A DNA stretch of 64,000 nucleotides from Rhynchobatus australiae (lineage: Eukaryota). Position numbers and translations under genes: made by a program. The notes under the pieces were generated by a model. It was not told where the DNA came from. It did no database searches and saw nothing but the letters and a program-made list of their open reading frames with translations. Below are positions 1 to 64,000 of this stretch, in pieces (the first letter of the stretch is position 1; each line of letters starts with the position of its first letter). The stretch spans positions 56,368,217-56,432,216 of the forward strand of contig JAUZTB010000002.1 in the NCBI GenBank assembly GCA_034780895.1, given 5' to 3'.

Positions 1-281
1 GAAGGCATGAATCTGCTGTAAATCTTGTTATTCTTGGGAAAGCTCATGGAAGTTATTTTGAACTTTTTTATTTGGACCAAATCTTTAATGACTAAAGGAT
101 GACAGTTTGCTTCAATTAATATGAAAAGACTAAATAGTGATAGGTAATGTTTAATATTTTTGTGCAACACTGATACAGCATATTCTCTCATAAGAAATCT
201 GTGGTGCCCCACACCCAAGTGTCATACATCCTTGTTAAAGAACCATTGCTCCCAGTCATTAATAACTCATTGATTTTGTGT

Positions 282-480
282 ACACTATCTGCATGAGCAC
301 TGAAAAAGCTCACAACTACTTTGTTTTCCATTCAAACCCATCTCCAAGTTCCATCCATGACTGAGAATTCCACAATAATGTCCACCTTTGCCTCTACTCA
401 GCTCCACATCAGTAAATTCCTTATCCACATTTTGTTATCTTTGGATTTGATTTCTCCAGCATCCACTTTGCTGTCCCTCC
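282..480 (+). mobile_element. Ancient L2-like LINE fragment
   Basis: Decayed, frameshifted similarity to the L2 ORF2 motif TLIHAFVTSRLDYSNALLAGLP around 405-480. Confidence 0.4.
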
Positions 481-680
481 AACAAAAACAGAAAATGCTG
501 GAAGGAGCAGATCAAGCAGCATTAATGGAAAGAGAAACAGAGTTATTGCTTCAGATTCAAGACTTTTCATCTGATGGGTTTCAGGCCTTAAACGTCAACT
601 CTTAAATGTCCACGTATGCTGCTATGCTGCCCGACCTGCTGAGCATTTCCAGCATTTTTATTTCATATTTCCAGCATGTT
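481..680. mobile_element. Palindromic PLE pseudo-LTR-derived repeat
   Basis: Left arm AAAATGCTGGAA..GCAGATCAAGCAGCA, right arm TGCTGCCCGACCTGCTGAGCATTTCCAGCATTTT, decayed CTGATG..AAACGTC centre. Confidence 0.6.
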
Positions 681-2234
681 TTTTATTGTCACTCTATAAA
701 CTTCACTAGTGTAGAAAACCTGTATCCTGCCACACCTACATCCACAAGATATGCATGTTTCCAAATGGTTAAATTCTTGCAATTTCATTCCCACGTTAAT
801 AATGTGTTAGAAATTCTTCTGATTTTAAGAACAGAATTAGCGAGATGAATAAAAATGCTGTTTTGTTTTAAGTTGGGCCTCCTTTTGCTTTAACAAAGCA
901 GCTATGAATTTGTGCATTTAATATTACATTGATTTTGAAATGTGTACCTGTTTCTCCTGGATTCCCATTACTCAAGGCTCTGCACCATCATTGTTTCTTT
1001 TATAAGCAATTACAAAGCAAGTATCTGATCAGAAGGCACTTCCTTATAATGAAAACTCCCTACCTGAAAATCAGCAGTGCTTAAATACATTTCAAGGATT
1101 GCAAAAAGAGAAACTTAAATACGGAGTCTTTCATTGCGGCTTTCATTAACATTTCAAAAGCTTAATGTATACAATTAATTGCTTTATAGATACTTATAAA
1201 AGAAAATGCAGCAACCATATTGCACTAAAGAACATCTAACACAGGAATGAGGTAAGTCAAGCAACAGTTGAACAGACTCAAAAAGTACACAAAAAGGAAG
1301 GACAAGATTCCTTTAGCACTAGGTGTACTCATTTCTTTAGATTTTAAAGATCATCATAAGATTTCTGACAGCCGTGATATGCACATAGACAATTTCAAAC
1401 TTTTGAAAGAAATCTTCCAAGTTTCAGCAAGCTAATCACAAGGTTTCTTATACCACTCATTACAAAATTATCATGATTAGCCAGGAGATGTACTGGTAAA
1501 AACATAATTAATCTCACTTACAAAGAGCATTATATCAAGGTGTACAAAGGGTACCCATAAATTGTTAAAATATCATTGAAAATGACTTCTGCGCTTTTTT
1601 TTGGCAGCTAAGGTGACTTACAAAAAGAAACTAATTAAATGCATTTGTCTGTCTCAGAGAATGGAGTCAATTTTATCTTTGAAGTAAGACTCAAAGTTTC
1701 GGGTACCAAAGGAAATAACAAATTACTGTAGCCACAGGGAAAAGTACAAACATTTAAGCAGTGTTCTAATCAGTTCAGAGGTTTAAGTGAAATTTCGCAA
1801 ATTTCGTTCAGAGAAGCAGTTGGGCATGATTATTATCGTCAATTTTCTCAAGCTGGGTAATAGAAATTCAGTCTGGGTTTCACATCAAATCAATATTCAT
1901 CGATGCCTGTGATAAAACACAAATTTATTAGGTAATGAGTGAGAATACAATTGTACTGAATTCGTCCAAATCTCACATACACCTTTGTGTGAAAAATGGC
2001 CAGTTAGAGGGCAAATGCCAATGAATTCAGTACAAAAAAAAATTAAATTCTTAATTTCTCAGTTACTCCATTTATTGGCCTTTGTAATTACTTTCTGTAC
2101 CCTTCCATGACATTTTAAAGGTCTTCAGATAGGGGCCTGCAAGTCTCCTTGAATGGCTATAGTTCCAAGGTTTACACTATTTAAAAATGTTGCATTCTGT
2201 CCTTTCCAGATCCATATAAATGTATGAATTCAAG

Positions 2235-2535
2235 TCAGATTTATAGCATGCCAACAGTGTCTTTCATCCCACCAAATCCAACAAATCCAAGCTGACCATC
2301 AAGCACCTGTTTACACAATCCTATATTAATCTTATTCTTATTCTTCCCTCATTCCTATCAACCCCACCACCCCCACCCCCAAAATTCTACCAAGGAATAC
2401 ACACTATGGGCAACTTACAATGGCCACTTAACCTATAAATCCATCCATCTTTGAGATGCAAGAGGAAACCCAAACACCGCAGGAAAGCTATATAGTCACA
2501 GTGAGAAAGTGTAGTCTTCCCAGAGATAACATTGA
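2235..2535 (-). mobile_element. V-SINE (HE1-like), decayed
   Basis: Reverse-strand V-domain remnant (TCTTTGAGATGCAAGAGGAAACC..CACAGTGAGAAAGTG) with CR1-like tail toward lower coordinates. Confidence 0.5.
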
Positions 2536-4760
2536 ACCTTCCAGCCTGCTCCACCATTCAATAAGATCATGGCTGATCTGATTGTACTATAACTCCACGT
2601 TTCTGTCTTCCCCTTACTTATCAAGACTTCACCTATCTCTGCCTTAAAAATATTCAAAGACTCAGCCTCCACCATTCTTGGTCATGACTCACTAAAAGGA
2701 AAGATTTTGTCTCTTCTGTCTTAAGTGGGTGACCTCGAGATCTAGATTCCCCCACAAGATGAAATATCATCTCCAAATCTAAGTTATCAAGCCTCCTTGG
2801 GATCTTAAATGTTTTAATTAAGCCTCCTCTCATTCTTAAACTTCAACAAATACAACCTTAGCTTGTACAACCTTTCCTCTATAAGCAACACAACTAATCC
2901 AAATATCAGTCCAACAAACCTCTGAACTGCTTCCAGCAGACCAACATCCTTTCTTACGCAAGATGATTAATACTACTCACAGTACTCCAGATATTTTCTT
3001 ATCAACGCCCTATATCACTGTGGGATGGCCTCCATATTTTCTTTTTAATTCCCCTTGCAATAAGCAATAACGTTTGTTAGTTTTAGTAATTACTTGCTGT
3101 ACATGCATACAAACCTTTCACAAAGCATGCATACACTATCATACCTAGATCCCTCTGCATCTCAAACTTTGCAAACTCTCATCTTTTTGACAATATCCTT
3201 TTTAGTTTTTCCTGCCAATGGAAACATAGAAAATCGAGCACAAGGAACATCATTTAGTCCTTTGAGCCTGGTCCAAAATTTATAATGATGATGATTGAAT
3301 CTCAATACCATATTCTTGCTCACTCCCTGTATTCCTTGATGACTTGTCTGGAAACTCATCCTCCCTCCCTCTTAAGTATATTCAGTCACTTGGCCTCCAC
3401 CATTGTTTGTGGCAGAGAATTCCACAATTTCACCACCCTCTGTGAGAAGAAATCTCTCCTCATCTCTAACCTAAATATCGAATACTGCATCTCAAGACTT
3501 TGCACCTCTTCCCCATATTCAGTCTGTCTCACCCTGTCAAAATTTTGTACATTTTAATCAGATCCTCTCTCACTCTTCTAAAGCCTAGTTGACCCAATCT
3601 CTCCTTATACAATCATCCTATCATCCCAGGAATCAAACCACTGAACCTTGGCTGCACTCCCTCCATAGCAAGTATATCTTTTCTTTGGTAAGAAGTCCAA
3701 ATTGCACACAACAATCCAGGTGTTGTTACACAATGCCCTGTACAATGGTAGTAGGTCATCCCTGCTCCTGTACACAAAACCTCTTGCAATGAAGGCTGCA
3801 CAACTCTAGTGACTTTGATTTGATCCTAACCTAAGGTGCTCTATTTGTGAGGTTGGTATATTTTCATGTGATTTGCCCAGTCATTTAACATATCTATTAT
3901 CCTTTTGGGGCCTCTTTACATCCTCTTCACAACTTATTTTCCCATGACTGTGTATTCAGCAAACTTAGCAACCATACCTTCAGTACCTTCATCTAGATTA
4001 TTTATATAAATTGAGGCCCTTGCACTGATCCCTCCGGTATATCATATTATATCTAGCCAACTAGAAAAGAGCCATTTATGCCTAATCTTCATTCAAAGCC
4101 AGCCATATATTCATCCACATGAAGATATGTTACCTCCTACACCAGGAGCTTTCATTTTCTGCATTAACCTTTGATAATGCACTTTATCCAAAGTAGGTGG
4201 CTTCATACACACTTACAATGAAATCAGTTTGCTACAGATTTTTCCAGGTCACTAACCCATACCTAACTCTCAATAATTTAATGCTTCCATCCACACTACC
4301 TACAATGCTACACTACCTTTGTATCATGATTATATCTGGATATGTGAACACCTAATCCATTACCCATCATAGATAATTTGGCTAAAATGTTGAGGCCCTG
4401 CATAGATCCTTGTGAGGCATCAATAATCATAATTTAAAAATTTGATATCTGCCCACCATCACAAATTCAGAACCAGGTTAATAAACTTACTTCAACATAC
4501 CAAGTTTCACCTTCAGTTCTATTATGTGAGGCTTCATGAAATGCCTCTTGGAGGTCCAGAGAAATGACATCTATAGGCATTCCCTTGTTTAACCACATCT
4601 TTAGAAAAAAAAAATCAATAAGTTTATTAAGTGTAGCCTATCCTTTAAAATCCTGGCTCTGCAATCACTTGAAATTTTCAGGCATCCGGTCACTTTATCT
4701 TTAATTACAGACTCCCGTAATTTCTCCAAAAAAAAATCAAAATAGTCTACAACTTCCTGG
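2536..4760 (-). mobile_element. Cluster of nested decayed CR1 LINE fragments
   Basis: Reverse CR1 3' ends (CAGCCTGCTCCACCATTCAATAAGATCATGGCTGATCTG; ATAGAAAATCGAGCACAAGGAA at about 3225). Minus frame HCVTTPGLLCAIWTSYQRKDILAMEGVQPRFSGLIPG matches the CR1 ORF2 C-terminus. Confidence 0.7.
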
Positions 4761-5055
4761 TTTCTCTCTCTCTCTCTCTCTCACACACACTCAATGTGAC
4801 ACTATGTTCCAATCTAAAAGGAATGATTACTAAATTGAGAGAATTTTGGAAGTCTTGGTCATTGAATTTAGATGCCTTGTTAAGGGATATTGTATTAGAT
4901 GACAGAACAGGGAACAAAGCAGGTAATATACTTAATTACAGGAAAATTGACAAAGGGAAAGTGGGTGTATTTACTGACAACATTGACACATTCATGAAGT
5001 ACACACAGAGTCAATATGTTTGGAGCTAGAAAGATAAAAAGATTTGAATCACCAG

Positions 5056-5610
5056 TGTTACGAACCAGCAACAAAAGAAACACACCGAGACATTAATAAC
5101 TACTTATGATAATAAGTAAAATAAAAAGTAAAAATGTTAGAATGTTAGAAGTAAAAATGTTAAACCCCGAACATTAACTCCCAAAAACTATCTAAACTTG
5201 TCATGTGTGTGTGGCAAATTCCCAAACTCCACGTCCAGGAATGGTTCTTAAAGTTCAGTTCAGCAAGCCATAAGGTGAAACATGAGTAAAGGCTTCTTCA
5301 ACAATCACCGTTGTCTGGAGATAAAACGTAGATGCAGAGAGATTATAGAGAGTATCCTGGCCGTCCACACCAACTACCTTTTTCCTTCGACAGTTCAAAA
5401 ACCAAGTGAACTCCACTTCTTCACTTCGACGTGTTTGCCATACTCTCGAGCATCCGTGCGCTCCACATCAACTACCTGTTTTCCTCCGCAGGTTACCGAC
5501 AAAGTGAATTCCACCGGATTACTCTCAACAATCCATACGTGGATTATAGAGACAGTCACAGTTATTGTTACTCATCCATCGAAAGAGAAAACTAGCAGGT
5601 TAGTCTCTCA

Positions 5611-5646
<36 letters not shown>

Positions 5647-5700
5647 CCCCCTCCTCTCGCCTCCTCTCCTTTCTCCTCTCTCTCTTTTTCTTTTCTTGAA
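5056..5700 (-). mobile_element. LTR copy 1 (partial; ends in an expanded CT microsatellite)
   Basis: Begins TGTTACGAACCAGCAACAAAAGAAACACACC, colinear with the copies at 22045 and (inverted) 29470. The other terminus is absent. Strand inferred from the polyA-signal position in the family. Confidence 0.75.
5604..5697. repeat. (CT)n and pyrimidine-rich microsatellite
   Basis: Seen directly; an expanded version of the short CT run in the other LTR copies. Confidence 0.9.
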
Positions 5701-5984
5701 CAGTGCGCCGTAAACCGGAGTGGTTCGGTTTGCTGCTCATGCGTCAGGGTCTTCTCCCCTGACACCACTGCCAAACACCACTGACTGACAGGCTTTGTCA
5801 CGTGGCCATTCATCTGTCATAATGTTGGAAGACCTTCATCTGATGGCCATGCTATGTAGGGAGAGGTTGCGATCAGTGTAAAGACAGGGTTTCATCTCTG
5901 CAGGGACTGTGCAGGGGTCGCTCCTACCAATGCAGTCATAGAGGCCTGTAACTAGAAGCCAATAAGTAATCTCATCTTATTTTA

Positions 5985-6325
5985 ACAACATAGAAGAAAG
6001 ACATTCAGCCCATTGAGTCAATGCCAACTCTCAGAACAAGTCCATCAACCCCATTCGCTCACATATTTCCCTTTAACTGATTCCCTCTCTCATACCGTTA
6101 ACTACCGCCCCGGTTCTCCTGCCATCACCTGCACTAGGGGCAATTTAAAGTAACCTGTTAACTTACCAACCCGCATGTCTTTGGGATGTGAGAGGGGACT
6201 GGAGCACCTGGACAAAACCCACTTGGTTACAGGGAGAACATGCAGACTCCACACAGTCAGCACCAGAAGTTAGGACTGATGTCGAGAATCTGGAGCCGTG
6301 AGGCAGCAGCACTACCTGCTGCCTC
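5985..6325 (-). mobile_element. V-SINE (HE1-like) with CR1-type tail
   Basis: Reverse V-domain GCATGTCTTTGGGATGTG..GGAGCACCTGG..ACAGGGAGAACATGCAGACTCCACACAG, tRNA-like head near 6270-6325, tail ATTCAGCCCATTGAGTC. Confidence 0.7.
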
Positions 6326-6984
6326 TCGGTGTCGCTGGTCTGATCACCTTCACTGTCTTGTTTCTGTAAACTTGCTGTGTGCGGATTGGTTACTGAGTTT
6401 CCTCCAGTTCAAAAGTACTTCATCAGTTGTAAAGGATTCTGAGATGGTAGAAAAGCTTTTTTTTTAACAAGAATTGAACCCTCATGATTGAGGCAAGAAT
6501 TCAGGACACCTCCTGATGAATTTAATCTCCCTAATGGTTTTACTTAGTTTCTGTAGTTTCAAAGAATTAAATGGATTCTTTGAAGACTTAATCTATTGCT
6601 GATTAAAGAGTACATTCACTTTCCAATAAACCCAAGCAATCAATGCCTGCTTGATTATTTCACTCTTAAGCAATCTTTCACTCAGTGAGTGTTCACTTTC
6701 TCACACTGATGTCCACCTCGGTGCCAGACTTTGTTCAATATCCAATGACAATGGAGGGTTGACATTCCAGTCAGAGGCCATGAAAACAACGTGAAACTGT
6801 TACTGCTCCTGCACCAGCTGCTGCTGAGAGAAAATACAGGCACTTGGGTATTGACCTTCAGTCATGCTCAGCCCTCAGTGTGCTACATTATTGCAGGCCA
6901 AGCAAGGCCACTGTCGGATGGGCAATCCATCTCCCTCCTTCAGCCTCCAGTCACTTTGTTTAAAACTCTCGCTACTCTTCCTTG

Positions 6985-7740
6985 AAGCAAAAACAGACAT
7001 GCCAGAAGAACTCAGCCAATCAAGCAGCATCGGTGGAAAGAGAAACCAGTCAACGTTTCAGGTCAGTGACCTTTCCTCAGAACTGGGGGAGTGGGGGGAG
7101 TGGAGGGGTGTCAGTTATCAGAGCAGAGCTGGGAGAGGAGAGAGGTGCTGGGCAATAGACTATATGGAGATGGGTTATGGAGACACGAGAGGCAGATGCT
7201 GGAATCTGGAGCAAAAACAAAATGCTGGAGGAACTCAGCAGGTCAGGCAGCATCAGTGGAGGGAAATGGATAGTCAACAGTGTTTTCCCGACACATCGAG
7301 TGTCCTCTGGAGAAAGGTTGTGACAGACCAGGTAATAACGAGCATGAGCAGTGACTGTTAATGTGGCATCTTGAAGTAACAGGGTGAGAAAGCATGAAAT
7401 TGGGAAATGATGGGAGAGCAGTTACCTGAAGTGGAAAATTCAACGTTCATTCCAAAGTGGCCAGTCTTCTGGTTTACGCTGAGCCTCGCCGTGGCAGTGG
7501 GGGAGGCCGCAGATGGGCAGGTCAGAATGGGAGTGGGATTGAGAATTAAAGTGGCATGCGACAGGAGGTTCAGGATCACCCCTGCAGACTGAGTGCAAGT
7601 GTTGTGCAAAGCGATCACCCAATCTGTGTTTGGTTTCTCCAGTGTAGAGGGAACCACGATGTGAACACTGAGTGAAGCACACTAGACTGGGAGAAGCGCA
7701 AGGGAATCGCTGCTTCACCTGGAATGATTGTTTGGGTCAA
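6985..7740 (-). mobile_element. Penelope-like element 3' part: GIY-YIG endonuclease remnant plus pseudo-LTR pieces
   Basis: Minus frame CSHRGSLYTGETKHRLGDRFAQHLHSV..PVACHFNSQSHSHSDL, then MNVEFS after a frameshift, matches the PLE GIY-YIG domain. Terminal repeat pieces at about 6985-7090 and 7185-7280. Confidence 0.85.
7046..7086 (-). ncRNA. Minimal type I hammerhead ribozyme motif in a Penelope-like pseudo-LTR
   Basis: Minus strand reads CCAGUU CUGAGGA A AGGUC ACU GACCU GAAA CG UU GACUGG: CUGANGA and GAAA cores, 5-bp stem II, 6-bp stem I (CCAGUU/GACUGG, one G-U), UH site, palindromic AACGUU in place of stem III. Confidence 0.75.
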
Positions 7741-7787
7741 ATCCAACACACTCCTTCTTCCAATTTACTCCGTCTCCCTTCCAGCTC

Positions 7788-9540
7788 ATAGATAGAATTA
7801 TAGAATCACAGAATTGTACAGCATGGAAACAGACCACTTGGCCCAACCTGTCCATGCTGACCAGTGGACACTCCTCTCTGTTAATCCTATTGCCCAGCAC
7901 TTGGTCCATAGCCCTCTTTGCCTGGGTAATTCAAGTGGTCATGTAGACACTTCTTAGATGCTGGCAGGGACTCAGTTTCAACCACTCTTTAAGGTAATGC
8001 ACTCCAGGTACTTACCACTCTGTGGATGAAGACAGTCTATCTCATATCCCTTCTAAATTTCTTCCCCCTTCCCCTAAACCTATGGCCCTCTAGATTTATC
8101 TTCTGATGCAGAAGACTATCTTGTAGTCTACCCTGTCTATATTACTCATGATTTCATATACCTAATGTCCTCAGCTCCAGGAGAACAGACCCAGCTTCTC
8201 CTCATAACTGAACTGCTCTGTCCCAGGTAACGTTCTGGCAAATCTCCCCTGCACCCTCTCCAGTGCTATCACATGCTTCCCATAACATGCTGATCTGAAC
8301 TGTACATAGTGCTCCAGCTGAGGACGAGCCAAGGTTTTATGACCAAGCATGACCTCCCAACTTCTGTATTCAGAGCCTTGACTACTGAAGGCTGGTATCC
8401 AAATGTCTTCCGAACCATGTTATCGACCAGCAAGTAACCTTCAATGATCTATGAACTTGTACTCCAAGGTCCCTTTGTTCCTCAATACTCCCTAAGACCC
8501 TACTATTCATGGTTTATGTCCTAGCCTCATTAGTGCTTGCAAAATGCATCACCTCATATTTGTCCAGAATGAACTTCATCTGCAATTTTGAGTTTTACCA
8601 AGACCCCATTTCACTAACACATTGATAGCTTTTTGCAACAAGATTACCTTGCACACTATCAACAACTCCAACAACCTACTGATTTTGCCTCCCACATCCA
8701 TATCCAAGTCATTCACATACACTACAAACAGCAAGGTTCCCAGCACCAGTCCTTGTGGGACATCATTAGTCACAGCCATCAAATCGCAAAAACAACCCTC
8801 TCCCATCACCCTCTGTCTCCTGTTACCAAGCCAATTTAGGATCCAGTTTGTTAACTTGCCCTGGATCCCATAAACCCTCACCTTTTGAACCAGTCTCCCA
8901 TGTGGGACCTTGTCAAAGGCTTTGTCACAATCCATGTACACCACATCTCGTGCCCTGCCCTCAATGATACACTTCATTACCTCTTCAAAGAATTCAATCA
9001 AATTGGTCAGACAGGATCTACCCTTGTAAAAGCCATGTCATTCCTAATGATCATTAATCCTCTCCCTCAGAACTTTTTCTAGTATCTTCCCTATTACTTA
9101 TGTTAGACTCGCAGGTCTATAGTTGCCAGGCTTTTACCTGCTGCCTTCCTTGAATAGAGCGACCATGCTTGCTGTCCTCCAGTCAAGCAGTATCTCACTT
9201 TGTGTCCAGTGAAGATTTTAAAATCTCAGCCAGAGCCCCAGCAATCTCTTCCCATTCCTCCTGTAGCAGTCTGGGACAAATCCCACCCATTCCAGGGGAT
9301 TTATCCACCTTTAAGCTCACCAAGACATTGAGTACCTCCTCTTTATTTACGGAGACCTGCACTGGACTTCGGCCTGCCCCTTCACTGAACTCTCCACCTA
9401 CAAAGTCTGTTTCTTTTGTGAATACCGACGAAAAGTAGTCATGTAGGATCTCACCTGTTCCTCTGGCTCCACGCAGATCGTCCCTGTTGCCCATAATGAG
9501 CCTTACTTTTACCCTGCTTATTCTTTCCCCCTTAATATAC
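7788..9540 (-). mobile_element. CR1 LINE, 5'-truncated, RT region to 3' end
   Basis: IEFFEEV..DVVYMDCDKAFDKVPHGRL..NWLGNRRQRV..VPQGLVLGTLLFVVYVNDLD and DYFSSVFTKE..LKVDKSPG..ICPRLL. CR1 tail at about 7790-7860. Confidence 0.9.
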
Positions 9541-9576
9541 TAGACCCAATTCATTCCCTCCCCCAGAGGGGGAGCT

Positions 9577-9664
9577 TGCAATCCACATATGGATTGTTGA
9601 GAGTAATCTGGTGGAGTTCACTTTGTCGGTAACCTGTGGAGGAAAACAGGTAGTTGGTGTGGAC
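9577..9664 (+). mobile_element. Fragment of the same LTR family, cut by an assembly gap
   Basis: Near-identical to 29693-29768 (TGCAATCCACATATGGATTGTTGAGAGTAATC.GGTGGAGTTCACTTTGTCGGTAACCTGTGGAGGAAAACAGGTA). Confidence 0.8.
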
Positions 9665-9854
9665 NNNNNNNNNNNNNNNNNNNNNNNNNNNNNNNNNNNN
9701 NNNNNNNNNNNNNNNNNNNNNNNNNNNNNNNNNNNNNNNNNNNNNNNNNNNNNNNNNNNNNNNNTGAGATGCATTTTTTTAAAAATTGGGTTTAATAAAA
9801 AAATACACCAAATAAGAGATCTCAGCATATAGCGCAATGAATTTTACTTGACGT

Positions 9855-11185
9855 CTGACATCCACCATCATTAAGTGCTTCGAGAGGCTGATCACAGCAC
9901 AGATCAAGTCCAGCCTCCCAGACAACCTCGTCCCACTGCAATTCACCTACCACCAAAACAGATCCAGGGCAGATGCCATCTCCCTGGCCCTACACTCATC
10001 TCTGGAGCATCTGGACAGTAAAGACACCTATGTTAGACTACTGTTTATTTGACTACAGCTCTGCTTTTAATACTATAATTGCAAGCAAACTCATCTCCAA
10101 ACTCCCAGACCTGGCACTCAATACCTCCCCTTGCAACAGGATCCTTGACTTCCTGGCCAACAGACCACAACAGTAAGGATTGGCAGCAACACCTCCGCCA
10201 CAATTATCATCAACACTGGTGCCCCACGTGGCTTGACCTCAGCCCCCTACTCTACTCCCTATACACTCATGACTGTGTGGACAGATTCTTCTCTAACTCC
10301 ACTGTAGTGGACAAGAATCTCAAATAACAATGAATCGGAGTACAGGAAGGAGATGGAGAGCTTAGTGGAATGGCGTCATGACAACAACCTTTGCCTCAAT
10401 CAGCAAAACAAAAGAGCTGGTCATTGACTTCAGAAAGGGGGGCAGTGCACACACTCCTGTTTACATCAATGGCGCTGAGGCCGAGAGGGTTGAAAACTTC
10501 AAGTTCCTAGGAGGGAACATCAATAGCCTGTTCTGATCCAAGTACATAGATGCTATGGCCAAGAAAGTGCACCGGTGCCTCTACTTCCTCAAGTGGCTAA
10601 AAAAAATTTGGCATGTCCCTTTCACCCTCACCAATTTTTATTGATGCACCACAGAAAGCATCCTATCTGGATGCATCATGGCTTGCTATGGCAACTGCTC
10701 TGCCTGAGATTGCAAGAAACTGCAGATAGTTGTGGGCACAGCTCAGCACATCACAGAAACCAACCTCCCCTCTATGGACTCTCTCAACACTTCTCACTAC
10801 CTTGGTAAAGCAGCCAGCATAATCAAAGACACTACCCACCCTGGACATTCTTACTTCTCCACCCTCTCATCAAGCAGAAGATACAAAAGCCTGAAAGCAT
10901 GTACCACCAGGCTCAAGGACAGCTTCTATCCCACTGATATGAGACTACTGAACTATCCCCTAGTACAATAAGGTGGACTCAACTTCACAATCATCATTAT
11001 GGCCTTGCACCATATTGTCTGCCTATACTGCATTATCTCTGTAACTGGAACACTTTATTCTGCATTCTGTTATTGTTTTCCCTTGTACTACCTCAATGCA
11101 CTGTTGTAATGAAATTATCTGTATGGATGTTAGGCAAAATAAAGTTTTTACTGTACCTCCGTACATGTGACAATAATAAACCAAT
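9855..11185 (+). mobile_element. Rex1/Babar-type LINE, RT region to 3' end
   Basis: [92 protein letters not shown]. Tail ACTGTACCTCCGTACATGTGACAATAATAAACCAAT. Confidence 0.88.
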
Positions 11186-13479
11186 GTAGATATGCCTCAT
11201 ATCCTGAATGAAATCCTGAAATTATAGGACTACTAAGTGGCTCGAAATGGAATCTACAAATGCAAGATTTGGTATATATCCATGCCAATAAGAAGTTTTT
11301 TTTATTGAACATAATAATGCATAGTAACATAATTAACATTGGACAGAAAAGTTTATAAAAACACTTTCAAAATTAACCGTAGAATGTTTGTCAAAAAGTC
11401 ATGCCATGTACATCTCTAGACAATACATATCAATGTGGAATAAAAAAGTGTATATTTTCATATATAGTTTTCAATTTATATGTTCTGAAGCCATGCAAAT
11501 CACTTAAGTATTTATAACCAGTTTTCCCAAACAAGTCAACCTTCATTTCATGTTTTTTTTAAATGTACTTTTTATGCAGTTCTCATCATTCCTGGAATTA
11601 TAATTACTTTCAAATCTATGTGTCCCTGCCCCTGCCCCTACCTCCACCACACCCTCTCCCCTGAACTAACCCATACACCCATTTCATCAGAGCACTGGCT
11701 CACTATGGAACCAATCTACAATCTGAAAACCATACAGTTCAGCATTAAAACATACTTAAACATAATTTTACACAATTAACAATTAAGATGTTGCACAAAC
11801 AAATACATCATAAAGACCCATGGGATGCAATTTAGATTACCTAAGTCACACCCCATAACTCAGTTGCAACCTTAGCATCTGCAAGCTCTCAGGTCAGTCC
11901 TTGTGTGGGAAATAATCACATCCCATGGGTCTTTGCAGAATGTCCTCTGCATCTCCCTACTAATGATATCATTGCTATTTCAGTGCCAAGACTGAGATTA
12001 TTTTCATACATCCCCAGTTCCCACCATTCCTTTTGATATTATAAGAGACAGCTGTCTCAACCCCAACTATGATAACTCAGATATAAATGACAAAACAGGT
12101 GACTTTCTCCATGAATAAATATAAATATAGCTTGTTCAAATACACAGGTGGCAGCTGTCTGGAAAAAAAAGCTTACCAATTTAATTCAGTATAATGACAA
12201 AACCAAATTTTATTGTATTTATATTCAGTCACCATGCCAAATCATTACTAGGAACTTACATTTACAGCTGAAGGGAACCAAATTAATTTAATACACAGTC
12301 TGCAAGTAGGAGATCCTCTGGTTGCTAGACAGTGACCAAAGGAGATACAAATAACTTGGGCAAACCAATGTGCCGAATTACAATTCATTTAAAACATCAA
12401 GTTTTTAATTATATGATATTCATTAAATTATTTGGCATCATAACTTAATAACAATATGGTATAATAGGTGCATGCTAATCAACACATGATGCTAATTAGC
12501 CAGCTCACTAATGGAAAAATGTAATAGAATAATATTCATTATTCTGTATTGGTGGACAACATTATGCAAGTTTACTTGTGACCTCTTCCATGTGAAAAGC
12601 ATTGATTAGCATTTTCTAAATTCATATAAAATTGTTTGTGAAATATTCTCTAAACTGCTCTAAATCACAGCTGCCTTCATCAATTTTAACTTGTTAATAT
12701 TCACAACTTCACTACCTATTTCCAGTTATTTCTGAAGTGTTAAATGAGTCAAATTAGTGGAAAAAATTAGTCATTCCAAGGAATCTTCTAAGAAGCTAAC
12801 TCTTGTCACCCACTGATATAATACGAAACAAAAATTATTCATTCTTACTCTCTGGAGAATCATTACCAGCTCTAACCTGCAAAGTATACATGTTCCAAAT
12901 AGTACCATGTTTAATTGGTTTCAATAACAGTGGCTGTTGGTCCTCCGGAGACACTACTAACAAGAATGACTCCAGCTGCAGATGTTTTATCAGAGATCTT
13001 ATTCAAATGTATGTAAAAGCACTAGTAACAGATGCCCAGAGGTGGGATTGAGGGCTATTTCCTAATTTCACATAATAAATTTTATACCGATATTTTAAAA
13101 TAGCAACATTTATTTTTTAAGCTGTGTTTACTGTTCAACTATAAATAAGCACAACACCCTATTGTAATAAACAATGGGGAACAAATTGGATTAACCGTCC
13201 TGCCTCCAGCACCCCCCCCCCCCACCCCACAAACAAAGCTTGCAATCCTCTATTAACTGCCTGTTTGTTCAGTCAGTATTTACTAAGCTGTGGAGTGGCT
13301 ACTTGCCGTAGCAAGGGCCAATATTATGCTCACAGTACAGAAACAATCTGTACTGCTGAAAACTAGCCCACACCTTTTAAGGAGGACATGCATTGTGGCT
13401 ACAACTGGCACTGGTAGATTTCTGGAATTCATTTTGATCAATGCATTTAAGAACTGTATAGCACGGTGGCATCCAAGTC

Positions 13480-14150
13480 CACAGATCTCTAAAGGATAGA
13501 GCATAGATAGATATGGTTGTGCAGACAACATACAGGATGCTGGTCTTCATCAGCCAGGGCATACAATACAAGACCATGGAGCGTGGTACAACTTGACAAA
13601 AACTTGTAAAACTTTGATTAGGCACAGCTGAAGTATTAAATGCAGTTCTAGTTGCCAGACTATAGGAAGGATGTAATTGCAATGGAGAGGGTGCATAGGA
13701 GCTTTACCAGTATAGGTAACCGAAATGGTTCCACTACAGGTATGAGGAGAGACTGGATAGGCTGCTTTTGTTTCTCTTGGAATGGAGGAGGGACCTGATG
13801 GAGATATACCAAATTATTAGGGGCATACATTGGGTGGGGAGTAAGAAACGTTTCCCCATAATGGAGATGTCTAAAACCAGAGGGCAAATGTTTAAAGTAA
13901 GGAATAAGAGGTTTAGAGGGGATCTAAAGTGAAGATTTTTCATCCACAGGTAGTTACAATCTGGAATACACTGCCTAGGAGGATGTTAGAGGCAGGTACT
14001 TCCACAACATTTAAGAAGTGTCTGGATGAGCACTTGAATTACAAGCTAAATAACATTACAGGCCAAGTTCCAGGATTAGTATAGATGGGTGCTTGATAGC
14101 ATGGACTTGATGGGCTAAAGGAGCTATTTCTGTGCTGTATGACTCTAAGT
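13480..14150 (+). mobile_element. CR1 LINE 3' fragment
   Basis: TATAGGAAGGATGTAATTGCAATGGAGAGGGTGCATAGGAGCTTTACCAG.. ending GCTGTATGACTCTA. Confidence 0.8.
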
Positions 14151-14402
14151 TCAATTATCTCATGTGTGATTAAGATCTTCAAATGCCATATACTACCAAC
14201 TGTATACCAGCCCAAGATACTGTTCGATCACTGAACTACCAAAAATCTCCATCAGTTGGGATTCATTCTCAAAATTTATATGGTTTGTTGCATCCTCCAC
14301 ACCAGTGTTGTTGCAGATTTTGCACCCACATCCTCCAGCTCCAACTTGCAAAGGCCAATGGACAGAACCTGGAGTCCATCCTTTCCAGAAATGATAATAG
14401 TC

Positions 14403-15190
14403 ACATAGTAATGACAACAGGCCCTTTAGCCTACCATGTCTGCACTGACTATACTAATCTCATTTTATTTTTCCACATGCCTANNNNNNNNNNNNNNNNN
14501 NNNACCACACACCTACACAATAGGGGCAATTTAGTGGCTAATCTACATGTCTTTGGAATAGAGTCATAGTAAGGAAACTGATCCTTTGGCCCAACTCATC
14601 CATGCCATCCAAAACACCCATCTCAGATAGTCCCATTTGCCCGCATTTGGTCCATATCCATCCAATCCTTTCCTATCCATGTACCTGTCCAAGTACATTT
14701 TAAATGTTGTTATATACCTGCCTCAGCCACATCTTCTGGCAGCTCATCCCACATGCTGACCACTCTCTGGATGAAAAAGTTGTCCCTTTGGTGGGTTTTA
14801 AATCTCTTCCCTCTCACCTTAACCTATGCCATCTAGTTTTTGATTCCCTTTCCCTGAGAAAAAGACTGAGTGCATTCACCCTATCTATCCCCTCATGATT
14901 TTAAACACCTCTATAAGATCATCCCTCAATCTCCTACTCTCCAAGGAATAAATTCCTCGCCTACCCAAACTCTCCCTGTAACCGTTGCATCTTCCATACT
15001 TGTATTGTTGCAGATTTTGCATCCACATCATCCAGCTCTGACGTGTACAGGCCGCTGGACAGAACCTTTGCAGAAATGATAGTCGAAAGGATGTGGGAAG
15101 AAACCTGAGCATGCGGAGGGGTGGGGGGGGGGGGGAGGGGGGTGTTGGCTGGAGAAACACCCAGGGAGAATGTGCAACTCCACACAGGGA
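14403..15190 (-). mobile_element. V-SINE split by a CR1 3' fragment (about 14540-14982) plus captured flanking DNA (14984-15084)
   Basis: SINE left part ends CATGTCTTTGGAA (14538) and resumes GGATGTGGGAAGAAACCTGAGCA (about 15089). The CR1 minus frame reads YRESLGRRGIYSLESRRLRDDLIEVFKIMRG. Confidence 0.7.
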
Positions 15191-15362
15191 GCAGAGAGAA
15201 AGGGTGCAGTCATCCCATGACACATCACACTATCTGCATGAGCACTGAAAAGGCTCTAAACTACTTTTGTTTTCCATTCATACCCATCTGAAAATTCCAT
15301 CCATGACTGAGAATTCCACAATAATGTCCACCTTTGCCTCTACTCAGATCCACATCAGTAAA

Positions 15363-15800
15363 CTGATAAGAGTGATAAGAGACTCAATAGTGAGGGGGAT
15401 AGATAGGAGATACTGTGGCCACAGAAGAGACCTCAGGATGGTGGACTGCCTCCTGGGTGCCAAGGTCAAGGATATCTCTGAGCGATTGCAGGACATTCTC
15501 AATGGGGAGGGGGGACAGCCAGAGGTAATTGTACGTGTTGGTACAAATGACATATTTAGAACAAGGGATGAGGTTCTGCAGAATGACTATAGGTGACCTT
15601 AAAGAACTGGTCAAAATTATGAGAGGCATAGATAAGGTGGATGGTAACAGTATTTTACCCAGGTAGGGGAGGCAAGAACTAAGAGGAATAGGTTTAGGAT
15701 GAGAGAGGAAAGATTTAAAGGGGACCTGATGGGCAACTTTTTCAAGCACAGGGTGGTGAGTATATGGAACGAGCTGCCGGAAGAAGTGGTTGAAACTTAT
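15363..15800 (+). mobile_element. CR1 derivative: ORF1 SGNH-esterase fragment joined directly to the ORF2 3' end
   Basis: VIRDSIVRGIDRRYCG..CLLGAKVKDISERLQDILNGEGGQPEVIVRVGTNDI (GDS and GTND blocks), then from about 15592 GGTGACCTTAAAGAACTGGTCAAAATTATGAGAGGCATAGATAAGG (DL.E..KIMRGID). Confidence 0.8.
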
Positions 15801-15889
15801 AAATTATAAAAGAGGACAGAAACAGTTTATAAATCTTCATAGGAGTAGAAAAGTTTAATAATTTTAAAACATTTAAGATCCAGTAAAAG

Positions 15890-17100
15890 GAGGTAGGGAG
15901 GGGGTGAGGGATTGTGGAAGGTCAGAGGAAAGAACAGGCAGTACAGTTTGTGATAGTGCATAAAGCAGGAGAGAGTAATCGACGAAGCAGCTGATATTCA
16001 AAGTGAAGTGGGCCAGCAGTGGAACATGAAATGGATCTAATAGAATTGAAAATTGGGATAGGATATTGCTGAACTCAATGTTAGTCCTGAAGTCTGTACC
16101 ATGGTGCGTTGAAAAATGAGGTGTTGATCCTTCTGTTTCTGTTAAGGTTTCTGTCATGGAAGGCTGAGAACAGAGAAGCAAGTCTGGGAATGGAACGGAA
16201 CGAAACGGAAAGGTAAAGTAGCTGGTCTGGTCCCTTATACAAGGAAAATTTAGGTAATAAAAGGAATGCAAGAAAAGTTTACTGGAATGATTCCTGGGAT
16301 ATGGGGGTGTTATCTCAAGAGAAGAAATTAAGCAGACAGAACCTATGCTCTCTGAAGTTTAGCAAAATGAGAAGTAAACACATTGAAACATACAAAATTA
16401 TGACAACATTTGATAGGATCAATGCATGGATGATATTTTCCCTGGCTGGAATGACGAAAACCAAGGCTCACTGTCCCAAAATAAAGGGGTCCTTAAGAAT
16501 AGAGTTGATAAGAGATTTCTTCACAGAGGGCAGCGAATTTTTGGAATTCTCCACTCAAGAGGGCAGTGGTGGCTCAATCACGAATAATACAAGGACGTTT
16601 AAGAGACTCTTGGATAGACACATGAATGATAGAGAAATGGGGTGCTATGTGGGAGAGAAAGGTTAGATAGATATTCGAGCAGGATAAAATGTCGGCACAA
16701 CATTGTGGGCCGAAGGGCCTGTACTGTGCTGGAGTATTCTGTGTTCTATATTCAATGGCAGGTCTTCCCTAAAAATGCCTTAAAAACAAAGAATAATCCC
16801 TGAAAAGGAGAAGGGGAAGATATTTAGAGGAGGCATGTTATAGGTACTAGAAATGACAGAGAATGATCCACTGAAAGTAGAAACAGATATGATGAGGTGA
16901 AGATAAGGGAAACGGTAGTATTTATCATGGGAGTCAGGTCTGAGAACATTAAAGCAGAAAATTAAAGTGAAGGTGTTGTTAGCCATGGTATATGGGAATT
17001 CTCATTGACATGAAACTGAAACCACATCAGGAACCCCGGTGTGGAAAATTATAATGTTAGAACAGATGCAACAGAGAAGGAATAGAGAGAATGGAAAATA
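15890..17100 (-). mobile_element. Decayed Penelope-like element interrupted by a CR1 3' fragment (+ strand, about 16260-16750)
   Basis: Minus TNIEFSN at about 16070 (GIY-YIG end) and PFSLFLLCCICS at about 17060-17097 (PFSQFLRLRRICS-like motif) flank a CR1 tail ending GGGCCGAAGGGCCTGTACTGTGCTGGAGTATTCTGTGTTCTAT. Confidence 0.55.
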
Positions 17101-17759
17101 GTTTTAAAGTTATTACATTTCTGATCTTCCCCCATACCAATTGATGCCTTTTTCAACTAGAAATATATCAGTCTCTTTCTTAAAAAGATTCAGCAACTTG
17201 GCTTCTACAGTCCTCTATGGTAGTGAATTCCATCCTCTCAGTNNNNNNNNNNNNNNNNNNNNNNNNNNNNNNNNNNNNNNNNNNNNNNNNNNNNNNNNNN
17301 NNNNNNNNNNNNNNNNNNNNNNNNNNNNNNNNNNNNNNNNNNATTCAGCAACTTGGCTTCTACAGTCCTCGATGGTAGTGAATTCCATCCTCTCAGTGAA
17401 GAAATCACTCATTTCTGTCCTTCATCTCTTGCCCTGGAACCCAAAACTGTGACTCCTTGTACCAGGGGAAACATCTTCCCTGTGTACAGTCAAACTCAAC
17501 CTGTCAGAATTTTGCAAAGTTCAACTAGATCCCCTCCATTTTTTCAAGCTCTTGTGAATAATCTCTCCTCAAACAGCAGTCCTTCTGTTCCAGGAATTAG
17601 TGTGGTATACAACTTGGTCAGCCCAGACTACAGCTCATGGTGAGACTGAGTAATCTGAAACTGGGCCTTCTTGGCCCAGAGCTGTCAAAGTCATCCAACA
17701 AAGCCATCTGCAGCCTTCACTATTGCAATACTCAGGTCTGATAATGTAATCATTACGTT

Positions 17760-18090
17760 AGTTAACCAAGAATCCAGTGACTAATTATCTTGAATTAGGA
17801 ATTCTATTACCATTGTCACTTCTGGGAAATTTATATTCAGTTAATTAAATAAATCTGGGATGAAAAATTAGTCATTGTATTCTTGACATAGAAATACTGG
17901 GTTGTTGTGAAAACCCAGGAGTAGACTGCCTTAAGGAATAAAACCGGCTAGCCTTTCCTAGCCTAGATTATATGCCACTTGAGACCCACCCACAACTATG
18001 TGGTTGACTCTTAACTGCCTTTGGAAATGGCCTTGCAAGATGCACAGTTAAAGGGCCAATAAAAGCAATGCCTGTATCTTGTGAATAAAA
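17760..18090 (+). mobile_element. Old tRNA-type SINE of cartilaginous fish (second family)
   Basis: GGGAAATTTATATTCAGTTAATTAAATAAATCTGG..ATGTGGTTGACTCTTAACTGCC..GAAATGGCCT. Homologous to the split copy at 42385-42577 and 45500-45660. Confidence 0.55.
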
Positions 18091-18284
18091 GCCAGTGGAG
18101 TCCCACCAGCCACAATGGCTCTGATGGGAGCATTTAGCAACAGGATAAGCTCAAGCAAGGAAACATAGGAGATACCGTATGCATCAAGGGAATGAATCGA
18201 TGATGTTTCTAAGGCTTTTGTCATGTATAAACATGGCTAGTTAAGCAACAAGCAGGACAAAGCAGACATCTGTGGTCAGGCAAG

Positions 18285-18545
18285 GTAGTGTAGCAGTTAG
18301 TGTAATGCTTTACAGTGCCAGCAACCTGGGTTCAATTGCTGCCACTGTCTGTAAGGAGTTTGTATGTTCTCCCCGTGTCTGTGTGGGTTTCCTCCCACAT
18401 TCCAAAGACGTACTGATTAGGAAGTTGTGGGCATGCTACATTGGCACCGGAAGCATGGCGACACTTGCGGGCTGCCCCCCAGAACACTGTACACAAAAGA
18501 TGCATTTCACTGTGTTTTGATGTATATGTGACTAATAAAGACTCT
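18285..18545 (+). mobile_element. V-SINE with Rex1-like tail
   Basis: Pol III A box GGTAGTGTAGCAGTTAG, B box GGGTTCAATTGC, V-domain GGAGTTTGTATGTTCTCCCCGTGTCTG..TTCCTCCCACATTCCAAAGAC, tail TTCACTGTG..ATGTGACTAATAAAG. Confidence 0.85.
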
Positions 18546-21500
18546 GATCTAGTCTATATGTCATACTGTATCCCAAACTGCTTTAATATACCATACTTAG
18601 AGGAAGATTCTTAAGTATTTAATGTATGAATAATGCTCATGTTATTTGCAGCAGAAACAAAAGTTCTTTGATGGGAATATTGTAAATAATGGTGTCATTT
18701 AGAAGCAAACAATAGGACTGCTGCTTTTCTCTCATTATATGTGGATGTCTATACAACAAAATATGCAGGACAGGAAGTGATCCAGACAGGTCACAAGATT
18801 AGCCCAGTAGTTCAAAAATGAAATTTATTGTTAAGAAATGTGAAATTACACCTGGAGAAAAATATTAAGCAGAGGAAATAGAAGTAAAATTTTAAAAAAT
18901 AAACTTAAAACAGAACCATGTTATTCAGATGAAGGAACTGTGATTTTGAAAAGGGTGAACACATTAAATTTCTTTAAAGAGTACATGTCCTCCTATGGTT
19001 TATAAATAGGGGCTTGATTCACAAAAGCTAAGTCATACTAACCTATACAAATCACAGGTTAAGCTGCAGTTAAAACTTATGTCTAATTTTCCGTGCTTTA
19101 TTTTAGGAAATTTGTCAAAGTAATAGAGGGGAAGAGTGATTCACTGAAATAATACCTCAAATTAATGTCATTCATTGTGAAGACTGGAGAAACAGGGCCT
19201 CTTTCATTTTACTAAAAGGAAGAGGGGTCAGAAATTATAATTTTAGGTTTTTTTTCTTTATTTACCTACTATTTCCTTCTTTTAAATGCAAAGGGCTGCA
19301 GGGACATGGTAGATACAGAATCTATTCTGCTTTCAATTTTCTTTTCCAACGAATTCCAAGATAACAATTTGGGCTCCAGAGTGTACTGAATTTCCTGGGT
19401 GGATGAATTTAAATAATATTTAATACAACATGCATACATAATCCAATAGGATACCTGGATGGTTCTTAGGTCCTCAAGGCAGTAACACTGCATTAGTTTT
19501 ATCCACTTGTTTAAACTTCCATTCAAAAGAATTTCTGTGTATTTATGGATAGAGCAATATTATCTATTGTGATGGGACAGAAAATACACAACTTTTTATT
19601 GTATTAAGTTTATTTTCCCCCAATACTTTTTTTGCTCTCAAGAAGAAAAATTGTTCCATTTGATCATTGATTTTCAAAAAAAAATAAATCAGAGGAGTGA
19701 AGTAATTGGATTCATCAATCAAATCAGTTTTATACTAAAGTATAAGTATATTTTTCATTAGGTGGAAGAATTGCTGTTATGTAATTCAGCAAAGAGAAGG
19801 CAGAAAATGAGGCAAGATGTAATTCACTTATTCTGGTACACTGCTTATATTTTGATCCAATGAGACACTGCGCATTGAAGGTCTCCAGATAGACTGATTT
19901 TTCTGTTGTCCAGATTCTGGGAAAATGAACAGTTAATATCAGTTTCATATTGTGTTGAAATCCAGTTTTATCAGCCAGATGTTAAAATCTTCACATCTCT
20001 GCTCTTCTTATTTTAATGCACCTTCCACCACGAATATTGCTATGCTGCAATACTCCAAGCGGCTCTGCAGCCTGCTCTAAGAGAGCTAATTATAGTACTT
20101 TACTGCAGTATCACACTGTAGTTGGAGGAACATTAAGTAATGAGATTATGAGGAATCATGTTATAGATTGAGTGCTAGTTTATATTATAAAGCTATTCTT
20201 TCTTTCATAGTGGAGTGTGGTTGTGTGCTTGGAAGGACCAAAACTGGTTTGTGTCAAATTACACAAGCATATGGTTGTTTTTAATTCCATCTTCCATCAT
20301 GGTGCAAAATGATGAAAGGGTTGGACAGACCTGAACACAGAATCCATTGCCAAGTGTAATGTGACCACAATGGATCGTACTAAAAAAAATGTTGAATCAA
20401 ATTATATCCATTTAACAGAGGTAAGAAAGTGCACAAAATTCATGCTTCCAATTTCTTTATGATTTCAGGGTCCAAGTTAGTGCTATCTGGGTAGTTGCTG
20501 GCCTTGGCATATAGAAAAGCAGCTCTACGTTGTGAGTAGCCAGCACCACTTAAAATTCACAGTGACTGAAGCTATGCCTGCATCTTGTAAAGGGGAAGTA
20601 TGTTTTGTTCCAACTGTTGGTAGAAAAGGTAGGGGAACATCATTCCACAAGCCTTGGGACCCTGCTGGAAACCACTGCAGAGCATGTGAAGTGGGAATCT
20701 GCTTCTTAAGATATTTATCTGAGGCCTGGACTGGACCAATGTGGCAGAGAGTAGAGAAATCTCTACCATAGAAGTCCTGGAAGCCTTCCAGACAGGTAGT
20801 CTAGTATAGTGGCAGGAGATCACAAAAGTTGAAGTACATGGATGCAAAAAGTTTAATGNNNNNNNNNNNNNNNNNNNNNNNNNNNNNNNNNNNNNNNNNN
20901 NNNNNNNNNNNNNNNNNNNNNNNNNNNNNNNNNNNNNNNNNNNNNNNNNNNNNNNNNNCTTCCCATCCTGGTTACAGTCAGTGAATACATCAAATCCTTT
21001 CTCGCCACATCTGCACCACCAGCTTTCCACACTCTTCAATGCATTGCACACACTTACTTAATAATAATTCCTAGCCATCAAGACTCTCCACACATTTACT
21101 ATTTGTCCAAGTCTCACATCCACATCAGTTTCCACAGAAAAGACAGAATCCAATGGGTCACCACCCTGGAAGACAGAATGCTAGGTATTATTAGAGCAAC
21201 CATTACAAATTCTATGGGTAGTGATAGTGTTAAGATCATTAAAGGTGAATATTTTTAAACCTAATCTTCCTTCTCATTCATTTCACAATCTTTTCTATTT
21301 ACAAGCTACAGATAAGCACCTCACTATTCTTATGACATGCTCCTCCCACCCCAGACTCTCACCATAACCTTTTACTTGGCTATTTCATAGGCACAAGTCA
21401 TCCAACCTGACAGTGCAATAGGAAGAGAACAATAATGACAGCACTTGACAATCACAGCCTCGGGTACTGACATTTTGATTCTGAGTGCTGCAGTGGAAGC

Positions 21501-22044
21501 TCAAACTACTCAAAGGAAACATCAGTGGCTTCAAGCACAAACTGGCTGTTCTCTCTCAGTGCGACAGCATCTGTTTTCTCACCGCTGCCACTACACCGGT
21601 GTCCTTGTTGCACCCACCAGTCTATGGTCCAAAGACTGGTTTTTTTTGGACCAGAGCTGACGAAGACATCCTCTAAGGTCATATGTGGCCTACTCTAGTG
21701 GAGCTCAGCCACCTTACTGCAGAAAAACTTCAGAAGTAGAAGGAGAGAAAGGTCAGGCATTTAAGATGGATATTTTTGGTTTGAAAGTGTGCATAAAATT
21801 ATTGTTCAATTAAATCATTTCATTATTGCTTTATTTTCTTAATTTTAACAGAGGCATCACCTAATGCTAACTAGGAAGTGTGCAGTTCTATGAATCCACA
21901 AGCATGTGTGGCTTCCTGTTCTCTACCCAAGAAAAATGATGAATTCACCTTCTCCCTTTGTTTTCAACCCCCAACCTTCCTAATGTTGGTTTTCTGCAAA
22001 CTGAAATAGATTGCTTAAAGTCCCCTGCACCAGTCTGTAGATGC

Positions 22045-22696
22045 TGTTATGTACCAGCAACAAAAGAAACACACCAAGTCATGTATTAGTGTAAGAAACT
22101 ATTAATAACTACTTATGATAATAAGAAAAATAAGTAAAAATGTTACAATGTTAGAAGTAAAAATGTTAGATATTAACCATTAACCCCCAAAACTAAACTC
22201 ATGTGTGTGGCAAATTCCCAAACTCCAGTTCAGCATGCCATAAGGTGAAACATGAGCAAAGGCTTTTGCAAAACCACCGTTGGCTGAAGAGAAAATGTAG
22301 AGAGAATAGAGAAGTTACAAAATTGAAGTGTTCCACAATGGAACTTATACAACACCTCAGTCACTGATGATTGCCACTGCTTTGTTCTGAAGTATCTGCC
22401 ACCCTGAAAAGGCATTTGAGATGTGGCTGCCCACACAAATACCTGTTTCCTTCTACAGGTTAACAATAAAGTGGACTCTACTGGATTATTCCAAAAATCC
22501 ATGTGGATTATAGTGACAGACAGTTATTGTTTTTCATCCATCGATACAGAGACCAGCAGACAGTGTCTCTCTCTCTCCAAAGAGAATGTTAGCATGTTGT
22601 TATCTCCTGTTGTCGTAATAACACCTTCCCCCATACACACACTACTGTACTATGTCTTAAAGGGACACTCACCAAATAGTAACCTAATCCATAACA
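22045..22696 (-). mobile_element. Solo LTR copy 2 (complete, older)
   Basis: TGTTA..TAACA termini; flanks ATGC and ACAC; colinear with copy 1. Confidence 0.85.
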
Positions 22697-23575
22697 ACAC
22701 TAAGAGGAAATGTTGCCAGTAATCTTCAGACACCAAAGTAGCTCTCACCAAACCCAGCAGCTGTAGTTGAGACTCCAGTGCAAATCAGATCTGTCAGTAC
22801 CTTCTCAATAAAACAATCTCTGCAAGCAATACTCCTCACTGAGGAACATGAAAACTACTCCTTGAATGGTACATTATATACGAACTCCTGTGAGAGCTAA
22901 TTATTGTATTTCTCTTCCTCCCTCTCATCCCACATTGCAGAGCTCTGCAAGACCTTGCATCTTCCTCCCTATCGTGACACATGCCCATAGGACTGTCAGA
23001 AATTTTGGAACTCCAGTGCAAGACTGCAAGAACATCTAGTCAGAAACTTCTGGAAGGTTTTTGCTGGAGTTTTGCCAACTACATTGGAGCATCAACTTCC
23101 TGCAGTTCCTCAGTACTTAAGACTGGAAAATCTGCCTGCTGGTGCAGTGAAGGGAACAACGTAGGCACGTTAGGTAACTTGTATATTTAATCACTTGAGA
23201 TTCTCAAATGTTTTAATTGTCTTTATGCATTTTAGTTTATTTTAACTGACTTAAGCAATTTTTCATATCTTCATAATGTCAAGTATTTCTGAAAGGCAGC
23301 ATTAATAGTGATCAAAATTTTTTAACATGACAGCTGACTGAAAGGATCAAGCTCACTAGTCCACATAGCTTCTTTCAGACAATTGTTCTGGGCATGCTAT
23401 GTGATGGGATTTACATCTGGAAGGCACTTCACTGAGCTGAGACTCAGACTTAGAGTAGGTGAATATCGACTGCTGGTGAATCACTGCCAGGAAGTTCTGG
23501 GGTGCCAGGATGATCAGATACAGCCCAGAGCCCTTGAAATTTAATAATGGTGGTAATGATGTTGAAAATAAGATC

Positions 23576-23797
23576 AGGAGTTTGTACATTCTTCCCGTGA
23601 CTGCGTGGGTTTCCTCTGGGTGCTCTAGTTTCCTCCCACATTTCAAAGAATGTGGGTTAGGATGTTGTGGGCATGTTACATTGGTGCTGGAAGCGTGGCG
23701 ACACTTGCAGGCTGTCCCCAGAATATTCTATGCAAAGGTACATTTCACTGTATATTTTGATGTACATGTGACTAATAAAGAAATCTTGTCTTATCTT
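23576..23797 (+). mobile_element. 5'-truncated V-SINE with Rex1-like tail
   Basis: GGAGTTTGTACATTCTTCCCGTGACTGCGTGGGTTTCCTCTGGGTGCTC..GTGACTAATAAAGAAATCTTGTCTTATCTT. Confidence 0.85.
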
Positions 23798-24389
23798 AAA
23801 TACTTTGCTCTAGTATGCTTTGACCCAACTGAATAATATCCCAACAATCCTGAGAAACTAATGCTGAAGTTCTGCATAAGCAACAAATCATCACTCATCC
23901 CTTCCTTACTTACTCAATGGTTATTTTGAATGAGCCTTGAAGTGCCAGTTTGGTCCATGAAGCCAGCTCTGACTTGATCAATGAGGCCCATCATGTGGTG
24001 AGACCTGTAAAGCCCTCGCCCCGGATCTGTTTTGACAGCTAATATAACCTACTGATTCTACTTGACCTGGTTTTCAAAGATGTCAAAGACTTTGAATGTT
24101 TGTGAAAGTCTCTGACACAAAAGTATTCAGATTGCCAAAAATTAAACTTTTTAAAAAAAAATAAAAATGAAGCCNNNNNNNNNNNNNNNNNNNNCTTTAA
24201 ATAAATATATCAAAGCAAACCCAACTAATTCAAAATATAAATTACCTGAAACTTGCCCATCTCCTTCATAACTGTTCCTCTCCAATGGAGTGAAAGGAGC
24301 CATGTACCTTTGTTTTCTGATGACAGAGAAAGACTGCACTGTGGATGACAGCATTAAATCAAAAAAAATTAAAAGATTAATGGGTGTGC

Positions 24390-25110
24390 AAAACTGTGGC
24401 AAATGGATTTTAATATAGACAGTTGTGGTTATTTAATTTTTACCTAAAGGGACAGAACAATGCATCTTCTAGATGGTGAAATATTAAGAGGTGAAGAAAG
24501 ATTGACCAACATCATTAAGATATTGTGGACAGGGACAAAAAAAAATCAAAGCCAGGTGAAATGCAAATCTTTCTATCTGCAGGACTGGAGAATGAGCACA
24601 AAAGCATTATGCCACAGCTATACATTACCTTTGTTAGATCACATCTCAAGCACTGTTAGCAGTTTGGGGAATTACACCTTTAGGAAGGACATGTAGCATG
24701 GATTTATCAGAGCAATATTTAGACTAAGGATTTAAAGTATGAGGAGAGCATACACAAACCAGGATTGTTTTTTTCTGGTATTTACACAGTTATGTGGTCA
24801 TTTGCTAAAAGTAAGATATTTTAGAAACAAGAGAAATGAATAGTAATTTCCTTTGAGGGAATCTGAAAGTACAGGGCATTATATATAATTAGAGCCAGAC
24901 CCTTCAAGAAGGTACTTGTGACCAATACTTCCACCACCACAGAACATGGTGGAAATTTGGAACTCTTCTGCAAATAGCAACTAATGCTTGGTTAATAATA
25001 CATTTTAAATCAACAGTGCTGTTTTGTCTAGATATCAGGGAGTAGAAGAACAGGCTTGGGGCTAAATGGTCTGCACATGGTCTTATGTTCCAAAAATTCA
25101 ACCCAATGAT
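24390..25110 (+). mobile_element. Old CR1 LINE 3' fragment
   Basis: GTGGCAAATGGATTTTAATATAGACAG (WQM.FN), ACCTTTAGGAAGGACATG, TGGTGGAAATTTGGAACTCTTCTGC. Confidence 0.6.
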
Positions 25111-25739
25111 CATTAAGACACCCCAACAACAGATATCCTTATCTGTCTACAACTGAAGACTACTGTTTGTAATGGACAGGAAGAATTCACAAGTTGTTGC
25201 CAACAGTTTGGTATATGGGATATAAAGCTGGCATTACAACAATACTGGACTTCAGAGTAAGATCAGGGTGTATATACAAAATTGAAGTCATTAGACATCA
25301 AGGGGAAAAAAACTTCCAATGATTGAAGTCATACCTTGCACAAAAGAAAGACATGTCACAATGTTGAGCAAAGAGCAAGCTCACAGAGAAGCCAAATGCA
25401 GCACCCTGATAAAAGACTGGAGTCAGGATACTTCCTCAGGACCAAATACAGGCAGCAACTGGAAGGAATCTTGCCTCAGAGATCTGAGAAGGAATCCCAA
25501 TACAAACTGGATATTCAAAGAGAAACAGAGAACACAGGACTGTTCTAGAATAGACCACTCTAAGCCAGCCAATACTCTGGCAACTAGTGTTAGAGAAACC
25601 CAGGTGCTTATGTTAGGCTCCTAATGGGGCTCAGGTGTGTGTCATTATGTAATCATGAATCAAGCATGAAATGCATGTGCTGTACAACAAGGCATCAAAG
25701 GAGCCAAATTGAGGGCCAGTACTCCGAACGATGAAAAGA

Positions 25740-26900
25740 TGTTTTGGGCTTGGAGAGCAATTATCCCAGCCCCAGGACATCACTGCAGGAGCTCATCAGG
25801 GCAGCATCCTAGGCCCAACCATCTTGAGCTGCTTCATCAATGACCTTCTTTCCAATAAGATCAAAACTGGGGATGTTTGCTGATTACATAATATTCAAAT
25901 CCATTCACAATTCCTAGGCAAATAAGCAGTTCATGCCTTCATGTAGCAAGGCCTAGACAAATTCAGGTACATGTGGAAAAATAGCAAGTTCACATTACAG
26001 AAATGGAAATTTTAAAAAAACTGCCAATGCTGGAAACCTGAAATCCTGGAAACACTCAGCAGGCCAGGCAGCATCTGCAGAAAGAGGCAGCATTAACATT
26101 TCAGGTTGAAAACAGAGCGAGGCCAGAGTTAGCCATGGGGATAAGTAGTGATTGATGGTTGATGAAGTGTAGGGCTGGCAGATATGTCAAGTCACACTGT
26201 ACTAATGGAGTGAAAAGAATGGCCAATATCACAAGTAGATGACTTAGAGCAGAAATGGCTAGTTTTGATATAGACAGTCAAAGCGCATCACTGGAAATTG
26301 TAGAATTCTATATCCAGTCCGGAAGGCTGCAACGTGCCCATATGGAAGATGAAGTGCTGCTCGTAAAGCTTGTGTTGGGCCTAATTATAACAGTGCANNN
26401 NNNNNNNNNNNNNNNNNNNNNNNNNNNNNNNNNNNNNNNNNNNNNNNNNNNNNNNNNNNNNNNNNNNNNNNNNNNNNNNNNNNNNNNNNNNNNNNNNNNN
26501 NNNNNNNNNNNNNNNNNNNNNNNNNNNNNNNNNNNNNNNNNNNNNNNNNNNNNNNNNNNNNNNNNNNNNNNNNNNNNNNNNNNNNNNNNNNNNNNNNNNN
26601 NNNNNNNNNNNNNNNNNNNNNNNNNNNNNNNNNNNNNNNNNNAAAAGAGTCCAACCAACCACCCTTGATGTTCAAAGGCACTACCATCACTGACGCTGCC
26701 ACCATCAGTATTCTGGGAGTCACCAATGTCCAGAAAGTCAAATAAACTAGCTTTATAAATACTGTGTCTACTGAAGTAGATCAGAGTTTGGACATCTTGT
26801 ACAGAGTGACATGCTTCATGGCACCCTGCTATTTTCATCATTAACAAGGTAGAAGTTAGCAGTGTGATGCAATAACTTCCACTTGCCTGGATAAATGCAG
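25740..26900 (+). mobile_element. CR1-superfamily LINE RT fragment with a nested Penelope piece (minus, about 26015-26400)
   Basis: AGAHQGSILGPTILSCFINDL and GMFAD motifs at 25785-25885, resuming at about 26660. The insert has a PLE terminal repeat and minus EQHFIFHMGTLQPSGLDIEFYNFQ. Confidence 0.7.
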
Positions 26901-26914
26901 CTTGAACAATTTAA

Positions 26915-27210
26915 ATGTGGTTGGAAAAATGGTGCAGCAATTAACCCCAGAGGCTCCATTTCATTCCCCATGTCAGATCCACCTTTGTATTTTTCACATT
27001 CTCCCCATGTCTGCGTGCATTTCTGACAGGTGCTCTGGTTTCACCTCACATTCTAAAGATATGCTGCAAGGTTATTTGACTACTGTAAGTTACCCATCAG
27101 TGGAAAAGAATTAAAGGTGACTTGATGGGTATGTGAGAGAGAATAAGTTGCAAGGTTCTAGGGAAATGAGGAACAGGGAAATGGGACTAATGGGAATGTT
27201 TCTGTGAAAA
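26915..27210 (+). mobile_element. V-SINE, decayed
   Basis: TTCTCCCCATGTCTGCGTGCATTTC..GGTGCTCTGGTTTCACCTCACATTCTAAAGA. Confidence 0.6.
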
Positions 27211-27819
27211 GAATTAAGCCACCTGACACCAGAGGGTAAAGCAATCTACTTAACTAATGCCCCATCCACAACCCTCTACATTCACCTCCAGCTGTGACTG
27301 CAGTGTACACTATCAACAACATGCACTGCAGTTATTCAGCTAGCGTACTCCAGCAGCACCTTTCAAGAAATAAGAGGAGAATAACTCATGAGGATGAACA
27401 GACCACACCCCATGTCACTACATCTATTGGTGCTAAGCACCAGCTTAATATAACCATTGAAGGTTGAACATAATTGGAGGTGGGGAGCGAAAGGAGGTAG
27501 TGAGCGGCACTAGAGCATCACCTAGGACTAATGTGCTATAGTCAGACACAAGCTAAGGAAATGTAGTATGCTGGTTCAATGGAGGGTGACACCAAACAGT
27601 AGCTGCATTCTTAAGGAATCAAACGAGGATCACAAGAGAGAAGAATTCAGGCAAAGGCTACTTATAGGTGCACATTGAAATATCTGACAACATCTGGCCT
27701 GTCAGAGCAAATGCATAAGATGACCTGTGCATGGAGGTTGTTCATTTTACGAGGAAGTTGGGAAGAGCCAGGAGTGCATCCCCTCCATCCCAGAGGTGAT
27801 ACTGTACANNNNNNNNNNA

Positions 27820-28960
27820 AGATGAGGAGTTGACCACTCTGCTTCTCAAGCCTGCTCTGCCATTTAATAAGATCACGTCTGATCACGTTGTAACCTCTAC
27901 TCTACGGGAACCTTTCATACCCTTGCTTATCAGGAATTTATCCAACCGTGCTTTAAAAATATTTAAAGACACTGTTTCTACAGCCCCTTGAGGAAGGGAG
28001 TTCTAAGGGTTCATGACCGTCAAAGAAAGAATTTTGCTACATCTTTGTTTTCTATAGGTGATCCCTTACTTTTAGGCAGTGATCCCTAGCACTAGATTCT
28101 CACAAGAGGAAACACCTTCTCCACATTCATCCTGTCAAAACCCCTCAATCTTTTACATTTCAATCAAAATGCTTTTCACTTTACTGAGGACTGCATGCTC
28201 AACTAACTACAAAACAGCCAATACAAGTTTCACCTGTCCAATCTTTCCTCTTTTGACAACCTACCCATCCTAGGTATTTGTTTAACAGACCCACGAAATG
28301 CTTCCATGAATTCACATCCTTCCAATACAGCACTGTATACAGTATTCCTGATGTGAGCTCACAAACACTGGAGCTCTGGAGCATAATCTCCCTACTTTTG
28401 TATTCAATTTCCCTAGAAATAAACAGTAACATTCTGATAGCTTTCCCAATTACATGCTGTACCCACATACTACCCTTTTGTAAATCATGCTTTAGGATGC
28501 ACTGATCCCACTACAACTTAGAGCCCTGCAATCTCTCACAAATTACTTTTCTTCATTTTCCTGCCAAAATGAACAATTTTCACTGCTTCCCACATTATAC
28601 CCCATTTGTCATATTTTTGCCCACTCATTTAATCTATCTACATCCCCTTGTTGCCTCTTTATGTCCTCTTTTCATCTTCCTCCCTAGCTTTGCATCATCA
28701 GCAAATTTGGCAACAATTCATTTATATAAATTGTAAAAAGTTAAAGCTGCAGCACTGATCCCTGTGGCACCCCACTCAGTACATCATACCAACCAAAGAA
28801 AGACCCATATATGCCAACTGATTCCTGTAAGCCAGCTAAACTTCTCCTCATTCCAATATGCTACTCCTACACAGAGCCTTTACTTTCCCCAATAACTTTT
28901 GATGTGGCACCTGATCAAATGCTTTCTTGAAGTCTTAGTATATCAACTTGTTTCCCTTTA
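27820..28960 (-). mobile_element. CR1 LINE fragment
   Basis: Minus VQHVIGKAIRMLLFISREIEYKSREIMLQ; AFDQVPHQK near 28900; CR1 tail at 27820-27890. Confidence 0.8.
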
Positions 28961-29469
28961 TCTACATCAAGTTGCTTTGACTAAGAAATAATATCCAAAG
29001 TAGTGCCCATTACCCTTGATACTTAGCAGCACTGCCTTAATAGAAACAGAAGCTTGCTGCTGCAAAGGATGGAATCATTGAAAAACTTATTGCCAAAATG
29101 GAGCATCAGACTGAAGGTGGCAGAGCTAACTACAAAACAGCATAGGTCAATCTACAACACAGATCGATTGATTTCCTGTGGGAACAGAGAGCTATCCTAT
29201 TGGACCACACTGGGAGCTCAGTGGCCAATTTGTTGGCCATTAGATTACAAGGGTGTGGAGGTTTTGGCAACAGCAATGCAATCTGGATCATTGCAATGCT
29301 CATACACACACCATTGTGTGCACAAGAGAACCCAAGTAGCACTGAGTTTGAAAATCCTTTCCTCCCTCAGATTATGAGGATTTTTCCTTCCACTAGCACC
29401 TCTTAAGCAACATCCTCACCCATGTCCTACAGCCAGCTTTTCTAAGACCACAATGTCTCCGGTGGTAAG

Positions 29470-30062
29470 TGTTACGGACTGGGACTATTAGTGAGTGTCC
29501 CTTTAAGATAGTGTGAGTGTGAGTGTGTGTGGCGTGCTTACGTCAACAGAAGATACAGAACGTAATGATGTTGTTTGAACAACCAGTCAGAGTCAGTCTG
29601 GAGAGAGAGGGACATAAGAACACGAGAGAGAGAGAGACCAGCCTGCTTGTTTTCTCTGTCGATGGATGAGAAACAATAACTGTGACTGTCCCTGCAATCC
29701 ACATATGGATTGTTGAGAGTAATCCGGTGGAGTTCACTTTGTCGGTAACCTGTGGAGGAAAACAGGTANNNNNNNNNNNNNNNNNNNNNNNNNNNNNNNN
29801 NNNNNNNNNNNNNNNNNNNNNNNNNNNNNNNNNNNNNNNNNNNNNNNNNNNNNNNNNNNNNNNNNNNNTGGGAATTTGCCACACACACACACACACACAC
29901 AACAAGTTTAGTTAGTTTTGGGAGTTAATGTTCGGGGGTTAACATTTTTACTTCTAACATTTTTATTAATAACTACTTATGATAATAAGTAACATAAAAG
30001 TAAAGTAGTTTTTAACACTTATACATATCTTGGTGTGTTTCTTTTGTTGCTAGTTCGTAACA
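29470..30062 (+). mobile_element. Solo LTR copy 3 (complete termini, internal gap), Gypsy-like, TSD TAAG
   Basis: TAAG|TGTTACG..CGTAACA|TAAG: TG..CA ends with a 7-bp inverted terminus and a perfect 4-bp target site duplication. Confidence 0.9.
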
Positions 30063-31764
30063 TAAGCAACTATCAAAGCCAACCCTTTCAAGACAAGAGC
30101 TGGTCAAAGGCAGTCTACTTCCCTCACTGAAGTGAGACAACCTTCAAGATCCTGGGCACCAACCACAGGGGAGCACTGCAATGCTGTTGTAGAACCACCA
30201 ACTGAGATGAAAGCTAGCACTATGAAAGCACAAAGAGTTCAGAAAATACAAGAAATTTTAGCTATATATATTTGTCAATATTATCCTGAATGAGAGGCCT
30301 TGTATGTTCAAGCATATGTAAATTTAACTTCATTTTTTTATGTAAATTTAACTTAATTTTTATGCTGACTAATGCAATTTTGTTTAAAGAATTCTGCAAA
30401 ATAACAAAAACCTCAATAGAAGTGGATAAATGCAAAGTTCAGTGTTGCTTTATTGTCATCCAGGTTTAGCTCTCACAAGATGGAGACAGCTGGCAAATAA
30501 TTGATATATGGGCACTTGTATTCACCATAATGGAGCAAAGCCTTATCTCACCTTTGGAAATCAGTATTGTGAATGTCTTATCTACCATTTTGTGAAGATG
30601 CAGAAGGTTAAATGTATTTGCAGAAAATGCAAGCTTTTATACATCTGCCTGACCTTTTATGTCCACCTCCAAAGAATACAGGAAGCTTCTATGAAGAATT
30701 GTTTCTAGTAACTTTTGTAATAATAATTCAATGTATGAATATTGAAGCAGTCTCAGGCACGTTTAGTACAGAATCAAGAGCTATTTCTAGCTTATTAACA
30801 GACCAATCATAGAAAGATCAAAGCAACAGACTCAATAGAATGTGTTTCAGCAAAGAACCTTCATTTCCATTGCAGTTTTATCATCAGGCCTTTTCTCCAC
30901 ACAACAGCAAAGAATTCAGAAGCCAGTTTTGACAATGCCTCAGTAATAGTTGAACCCTTAAAAGAACCTATGATGAATACAAGTTTCAATTCTCATTTCC
31001 CTTGCTTGCATTTGAACACATTGCCTCTGTCTGGTCTCTTAGTTGCATGTATTCAAAAGGTTCCATCAAGAAATGCCAATATTTCAATGCTTGGGACCTA
31101 GCCTCTAAATTACATAACCCCATGATGTAACTTAGGTCAAGCACTTTAGAAATCAAAGGTTCAGTATTTTCCCCAGTATATTTCAACATGGTGTTCAATC
31201 TGAGAATTTGGAACACCATTAGATCACATCTTATTGACCAACACCTTAGTTGTGAAATGGACCTGGCAATATATTAGAAACATAATATAATGAAATTATA
31301 CAGAGGAAAATATTTTTTCCAGAACAATTTTTAATGCCCTTTCCAGATGACTGTTACAGTGATCAAGTTCTCTGCTCACAGAAAGGTATAGCCATACAGT
31401 CAGCTAATGAGCACTTTCATATGCAACAGATTTGGCTGCCCACAGAAATTCATCTCCACCTTGTGTTTGCTCCAGAAATGGTATACAAGCCATACCACTG
31501 AATAGGTCCACAACAGAACCTTCTATGGGAGTGGAGCTAATCTTCAGAACTAAATGGGAAATTGCTCAACCCAGAGTAACTACACTCAGGAACCAAGATC
31601 TTTCAAACCTCAGTAGTCAAGCTGCAATATAAAGGCAACACTGGCATTTGCATACTCAGAGGCCATGCTCCGTTAATATACAAGATGGTCCTTACACACC
31701 ACAAAACAAAGATAATGCACGTATCTACCCTGCTGCCTTCCCACAATAAATGTTCATAGGGAGA

Positions 31765-32165
31765 CCCTGGAAAACATGGACCACTTCCCATATTTCAGGA
31801 GCCACCTTTCAAAGGCAGACATCAATGATGAAACATGACAACGAAGCCTTTGAACAATTAAGGAAAAAGTATATTTGAAGATCAAGGTCTCAGAACAGAC
31901 AGAAAACTCATGGCCTGCCCTTCCATATGCTTCTCAGACTTGGACTAACCACAACAGGTACCTCAAAGCACTGGAAAAATACCAACAACACTGTCTCCAC
32001 AAAATCTTCCAAGTTTGCTGAAAGGATATGTGAACTAATGTCAGTATCCTCTCCCAGATCAACATTCCTCAGCTTAAGACTGTAGTTACTCTCAGCTGAT
32101 TACGTTGGGTAGACCACATCTTTCACATGCCCAATACCAGGCTCTCAAAGCAGACACTATTCCAA
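31765..32165 (+). mobile_element. RTE-clade LINE fragment
   Basis: ENMDHFPYFRSHLSKADINDE, ALPYASQTWTNHNRYLKALEKYQQHCLHKIFQ, LRWVDHIFHMPNTRLSKQTL match the RTE ORF C-terminal region. Confidence 0.75.
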
Positions 32166-32379
32166 TCTGTCAGGTGGAGGCTCAGTCATCGTCAGATTAT
32201 TGGATATGATGGGAATTGAGGAATATGTGGCTGGTGCAAGAAAATGATGCTGAGGTAGAAGGTCAGCTATCATCTTACTGAATGGCAGAACAAGCACACA
32301 GGGCTGAATGGCCTACTTCTTCCATTTCTTATTATGAAGCAGCTGTGACCTGTTAAAACTTCAGCAAGTGACAGACTGC

Positions 32380-33055
32380 CCAAATCCTATGGTCCCTACA
32401 CCACCACCTGTTGGATGTAATGGAAACTCCTGACTGCATCTCTTTGTTTGGCTGCACAAGCTGAAGATCAAAGACCAGTGACCACCATTGAGCTTGTTAC
32501 AACAGAAAAATCTCTCTGATGCAGAGGCTTGGAAGTCGAGTGTAACAGTGGCCTTGACCTCCACTGTCAAATGCAGTCAAGCATGGATAGGAGCCGAGAG
32601 TTGATCCCACAGATTTCTGTGACAATTATAAATCAGTTGCACATCCACAATCATTCACTCTCTCCACCATCCGAGCACAGTAGCAGCAGTTTATACATCT
32701 ACAAGATGCACTGTAGCAAATCTACAAGAGTCCTTAGGTAGCACCTTCCAAACCCACAACCTCTACCAGATAAAAGGATAAGGGCAGCGAAAGCATGGGA
32801 CCACTACCATCTGGAAGTTACCCTCCAAGCCACGCATCATCCTGACTTGGAAAAATATCACCGTTCCTTCACCACTGCCTGGGTCAAGATTCCAGAACTT
32901 CCTCCCTATCAGCATTGTTAGTATATCCACACATTAAGGACTGCAGCAGTTCAAAAAGGCAGCTCACCACTGCCTCCTCATGGACAATTAGGGATGGGCA
33001 TTAAATGCTACCTCAGCTTGCCAAGCCCATGTCCCTATAATGAATTTAAAAAACT
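32380..33055 (+). mobile_element. CR1-superfamily LINE 3' end (probably the same family as 25740)
   Basis: CAAGATGCACTGTAGCAA..GCACCTTCCAAACCCAC..CCTGACTTGGAAA..GGCAGCTCACCAC..CAATTAGGGATGGGCATTAAATGCT tail. Confidence 0.7.
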
Positions 33056-33379
33056 CCTCATCTTCATTTATGAAACCATGGATCCCACAGGCCTTTACAG
33101 GTTATGTGAGTGAGAGTGTGAGTGCAAGTACTCATTAGGAGGCACAAAACCATTATGTGCATCATGGGGTATAACTTTTAAATACATCAGTCACTGGCAG
33201 CCATACAGGATGCTTGCCCAGAGTCTCTATCCTGCTTACTTGCCTCACTAAAAGAATAGTGGAGTAATAATTACTGAGACCAGACTGTGATGAATTTGGG
33301 ATACTGCTGCTTAGGAAGTAACAAACTGGTAACCAAGTGCAAGGGAAAAGAACAAGGTTCTCCAGAAAGAACAGCAGTG

Positions 33380-33760
33380 ATGGCAGACAGAGGACATGGC
33401 AAATAAATTAGTGAGCTGAAAAAGTATTAGAGATCACAGCCATTTGCTCTGTACCTAGATGTGGTAATGTTCCTGAGAGTAAATGCCATTACTGAGGTTC
33501 CCGGACATGTTGCAAAACAGAGCAATACAACCATATGTAAATGCAATACTAACACAAGTAGTCCAAACAGAACTGTATAAAATGCTAAGTTTATTAATCC
33601 CACAAACTATGCCCAAGTCTCTTGGGAAAAACTGTCAAAATTTTGCTGGAAACATTTTAATCCATGTCTTCAGAGTTGGACCACCAAGGACCAGAAGAGA
33701 CAGTGGGCAAATATGTTGTCAGGTTAAGGACATTGGTTGAAAACAAAGACCCAATGTGTA
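33380..33760 (+). mobile_element. Possible decayed Gypsy gag fragment
   Basis: Frameshifted pieces MFLRVNAIT, AILTQVVQTELYKMLSLLIP, KHFNP, QGPEETVGKYVVRLRTLVE resemble a Gypsy gag N-terminus. TGGCAGACAGAGGA at 33381 resembles a decayed PBS. Confidence 0.45.
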
Positions 33761-33984
33761 AACAAACAAGAGAACTCCTGGGAGTTCTGACATATTGGGT
33801 CTGGTATTTGAGGGGATGTATGAAGGTCATTGATGGGATGCTTTGCTTAGGACCTGACCCTGCAGTACAGGCATGGAGCAAAGATCAGAGAGATGGTAAA
33901 GGCAGCATGGCTGCCTTTGGGGCAGGGTTATGTAGATACTATTCATGCCGTCAACAGGAAATTAGTAGGTCATAAACAAGCATA

Positions 33985-34450
33985 AGAATTGGGAGTTCCA
34001 GCAGGCCACTCAGCCCTCAAACCAACTCTGCCATTCAATAAGGTTATGGCTGATCTGAGTGCAACTTCAGCTCTGCATCCCATCAAACCACTCTGCTTTC
34101 ACCCCTTTGCTTATCAAGTATCCATCCACCTCTGCTTTAATATTCAAAGGCTCTGGAACTCTGTTCCTCCAGGCACTGGAAGCAAAGATGCTCTCAAGAA
34201 GCTTTGTCTCATCGCTGTCTTGAATGGGTAACCCATTATTTTTGTCCATTCATTGGAGGCTACAATAGGATACAGGTAGGTTAAATCTTTCTCACAACTT
34301 ACTTTCCTACCCATCTTTATGTCCTGAGCAAATTTACAATTTTAACCGTACCTTCATCCAAGTCACTTCTATCATTTTTTTTTAAACGTTGAAGCTCCAA
34401 TACTGATCCCTGTGGCAGATCACTCATTGCACCTTGCCACCAGAAAATTA
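33985..34450 (-). mobile_element. CR1 LINE fragments
   Basis: Reverse tail GGCCACTCAGCCCTCAAACCAACTCTGCCATTCAATAAGGTTATGGCTGATCTG; minus IKAEVDGYLISKGVK. Confidence 0.7.
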
Positions 34451-34540
34451 CTCATTTATTCCTACGCCATTTCCTCTTAGCCAGTTTTGTCTCCTTTAAT
34501 TTTTGAAGAAAGGAGTTACATTTCCTATTTTCCAATTTAA

Positions 34541-35002
34541 TAAGATAAGATTTATTAGCTACATGTACATCGAAATACACAGTGAAATGCATCTTTTGCA
34601 ATAGAGTGTTCTGGGGCAGCCCGCAAGTGTCGCCACACTTCCAGCGCCAACATAGCATGCCCACAACTTCCTAACCTGTACATCTTTGGAATGTGGGAGG
34701 AAACCAGAGCACCCNNNNNNNNNNNNNNNNNNNNNNNNNNNNNNNNNNNNNNNNNNNNNNNNNNNNNNNNNNNNNNNNNNNNNNNNNNNNNNNNNNNNNN
34801 NNNNNNNNNNNNNNGCCAACATAGCATGCCCACAACTTCCTAACCTGTACATCTTTGGAATGTGGGAGGAAACCAGAGCACCCAGAGGAAATCCACGCAG
34901 ACACGGGGAGAACATACAAACTCCTTACAGACAGCGGCTGGACTTGAACCCGGGTCGCTGGCGCTGTAACATTATGCTAACTGCTACATTACCATGCCTG
35001 CC
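34541..35002 (-). mobile_element. Full-length V-SINE with Rex1-like tail (false gap inside)
   Basis: Reverse complement of the 18285 element including B box GGGTTCAAGTCC. 34646-34714 is repeated after the gap. Confidence 0.85.
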
Positions 35003-35534
35003 CAGAATGAAGCCTTTGCTAAATATGCGATATTTTAAAAATAAAATCAAAACAATAGATAACTACCTCTTTTATTAAGACCATCAGATGACATCTATCA
35101 GGACCCAGAGACTTGATAATCCATACCAGCATACTACCTCCTACACCACGAGCTTCCATTTTCCACCATAACTTTCGACACAACACCTTATCAAATATCT
35201 TCTGGAAATCTAACCATAATCCAGCCACAGATTCCTCTATCTACAGCACATGCTACTTCTTCAAAGGACTTCATTAAAGTTTGAGATGAACGTATGGTGT
35301 AAACAGTGTTGCTTTATCTGAATGATGGAAGTATTCGCCCTCCTCAATAGCAATTAGCTCAGAAGTCAACTTGGTGTTTAGATGATACATAAGTCAGCTG
35401 ATTTTCTGGAGCTACAGGACAATTGTTGTACTCTTGTCAGCATTCACTGGGAAGATGGATGGCAAGAAACTCAATGCATTCTACTGCAGAGAGACTACTT
35501 CCATCCAGTCAGATGTGATCGATGTGACAATACA

Positions 35535-35745
35535 AGAGACTGCAGATGCTGGAATCAGGAGCAACAAATAAGAAGCTGGAGGAGCTCGGTGAGTCAGGCA
35601 GCATCTGTGGAGGGACAGTCGACATTTTGGGTTGAGACTCTTCATCTAGACTGGATGAAAGCTCTTGACCCGAAACATCAACTGTCTATTTCCGTCCACA
35701 GATATTGCCTGACCCGCTGAGTTCCTCAGCTTTTTGTTTGTTGCT
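35535..35745. mobile_element. Palindromic PLE pseudo-LTR-derived repeat
   Basis: Arms of about 90 bp, 35560-35647 and 35653-35745, are reverse complements; each carries a decayed hammerhead core. Confidence 0.8.
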
Positions 35746-38700
35746 GTGGTTGAAGTGACTGTGCATAAAACTTGGAAATGGATGCCATATAGAAGGATTT
35801 TTAAAATGGTCTGAACCAGGCTCAGATTGAGCTGGATGCCTTGAGGGAGGAATGTGTTGTTAAGTGGAGGCAATTTAAAGAGCTTCAGCATCCCATGCAC
35901 AATTTTATTAACACTAATACAGTACCCTGCAGCGAAGGTGCTGGAAGAGAGGCTGACAACTGCAGTAAACAAATTGTATGCACTATGAACAATACAGAGG
36001 AGAAAGGTCAGAGACAATGACTTCTCAAACTTCGAAATAATTAGCAGAGAAAAGAAACTGTCCAATGACCACAGAGTGTTGTGATGAGAGTTGCAATGTG
36101 AAACTATGCTTCTTGATTTCATGCATACTCCAATAAAAATGTAAATAAAAATTTTTACTGATGGGTTATAACATCTGGGAATATTTCAGGAAAAAATACT
36201 GCAGTAGTTAAAACAATTGGTCTCAGTGTCAAGTGTTAAAATTGCTCCAGAAATATGCCATATAACATATTCATGATTAGGTACAGTTAAAGTAGGATTT
36301 GTCATAGGTGATGTCTATTGGAGAAGTCATTCATTTGTTTCAGTATTAAGGCACATAATAGACTTTGTTTATATTACAGTGTTAGTAAGAGAAAAGGAGT
36401 ACTGCACATTTATGTTTAAGTGTGTGCACTAGTTATTTGTATCATATGCAAGGTTAACTGATAAACTAATTTCTCAAGTTCAGTTGCATTTTTATATATA
36501 AAAATCTACAGAAAAGTCCTGCAGTACCTATTGTGTGCATCTTTCAGAACTATGTGTACCCTGTGGTATGACTTTGGATACATTGTTGCATAAACCACTT
36601 CTTGGGTATCATAACCATTGATAAAAGGGATGTTTGGCTGAAACCTCTTTCCTGTAGCTTTACTGTACAGTAATATAGAAAAAACCTATAGACATCACCG
36701 TTCTTTTAACAAAAAGCAGCTTTCCTAAATCTTTGAACACAGTGAAACAAATGGAGTACATCACCAAGGGTATGAAAGTGAATAAGTAACTCAGCAAATT
36801 TTATTAAATCAGAAGAGCAGTTCCAAACCACAGGATTCACTAAAAGCAGCACTAATAAAGGCCATTTGGAAAATATTAACATTTCCTCTCCAAGGTACCA
36901 TACATGAACAGTAAAAGGGAGAAAGAATGCAGTGATTAAAGTGGGCCTGCTATTCCCTGAACTAAGGATATTTTTTTCATTGTTTTGCCTCAAGATACTA
37001 TGACACTGTTTCGAGAGACTGCTTGTGGTAAGGCACATTACTTGTGTTTGTTAATGTGTACAGGCTAAGTATTCCAAAATGCTGCACCACTTAATGTGCA
37101 GATATTGGGTACTCAACTGGTCTAAAAGGACCAATGTGATTTATTATCAAAGGCATTAAGGAATGGAAATGGGACCAATAAAGATAAAGTGAAGAAATAT
37201 ATTGTCAAGCAGAACAGTAGCCAATATATTTAAAGTTGGCTTAAGTACAGGAGAAATATGATCCACTAAAAATACAAACAGACTGACTATGAAAGAGATG
37301 CCAAAAACTAATGAAAATGGGAACAAAGGAGAAGAATACACTATTCAGTCATTCAAATCTGCTCTGCCATTTAATGAGTATTTAGCCAATCTGCACTACT
37401 TCCATATACCTAATTAATCTCAGAGACCTTAATAGCCCTGGCTCACACAAAAAAAAATCACTTCCAGATATAAAAATAACAATAGGCCTAACATCAAAAA
37501 GATCTCCAAACTTTTGCCATTCTGTATTTAGAAGCATTCCATAACATCAATCTTGAAACACCCAACTCTAATTTTTTGACAATGCTCTTCAGTCCTAGAG
37601 ACCCCAACCAAAAAAAAGTTTATACTTTCAGTTCCTGTTAATATATTGCAAACTTTGGAAAATAATCAGATGGTTTATTCAGATTCCATGAATACAATAC
37701 TAGCTTGTGTAATCTCCATTTATGATATAACCCTCAGAATCCAAGTATCATTCTGGTAAATTTCTGCTGCATTCATTCCAAGGCCAATATGTCACTTATA
37801 AATTTGCTGTCCACATCTGCTCAGTGTTTATATTTGCACAAGGAGCATGCACTCCTGTCAAAGAACTTTCATGCTCTTGAAGCAAGTAGTGTACAGCCAC
37901 TGTATCACATATTTAATTAAATTTACTTACAATTAACCTCTGTCATTAAAGGTCAGATTCACACACATCAGTATGTATATGATTGTTTCAATGACATTAA
38001 AGTGCGTTGATGTCTTGAACCAACTGTGGATGTGCAGTGAAGCAAATGTCTAACTTTAGACACTATCTTCTCTACTAAAGATAATACAGGTGAAAGTTTC
38101 TATCTAAAAGCTTCAGTTTTCAATTCATCTGCACCAACTTTGCCATTCTATAGGATGNNNNNNNNNNNNNNNNNNNNNNNNNNNNNNNNNNNNNNNNNNN
38201 NNNNNNNNNNNNNNNNNNNNNNNNNNNNNNNNNNNNNNNNNNNNNNNNNNNNNNNNNNNNNNNNNNNNNNNNNNNNNNNNNNNNNNNNNNNNNNNNNNNN
38301 NNNNNNNNNNNNNNNNNNNNNNNNNNNNNNNNNNNNNNNNNNNNNNNNNNNNNNNNNNNNNNNNNNNNNNNNNNNNNNNNNNNNNNNNNNNNNNNNNNNN
38401 NNNNNNNNNNNNNTCAATTTTAACCGACAACTAGAGGCAACTACACACAGAGTGATTAATGGTCTCAGAAGTTCTTTGAGAATGTTAAGTACAGGCAAGG
38501 AGATTGAAAATGATTTGATCGAAGGAGTGAATCTCCAGGATTGGTTGATCACAGCATTCTGAGTCAAGAAGAAGGAAGTAGTTTGTGGAAACAAGATAAA
38601 AAAACTTCTTACTAAACCAAAGAACAGCACAAGAACCTGGGAAAAGCACGAGCAAGTAAAAACCCCCTGCATGGGATTCAAAGAACACTGGGTACCCCAA

Positions 38701-40550
38701 GTCTGTGATTGAACATCTCTTTGCTAGGTCTGAGCTCCTTTGCTTTGTCTTAGTGATAAATTTGAAGAAAACTCTGAAACAGATGGAGCAGGAGAAGATG
38801 TAATATGCAAATGAGGTATTTACATAAGTCTCCCAATAAATTGAGGCCTGTAATTCTAAAGGGTTTCTTGAAAGTGTGTGCAAAGTCGTGATTGATTCAA
38901 ACAACTTATGGCTCAATTTTCAAATATTAATTTTGGCCAGCAATTTCAAAAATTAAAAATGTTTCCCCATGTCTGATCCTGCATCTCTCTTAATTTCATC
39001 TTTATTTTAGAACATTACAGCACAATACAGGCCCTTTGGCCCACAATTCATTTTCTCCACATGAATATCTTGGAAATGTTCCAAATATTACTTCCTCGAT
39101 GAAGCTGCAAGCCTCAAGAAGGATTCTCACTCCAATTGTTTAAGGAAATATGCAGTGCTTGCCTTGTTTGCAGGGTTTACTTATCTACAATTTCCAATGC
39201 AAGATCCTTTAGAATGGCTATGGGAAAATGCAACTGTAATGAATGGATGGTACTGTTTGCTCATAAACATTAAATAATCTAGACCAACATGTTTTAAAAT
39301 ATGTTTATACACAACTGATTGGCATCTACTGCACCTCAGGACCATATTATTTACTCTACTTTTCATATCTTAAGGCACTTCATAACCAATAGTAATATTA
39401 CCAATGCTAACAACATGATATCAGCAAATAGAAAGTCAGTTGTAACACAGCATTAACTTATGAACTGGAAATCTAAAAGAGGTTCTTCACACAAAATTCC
39501 CTCCACACTTTCTGGCCCATCAAGGCTGAACATTTCCTCCTATTCTGATCCAAATCATCAGCTAAGTGCACAAAGTAAATGATAACATTAAAAACACTAA
39601 CAAAGGGTAGGAATTTGTCTTTTTTTGAGAATGCAGATGCAAGTCTTATGCAAAGTTCTAATACACAGCCCAAGATCAAGTCGGAGTAGGAAAACGGTTG
39701 GGAAGGAATCTAGTTACATCCAGAAGATCACAGCATCATCTACAACACAACTCAAATTTGAAAGGATTATAACAAGGTGAAAAAAATAAATGTTTAATTG
39801 CACCAGAAAGGTTTTAAAGGATTGTTGTTACAAGAAATAGACTTGACCATAATAAACACACAAAACTGTTAATTTGCCTATTATAATTAATATATTAAAG
39901 CCCTATAATAAGGTTTTCAATACAGGTCAGTCTCTGCATACCACACTGCAAAACCATTGCCGAGAAAAATGTACAGAAAACAGAATAAATTTCAATATTC
40001 AAAAAAGGAAAATGTAAAACTTGAAATCTAAAAACTCTGCTAGTCTCCACAATGATACAGAATTTCCAAAATGGATAATCAATTTTAATGGTATAATAAA
40101 GATTGTGAACTTTCAAATACAATGAGAACAACATCACATATTCACAGAAATCTTCAGCATTGAGTTCATTCAGCACATTACATCAGAGTTTTCTTCTTGA
40201 AAGAGCAGTTGCATTTAATCCTATGTTCCCGTTAAATCAGTAAAGTACATATCCAGTACTCTTAAAATTCACTGAATTAATATGTACCACCTGAATCTTC
40301 AAGATCTGAAAGACCTTGTTGTAAAGCACCCTCTTCACCCTTGTAGATCTTTTACTAGTGATCTTACGTTTACAATTTCCAGTTACTGACCCACTCAGAG
40401 GGAACAAATTTGCTCAACATTAAACTTCATCTTCTGTTAGTTGCCCATGTTCTAGAATAAAGGCTTATTTATAAAGTAAAAATAGAAAATGCTGGAAATG
40501 CTTCTTCAGCCCTTTGCCTCTTCTACCTATCACCTCTCAGCATATTACTT

Positions 40551-40988
40551 GATGCAGGTGTGGCCTGTTCCCCGCTCTTCTGGCTTGGAAATCACCCGTG
40601 CTGTCTTCCAGTTCATCTGGGCATCCAAGATGGAGCGGGTCCGACGGGTCACCATGAACAAGTCCCTGGACAATGGGGGTAAAGCTGTCCCCAATGTCAT
40701 CCTCATCCTGACGACCACCTTCGTCTATGGCTGCATCAGGCTGGTCATGGAGCCCAAGTACATGGGCACCAAGTGCCACTACATACTGATGTTCCACCTG
40801 TCCCGACTGTTGCGAAGGATGGGTCTGGCCCCATGGCCACACAATGCCCCAGTCAGCTGGACGTTGCCGCACTACCTGTCCTTCGTGGGGAAGTTCTTCT
40901 GGGCTAATCCCTTTGACCACAAGTCCATCAGGCAGTGGTCAGCACGGAACATCCTGCAGACACTGCAGGAGAAGGACTCGATGGACAC
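40551..40988 (+). mobile_element. Tx1-clade LINE ORF2 fragment, nested in a PLE-derived repeat
   Basis: GC-rich open frame ITRAVFQFIWASKMERVRRVTMNKSLDNGGKAVPNV (F.W..GG..VP motif downstream of L1/Tx1 RT). Flanked by AAAATGCTGGAAATGC (40486) and TGACCTGCTGAGTACATCTAGCATTTT (41237). Confidence 0.7.
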
Positions 40989-41334
40989 NNNNNNNNNNNN
41001 NNNNNNNNNNNNNNNNNNNNNNNNNNNNNNNNNNNNNNNNNNNNNNNNNNNNNNNNNNNNNNNNNNNNNNNNNNNNNNNNNNNNNNNNTGTCTTTAATAG
41101 AGTAAACCAGGGTGATGATGGGGACAAGCTGTTAACAAGATTATCTGATCAATGAGCAGTTAGAGAATGAGAATATAGACAGAGGAGGTAGGAGCTGCGA
41201 AATGCAGAGCAGGAAGCCATTCCTACAGATGCAGTCTGACCTGCTGAGTACATCTAGCATTTTTCAGTTTGAATTTTAGATTTCCTTTCTTTTATTTTCA
41301 TATTTATAAAGTCCCTTTCAAACATCAAGTATCA

Positions 41335-41690
41335 GAAAGCATTTTACAGCCAATGGAGTACAAATCTTAGTAGACAATTTTGTAATGTAGGAAACTTATC
41401 ACCTAATTCATCCACAATCAACAGTGAGATAACTGAACAAATAATATGTTTTAGCAATGTTGACCGAAAGCTAAGTAATGGCCAAGACTCTTCAGTTCTT
41501 TTTGAAATAGTGCCTTGGGCTTTGCTTTAAACATCAAATTTAGAGAGCAAGTGGGGTCACAGATAATGTTTCATTCAAAAAGGTAGGATTTCTGATCACA
41601 AAACAGCGTTCAACAACCTGGAGTGCAAATTTAACCCATAATCTTTCGAATCAGTGAACGGTGTTCTACCTAGTGAGTCACTGCTACCAT
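41335..41690 (-). mobile_element. Deu-SINE (SacSINE1-like), decayed
   Basis: TTTACAGCCAATGGAGTAC..TGTAATGTAGGAAAC..TTGAAATAGTGCCTTGGG..AATGTTTCATTCAAAA matches the reverse Deu domain as recalled. A similar remnant lies at about 50100-50390. Confidence 0.55.
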
Positions 41691-42577
41691 ATTTTAAGAA
41701 CATAGTCCTAACTCTTATCTTTCCTGATATCCCTCATCCTTGGTAGTATCCAAGTAAATGTCCAATGTACTGCAAGGCCTTTGTATCTTTGGGTCCTGTA
41801 CAGAACATTCCAATTGATGGCTAATCTATAATAATCTTTTAAAAACTTCACATTCCTCCATCTACATTTTTTTGTTAAAAATCACTCTATAAACTTATTC
41901 TTCCACCTTTAAAAAATTTTTGTTTAAGTTCAACAAGGTCTTCATCTCACTTTTTTTGAAAAGTGGAGGTGAGCCATGACAAAAAGCAAAACATGTCANN
42001 NNNNNNNNCCAGTTACTTAAGATAAGTTTTCATCTGCACACATTTCATCTAAATACTGTTCTAGATTGAATTGTCTGAACGTCATAATTCAAAGAGCCCA
42101 AATGAATCAAAGGATCAGAATCTATACTCTCCATCAGCACCATTAAAAATCCATATCAGAAACCACCCTGTGGTAGAAGTGGTTGAAATCCTCTTAGGAA
42201 TTTTTCACAAAAACTAAAGAAGAAACAAACATAGACAAGATCAAGAACCATTAAATTTGGTAAAATACCATGCAACAATATAGCAAAACATCTTACATTG
42301 AAAAGGAGGCTTCCATTTGAAATGCTCATCTTAATGAATTAACATTAACAACACTGGAAATGTTAATTTAAGTAAATATTGGACAAGTCTGGACTAAAAT
42401 AATTCAGAATCAGTTCAAATCTCATCATAACAGCTGGGAAATTTAAATACAGTTATAAAAATAAAGCTAGAACTTAAAACTAGAATCAATAACAGTGATT
42501 AGGAAACAGAATTTTAGGAATAATCCCATCTTGGTTTACCAACAGTCTTTAAGGAAGTAAAGAAACCTGCCATCTTT

Positions 42578-45490
42578 TGGAGGTAGAGTTGTACAGCATG
42601 GTTATGGGCCCTTTATCCATGCCAATTGTGATGGCTATCTACTCTAATTCTGTTGCCTGCATTAGGCTCACATCCTTCTCCTTTCCTTTCCAAATACCTG
42701 TCCAAATGCCCTTTAAACATTTTAATCTTATCTGCCTCAAACACTTCTTCTGGCAGCATTTAACTACCACCCTGTGTGGAAAAACTTAGCCACAGATCAA
42801 CTTAAACCTATGACTCTCCCCACCCCTGGATAAAGACCGACTGCCCTCAATTTCATTAACCTCTACAAGGTCAGCCCTTAGCCTCCTACATTCCAGTGAG
42901 AATAAACCCAGCCTATCCAATCTCTCATCATTACTAAANNNNNNNNNNNNNNNNNNNNNNNNNNNNNNNNNNNNNNNNNNNNNNNNNNNNNNNNNNNNNN
43001 NNNNNNNNNNNNNNNNNNNNNNNNNNNNNNNNNNNNNNTTCCAGTGAGAATAAACCCAGCCTATCCAATCTCTCCTCATTACTAAAGCTCTCCATTCCAG
43101 GAGACAAACTGGTAAATCTCTTCTGCACTCTTTCTAATGCTACAACATCCTTCCAAGTGCAGCCAGACCAATGCTTTGTACAGCTGTAATGTCCCAAAAT
43201 CCCAGTCCCCTGGGCAAAAAAGGCAAGCATGCCAAATACGTTCTTCACGACCTGATCCACCTGTCTCAACATTTTCCAGGAAGCTATGAACTTACATCTG
43301 TCATTTACTCCATGTATCAGATTAGGATACAACATCCTAAAATGCACTACCTCATACTTTCTAGATTAAACTCCCTCTGCTGCCATTCCGTCTGACTTTC
43401 CAACTGATCTATGTCCCTCTGTATCCTTTCATAAACTTCATTATCTACAACTACATTTTTTGTGTCATCAGAAAACTTGCTAATCAGTCCACTTGCATTT
43501 TCATCCAAGTCACTTATATGACTATCCATCCCTGTTTATAGACCTCCAGTCAGAAAAACACTGCTCAACTGCCAACTTCTGTTTCCCATCACCAAAGAAA
43601 TTTTAAATCTAGTTTGCCAACGCATCTTGGATCCCATGTGCCTTAACCTTCTGGACCAGCCTACAATGCAGAAATTTGTCAAAAGCCTTGCTAAAGTCCA
43701 CATAGACCATGTCTACTGCCCTGCATTTCATCAATTTTCTTAGTTGCCCCTTCAAAAAAAGCCTCAGATTTGTGAGATACAAGCTCCCCCACACTAAATC
43801 ATCATGTTGACTTATCCTAATCTGTCCCTGCCCTTCTAATGAACATCAATCCTGTCCCTTTGGATGATTTCCAATAATTTCACGCAAGGCTCACTGTAGT
43901 TTCCTAGCTTATCCCTACTAGTCTTTTTGAATAAGAAAACAACATCCCCCAGCCCTCTGATATCTTGCTCGTCACAAACAAAGATGCAAATATCTCCATT
44001 ACACCCCCAGAAGTCTCCAAACTTGTTTCCCATAGCATCCTGAGATAGATCCCTTCAGGCCCTGGAGATTTATTCACCTCAATGTTAGCCAGTATCTCTA
44101 ACAGTTCCTTCTTCCTGACACAGACATGTGCCAAAATATCCATATATCCCTCCTCTAACTCTCCATCCTCCATATCCTGTGAAAAGTAGTCATTTAGGAT
44201 TCTGTTCATATTCCCTGGCTCCACATGTAGATGTCCTTTTTGTTCCCTGAAGAAACGTATTCTTTCTCTAGCTTCCCTCTTGCTTCCAATTAGTTTTGGG
44301 ATGTTCCTTAATCCTTCTTGCCAAGGCCATTTATTGGCCTCTTTGTGCCCTCCTAACTTCTTTCTCTCCTACATCCCCAATAAACTGCAGAGGATTCGTC
44401 AATTCAAAATGCCTATACCTGACATTTGCTTTCTTATTTCTGATCACACCTTCAATCCCCTTTGTTAACCAAGGTCCCCTAATCTTACCATCTTTGCTTC
44501 TTACGAAGACATGCCAACTATGAGCTCTTACTATTTCGCTTTTAAACGCCTTGCACTTATTGGATCTTGTTTTTCCCTCTTGCAGCTGCTCCCAATTTAC
44601 TTTCACCAGGTCCCTTAAACAGGTCAAATCAGCTCTCTCCCCCCACTCCCACCACAATTTAAGACCTTCATTCTAGGTTCAACCTTATATTTTTCCAAGA
44701 CCACCTTGAAACTTACTGAACTATGGTTGCATTTACAAAGAGTTCCTCAACAAACATTTCCAATGTCAAGTACAGCCTCTTCCTTGTATGACTCTCTAAG
44801 TACACTACTTCAAAAATCCTTCGACTACATTTTATGAATTCCACTCGATCCAAGCCTCTTGCATGAAGGTAATCCCAGTAATTATTAGAAAAGTTAAAAC
44901 CCCCACTACTACTTCACTATTGTTTTTACTGCAGTTTACCTACGTATCTGTTCTTCTAGTATAACCCCATTAAAGTGATTGCCCTTTTCTTATTTCTAAG
45001 TTCTATCCATATATCTTCATTGGCTGATCCTTCCAGAATATCTTCCCCAAGTACTGCCATAATGCTCTCGCTAATCAGCAGTGCAACAACTCTTCTGTCA
45101 CACCTAAAACTTCTAGACCCTGGAGTATTCCTTCAACCATGTTTCTGGAATTACAACAATATCATAATCCTGTGTATTGATCCATGCTCTTAGCTCATCA
45201 GTCTTGTGACCCTCCTTGCATCAGAGCAAATGCATTTAAGCCTACCGGCAGTCTGTTTCCCCACCTGTCTCTGTTTGCTTTACTCAATTTTGACGCTCCA
45301 TCTGCTGTACTATCATTCAGGATCCCATCCCCATCTCACTAGTTTAAACCCTCCCGCGTAGCACCGGCAAGCCTCCCTACAAGGACATTGGTCCCCCTCC
45401 AGTTTAGGTGCAACTATCCTTCATGCATGGAAAAGACCCCAGTGATCCAAATACCTGAAACCCTTGCCCTGCACCAGCTCCTTAGCCCTA
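42578..45490 (-). mobile_element. Long decayed CR1 LINE (ORF1 end, endonuclease, RT, 3' tail) inserted in an older SINE
   Basis: Minus LHLNWRGTNVLVGRLAGATREGLN* (ORF1 esterase end), DELRAWINTQDYDIVVIPETWL (APE endonuclease), AVDMVYVDFSKAFDK, ISKFSDDTK, KDVVALERVQKRFT. SINE halves at 42385-42577 and 45500-45660. Confidence 0.9.
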
Positions 45491-46459
45491 TATTCCTATT
45501 TCCTTATCAACTTACATTGACCACAGCCAATATCAATGTAGTCAAATCTAAACTGTCCCTCTGAAATCATCCAGCAAACCACTCAAGTTTGAAGGCAAAT
45601 AGGGATGGGCATTAAATCCTAGCCTTGTCAGTGATACCCATATTCAGTAAGTGAGTTAAGATTCAATTCCTGATGTCACTGTACAACAATTACAGACCAA
45701 TATTTGATGGTCACTTGGTACTTCAGTTCACCATGCTATTAATTTACTTTTAAAATAATATCAATAATGTGATTTGGTTATGAGAGCAGTGAAACATTTT
45801 ATACTGAAGTATCATTTTGCAAAAGAAACAAGTTCCTGTTTTTCTTCAATTATGTATTTTCCTATGCTACAAATAGTTGATTTGAAACAAAACTGGTAAA
45901 ATACTAATTTGGTGATCTAATCCCAATAAAGAAATTGTCAGTGGACATAGTCCTGAACAGTAATTAGAAATTAAATTAAAAAAAAACTAACCTCCTGTAG
46001 AAAAAAATCAAAATGATTTAATAGGGACAAACAGATGTTCTGATGAAGAGTCATCCTGAGTGCAATGTGAATAATCAATTGTTATTGTGCATTTCAGTTT
46101 ACAACATTACTACCTTTTTGAAAATAATTCAAGTTCAAAGCAGTGAGACTCACAACAAAAATGGAACCAATTAGGTGTGAAAATAGCTGAAGGGCAGGTT
46201 ATAAGAATACATCAAGGTAATAGAACAGATTTAATACATGGGTTGTCACAGGGAACAAATTTAATTCTGGTCTGTATTAAGGGTCTTAAATCAATTACTT
46301 AATGGTCTGGATTTTCTGGTTACCACTGATCTCAAATAAAATATCGCAGAAAAATTCAAAGGAGTTAGTGATGCAACTTGTTACTTTTCTGAGGTGAACT
46401 GCTATCATTTGTGGTGACCATCAATCGTCTGGATTATTGCAAGAAACCATCTGCTCAAA

Positions 46460-46725
46460 AAGTCATAGCGACACACAGCAGGAAACAAGCCCATTGGCCC
46501 ACCAAGTCTGCACCCCATCAACCACTCATCCATATTAATCACATTTTTATTCTCCCCACATTCACATCAACTCCCCTCAGATTCTACCACTCACCTACAC
46601 ACAAGGGGCCGACTCACCTCCCAATCCACATGTCTTTGGGATGTCGGAGGAAACAGGAACACCCAGAAGAAACCCATGTGGTCTCAGTGAGAATGTGCAA
46701 ACTCCACACACAGTGCCCAAGGTAA
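46460..46725 (-). mobile_element. V-SINE (HE1-like) with CR1-type tail
   Basis: CACAGCAGGAAACAAGCCCATTGGCCCACCAAGTC tail; CATGTCTTTGGGATGTCGGAGGAAACAGGAACACCCAG..GAGAATGTGCAAACTCCACACA. Confidence 0.75.
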
Positions 46726-46727
46726 AG

Positions 46728-47137
46728 ATTGGTATTGGTATTGGTATTGATTTACTATTGTCACTTGTACGGAGGTACAGTGAAAAACTTGACTTGCATA
46801 CTGATCGTACAGGTCAATTCATTACACAGTGCAGTTACATTGAGTTAGTACAGAGTACATTAAGGTAGTACAGGTAAAAGCAATAACAGCACAGAGTAAA
46901 GAGTCACAGCTATGGAGAAAGTGCAGTGCATTAAGGTGCAAGGTCACAACAAGGTAGATCATGAGGTCAGAGTCCATCTCATCGTATAAGGGAACCGTTC
47001 AATAATCTTATCACAGTGGGGTAGAAGCTGCCCTTAAGTCTGGTGGTATGTGCCCTCAGACTCCTGTATCTTCTACCCGATGGAAGAGGAGAGAAGAGAG
47101 AATGTCCCGGGTGGGTGGGGTCTTTGATTATGCTGGC
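46728..47137 (-). mobile_element. Rex1/Babar-type LINE 3' end with (ATACCA)n tail
   Basis: Minus ASIIKDPTHPGHSLFSPLPSGRRYRSLRAHTTRLKGSFYPTVIRLLN; tail ATTGGT repeats at 46728-46750. Confidence 0.88.
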
Positions 47138-48811
47138 NNNNNNNNNNNNNNNNNNNNNNNNNNNNNNNNNNNNNNNNNNNNNNNNNNNNNNNNNNNNNNN
47201 NNNNNNNNNNNNNNNNNNNNNNNNNNNNNNNNNNNNNAAGCTGGCTGAACAGACTGGAGGATTATGACAAATAAACCACAAAATAATAATTAAACTTTGT
47301 GATGTTTTGAACATATTCCAAGAAGATGTCAAAGTTGGAACATAAAACTGAGTGAAATAGAAGGTAAAAGGTTATAAACAAATTTTAAAGTAAAATCCAT
47401 AAGACTTAAGGACAGACTTTAGTTAACTTTAGCAAAATCCTTATCACAAGATTTTCCAGACATTGGTATAGATATCAAAAAATAATGAATTCCACAGTAA
47501 ACATGCTGAAAATCTAGGATATGACGATGTGCAGATGCTCATGTACAGCAATGCTAGTCACTAGTACATCTGAGCACCATACACTCAAAGCTCTGTTCAT
47601 TCAGCCTAACATTTAAATCATTTGAAAACAAACAATATGACCCTAACTATCTGGAGCATTTGATAACATCCCTTGCCGATCTCTTCCAAAAAAACCAGCA
47701 AGAAAACCTTGCTTGAGAGGAAACCAGATACAATTCATTAAGATTCTGCATTTCAGTGGTTGAAAAGACAGAGCAAGAATCACTTGGTTCAATCAGCAAA
47801 ACTTGTATTCTACTAATAACACAACTAATAACTACTCTATCTGTTCCCTCATGGAGCATGCTACATGTCAAACAAAATAATTTGCAGCTAACTTCCTTAT
47901 TAATGTCTGACCAAACCTTACAGTCAAATCTTTTGCTGTACCCACATAACAATTTCTATTTTAGTACTCTAGTGTCCATTGATTAAAAAGCCTGGAAAAT
48001 CTTTCTTTTGTACTTGTGACTAGAGGCTTCCAAATACAGAGGGTGCAAGATATTTATCATCAATTGCTGAGGTACACTATTGAATTGGTTATTACTCAGA
48101 ACCCATGAGGAAACACACAACCATCTCAGCTACACAATATTAAGCTTTACAATGTATAATCTTTCTGTCTTATACAAAATAGTCCAGTTAGTGAATTATG
48201 AAAGGAAATGCCATCAGAAATCTGTACATGAGCAAATCACTAGTTTTTGACAATACAAAAGAAAACCATTTAAACTTACTAACTTTGTTCAGAAAATTTA
48301 CCAATGTCATAATGATCATATCTCCCAACTATCAAGTAGCATAGGTCATTCAGCCTACCTGACAAAGACTACAGTATAATATTCCCAAGATCAGTGCTGC
48401 AATTGTAACAGGATTTTGACTTCAGTTCAGAAGGACATTGTCTTGCTTGTATCAGGAGGATGGTTATTTGGAAAATTCATATTTCCAAACAACAGCAGGA
48501 CTAAAATGGGCTGAATGTAAACAATAAAATAACACCTGCTTGGTAAATTCATCAATTCCCAAAGATTTTTCCCAAAATAATAATTAACTCTTACTCCAGC
48601 TTTTGGATTATTGAAAGCATGGTTGTGTTTAGAGACTACTGTGAAATGGTTGACAAATAATTTGAAAAGACTTCCATTCATAAAGCACCTAGTCATTCCT
48701 TTACAAAATATATCTCAAAGCAACTGCTTAAATGCAGTTATGCAGGCAAATTTTATCTGGATGACAGTTTTAAGATGAAAATCTTGATCATTTGTAAATC
48801 TTTGTCTTTAC

Positions 48812-49285
48812 AATATTTTTATTAATTCCATGAAAAAAAATACAAAGTACATGCATCAAAAGAGAATAAAAATACTACTGAATACATTGTGTTAAATCAT
48901 ACTTGAGATCACAATAGTCTAAATTAATAATCACATGTGATAGTTAATAAAGAAAAATTGGAATAATTTTATTATTAAAAATCTACACCCACTACCAAAA
49001 ACCAAAGCTGTTTGATTAAAAAAGACAAGGAAAAAGCTTTAAAAACGTAACAGTGTCAGCCAATATCTGCATTTTAGTCCCCAAATCAGAGATTTTGAAA
49101 ATAATTCGAAGAAGGTCCCCACAGGGTTTGAAACTCTAAGTTAGATTCAAGAATTGAACAACGGATCTTCTCTAGATTCAGGTATGACATAACATCCCGT
49201 AACCATTGAGCATGACTAGGCAGAGTAACTTCCCTCCATTTAAGCAACACAACCCTCCTGGCTATAAGAGAAATACAAGCCAAAA
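48812..49285 (-). mobile_element. L1-clade LINE 3' end
   Basis: Minus IARRVVLLKWREVTLPSHAQWLRDVMSYLNLEKIR..FQTLWGP matches the fish L1 ORF2 C-terminus. T-rich 3' UTR and AATAAA near 48820. Confidence 0.8.
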
Positions 49286-51929
49286 NNNNNNNNNNNNNNN
49301 NNNNNNNNNNNNNNNNNNNNNNNNNNNNNNNNNNNNNNNNNNNNNNNNNNNNNNNNNNNNNNNNNNNNNNNNNNNNNNNNNNNNNNNNNNNNNNNNNNNN
49401 NNNNNNNNNNNNNNNNNNNNNNNNNNNNNNNNNNNNNNNNNNNNNNNNNNNNNNNNNNNNNNNNNNNNNNNNNNNNNNNNNNNNNNNNNNNNNNNNNNNN
49501 NNNNNNNNNNNNNNNNNNNNNNNNNNNNNNNNNNNNNNNNNNNNNNNNNNNNNNNNNNNNNNNNATTTTAATAAGGAAAAAGTTGCAAAAGTATTTATTC
49601 TGCACCCCCCTAGTAAAATATGTGCTTGAAGCAAAAATTCCATCACCCAACTAAAACATGTTATTAAACTAAGTGCAATGAATCAATATGTATTTGCAAT
49701 AGAAGACAAATTTTAAAGCTTTTCATATAAAATTTGTGACATGGTACCTGTTTTAGCTTTGAACTAAATTGGAAAATTCAAGTGTTTTAACAATGGAAAC
49801 TTTCTTCAAAAAATGAAGAATTCTTTAATGGATTGGAACGAAAATTGTAGTGAAGTGCAAAAGGGAAAGATCACCCACCCAATACCTTTCTTAACAAAAA
49901 ACATTACAATCACATAATGATAACATTACTTGTTGCTACAATGAACATTTTAAGATAATTATAACTTAAATGTAATGAAACAAGGTAGCAAAGCAAAACA
50001 CTGATGGCTATTTAAATATTCAATGTCTCCACAGTCACTATTAAAAAAAGTTGTCTTGTGTCTATACAATACTTTTTCTTCGGAGACTCAAAGGTGATTC
50101 ATAAAAGCGTTGTAATCATTTTTCACACAGCAAACTTATTCAGTAAAGTGAGTGAGTAATCAATTAATCTATTTGTGTTTGTGGTAATTTTTGTTTAAGC
50201 AAGAATGCTAACCATCAAATTGGTCCTCTCCCACCATCCCATCCTCATTTTGAATAACACTCCAGATGGCCTCAAGGTCCCATTGCATGAGAATAGATGG
50301 ATGGTTTAATGTTTCATTCCAAAGCCAGCATATGCAATGCTATTATACACTCTCTGTACTGCACTGAGCTATTAACGGTCCATCTTGGTGTGAAATTGTA
50401 GTTACATGGTTGTACAAAGTAAATTCCTGACAGAAAGATGACTCGTTTATTTTAGTCTGAATACCATTGAAGCCCCATACAAGTTTTAATTATTGCCAGT
50501 AAAACTCTTTGCATCATAAAACAATAATTTCAAGTGCACAGACTCATTTCTTCAACAACTTTCCTTACTTTTTAAAAAAATTTTTTAAAATAAGTCAAAA
50601 TTACTTTCCCTCCTTTTTTGTGTCCTTCTGTTTAGCATTAGCTTCATCCTCTCCAATCAACATTTCCTACTCATTCCTCAAAGTTAATTTCACGCCACTC
50701 AAATCTGATTTATTAATGGCGTAAGCAGTTGCCTGCCTGTACAACAAGGTCCCACATGCCCAGTTTCCTTCACTAATGTGATCAGCTTTCATTTCCAACA
50801 CACAAAAGACGAAAAAAATTAATGTATACAAGTCTATCTGATGACAGGCATCATTAAATGCCCTGCAACGGCAAGTCTTAACCCCTTGTGGAAAGCTCCA
50901 GCACCTGTTCCTCCCCCAGTAAAATTATGATGGGATGGTGCACATTATGCATTGACTGAATTTAAAATAGATTTTTCCTGAGAAATCATGCCACAAATGA
51001 ATATATAATAAAAGTATTATATTTAAAGATTCACAGTTGATAATATTCTTGCTTTAAAGCAAACTTCTGTATGATGCCATCTAGGCAGAATTATAGAGAG
51101 AAATAATTCAAACTGAGACTTAAATATACTGTACGCCTGCAAGATGAAAGCCTGGAAAATCTTTAAAAATGTACATCTTTTCTAATACGCTTGCAATGAT
51201 TTCCAAAATGCTTTACAGAAGGCTCCATTCATCCTATTCACTTTTGGTTTGCCCACAAAGGAGATGTCAGTACCAAGTGGCAAGCTTCAGTTCATTTTCA
51301 TAAGCATCCTTTTACTTATTCTTTGAAGTGAAGTATTTTTAAATCAGTTGCCACACACAAATCTTTACCAGGTTTGAGTTCATGTTGCCCAACTACCTCT
51401 AGTTCTTTTTTCTCCCATAATACAAATTCACACCGTGACAATGTAAACTGCTTTGGAAAACAATTATTTTGTCCAGTTTAATAATTTCAATGTAAACAAA
51501 GGTAAATTTGCTTTTGAGTACAGATTTGCTTACACTTGTAGCTTGGCAGGAAGAATATTTCAAGTCACCTGCTTGCTGAAAGATACATCTCGTGTTCAAA
51601 ATAAAAAAAAATGTTTTTAAGAACATTCATCTTATGATGAAGGGTAACAATTGCTGGGCAGAAAAGTATTTAAAATCCAAAATGTCGAGAGTCTGTTGTA
51701 CCTAATACTTACCAAGAGGAGCNNNNNNNNNNNNNNNNCACTTAAATTACATTTCTGTACTAGTCAGATAATTTACAAACATATCTTTTAAATACAAGGT
51801 TAATTCTAATCACTGATTGGAATTCTAAGAGTTGTTTAAAGACAAATATATTGACAACTATTTTTATCACTATGTTAATACAAAGTATTTTCATCTCTTT
51901 GCAATGTAATCAAAAGAGTATTATAATCA

Positions 51930-52420
51930 CCAGCTAAACGAAGGATGTTAAGCTGGAAAGATACAGAAAAAATGTTACCAGGACTCAAGGGCTTGAGTTA
52001 TATGGAGAGGCTCAAATGGCTGGGACTTTTTTCCCTGGGGTGTAGGTGGTTAAGGATCACCTATAGGAGGTATACAAAATCATAAGGGGAGTAGATAAGA
52101 TTGATGGTCGCCGCCTTTTTCCCCATGGTAGGGGAATATAAAACTAGGGGGTGTAGATTTAAGATAGGAAAAATATAAAAGGGACCCAAGGGGAAACCTT
52201 TTCTACAGAGGATGGTAGATACTGTATATGGAATGAGCTGCCAGAGGAAGCTGTAGAGATGGGTACAATTATAATGGTTAAAAGATATTTGGACAGGTAC
52301 ATGGATAGAAAAAGGTCAAGAGGGATATAGTCCAAACACATGCAGATAGACAGAATGGATGAGCTGGGCCAAAGGGCCTGTTTCCATGCTGCATTATACT
52401 ATAATCCTAAGACTATAAAC
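51930..52420 (+). mobile_element. CR1 LINE 3' fragment
   Basis: AAGGATGTTAAGCTGGAAAG..ATATGGAATGAGCTGCCAGAGGAAG..GGGCCAAAGGGCCTGTTTCCATGCTG. Confidence 0.85.
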
Positions 52421-54519
52421 AACATTAATTTTGGAATGAATAAGGTGACATTGAAACAGACTCAACTTCCAAAAGTGCGTTATTTTTAATTCTCTCAGCA
52501 CTTATTATTTTCAATTTGAAAAATTTAAAATCTAGGACCCTTCCAGACAGCCAATTATACCACTGAAAATCAATGACCTCATTTAATAAACAAGAATTGG
52601 CCAGGATTGTGAAACAGGTAAATGCAAATATGTCCTTAACTGCACCATATGCATAAAGCTTAGTTTACTTGCACATCGTCACAGCAAAAATAAAAGCAAT
52701 AAATCATCTCAATGATATCAATTCTCACAGGACTTTGATAGGAATAATCAAAGCGGCATGTTGATTTGCAGATCTGTATCAAAATTACTTTCAAATAGTC
52801 CATGCCAACTGTGTAAATGAAACTGCACCGACTACAAACCTTGCAATAATTCTGGATCCAAGTATCACAATCTTTTAAATTGAAATATTACTATTAGACA
52901 GTTATATTATGAGAGAATAAAAGAGTAAAGAAAGCAAAAACAAGGACAACAATCAATACTTACATGATTCAACCAAAAATATTTCTAAATACATAGGTAG
53001 TAAATTTTATGAAGTTACTTCAAACATCAACGTTTCTGAAATTCAATTTATACCAATAAACTTATAAAACTATATTATGCGAGAGAGTAAGAAAAGGAAT
53101 TATCAGGCAACTAATGATTCTCAGAAATTTTACAATAGATGATAAATATTAAATGATTACTGTTGTTTTCATTGTGGATAAAAGTGCAGAAACAGTGACA
53201 CAGTAAGCTAAACCTAAAGAGAAGAACTTAACAGAATTATTAATCAAAATGATAATGTGGTAAAATGATTGGACTTAAACATACTTCAAGAACCCAAAAA
53301 TGTCTATGTCAGAATAATAAAATAAACAGGATGGATTGATCACAAATTTTCCAATCACCTCCATATTCAGTTAATGGACTTAAGGATTAGAAACTGCAAA
53401 TGTCATTCTATTATTTAACTTCAAGGTAAAAAAAAAAATAGGTAATTTNNNNNNNNNNNNNNNNNNNNNNNNNNNNNNNNNNNNNNNNNNNNNNNNNNNN
53501 NNNNNNNNNNNNNNNNNNNNNNNNNNNNNNNNNNNNNNNNNNNNNNNNTGCAAATGTCATTCTATTATTTAACTTCAAGGTAAAAAAAAAAATAGGTAAT
53601 TTCAGTTCTGAAGAAAATACTGAGTGTTACTGAGCATTTGGGCAAGTTAATCAAACAAAGTTAGCATGGATTTGTAAAGAGAAGGTTACTGAATTCTTGA
53701 AGTTCAATGCCAATGGATAGAAGATAATCCATGGATTCTGATCATATAAATATCCAGAAAACATTAGATAAACTTCTCTACAAAAGATTATAAATCAATA
53801 ATAAAAAAAATCATAAAATTGAAGAAAACCTTGTGATATGCCAGACTCTTAAGTTTAATCATTTTTAGGATGAAAGATGGAGACTCAGAATAAAAGATTG
53901 TTTTCTAATTTACAGAGTGCACCACAAGCACTATAGCTTGGAAAAAGAAATAACTAATCACATATCTAGCAGATGAATTAGGAGGCAAAAGTGCCAATGC
54001 TAAATTGCCTAGGGTCATTTTAAAAAATATATATGCTGGCAACGGCCAATGACAATGGCCAACTCTCAATTCAATACTGAAGTAAAGTTTCTGCAAACAT
54101 TTCCAACCTGTACATATTCTACAAAGTATTATCAGATCTTCTGTTGCTTAATCAATGGTCCTTAAAGTTACTAGGGAGAAGTCAGAGTGTTTGTTTAGTA
54201 GTGTTGAACAGAACCAGAGTGCCATCTCTAGCTCAATGAAATAGCAATGAGCTTTTGCTGCCTGCCCTTGCCTTTCCCCATCAATCATCCATCAATGTAC
54301 CTATGACCTGTTATACCAGCCAAAATTGGTTAAGATCAACAGGTCTCATTTGACTTGAGCCCAAAGTTTGCTGAATCACGATAAATCCCAAGGGAAAATT
54401 TAGGGCATTCTTTATTCTGGCATGCCTTCATTGTGTCATCAGAAACATTTTAGGGTTAGCATAATAGTGAACTTGGGCCTTAAGTAGTATAGATAGACAA
54501 AGAAATTAAAATGGAATAG

Positions 54520-54770
54520 AGTAGAAAATGCTAGAAATAGTCAGCAGGTCTTGGGGGTTGGGTGGAGGGAGAAACAGAGGAAACTCCAGATCAGAATTAG
54601 CAAAAGCTAGAAACTGAGCACATTTTAAGTTGCAGAGAAAGGGTAGGGGTGGAAAGGATAAAAGAAGTGTCCATGATGGTGCAGAAACCAAGAGTATATT
54701 TGTATTTTCAGCATTCTCTGATCTTACTTGAGATTTCCAGCAATTGTGTTTTGTTTTTATTTCCAATTAC
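54520..54770. mobile_element. Decayed palindromic PLE-derived repeat
   Basis: GAAAATGCTAGAAATAGTCAGCAGGTC ... TGTATTTTCAGCATTCTC..AGATTTCCAGCA. Confidence 0.5.
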
Positions 54771-56127
54771 AAAGGAAGAATCTAAGTGGGTGTAACAAAG
54801 TGTAGCAAGTGACATTCAGCACGAGGAGACATGAGAAAATTAATATCTGAAGAGATAAATTACAATTAAAGAAATAAAACAAAAATAAGGAGAGACTGGG
54901 AGTTGTGATGGAGTAATAGTATTTACATATTCATGTGCACAAATCATTAACAGCTAATGCACAGGGTCCAAAAAATCAAAAGGGTTAATTGAATGCTTGC
55001 ATTATTTGCATGGGCTTGGGATACAAAAGTAAGGAAGTGATACTTAAGCCATGCATATCTTTAATAGATCCCATCTGGAGTTTTGGGCACCAACCTCAGG
55101 GAAGATTTATTGACCTTAGAAAGGTTACAGCATGGATTCAGCAGAATACAATACAAATTATAATTCAGGTGATATACTGTATGTGTGGTTTGTAATCACT
55201 GAAATTCAATAGTTTATGGAGTCATCTTATTGGAGGATTTTTAATGATACAGCTTTTCAACAGGAAACCTGGGGGAAAGAACTATACAGCTAATCCAGAA
55301 AAGAGATGAAAATGTTAAAATCAGAGCTGCACCAGCTAAAATGGATCAGAAATAATTTTTCCCCCACAAAACGTTCCCTGTAAACAAAATAAACCCAAGC
55401 TATTACTGCACGGTGGTTTCACGCCAGCCAAGCCCCTCTCTGACCTCGAACCACTTCATTGGATTTGGAGCAGGACCAACACAGTTTCCAGCTTCATAGA
55501 ATGAAAAGNNNNNNNNNNNNNNNNNNNNNNNNNNNNNNNNNNNNNNNNNNNNNNNNNNNNNNNNNNNNNNNNNNNNNNNNNNNNNNNNNNNNNNNNNNNN
55601 NNNNNNNNGATTTATTATTTTCAGCACACCACTCGTGGTGTGACATTTGAAATATTTATTTCTTGCACCCAGTTCTACCCTCTGTGCATTAAACCAAACC
55701 AGATGCAATTTCTGTGATAATTCTCATTTTCAACACCAATTTATTTCTGTGTGAATTAGTCATAATTAACAAGATGGTCTAAAGATAAATGAAATTGAGA
55801 TATAGCCCAATAAAAAGTTCCAGGAGCTGAGTGCCTACTGCGTTCTTATTAATAATCACGTTAATAGGAGAACCCCTTACTTCAGTACCAATCAATTCCT
55901 CATATTCACTTATCTAATTAGAATATTTCAACAATTGATCCAGTGGTAAGTGTTTAAACAAATGCAATATATTACATAATGAGCACAAGTTAGTGATTTT
56001 CTTCAGTACTTCCAATGGCATAACCACACTAGTGCCACAAAATAAACACTACACCTGGCTACAATGATTATTCCTCATTTCATGGCCAAAAGATTGAAAA
56101 ATCATGAATGAGCTGATTGCCAAATAA

Positions 56128-56404
56128 ACCATAGAACAATACAGCACAATAGAGGCATGTTGGCCCACAATGTTGTGCTGACCTTTAAACCTCGCCTAAG
56201 ACTATCTAACCCCTTCCTCCCACATATCCCTCCATTTTAACTTCCTCCATATGCTTATCTAACAATCTCTTGAACTTGACCAATGTATCAGCCTCCACCA
56301 CAACCCCAGGCAGCGCATTCCATGCACCTACCACTCTCTGGGTGAAAAATCTCCCTCTGACATCTCCCTTGAACTTCCCACCCATTACCTTAAAGCCATA
56401 CCCT
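56128..56404 (-). mobile_element. CR1 LINE 3' end
   Basis: CCATAGAACAATACAGCACAATAGAGGCATGTTGGCCCACAATGTTGTGCTGAC..GGCAGCGCATTCCATGCACCTACCACTCTCTGGGTGAAAAA. Confidence 0.85.
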
Positions 56405-57779
56405 NNNNNNNNNNNNNNNNNNNNNNNNNNNNNNNNNNNNNNNNNNNNNNNNNNNNNNNNNNNNNNNNNNNNNNNNNNNNNNNNNNNNNNNNNNNNNNNN
56501 NNNNCAGTTCAGCAATCTCCTCCCTCGCCTCATGAAGCAGCCTGGGGAATATTCTGTCAAATAATTACAAATTAAATAACCATGGGAAATTAGATTACAG
56601 TCGAACGCCAGGTTACACAAGGGATATGCTCCTGAAAGCACCATTTAAGTTGAAGCTAGGTAATAAGGCATTATGTCAATAGAAAACACGGAGATGGGGA
56701 TCTGGTACTAACATTTGATAAACTGATTTCAAAGGTCATTATAAAAAATAATGGAATTATTAGCCTCAACTATATACTTTTTCACGACATTTGTCCCTGG
56801 CCATCAAGCTTGTTACTGTAGACAAATCACCAGCCTGACAAGAGTTATGCACGAGACAAAGGAAGGAGAGACACCAATTTCTATCACCCCCAACAGCTGA
56901 TGAGAAAGACCGCAGGATCCAAGTGGTTTGTCAACATATGGGTCAGCTGCTACCACTCCCTGCAACACCTGTACTCAATGTGCCAGCTAGTGTGCAGCCC
57001 TGAGTGAATACATCGCTCGGCCTAACTAGCCCAATACCAGCTTTCCTGGGTAGCTTCTCAGCTTGACTGTGATGATTCAATCTTACAGGAGCACCGACAG
57101 AGGGCACAGCTTTATGGCAGATTCCTGGTACGGCAGCATGCAGTAGCAGGGAGGGCAGGGATTCACATCTACAAAAAATGTGAAGCCAGGGACAATGCAA
57201 GTTGAAAAATTTCTCAAATTACACAAAGCACACATACATAGATCAGTTTAAAACACAAAAATGTGTTACTGAGGGTCTGACTGTACAATACAAAAAGAGT
57301 AAGAAATTTCTATAGCACCAAAAGTAAACAAACGCAGTACAAATGATCAGGAATGTCAGTTACAACAGCTGAAGTGTTTGGACAGTGACAGAGTTATTTC
57401 ATCAAGCATTTTAAATCACATATATGAATTTAACATTTTTATGGAATACTGTCACATTACATTGACATTTTTACTCTTGCATAAGGTGTAAGTTACATTT
57501 AAAGTAATCATTTGTAATATTTCAGCAAAATCTCACCTTTCAAAGCCGACTGAAAACACATGAATTTTCTGTATATCCATCACAAGAAACCATATATTAT
57601 GAAACAATGCTTGAAATTCATAATTAAAATCATTGCTATTTGTTCACAGAATTATAAATTATGCCCAATATGAATGGCAGCATAGCATTTCCACATGTTC
57701 AACTGTACTACAATCTAGTGTAATAGAATTTTACTTCATTATTTAAATGTTATGTAATGAGTAAAAAAAAATCACTTAC

Positions 57780-58926
57780 TTTTCATATTCCTCATTGTCT
57801 TTATCACATCTGACATCTTTGTGTTTTTCNNNNNNNNNNNNNNNNNNNNNNNNNNNNNNNNNNNNNNNNNNNNNNNNNNNNNNNNNNNNNNNNNNNNNNN
57901 NNNNNNNNNNNNNNNNNNNNNNNNNNNNNTTTCATATTCCTCATTGTCTTTATCACATCTGACATCTTTGTGTTTTTCCCAGTCCTTCCCGTGTTTACAA
58001 GTGGTTAACAAAATAATATCTTCTCCATTATGTACATGATACAAGGCATTTCTGGTTTCTGAGCCAATGCCAGTTAAGTACCTTTTACCTTTAAAAACCA
58101 GTAAGTATTTTCTTGTGGGTGGCACATTGTTGTACATAAGCCAACCCCTTTCGCCTCCCTTTTGAGCATGCTCTTTGGAAAACAAGGGGATGGATATATC
58201 GAAATTTGATCGGAAGTTATCCATACCAATACTGGCTTTAGCTAACATAGCTTGCCCGATATCAAATCCTAAATCTTCCGTATAATCAGGCCATGTCCCT
58301 GAATACAGATTGAATATAAGATGATTCCTTCCGTCATTCCACAATGGGAGACTCTGAATTTTAGCTTTTACATTATGAACATACTGAAATGAAAGCTGGT
58401 CTCTATCCAAGGTATCAATGCTGAGGATAAACAAACATGCTTGTCTTGGATCTGATGTATAATACCTGGAATCCTCGATAGTAGTAAGGATTTTCTGGTA
58501 ACTTTCAGAAATCTTCTCCCCCTTTTGAAGCGGGTAGATATACACTTTGAATCCGTTTCTTTGGCAGAGAGAGGAATCGAAGCAAGTCTCCATCCTGCAT
58601 TTTCGATTCTTGTAAACGTTCGCCTTGACCTCCCTCTTCTGCCTTGGGGAAAGTCCGGGGTTGAGGCCAAGGTGGGTTGCCCCCTCTTCATCGCTTCGTC
58701 CGTCCTCCGAGCTGAAATAGCTATTCAGTAGGTTTATCCACACGGGCCAGTGGCGTCTGATTGGGACTGAACCCTGGTCTCCGAGATCGTTGTGAAGATG
58801 ATCCGCCGATAATGATGATGAAGATAAATTTGAGGGCGATTGTCGGAACCGCGCTCCTCCCAGGTAGAAAAGCAGCAAAAGACAGGCGCCCAATGACACT
58901 AGAAGATACCTTTTCTTGGCCTGCAT
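57780..58926 (-). CDS. ext1c: First coding exon of an exostosin-1 family heparan sulfate polymerase (GT47 domain); probably the ext1c/EXTL1-lineage paralogue rather than canonical EXT1
   Basis: Translation MQAKKRY + hydrophobic signal anchor, then [102 protein letters not shown]. Ends TAT GAA AA|GTAAGT (phase-2 donor, GT 57779-57778), the position where EXT1 exon 1 ends. Removing the false gap and 49-bp overlap gives 998 nt (332 codons + 2). Family is certain; the paralogue call is less so. Confidence 0.93.
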
Positions 58927-59660
58927 GTGGGCGAGCGGGGGGCCGCTGGCATTTTGCAGAAAGCAAGTGAGGGAAGAAAAAAAAAATTGCACTGGAGTTA
59001 TTTGGTTAGCACAGATAAAAGCAAACTCTCAACTCAATTACGAAAACCTCACATATAAAAAAAAAGTTGTTTCAACGGAAAACATTTCCAGATGGTTGTG
59101 GGAAATTGCCGATTAAAACGTTCCCGTTTGAAAGCCGGTGTTTTGTGACCAACGCGGGGCCTGCGGCTGTGCTGTGTGCGGCTCCGGACCGAGACGGGGG
59201 CAGGAGCAGGGGGTTGCGGTGAAGGCCGGGGCTGTGACCGGGCCCTGGATGGAGTGGGCGCTGGCGATGGGGGCCGGGTTGTGACCGAGGATGCAGCCGA
59301 TGATGGTGCGGGGCCGGGCCTTGGGACGGCACCGGGCTAAGGCCGGAGCCGGGACGGTGCCAGGGCCGGCTGCCCCGCTGCACAGCCCCCTGGCTGAGGT
59401 TGAAGCAGAGCCCCGCCGTCGCCATGTTGAAGCGGTTGCCAAGGCGAGGGACAGCGCTTTATTTCCTGCTGCATCCATCCCTCTGCCCTCATCCCGTGTA
59501 TCCCTCCCCGGCCGGCACTGCCAGCAACAGCCAACGCCGTGCTGCCTGGGCGCCCTGCCGCTTACAGCAGCCAGCAGCCCGGGGCGGATTACTCCCCCAC
59601 TGCTATGGCATCCTCAGGAATACAAGCAGCTTAATGTGCCCCAGCTCGGCCCCCGTGTAT
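58600..59660. promoter_or_regulatory. CpG island over the start codon and 5' leader
   Basis: Abrupt rise in GC and CpG density, strongest at 59150-59660, against a CpG-poor AT-rich background. Confidence 0.75.
58899..58952 (-). promoter_or_regulatory. Out-of-frame upstream ORF overlapping the main start codon ([17 protein letters not shown])
   Basis: AAAATGC context, ATG at 58952 (26 nt upstream of the main ATG, different frame), stop TAG inside the CDS. Confidence 0.45.
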
Positions 59661-60249
59661 CCCATCAGCACAAATAAACAAAACTGGGGGAAACGTTAAA
59701 AATGACAACAAAATTACACTATATAGCTTCCTTATGGAAGCACAGACCCCTTAAAATGTTCACTGCTATAGTACTTCCATGTAATAATTACTTCTTTTAT
59801 AATTGCATTTTTTTTACTGAGTACCTGGATCTAGTCTGGGGGTTACAGTGCAGGAACCTGTCATCAGGAACAACTTTTTCCCTTCTTCATTCTTCTACTC
59901 TTTGAGATGCCGATAGTCATCCTGCGTGCATTTGTGGGCGTTTTATGGTCGTTTAAGTTGCTAGTGTCTTTTTTGCTGGCCGTCATGTGAAATAGTCAAT
60001 ATCCTTGATTTTATTTATTTTCAATTATTCAAACCTATGCTGTCGTCGGGGGCGAAGCCAAGGTGACTATCCACACAGGAAACATTGTTTTCCTTTCGCC
60101 CTCTGATCTAGCTGCAGACTTGTGAGAAGTGAAAATATTTTCATTCACGTGAAAAACGCAAAATATTTGCTTTCGAAGAAAGAAACATTATTCGCTTTTT
60201 TTTAAATAAAAGTTCCTCTTCTCAACCGTCAGTGATAAAAGTCCTCATT

Positions 60250-61070
60250 TTGTTAACAGCACAGGTTGGGAGTAGGTGGAAAGTCCTGCGAGCAGAACGT
60301 GGAATAAAATGATCGCTGCTTTTCCGAAACCAATGAAACTCTTTCAACTTTCAAAGCCTCGGTCGGTTTCCAACAACTCCTGCCATACCTTTCGTGTGCG
60401 ACTAAGCAGCCGAGCAAGTGTGCAGAGTGTGTGAGAAAGCCATCAGCGCCAACAGCGACCCTGTCTCCCGGGGCTCCGGTGCATTGAAGCGTATAAGACG
60501 CCGTTATGTTCACTGTCTCTCTCGGAATTTCTTCCTTTCAGTCGCTTTCTTTCATTGAAACAAGAGCGGAGCCACAGCCACAAAATACTGCAGAGAGTGA
60601 CTCGTCCAACCTTTGCGTGTAGAAATCCCTCGCTTGCTCTTTTTGCTGGCTTTTTGTTTTGCCCGGGATGAAAGCTGTGCAGTTGATTCAGTGAGTGGCT
60701 CTCAATGCCCCGGCTGCGAGCCTCCCCTTCCCTTCCCTTCTTCCTTCCCTCCCTCCTCACACTGGCTCCGACTCCAGACCAGACTCTCGGCTCACGCTAA
60801 TCCAACTTGATAGCGGCATTTCCGTGCCGCCCCATTCCCTCTCTCGGATTGGCTGGGATAATCACAGTTTTTGCGAAACCCCCTGGTGTGATTCGACAAC
60901 CTTGACGTCAATCACCGGTACCAGTTTTTTTTTTGCCCCCGCGCACGCGCACCACGCAATCCATGGGCGGCTGAGGAGGGCAGCGGCGTCACTCCATCCC
61001 CGCCCCCGCCACCTTTGCGGTTTTAAGGGGTAGGTACTCGCTTGTCATTTCGTCGCTTTCCGTGTAAAGT
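60250..61070 (-). promoter_or_regulatory. Upstream CpG island and probable promoter of the EXT1-family gene
   Basis: CpG-rich. CCAAT on the minus strand (ATTGG 60848-60852), perfect CRE TGACGTCA 60903-60910, NRF1-like GCGCACGCGC 60941-60950, GC boxes GGGCGG 60965-60970 and CCCCGCCCCCGCC 60998-61010. No clear TATA box. The TSS cannot be placed from sequence. Confidence 0.65.
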
Positions 61071-61261
61071 GACAGAATCCAAAAGCTGGCAATTAAGGGA
61101 CCATCTGCAACGGTAGATATAGCTTGGTCAATTATAACAGTTTTAGCAATCAGGAGTCCAACTGAATTAGTTCAGCGCAGATTCAGAGGAGATTTTAAGA
61201 TGACACAAAATTAGGAGAAAATATGCATTTGGAAGTGGTATCTCAAAAATTATCCCTGATG

Positions 61262-61420
61262 TTAACAGAAAAAGTGCTGGAAATGCTGAATAGGCCCAGC
61301 AGCATCTCTGGAGAGAGAACAACAGAGGTACTGATGAAAGTTTACCAACTTGAAACCTTGACATTTTTTCTCCATCCACAGATACTGCAGCCGTTTCCTG
61401 TTATTTTCAGATTTTCAGCC
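61262..61420. mobile_element. PLE-derived palindromic repeat with a damaged hammerhead core on +
   Basis: AAGTGCTGGAAATGCTGAATAGGCCCAGCAGCATC left arm; CTGATGA AAGTT TACC AACTT GAAA CCTTG at 61331-61360. Confidence 0.6.
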
Positions 61421-64000
61421 TTCTGAAGTACAGAGATGATTTGTTTGGGCGAGGAGCATAATGAATTAGGACATGATACATTAGTTGTCAGAAATCAAGC
61501 TAATGAAAATTATTGCAACTGATGGAAAGCGCGATTTAAGGTACTACATATTGAAAACAAAAAGAGGCGAGGTGTACACTTCAAGAATAATACAGAAGTA
61601 ACAAATAATGATTTGGAGTCTTTGCATTCTTATTGTCAAACATATGAAGCTGGCAAAATAAAACCTATATAAAGGGAAAATGCTGGAAACACTCAAACGG
61701 TCAAGGGTCATCAATAAACCCATTTGAGTGTTGAAATGCAAAAATTAAGACATAAAATTTAAGTCAGTGGGGGGCATGATGAAGTTACATATTCTAGCGC
61801 CCTGGTAAGACTGCAGCTTCAATATTACATCCAGGTCTGAATGCAATAAACAAGGAATGCATTCAAGCATTGTGTAGGGAAAAAAAGCACAAGGCAGTCG
61901 CTATTAACAGAGCTCTAAACTATCATGAAATACAGGAAAACTGAAGCTTTCAGTCCTGGAGGGAGATGAAAGATACTTATCTTATAGAATTATACAGGAT
62001 TCTTTAAAAACATGTATAAAATTGTTTAAAACTAAACCGAGAGTCCTAAATCCTAAACTAATTTAAGAAGCGAATGCGTTCATGTGATCTTGTGAAATAA
62101 AGCCAGTCTGGAAAAGAATCAAAGTCATGTCAGTATCTGAAGGATAACAGTATTTCAAGTGGAGGAAATAGTTCATCTGAACTTAATCTATAATTAATGC
62201 AAATATAGATGAACAAATACATTTAAAATAAAGAGGAATATGTCATCTACAAACCTTAAAATAGCAATCGGNNNNNNNNNNNNNNNNNNNNNNNNNNNNN
62301 NNNNNNNNNNNNNNNNNNNNNNNNNNNNNNNNNNNNNNNNNNNNNNNNNNNNNNNNNNNNNNNNNNNNNNNCATCTACAAACCTTAAAATAGCAATCGGA
62401 CGGGGGAGGGGCTGTTCACTGGGACTAATATTGGACATTAGTAGCGAGGATATCCGTGAAAGAAAGACGAAACAACAATATGCGACAAGAAGTGTGTACT
62501 TCAGTGCTTCATAGCCAATTATTAATTCAAAGAATATGCCATGCTGTTCTGTCGGAACTCAGTTTGTGCATACCGCAATTCACAAACAGCAATGAAACAA
62601 CTTACTAGTTAATACGTTTAATAGAGCTTTATATACAAGTCCTGGCCCCTTCACTTTGTTGAATATATCACCTCTTAAAATATGTCAAATAGATATTATT
62701 AACTTGAATTTGGAAGCAGCACAAATTATTAAAATTTGATGATGATGATGAGACCAGACTAAATTGGGAAGTGGAACAGAAAGAACCAGCTCAGAAATTA
62801 TAAATAGAGTNNNNNNNNNNNNNNNNNNNNNNNNNNNNNNNNNNNNNNNNNNNNNNNNNNNNNNNNNNNNNNNNNNNNNNNNNNNNNNNNNNNNNNNNNN
62901 NNNNNNNNNNNNNNNNNNNNNNNNNNNNNNNNNNNNNNNNNNNNNNNNNNNATTTAGAAAAACGTAGTGTATGGCTTGTTGGGTGGGGGGGGGATGATCA
63001 ACTCACTTTATGAATTGTATTGAAATAATTAAGACTGAAACAAAAATAACTGGAATTAGATTCAATACAACATGCTAATAATCAATATAGAGTAGAAGAC
63101 TGAAGGTGCGCTGTAACCGTCAAATAGAGCAGACTGTGGTTAAACTACATAGAACTCTGGCCAAACAGCGCCTTCAGAATTATGTTTACTCTGGTTATTG
63201 AGAAACAGGGGATACATTCAAGCACTGAAAGCATGGCAGAGAAGAGCCACGAGACTGATTCCCAGTTTAAAAAAAAAGACGTGAGTCATCAGGCAAGAGA
63301 AAATCGGGGCTTTTATCCTGGATGGGAGATTCGGGCGGAGACTGACTACACAGACCAGAAAGTTAAGGAAGAGTATGACAAAGCCAAAATATTGACTTGG
63401 TAGAGAGTGGTTCGAAATAAGAAATTGTTAAGACTAATTTTAGGACCTTCTCTCTCATGTAAAATATGATCAACAGGGTGGAATGAAATTCCAAAGAAAA
63501 CTGTGGAAATGAAAATTATGGGATACGTTAACATTTTGATTTGGGATGGGGACACTCGTGGATTTCTATAAATGGTTTGAATGTTTATGGCTCTTTGAGA
63601 TATTTTTACGATAGGGATGCTCAGCGTCTTTTCCCACACAGGGCTCCGAAAGTATCTCGAATGCAGGATAGTCATTTGTCATCAGAGCAAACTCTCGACA
63701 AGTCAAATTTGGATTTCTGTGGCGAGGTGGAATTCTCATTAGCTTTCGGTTGGCTTTCATTGGTTTTCGCAGACTATTTTTCGACGCGCAATATGATTTT
63801 CAATCATTTTGGGCGCAATATGATTCATAAAATTACTTTGAAAGTTCCCAAATATTACAATTAATTTATTTAATATGCCCTTAATGCATACAGGTCAGTT
63901 CGAAACTTCTCTTCCCACAGACGTAGCCTGAACTGCAGAGTACCTCCAGCATTTTCTGTTTTTGTTTAAAATACGAATGAACTCGGGAAAAAAAATGTAT

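What the first reader, a model, noticed from the sequence alone, without database searches (positions are those of the whole stretch)
7046..7086. Complete-core minimal hammerhead ribozyme on the sense strand of the gene's first intron
Seen: the minus strand (the pre-mRNA strand) reads CCAGUU-CUGAGGA-A-AGGUC-ACU-GACCU-GAAA-CG-UU-GACUGG. All core residues are present, with a perfect stem II, a 6-bp stem I and a predicted cut between + positions 7052 and 7051. It lies just 3' of a PLE GIY-YIG remnant. Known: PLE pseudo-LTRs carry minimal type I hammerheads whose stem III is reduced to a palindrome and which cleave best as dimers. Inference: this is the only copy I found in the window with an undamaged core, so it could cut the nascent transcript if paired with another copy. 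It may equally just be a young or lucky remnant.
Basis: partly seen in the sequence, partly recalled or inferred. Interest (0 to 1): 0.7.

Follow-up and report, generated by a model that had tools for sequence, protein, structure and literature searches.

The report
Lucky Penelope hammerhead remnant in intron
This is a real copy of the miniature self-cutting RNA motif that Penelope-type jumping genes are known to carry, left in the first intron of an EXT1-family gene; it is one of about 7,500 copies with an intact core in this genome, most likely kept intact by chance and likely inactive, so it is ordinary.

Summary
The motif is there exactly as described (7086-7046, minus strand, cut 7052/7051) and is not chance (0 of 100 shuffles). 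It ends a decayed Penelope-like element in the 266-kb first intron of an EXT1-family gene. It is not special: the genome holds 7,582 exact-core matches (control 349), about 0.2 expected per window. In its own old subfamily the core decays like the flank (95/863 vs 536/4171, p=0.14), about 2.4% of copies should stay intact by luck and 3 of 117 do. This copy is 10% diverged in its flank (median 12%): lucky, not young. It has A10.1-U11.1 instead of the family G-C, its tandem neighbour lacks the catalytic half, the nearest intact sense partner lies 163.5 kb away, and stem I is predicted to be displaced in context. One relative's orthologue probably carries two changes in or beside the motif, places unknown. 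Cleavage was not tested. The scan noted this kind of element before in other genomes. Verdict: known kind, likely inert.

The parts
7046..7086 (-). Minimal type I hammerhead motif (stem I 6 bp, CUGAGGA, extra A, stem II 5 bp closed by A10.1-U11.1, GAAA, ACGU palindrome, U17); predicted cut 7052/7051
6983..7177 (-). 3' end (pseudo-LTR region) of the old Penelope-like subfamily that carries the motif
   Evidence: relatives align over 7177-6983; 99 anchored copies aligned
7042..7059 (-). Competing hairpin GAAAC/GUUUC, predicted to sequester G12-C15.2 and displace stem I; present in the subfamily majority
7180..7307 (-). Nested, 5'-truncated pseudo-LTR piece of another, far more abundant hammerhead-bearing family; keeps GUU and the 3' arm (7278-7270) but has no CUGANGA/stem II half; flanked by a diverged duplication of about 15 nt (7322-7308 and 7179-7165, 3 mismatches)
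   Evidence: relatives run from 7308 straight to 7177 with about 12 nt overlap; duplication read; depth about 100 times higher
7308..7738 (-). Broken C-terminal endonuclease-like coding remnant (about 7738-7425) and 3' region of the same element; likely GIY-YIG of Neptune type
   Evidence: no Pfam or PDB hit
57780..58925 (-). First coding exon of the EXT1-family host gene (broken by a 100-N gap with a duplicated end); intron 1 runs from 57779 past the window's start
   Evidence: the start codon is read from the sequence

Best explanation
This is the hammerhead motif at the end of an old, broken Penelope-like retrotransposon copy in the first intron of an EXT1-family gene, whose core most likely survived by chance and which is predicted not to cut the pre-mRNA at any useful rate. 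In the active ancestor the motif likely cut the element's own tandem transcript as a dimer: two copies pair through the ACGU palindrome, so the GAAA acting on one cut site comes from the other copy (inferred from the published dimer model). After insertion the copy drifts neutrally (shown for the subfamily). Here it is transcribed in sense as intron RNA (inferred from gene layout), has no stem III of its own (shown), no intact partner within 163 kb (shown), a non-standard 10.1-11.1 pair (shown) and a competing hairpin (predicted), so it would be degraded with the intron uncut.
For: 7,582 exact-core matches vs 349 control, 3,411 of them with the standard extra base plus G10.1-C11.1. Subfamily: non-CpG core changes 95/863 vs flank 536/4171, p=0.14; CpG at 15.2-16.2 kept in 11 of 87; intact 1 of 87 other copies vs 2.1 expected; 3 of all 117 anchored copies intact, this one included. 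This copy: flank 5/50, motif 4/41, subfamily medians 12% and 15%. Copies show no strand skew in two EXT-family introns (13 sense, 15 antisense in each). Stem I pairing probability 0.02 or less in four contexts of 161-601 nt; active dimer -22.3 vs two monomers -24.4 and another duplex -33.4 kcal/mol. Published: single min-HHR gave no detectable cleavage, dimers low (PMC4209133); the anole PLE hammerhead needs the PLE protein (PMC11167929).
Against: Both intact cores in this intron are in sense (2 of 2 among 28 copies); 0.76 expected, P(2 or more)=0.18. A10.1-U11.1 is a double change that keeps a Watson-Crick pair (seen in 5 of 87 other copies). Both stems are perfect, matched by only one other listed subfamily copy. 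The two unplaced differences of the orthologue could lie outside the core. In the isolated 71-mer the hammerhead fold is the minimum-energy one. No cleavage assay or RNA data exist here. Folding ignores tertiary contacts and co-transcriptional order.
Confidence: 0.88

Rival explanations
1. The site is cut occasionally in trans, when transcripts and protein of a younger Penelope-like family are present, as a side effect without selection on this locus.
For: Younger families have intact cores with G10.1-C11.1, the same ACGU palindrome, and a 5' arm ending CAGUC that can pair with this copy's 3' arm. The anole PLE hammerhead is protein-assisted (PMC11167929).
Against: Needs only the substrate half, so the intact core here would not matter. 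No long unbroken PLE frame was seen in the loci I translated. In anole RNA-seq no read ends were found at the cut site (PMC11167929). The competing hairpin and cis stem I would block pairing.
Confidence: 0.07
2. The copy has been kept by the host and cuts EXT1-family pre-mRNA, paired with the second intact sense copy 163.5 kb downstream or a host chaperone, to tune splicing or output, like the conserved intronic hammerheads of amniotes.
For: Sense orientation, perfect stems, kept CpG, paired A-U at 10.1-11.1; second intact sense core in the same intron; insertion shared with organisms C, D and E. Precedent of conserved intronic hammerheads (PMC6155905 passage).
Against: Intact share equals neutral expectation. 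The partner has a weak 3-bp stem II with G.U at the core and only a 4-bp palindrome would join them. Orthologue in E: probably 2 changes in 43 nt against 5 plus a gap in 96 nt beside it. No stem III and no loop 1.
Confidence: 0.04
3. A chance sequence that only resembles a hammerhead.
For: No Rfam hit; folding z-score 0.52.
Against: 0 of 100 shuffles; 7,582 vs 349 genome-wide; fixed place at the end of a repeat family; matches the published min-HHR features.
Confidence: 0.01

Closest known systems
Minimal type I hammerheads (min-HHR) in pseudo-LTRs of metazoan Penelope-like elements (Cervera and De la Pena 2014, PMC4209133)
   Same: Type I topology, complete core, extra base between 9 and 10.1, palindromic 15.2-16.2, no helix III, dispersed single copies from truncated PLEs, thousands per genome (about 4,000 in coelacanth and 9,000 in Xenopus in that paper).
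   Different: A10.1-U11.1 instead of the conserved G-C; 6-bp stem I and 5-bp stem II; single decayed copy. Cartilaginous fishes are not named in the parts I read (host group here is my recall, not a call result).
Neptune-type EN+ Penelope-like elements (PMC8557442)
   Same: Relatives show a C-terminal endonuclease-like region with CX2-5CxxC linker and CCHH-like residues, followed by the hammerhead-bearing end.
   Different: Only the 3' about 750 nt survive here, with stops; clade not tested by tree or profile.
Non-LTR retrozymes (PMC7229834; 10.64898/2026.07.22.740005)
   Same: Type I hammerheads related to PLE pseudo-LTRs; reported as depleted in introns.
   Different: Retrozymes are tandem repeats with a complete motif in at least two consecutive units; this is a single copy still attached to endonuclease coding sequence.
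Conserved intronic hammerheads of amniotes (RECK, CTCL, DTNB; as described in PMC6155905)
   Same: Type I motif in a host intron, retroelement origin.
   Different: Those are conserved across species and canonical in form; here no conservation beyond neutral expectation was shown and stem III is absent.

Membership tests
PLE minimal hammerhead (min-HHR) | Core C3 U4 G5 A6 N7 G8 A9 / G12 A13 A14 A15.1 / U16.1 H17 | tested here: met
PLE minimal hammerhead (min-HHR) | Helices I and II can form | tested here: met
   6 and 5 bp; minimum-energy fold in isolation; stem I predicted displaced in longer context
PLE minimal hammerhead (min-HHR) | No helix III; palindromic 15.2-16.2 | tested here: met
   ACGU at 7056-7053
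PLE minimal hammerhead (min-HHR) | Extra base between 9 and 10.1 | tested here: met
   A at 7073; kept in 81 of 87 other copies
PLE minimal hammerhead (min-HHR) | G10.1-C11.1 pair (conserved trait in PMC4209133, not part of its search descriptor) | tested here: not met
   This copy has A-U; the subfamily state is G-C (37 of 87; G-U 33, A-U 5). A decay of this copy, not a family difference.
PLE minimal hammerhead (min-HHR) | Lies in the terminal repeat region of a PLE, 3' of the endonuclease | tested here: met
   15 of 89 anchored loci show the endonuclease-like piece upstream in the same orientation; several relatives are continuous from 7738 to 6983
PLE minimal hammerhead (min-HHR) | Cleaves as a dimer in vitro | not testable with these tools
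   no assay; only folding energies
EN+ Penelope-like element (Neptune type) | C-terminal GIY-YIG endonuclease with CCHH and CX2-5CxxC linker | tested here: inconclusive
   Motifs visible in 9 aligned fragments, definition from PMC8557442; no hit in Pfam, PDB sequences (71) or longer proteins (66); fold failed, pLDDT 33.5 (78)
EN+ Penelope-like element (Neptune type) | Telomerase-like reverse transcriptase upstream | tested here: inconclusive
   Absent at this locus; a relative (L089) has an upstream frame with an RT-like GxAMG motif (motif recalled), repeated genome-wide, no Pfam hit
Non-LTR retrozyme | Tandem units, complete hammerhead in at least two consecutive units | tested here: not met
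   neighbour at 7307-7180 lacks the 5' half
Domesticated intronic hammerhead | Core conserved across species above flank rate | tested here: inconclusive
   one orthologue spans it, 2 of 7 differences unplaced; subfamily decays neutrally

The most novel reading that the evidence does not exclude
Thousands of intact or half-intact Penelope hammerheads in this genome's introns, this one included, are latent cut sites that are switched on in trans when a younger Penelope family is transcribed and its protein is present, so that retrotransposon activity clips long host pre-mRNAs such as this 266-kb EXT1-family intron.
Probability: 0.06. Interest if true: 0.7.

Novelty: new member of a known kind. 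Interest (0 to 1): 0.12.

Why it matters
As it stands it matters little: it is one more decayed copy of a described motif. The useful result is the background: intact cores occur about 3 times per megabase in this genome and at the rate neutral decay predicts, so an intact core alone is no sign of function. If trans or protein-assisted cutting of intronic copies were real, it would link retrotransposon activity to pre-mRNA fate and address the open question of what PLE hammerheads do in vivo; the genome's copy number makes that testable by a sense/antisense count in annotated introns.

Tried and rejected
Rfam at E up to 10: no hammerhead family. Pfam on the remnant and on 9 frames of relatives: no GIY-YIG or RT family; profile of 9 fragments vs PDB sequences: 0 hits (71); longer homologues: 71 candidates, none passing (66); Atlas did not hold the sequence (61); AlphaFold model pLDDT 33.5, so no fold search was run (78). 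Sequencing runs: no RNA holder listed, which says nothing on expression. Read-laying could not place differences inside the motif: table 3 lists none in 7036-7090 for any run although paralogous pieces with 2-4 differences lie there; orthologous contigs of organisms C and D stop at 7028; no spanning piece for C, D or F. The upstream neighbour as dimer partner: rejected, it has no catalytic 5' half; as substrate it offers 3 bp of stem III and 4 bp of stem I against 6 bp in cis (read). 'Young copy': rejected. A permuted hammerhead using GAAAC/GUUUC as stem III: rejected, no matching stem I arm (read). A genome-wide count of tandem intact pairs was not obtained. Lunse et al. (PMC5785218) is not held; only its title was seen. 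No paper found giving rates for A10.1-U11.1 (search, passages); that this pair and GUU slow cleavage is my recall.

Full report
Observation. The minus strand at 7086-7046 reads as reported, and the predicted cut lies between 7052 and 7051. A scan of both strands for core, stem II and stem I found this one hit; the strict form appeared in 0 of 100 block-wise dinucleotide shuffles. The 71-mer folds into stems I and II, with an unremarkable z-score of 0.52. Rfam gave no hammerhead match.

Host gene. The frame at 59028-57930 matches PF03016 and Exostosin-1 chains at E 2.7e-136. The donor is at 57779. Exon 2 lies at G000:C2:56159580 and exon 3 at 56156024. The first coding intron is thus about 266 kb; the motif is in sense, about 50.7 kb after the donor and 216 kb before exon 2. 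An upstream non-coding exon was not looked for.

Anatomy. Relatives align to 7738-7308 and continue directly into 7177-6983, so the endonuclease-like remnant and the hammerhead belong to one element of about 750 nt. The 128 nt between are a nested, truncated end of another hammerhead-bearing family, flanked by a diverged duplication of about 15 nt; it keeps GUU and the 3' arm but has no catalytic 5' half. Nine aligned fragments show the CX2-5CxxC linker and CCHH-like residues that PMC8557442 gives for Neptune-type PLEs (passages). No library confirmed GIY-YIG or RT and the fold failed, so the clade is inferred from motifs.

How common. The exact core pattern occurs 7,582 times in the 2.23-Gb genome (control 349); 3,411 also have an extra base plus G10.1-C11.1 (control 20). 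These patterns do not test the stems. That is 3.2 per Mb, 0.20 per window and 0.76 for this intron. A profile finds 28 copies in this intron (234 kb without N), 28 in 145 kb of a paralogue's first intron and 17 in 134 kb from 16 arbitrarily chosen stretches; sense/antisense is 13/15 in both introns; intact cores are 2, 0 and 0.

Young, lucky or kept? A pattern anchored on the two stem I arms and the flank, blind to the core, gave 117 copies; 100 were listed, 99 fetched and aligned, 11 dropped for poor or missing flank, leaving this copy and 87 others. Non-CpG core positions changed in 95 of 863 letters, the flank in 536 of 4,171 (p=0.14). The two CpGs that include G12 and C15.2-G16.2 survive in 18 and 11 of 87. 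The product of site-wise survival predicts 2.4% intact (2.1 of 87); 1 was seen. Over all 117, 3 are intact, this one included. This copy differs from the majority at 5 of 50 flank and 4 of 41 motif positions (medians 12% and 15%). So it is of ordinary age and its intact core is what chance gives. The anchors favour better-kept copies, and the flank filter caps flank divergence at 30%, so the flank rate is if anything low.

Relatives. Contigs of organisms C and D cross the element's 3' junction (6400-7028, 14 differences; 6575-7028, 25 differences), so the insertion predates those splits. One contig of organism E spans 7048-7186 with 7 differences and 1 gap; 5 are placed at 7091-7150 and 2 are unplaced, probably in 7048-7090, where the table is blind. 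That would be 4.7% against 5.2% beside it, in line with drift, but whether the core is hit is unknown. No RNA run was listed.

Mechanism. PMC4209133 (abstract, results, discussion and start of methods read; supplements not opened) defines the min-HHR, reports no detectable cleavage of a single motif and low activity of dimers and trimers, and names G10.1-C11.1 as highly conserved. PMC11167929 (passages) found the anole PLE hammerhead active only with PLE protein, and no RNA-seq ends at its site. In the dimer model the GAAA acting on a cut site comes from the other copy (my inference from the topology). Here the only other intact core in the intron is in sense but 163.5 kb downstream, with a 3-bp stem II closed by G.U. 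This copy has A10.1-U11.1 (5 of 87 others); that this slows cleavage is recalled, not shown. In contexts of 161-601 nt stem I has probability 0.02 or less because GAAAC pairs with the GUUUC just downstream (0.94 here, 0.10-0.80 in four other intact copies with N7 and flank of this type). The active dimer is predicted less stable (-22.3) than two monomers (-24.4) or an alternative duplex (-33.4 kcal/mol). These energies omit tertiary contacts.

Against this reading. Both intact cores in the intron are in sense (P of 2 or more = 0.18); the A-U pair is a double change that keeps pairing; both stems are perfect; and younger families could supply a trans partner with a compatible arm. None of this exceeds chance in what I could count, and none was tested by experiment.

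Known and new. This is a member of the described min-HHR class with one decayed trait, not a retrozyme (10.64898/2026.07.22.740005, parts 1-2 of 5 read, supplements closed; PMC7229834, passages) and not shown to be like the conserved amniote intronic hammerheads (PMC6155905, passages). PMC6765202, PMC544870, PMC2837043 and PMC3138052 were seen as passages only; the last lists GUU among active triplets. The scan's own notes hold 77 findings with these words in at least 14 genomes; they agree but are not independent evidence. That the host is a cartilaginous fish is my recall of these repeats.

Verdict. Observation confirmed; origin supported; function at this locus unlikely. Interest 0.12.

Noticed in passing
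G000:C1:2828233-2828336 (L267:1234-1337): Two intact-core hammerheads of a younger family 76 nt apart in direct tandem, with G10.1-C11.1 but only 3-bp stem I; a better candidate for cis dimer cleavage than the finding.
   Followed up: partly
G000:C2:56211773, minus strand (same intron, outside the window): Second intact-core copy in sense, weak stem II.
   Followed up: partly
window 57781-57979: The last about 49 coding bases of exon 1 are duplicated on both sides of a 100-N stretch; similar duplications flank other 100-N stretches, which looks like an assembly overlap artefact.
   Followed up: partly
window 482-662 and 35532-35745; also window-relative -65812 to -65663 and -119274 to -119097: Head-to-head inverted pairs of decayed pseudo-LTR pieces, the usual inverted PLE end structure.
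   Followed up: no
window 7042-7059: The GUUUC just 3' of stem I can pair with GAAAC in the subfamily majority, a possible built-in off state of this subfamily's ribozyme.
   Followed up: partly
G000:C2:56426153, C68:13642851, C135:91802323: Three loci with a long first GT47 exon, suggesting three EXT1-type paralogues in this genome; only this one was compared with EXT1.
   Followed up: no
window 8576-9539 and 42786-44672: Fragments of LINE-type reverse transcriptase (PF00078 hit for 8576-9037).
   Followed up: no
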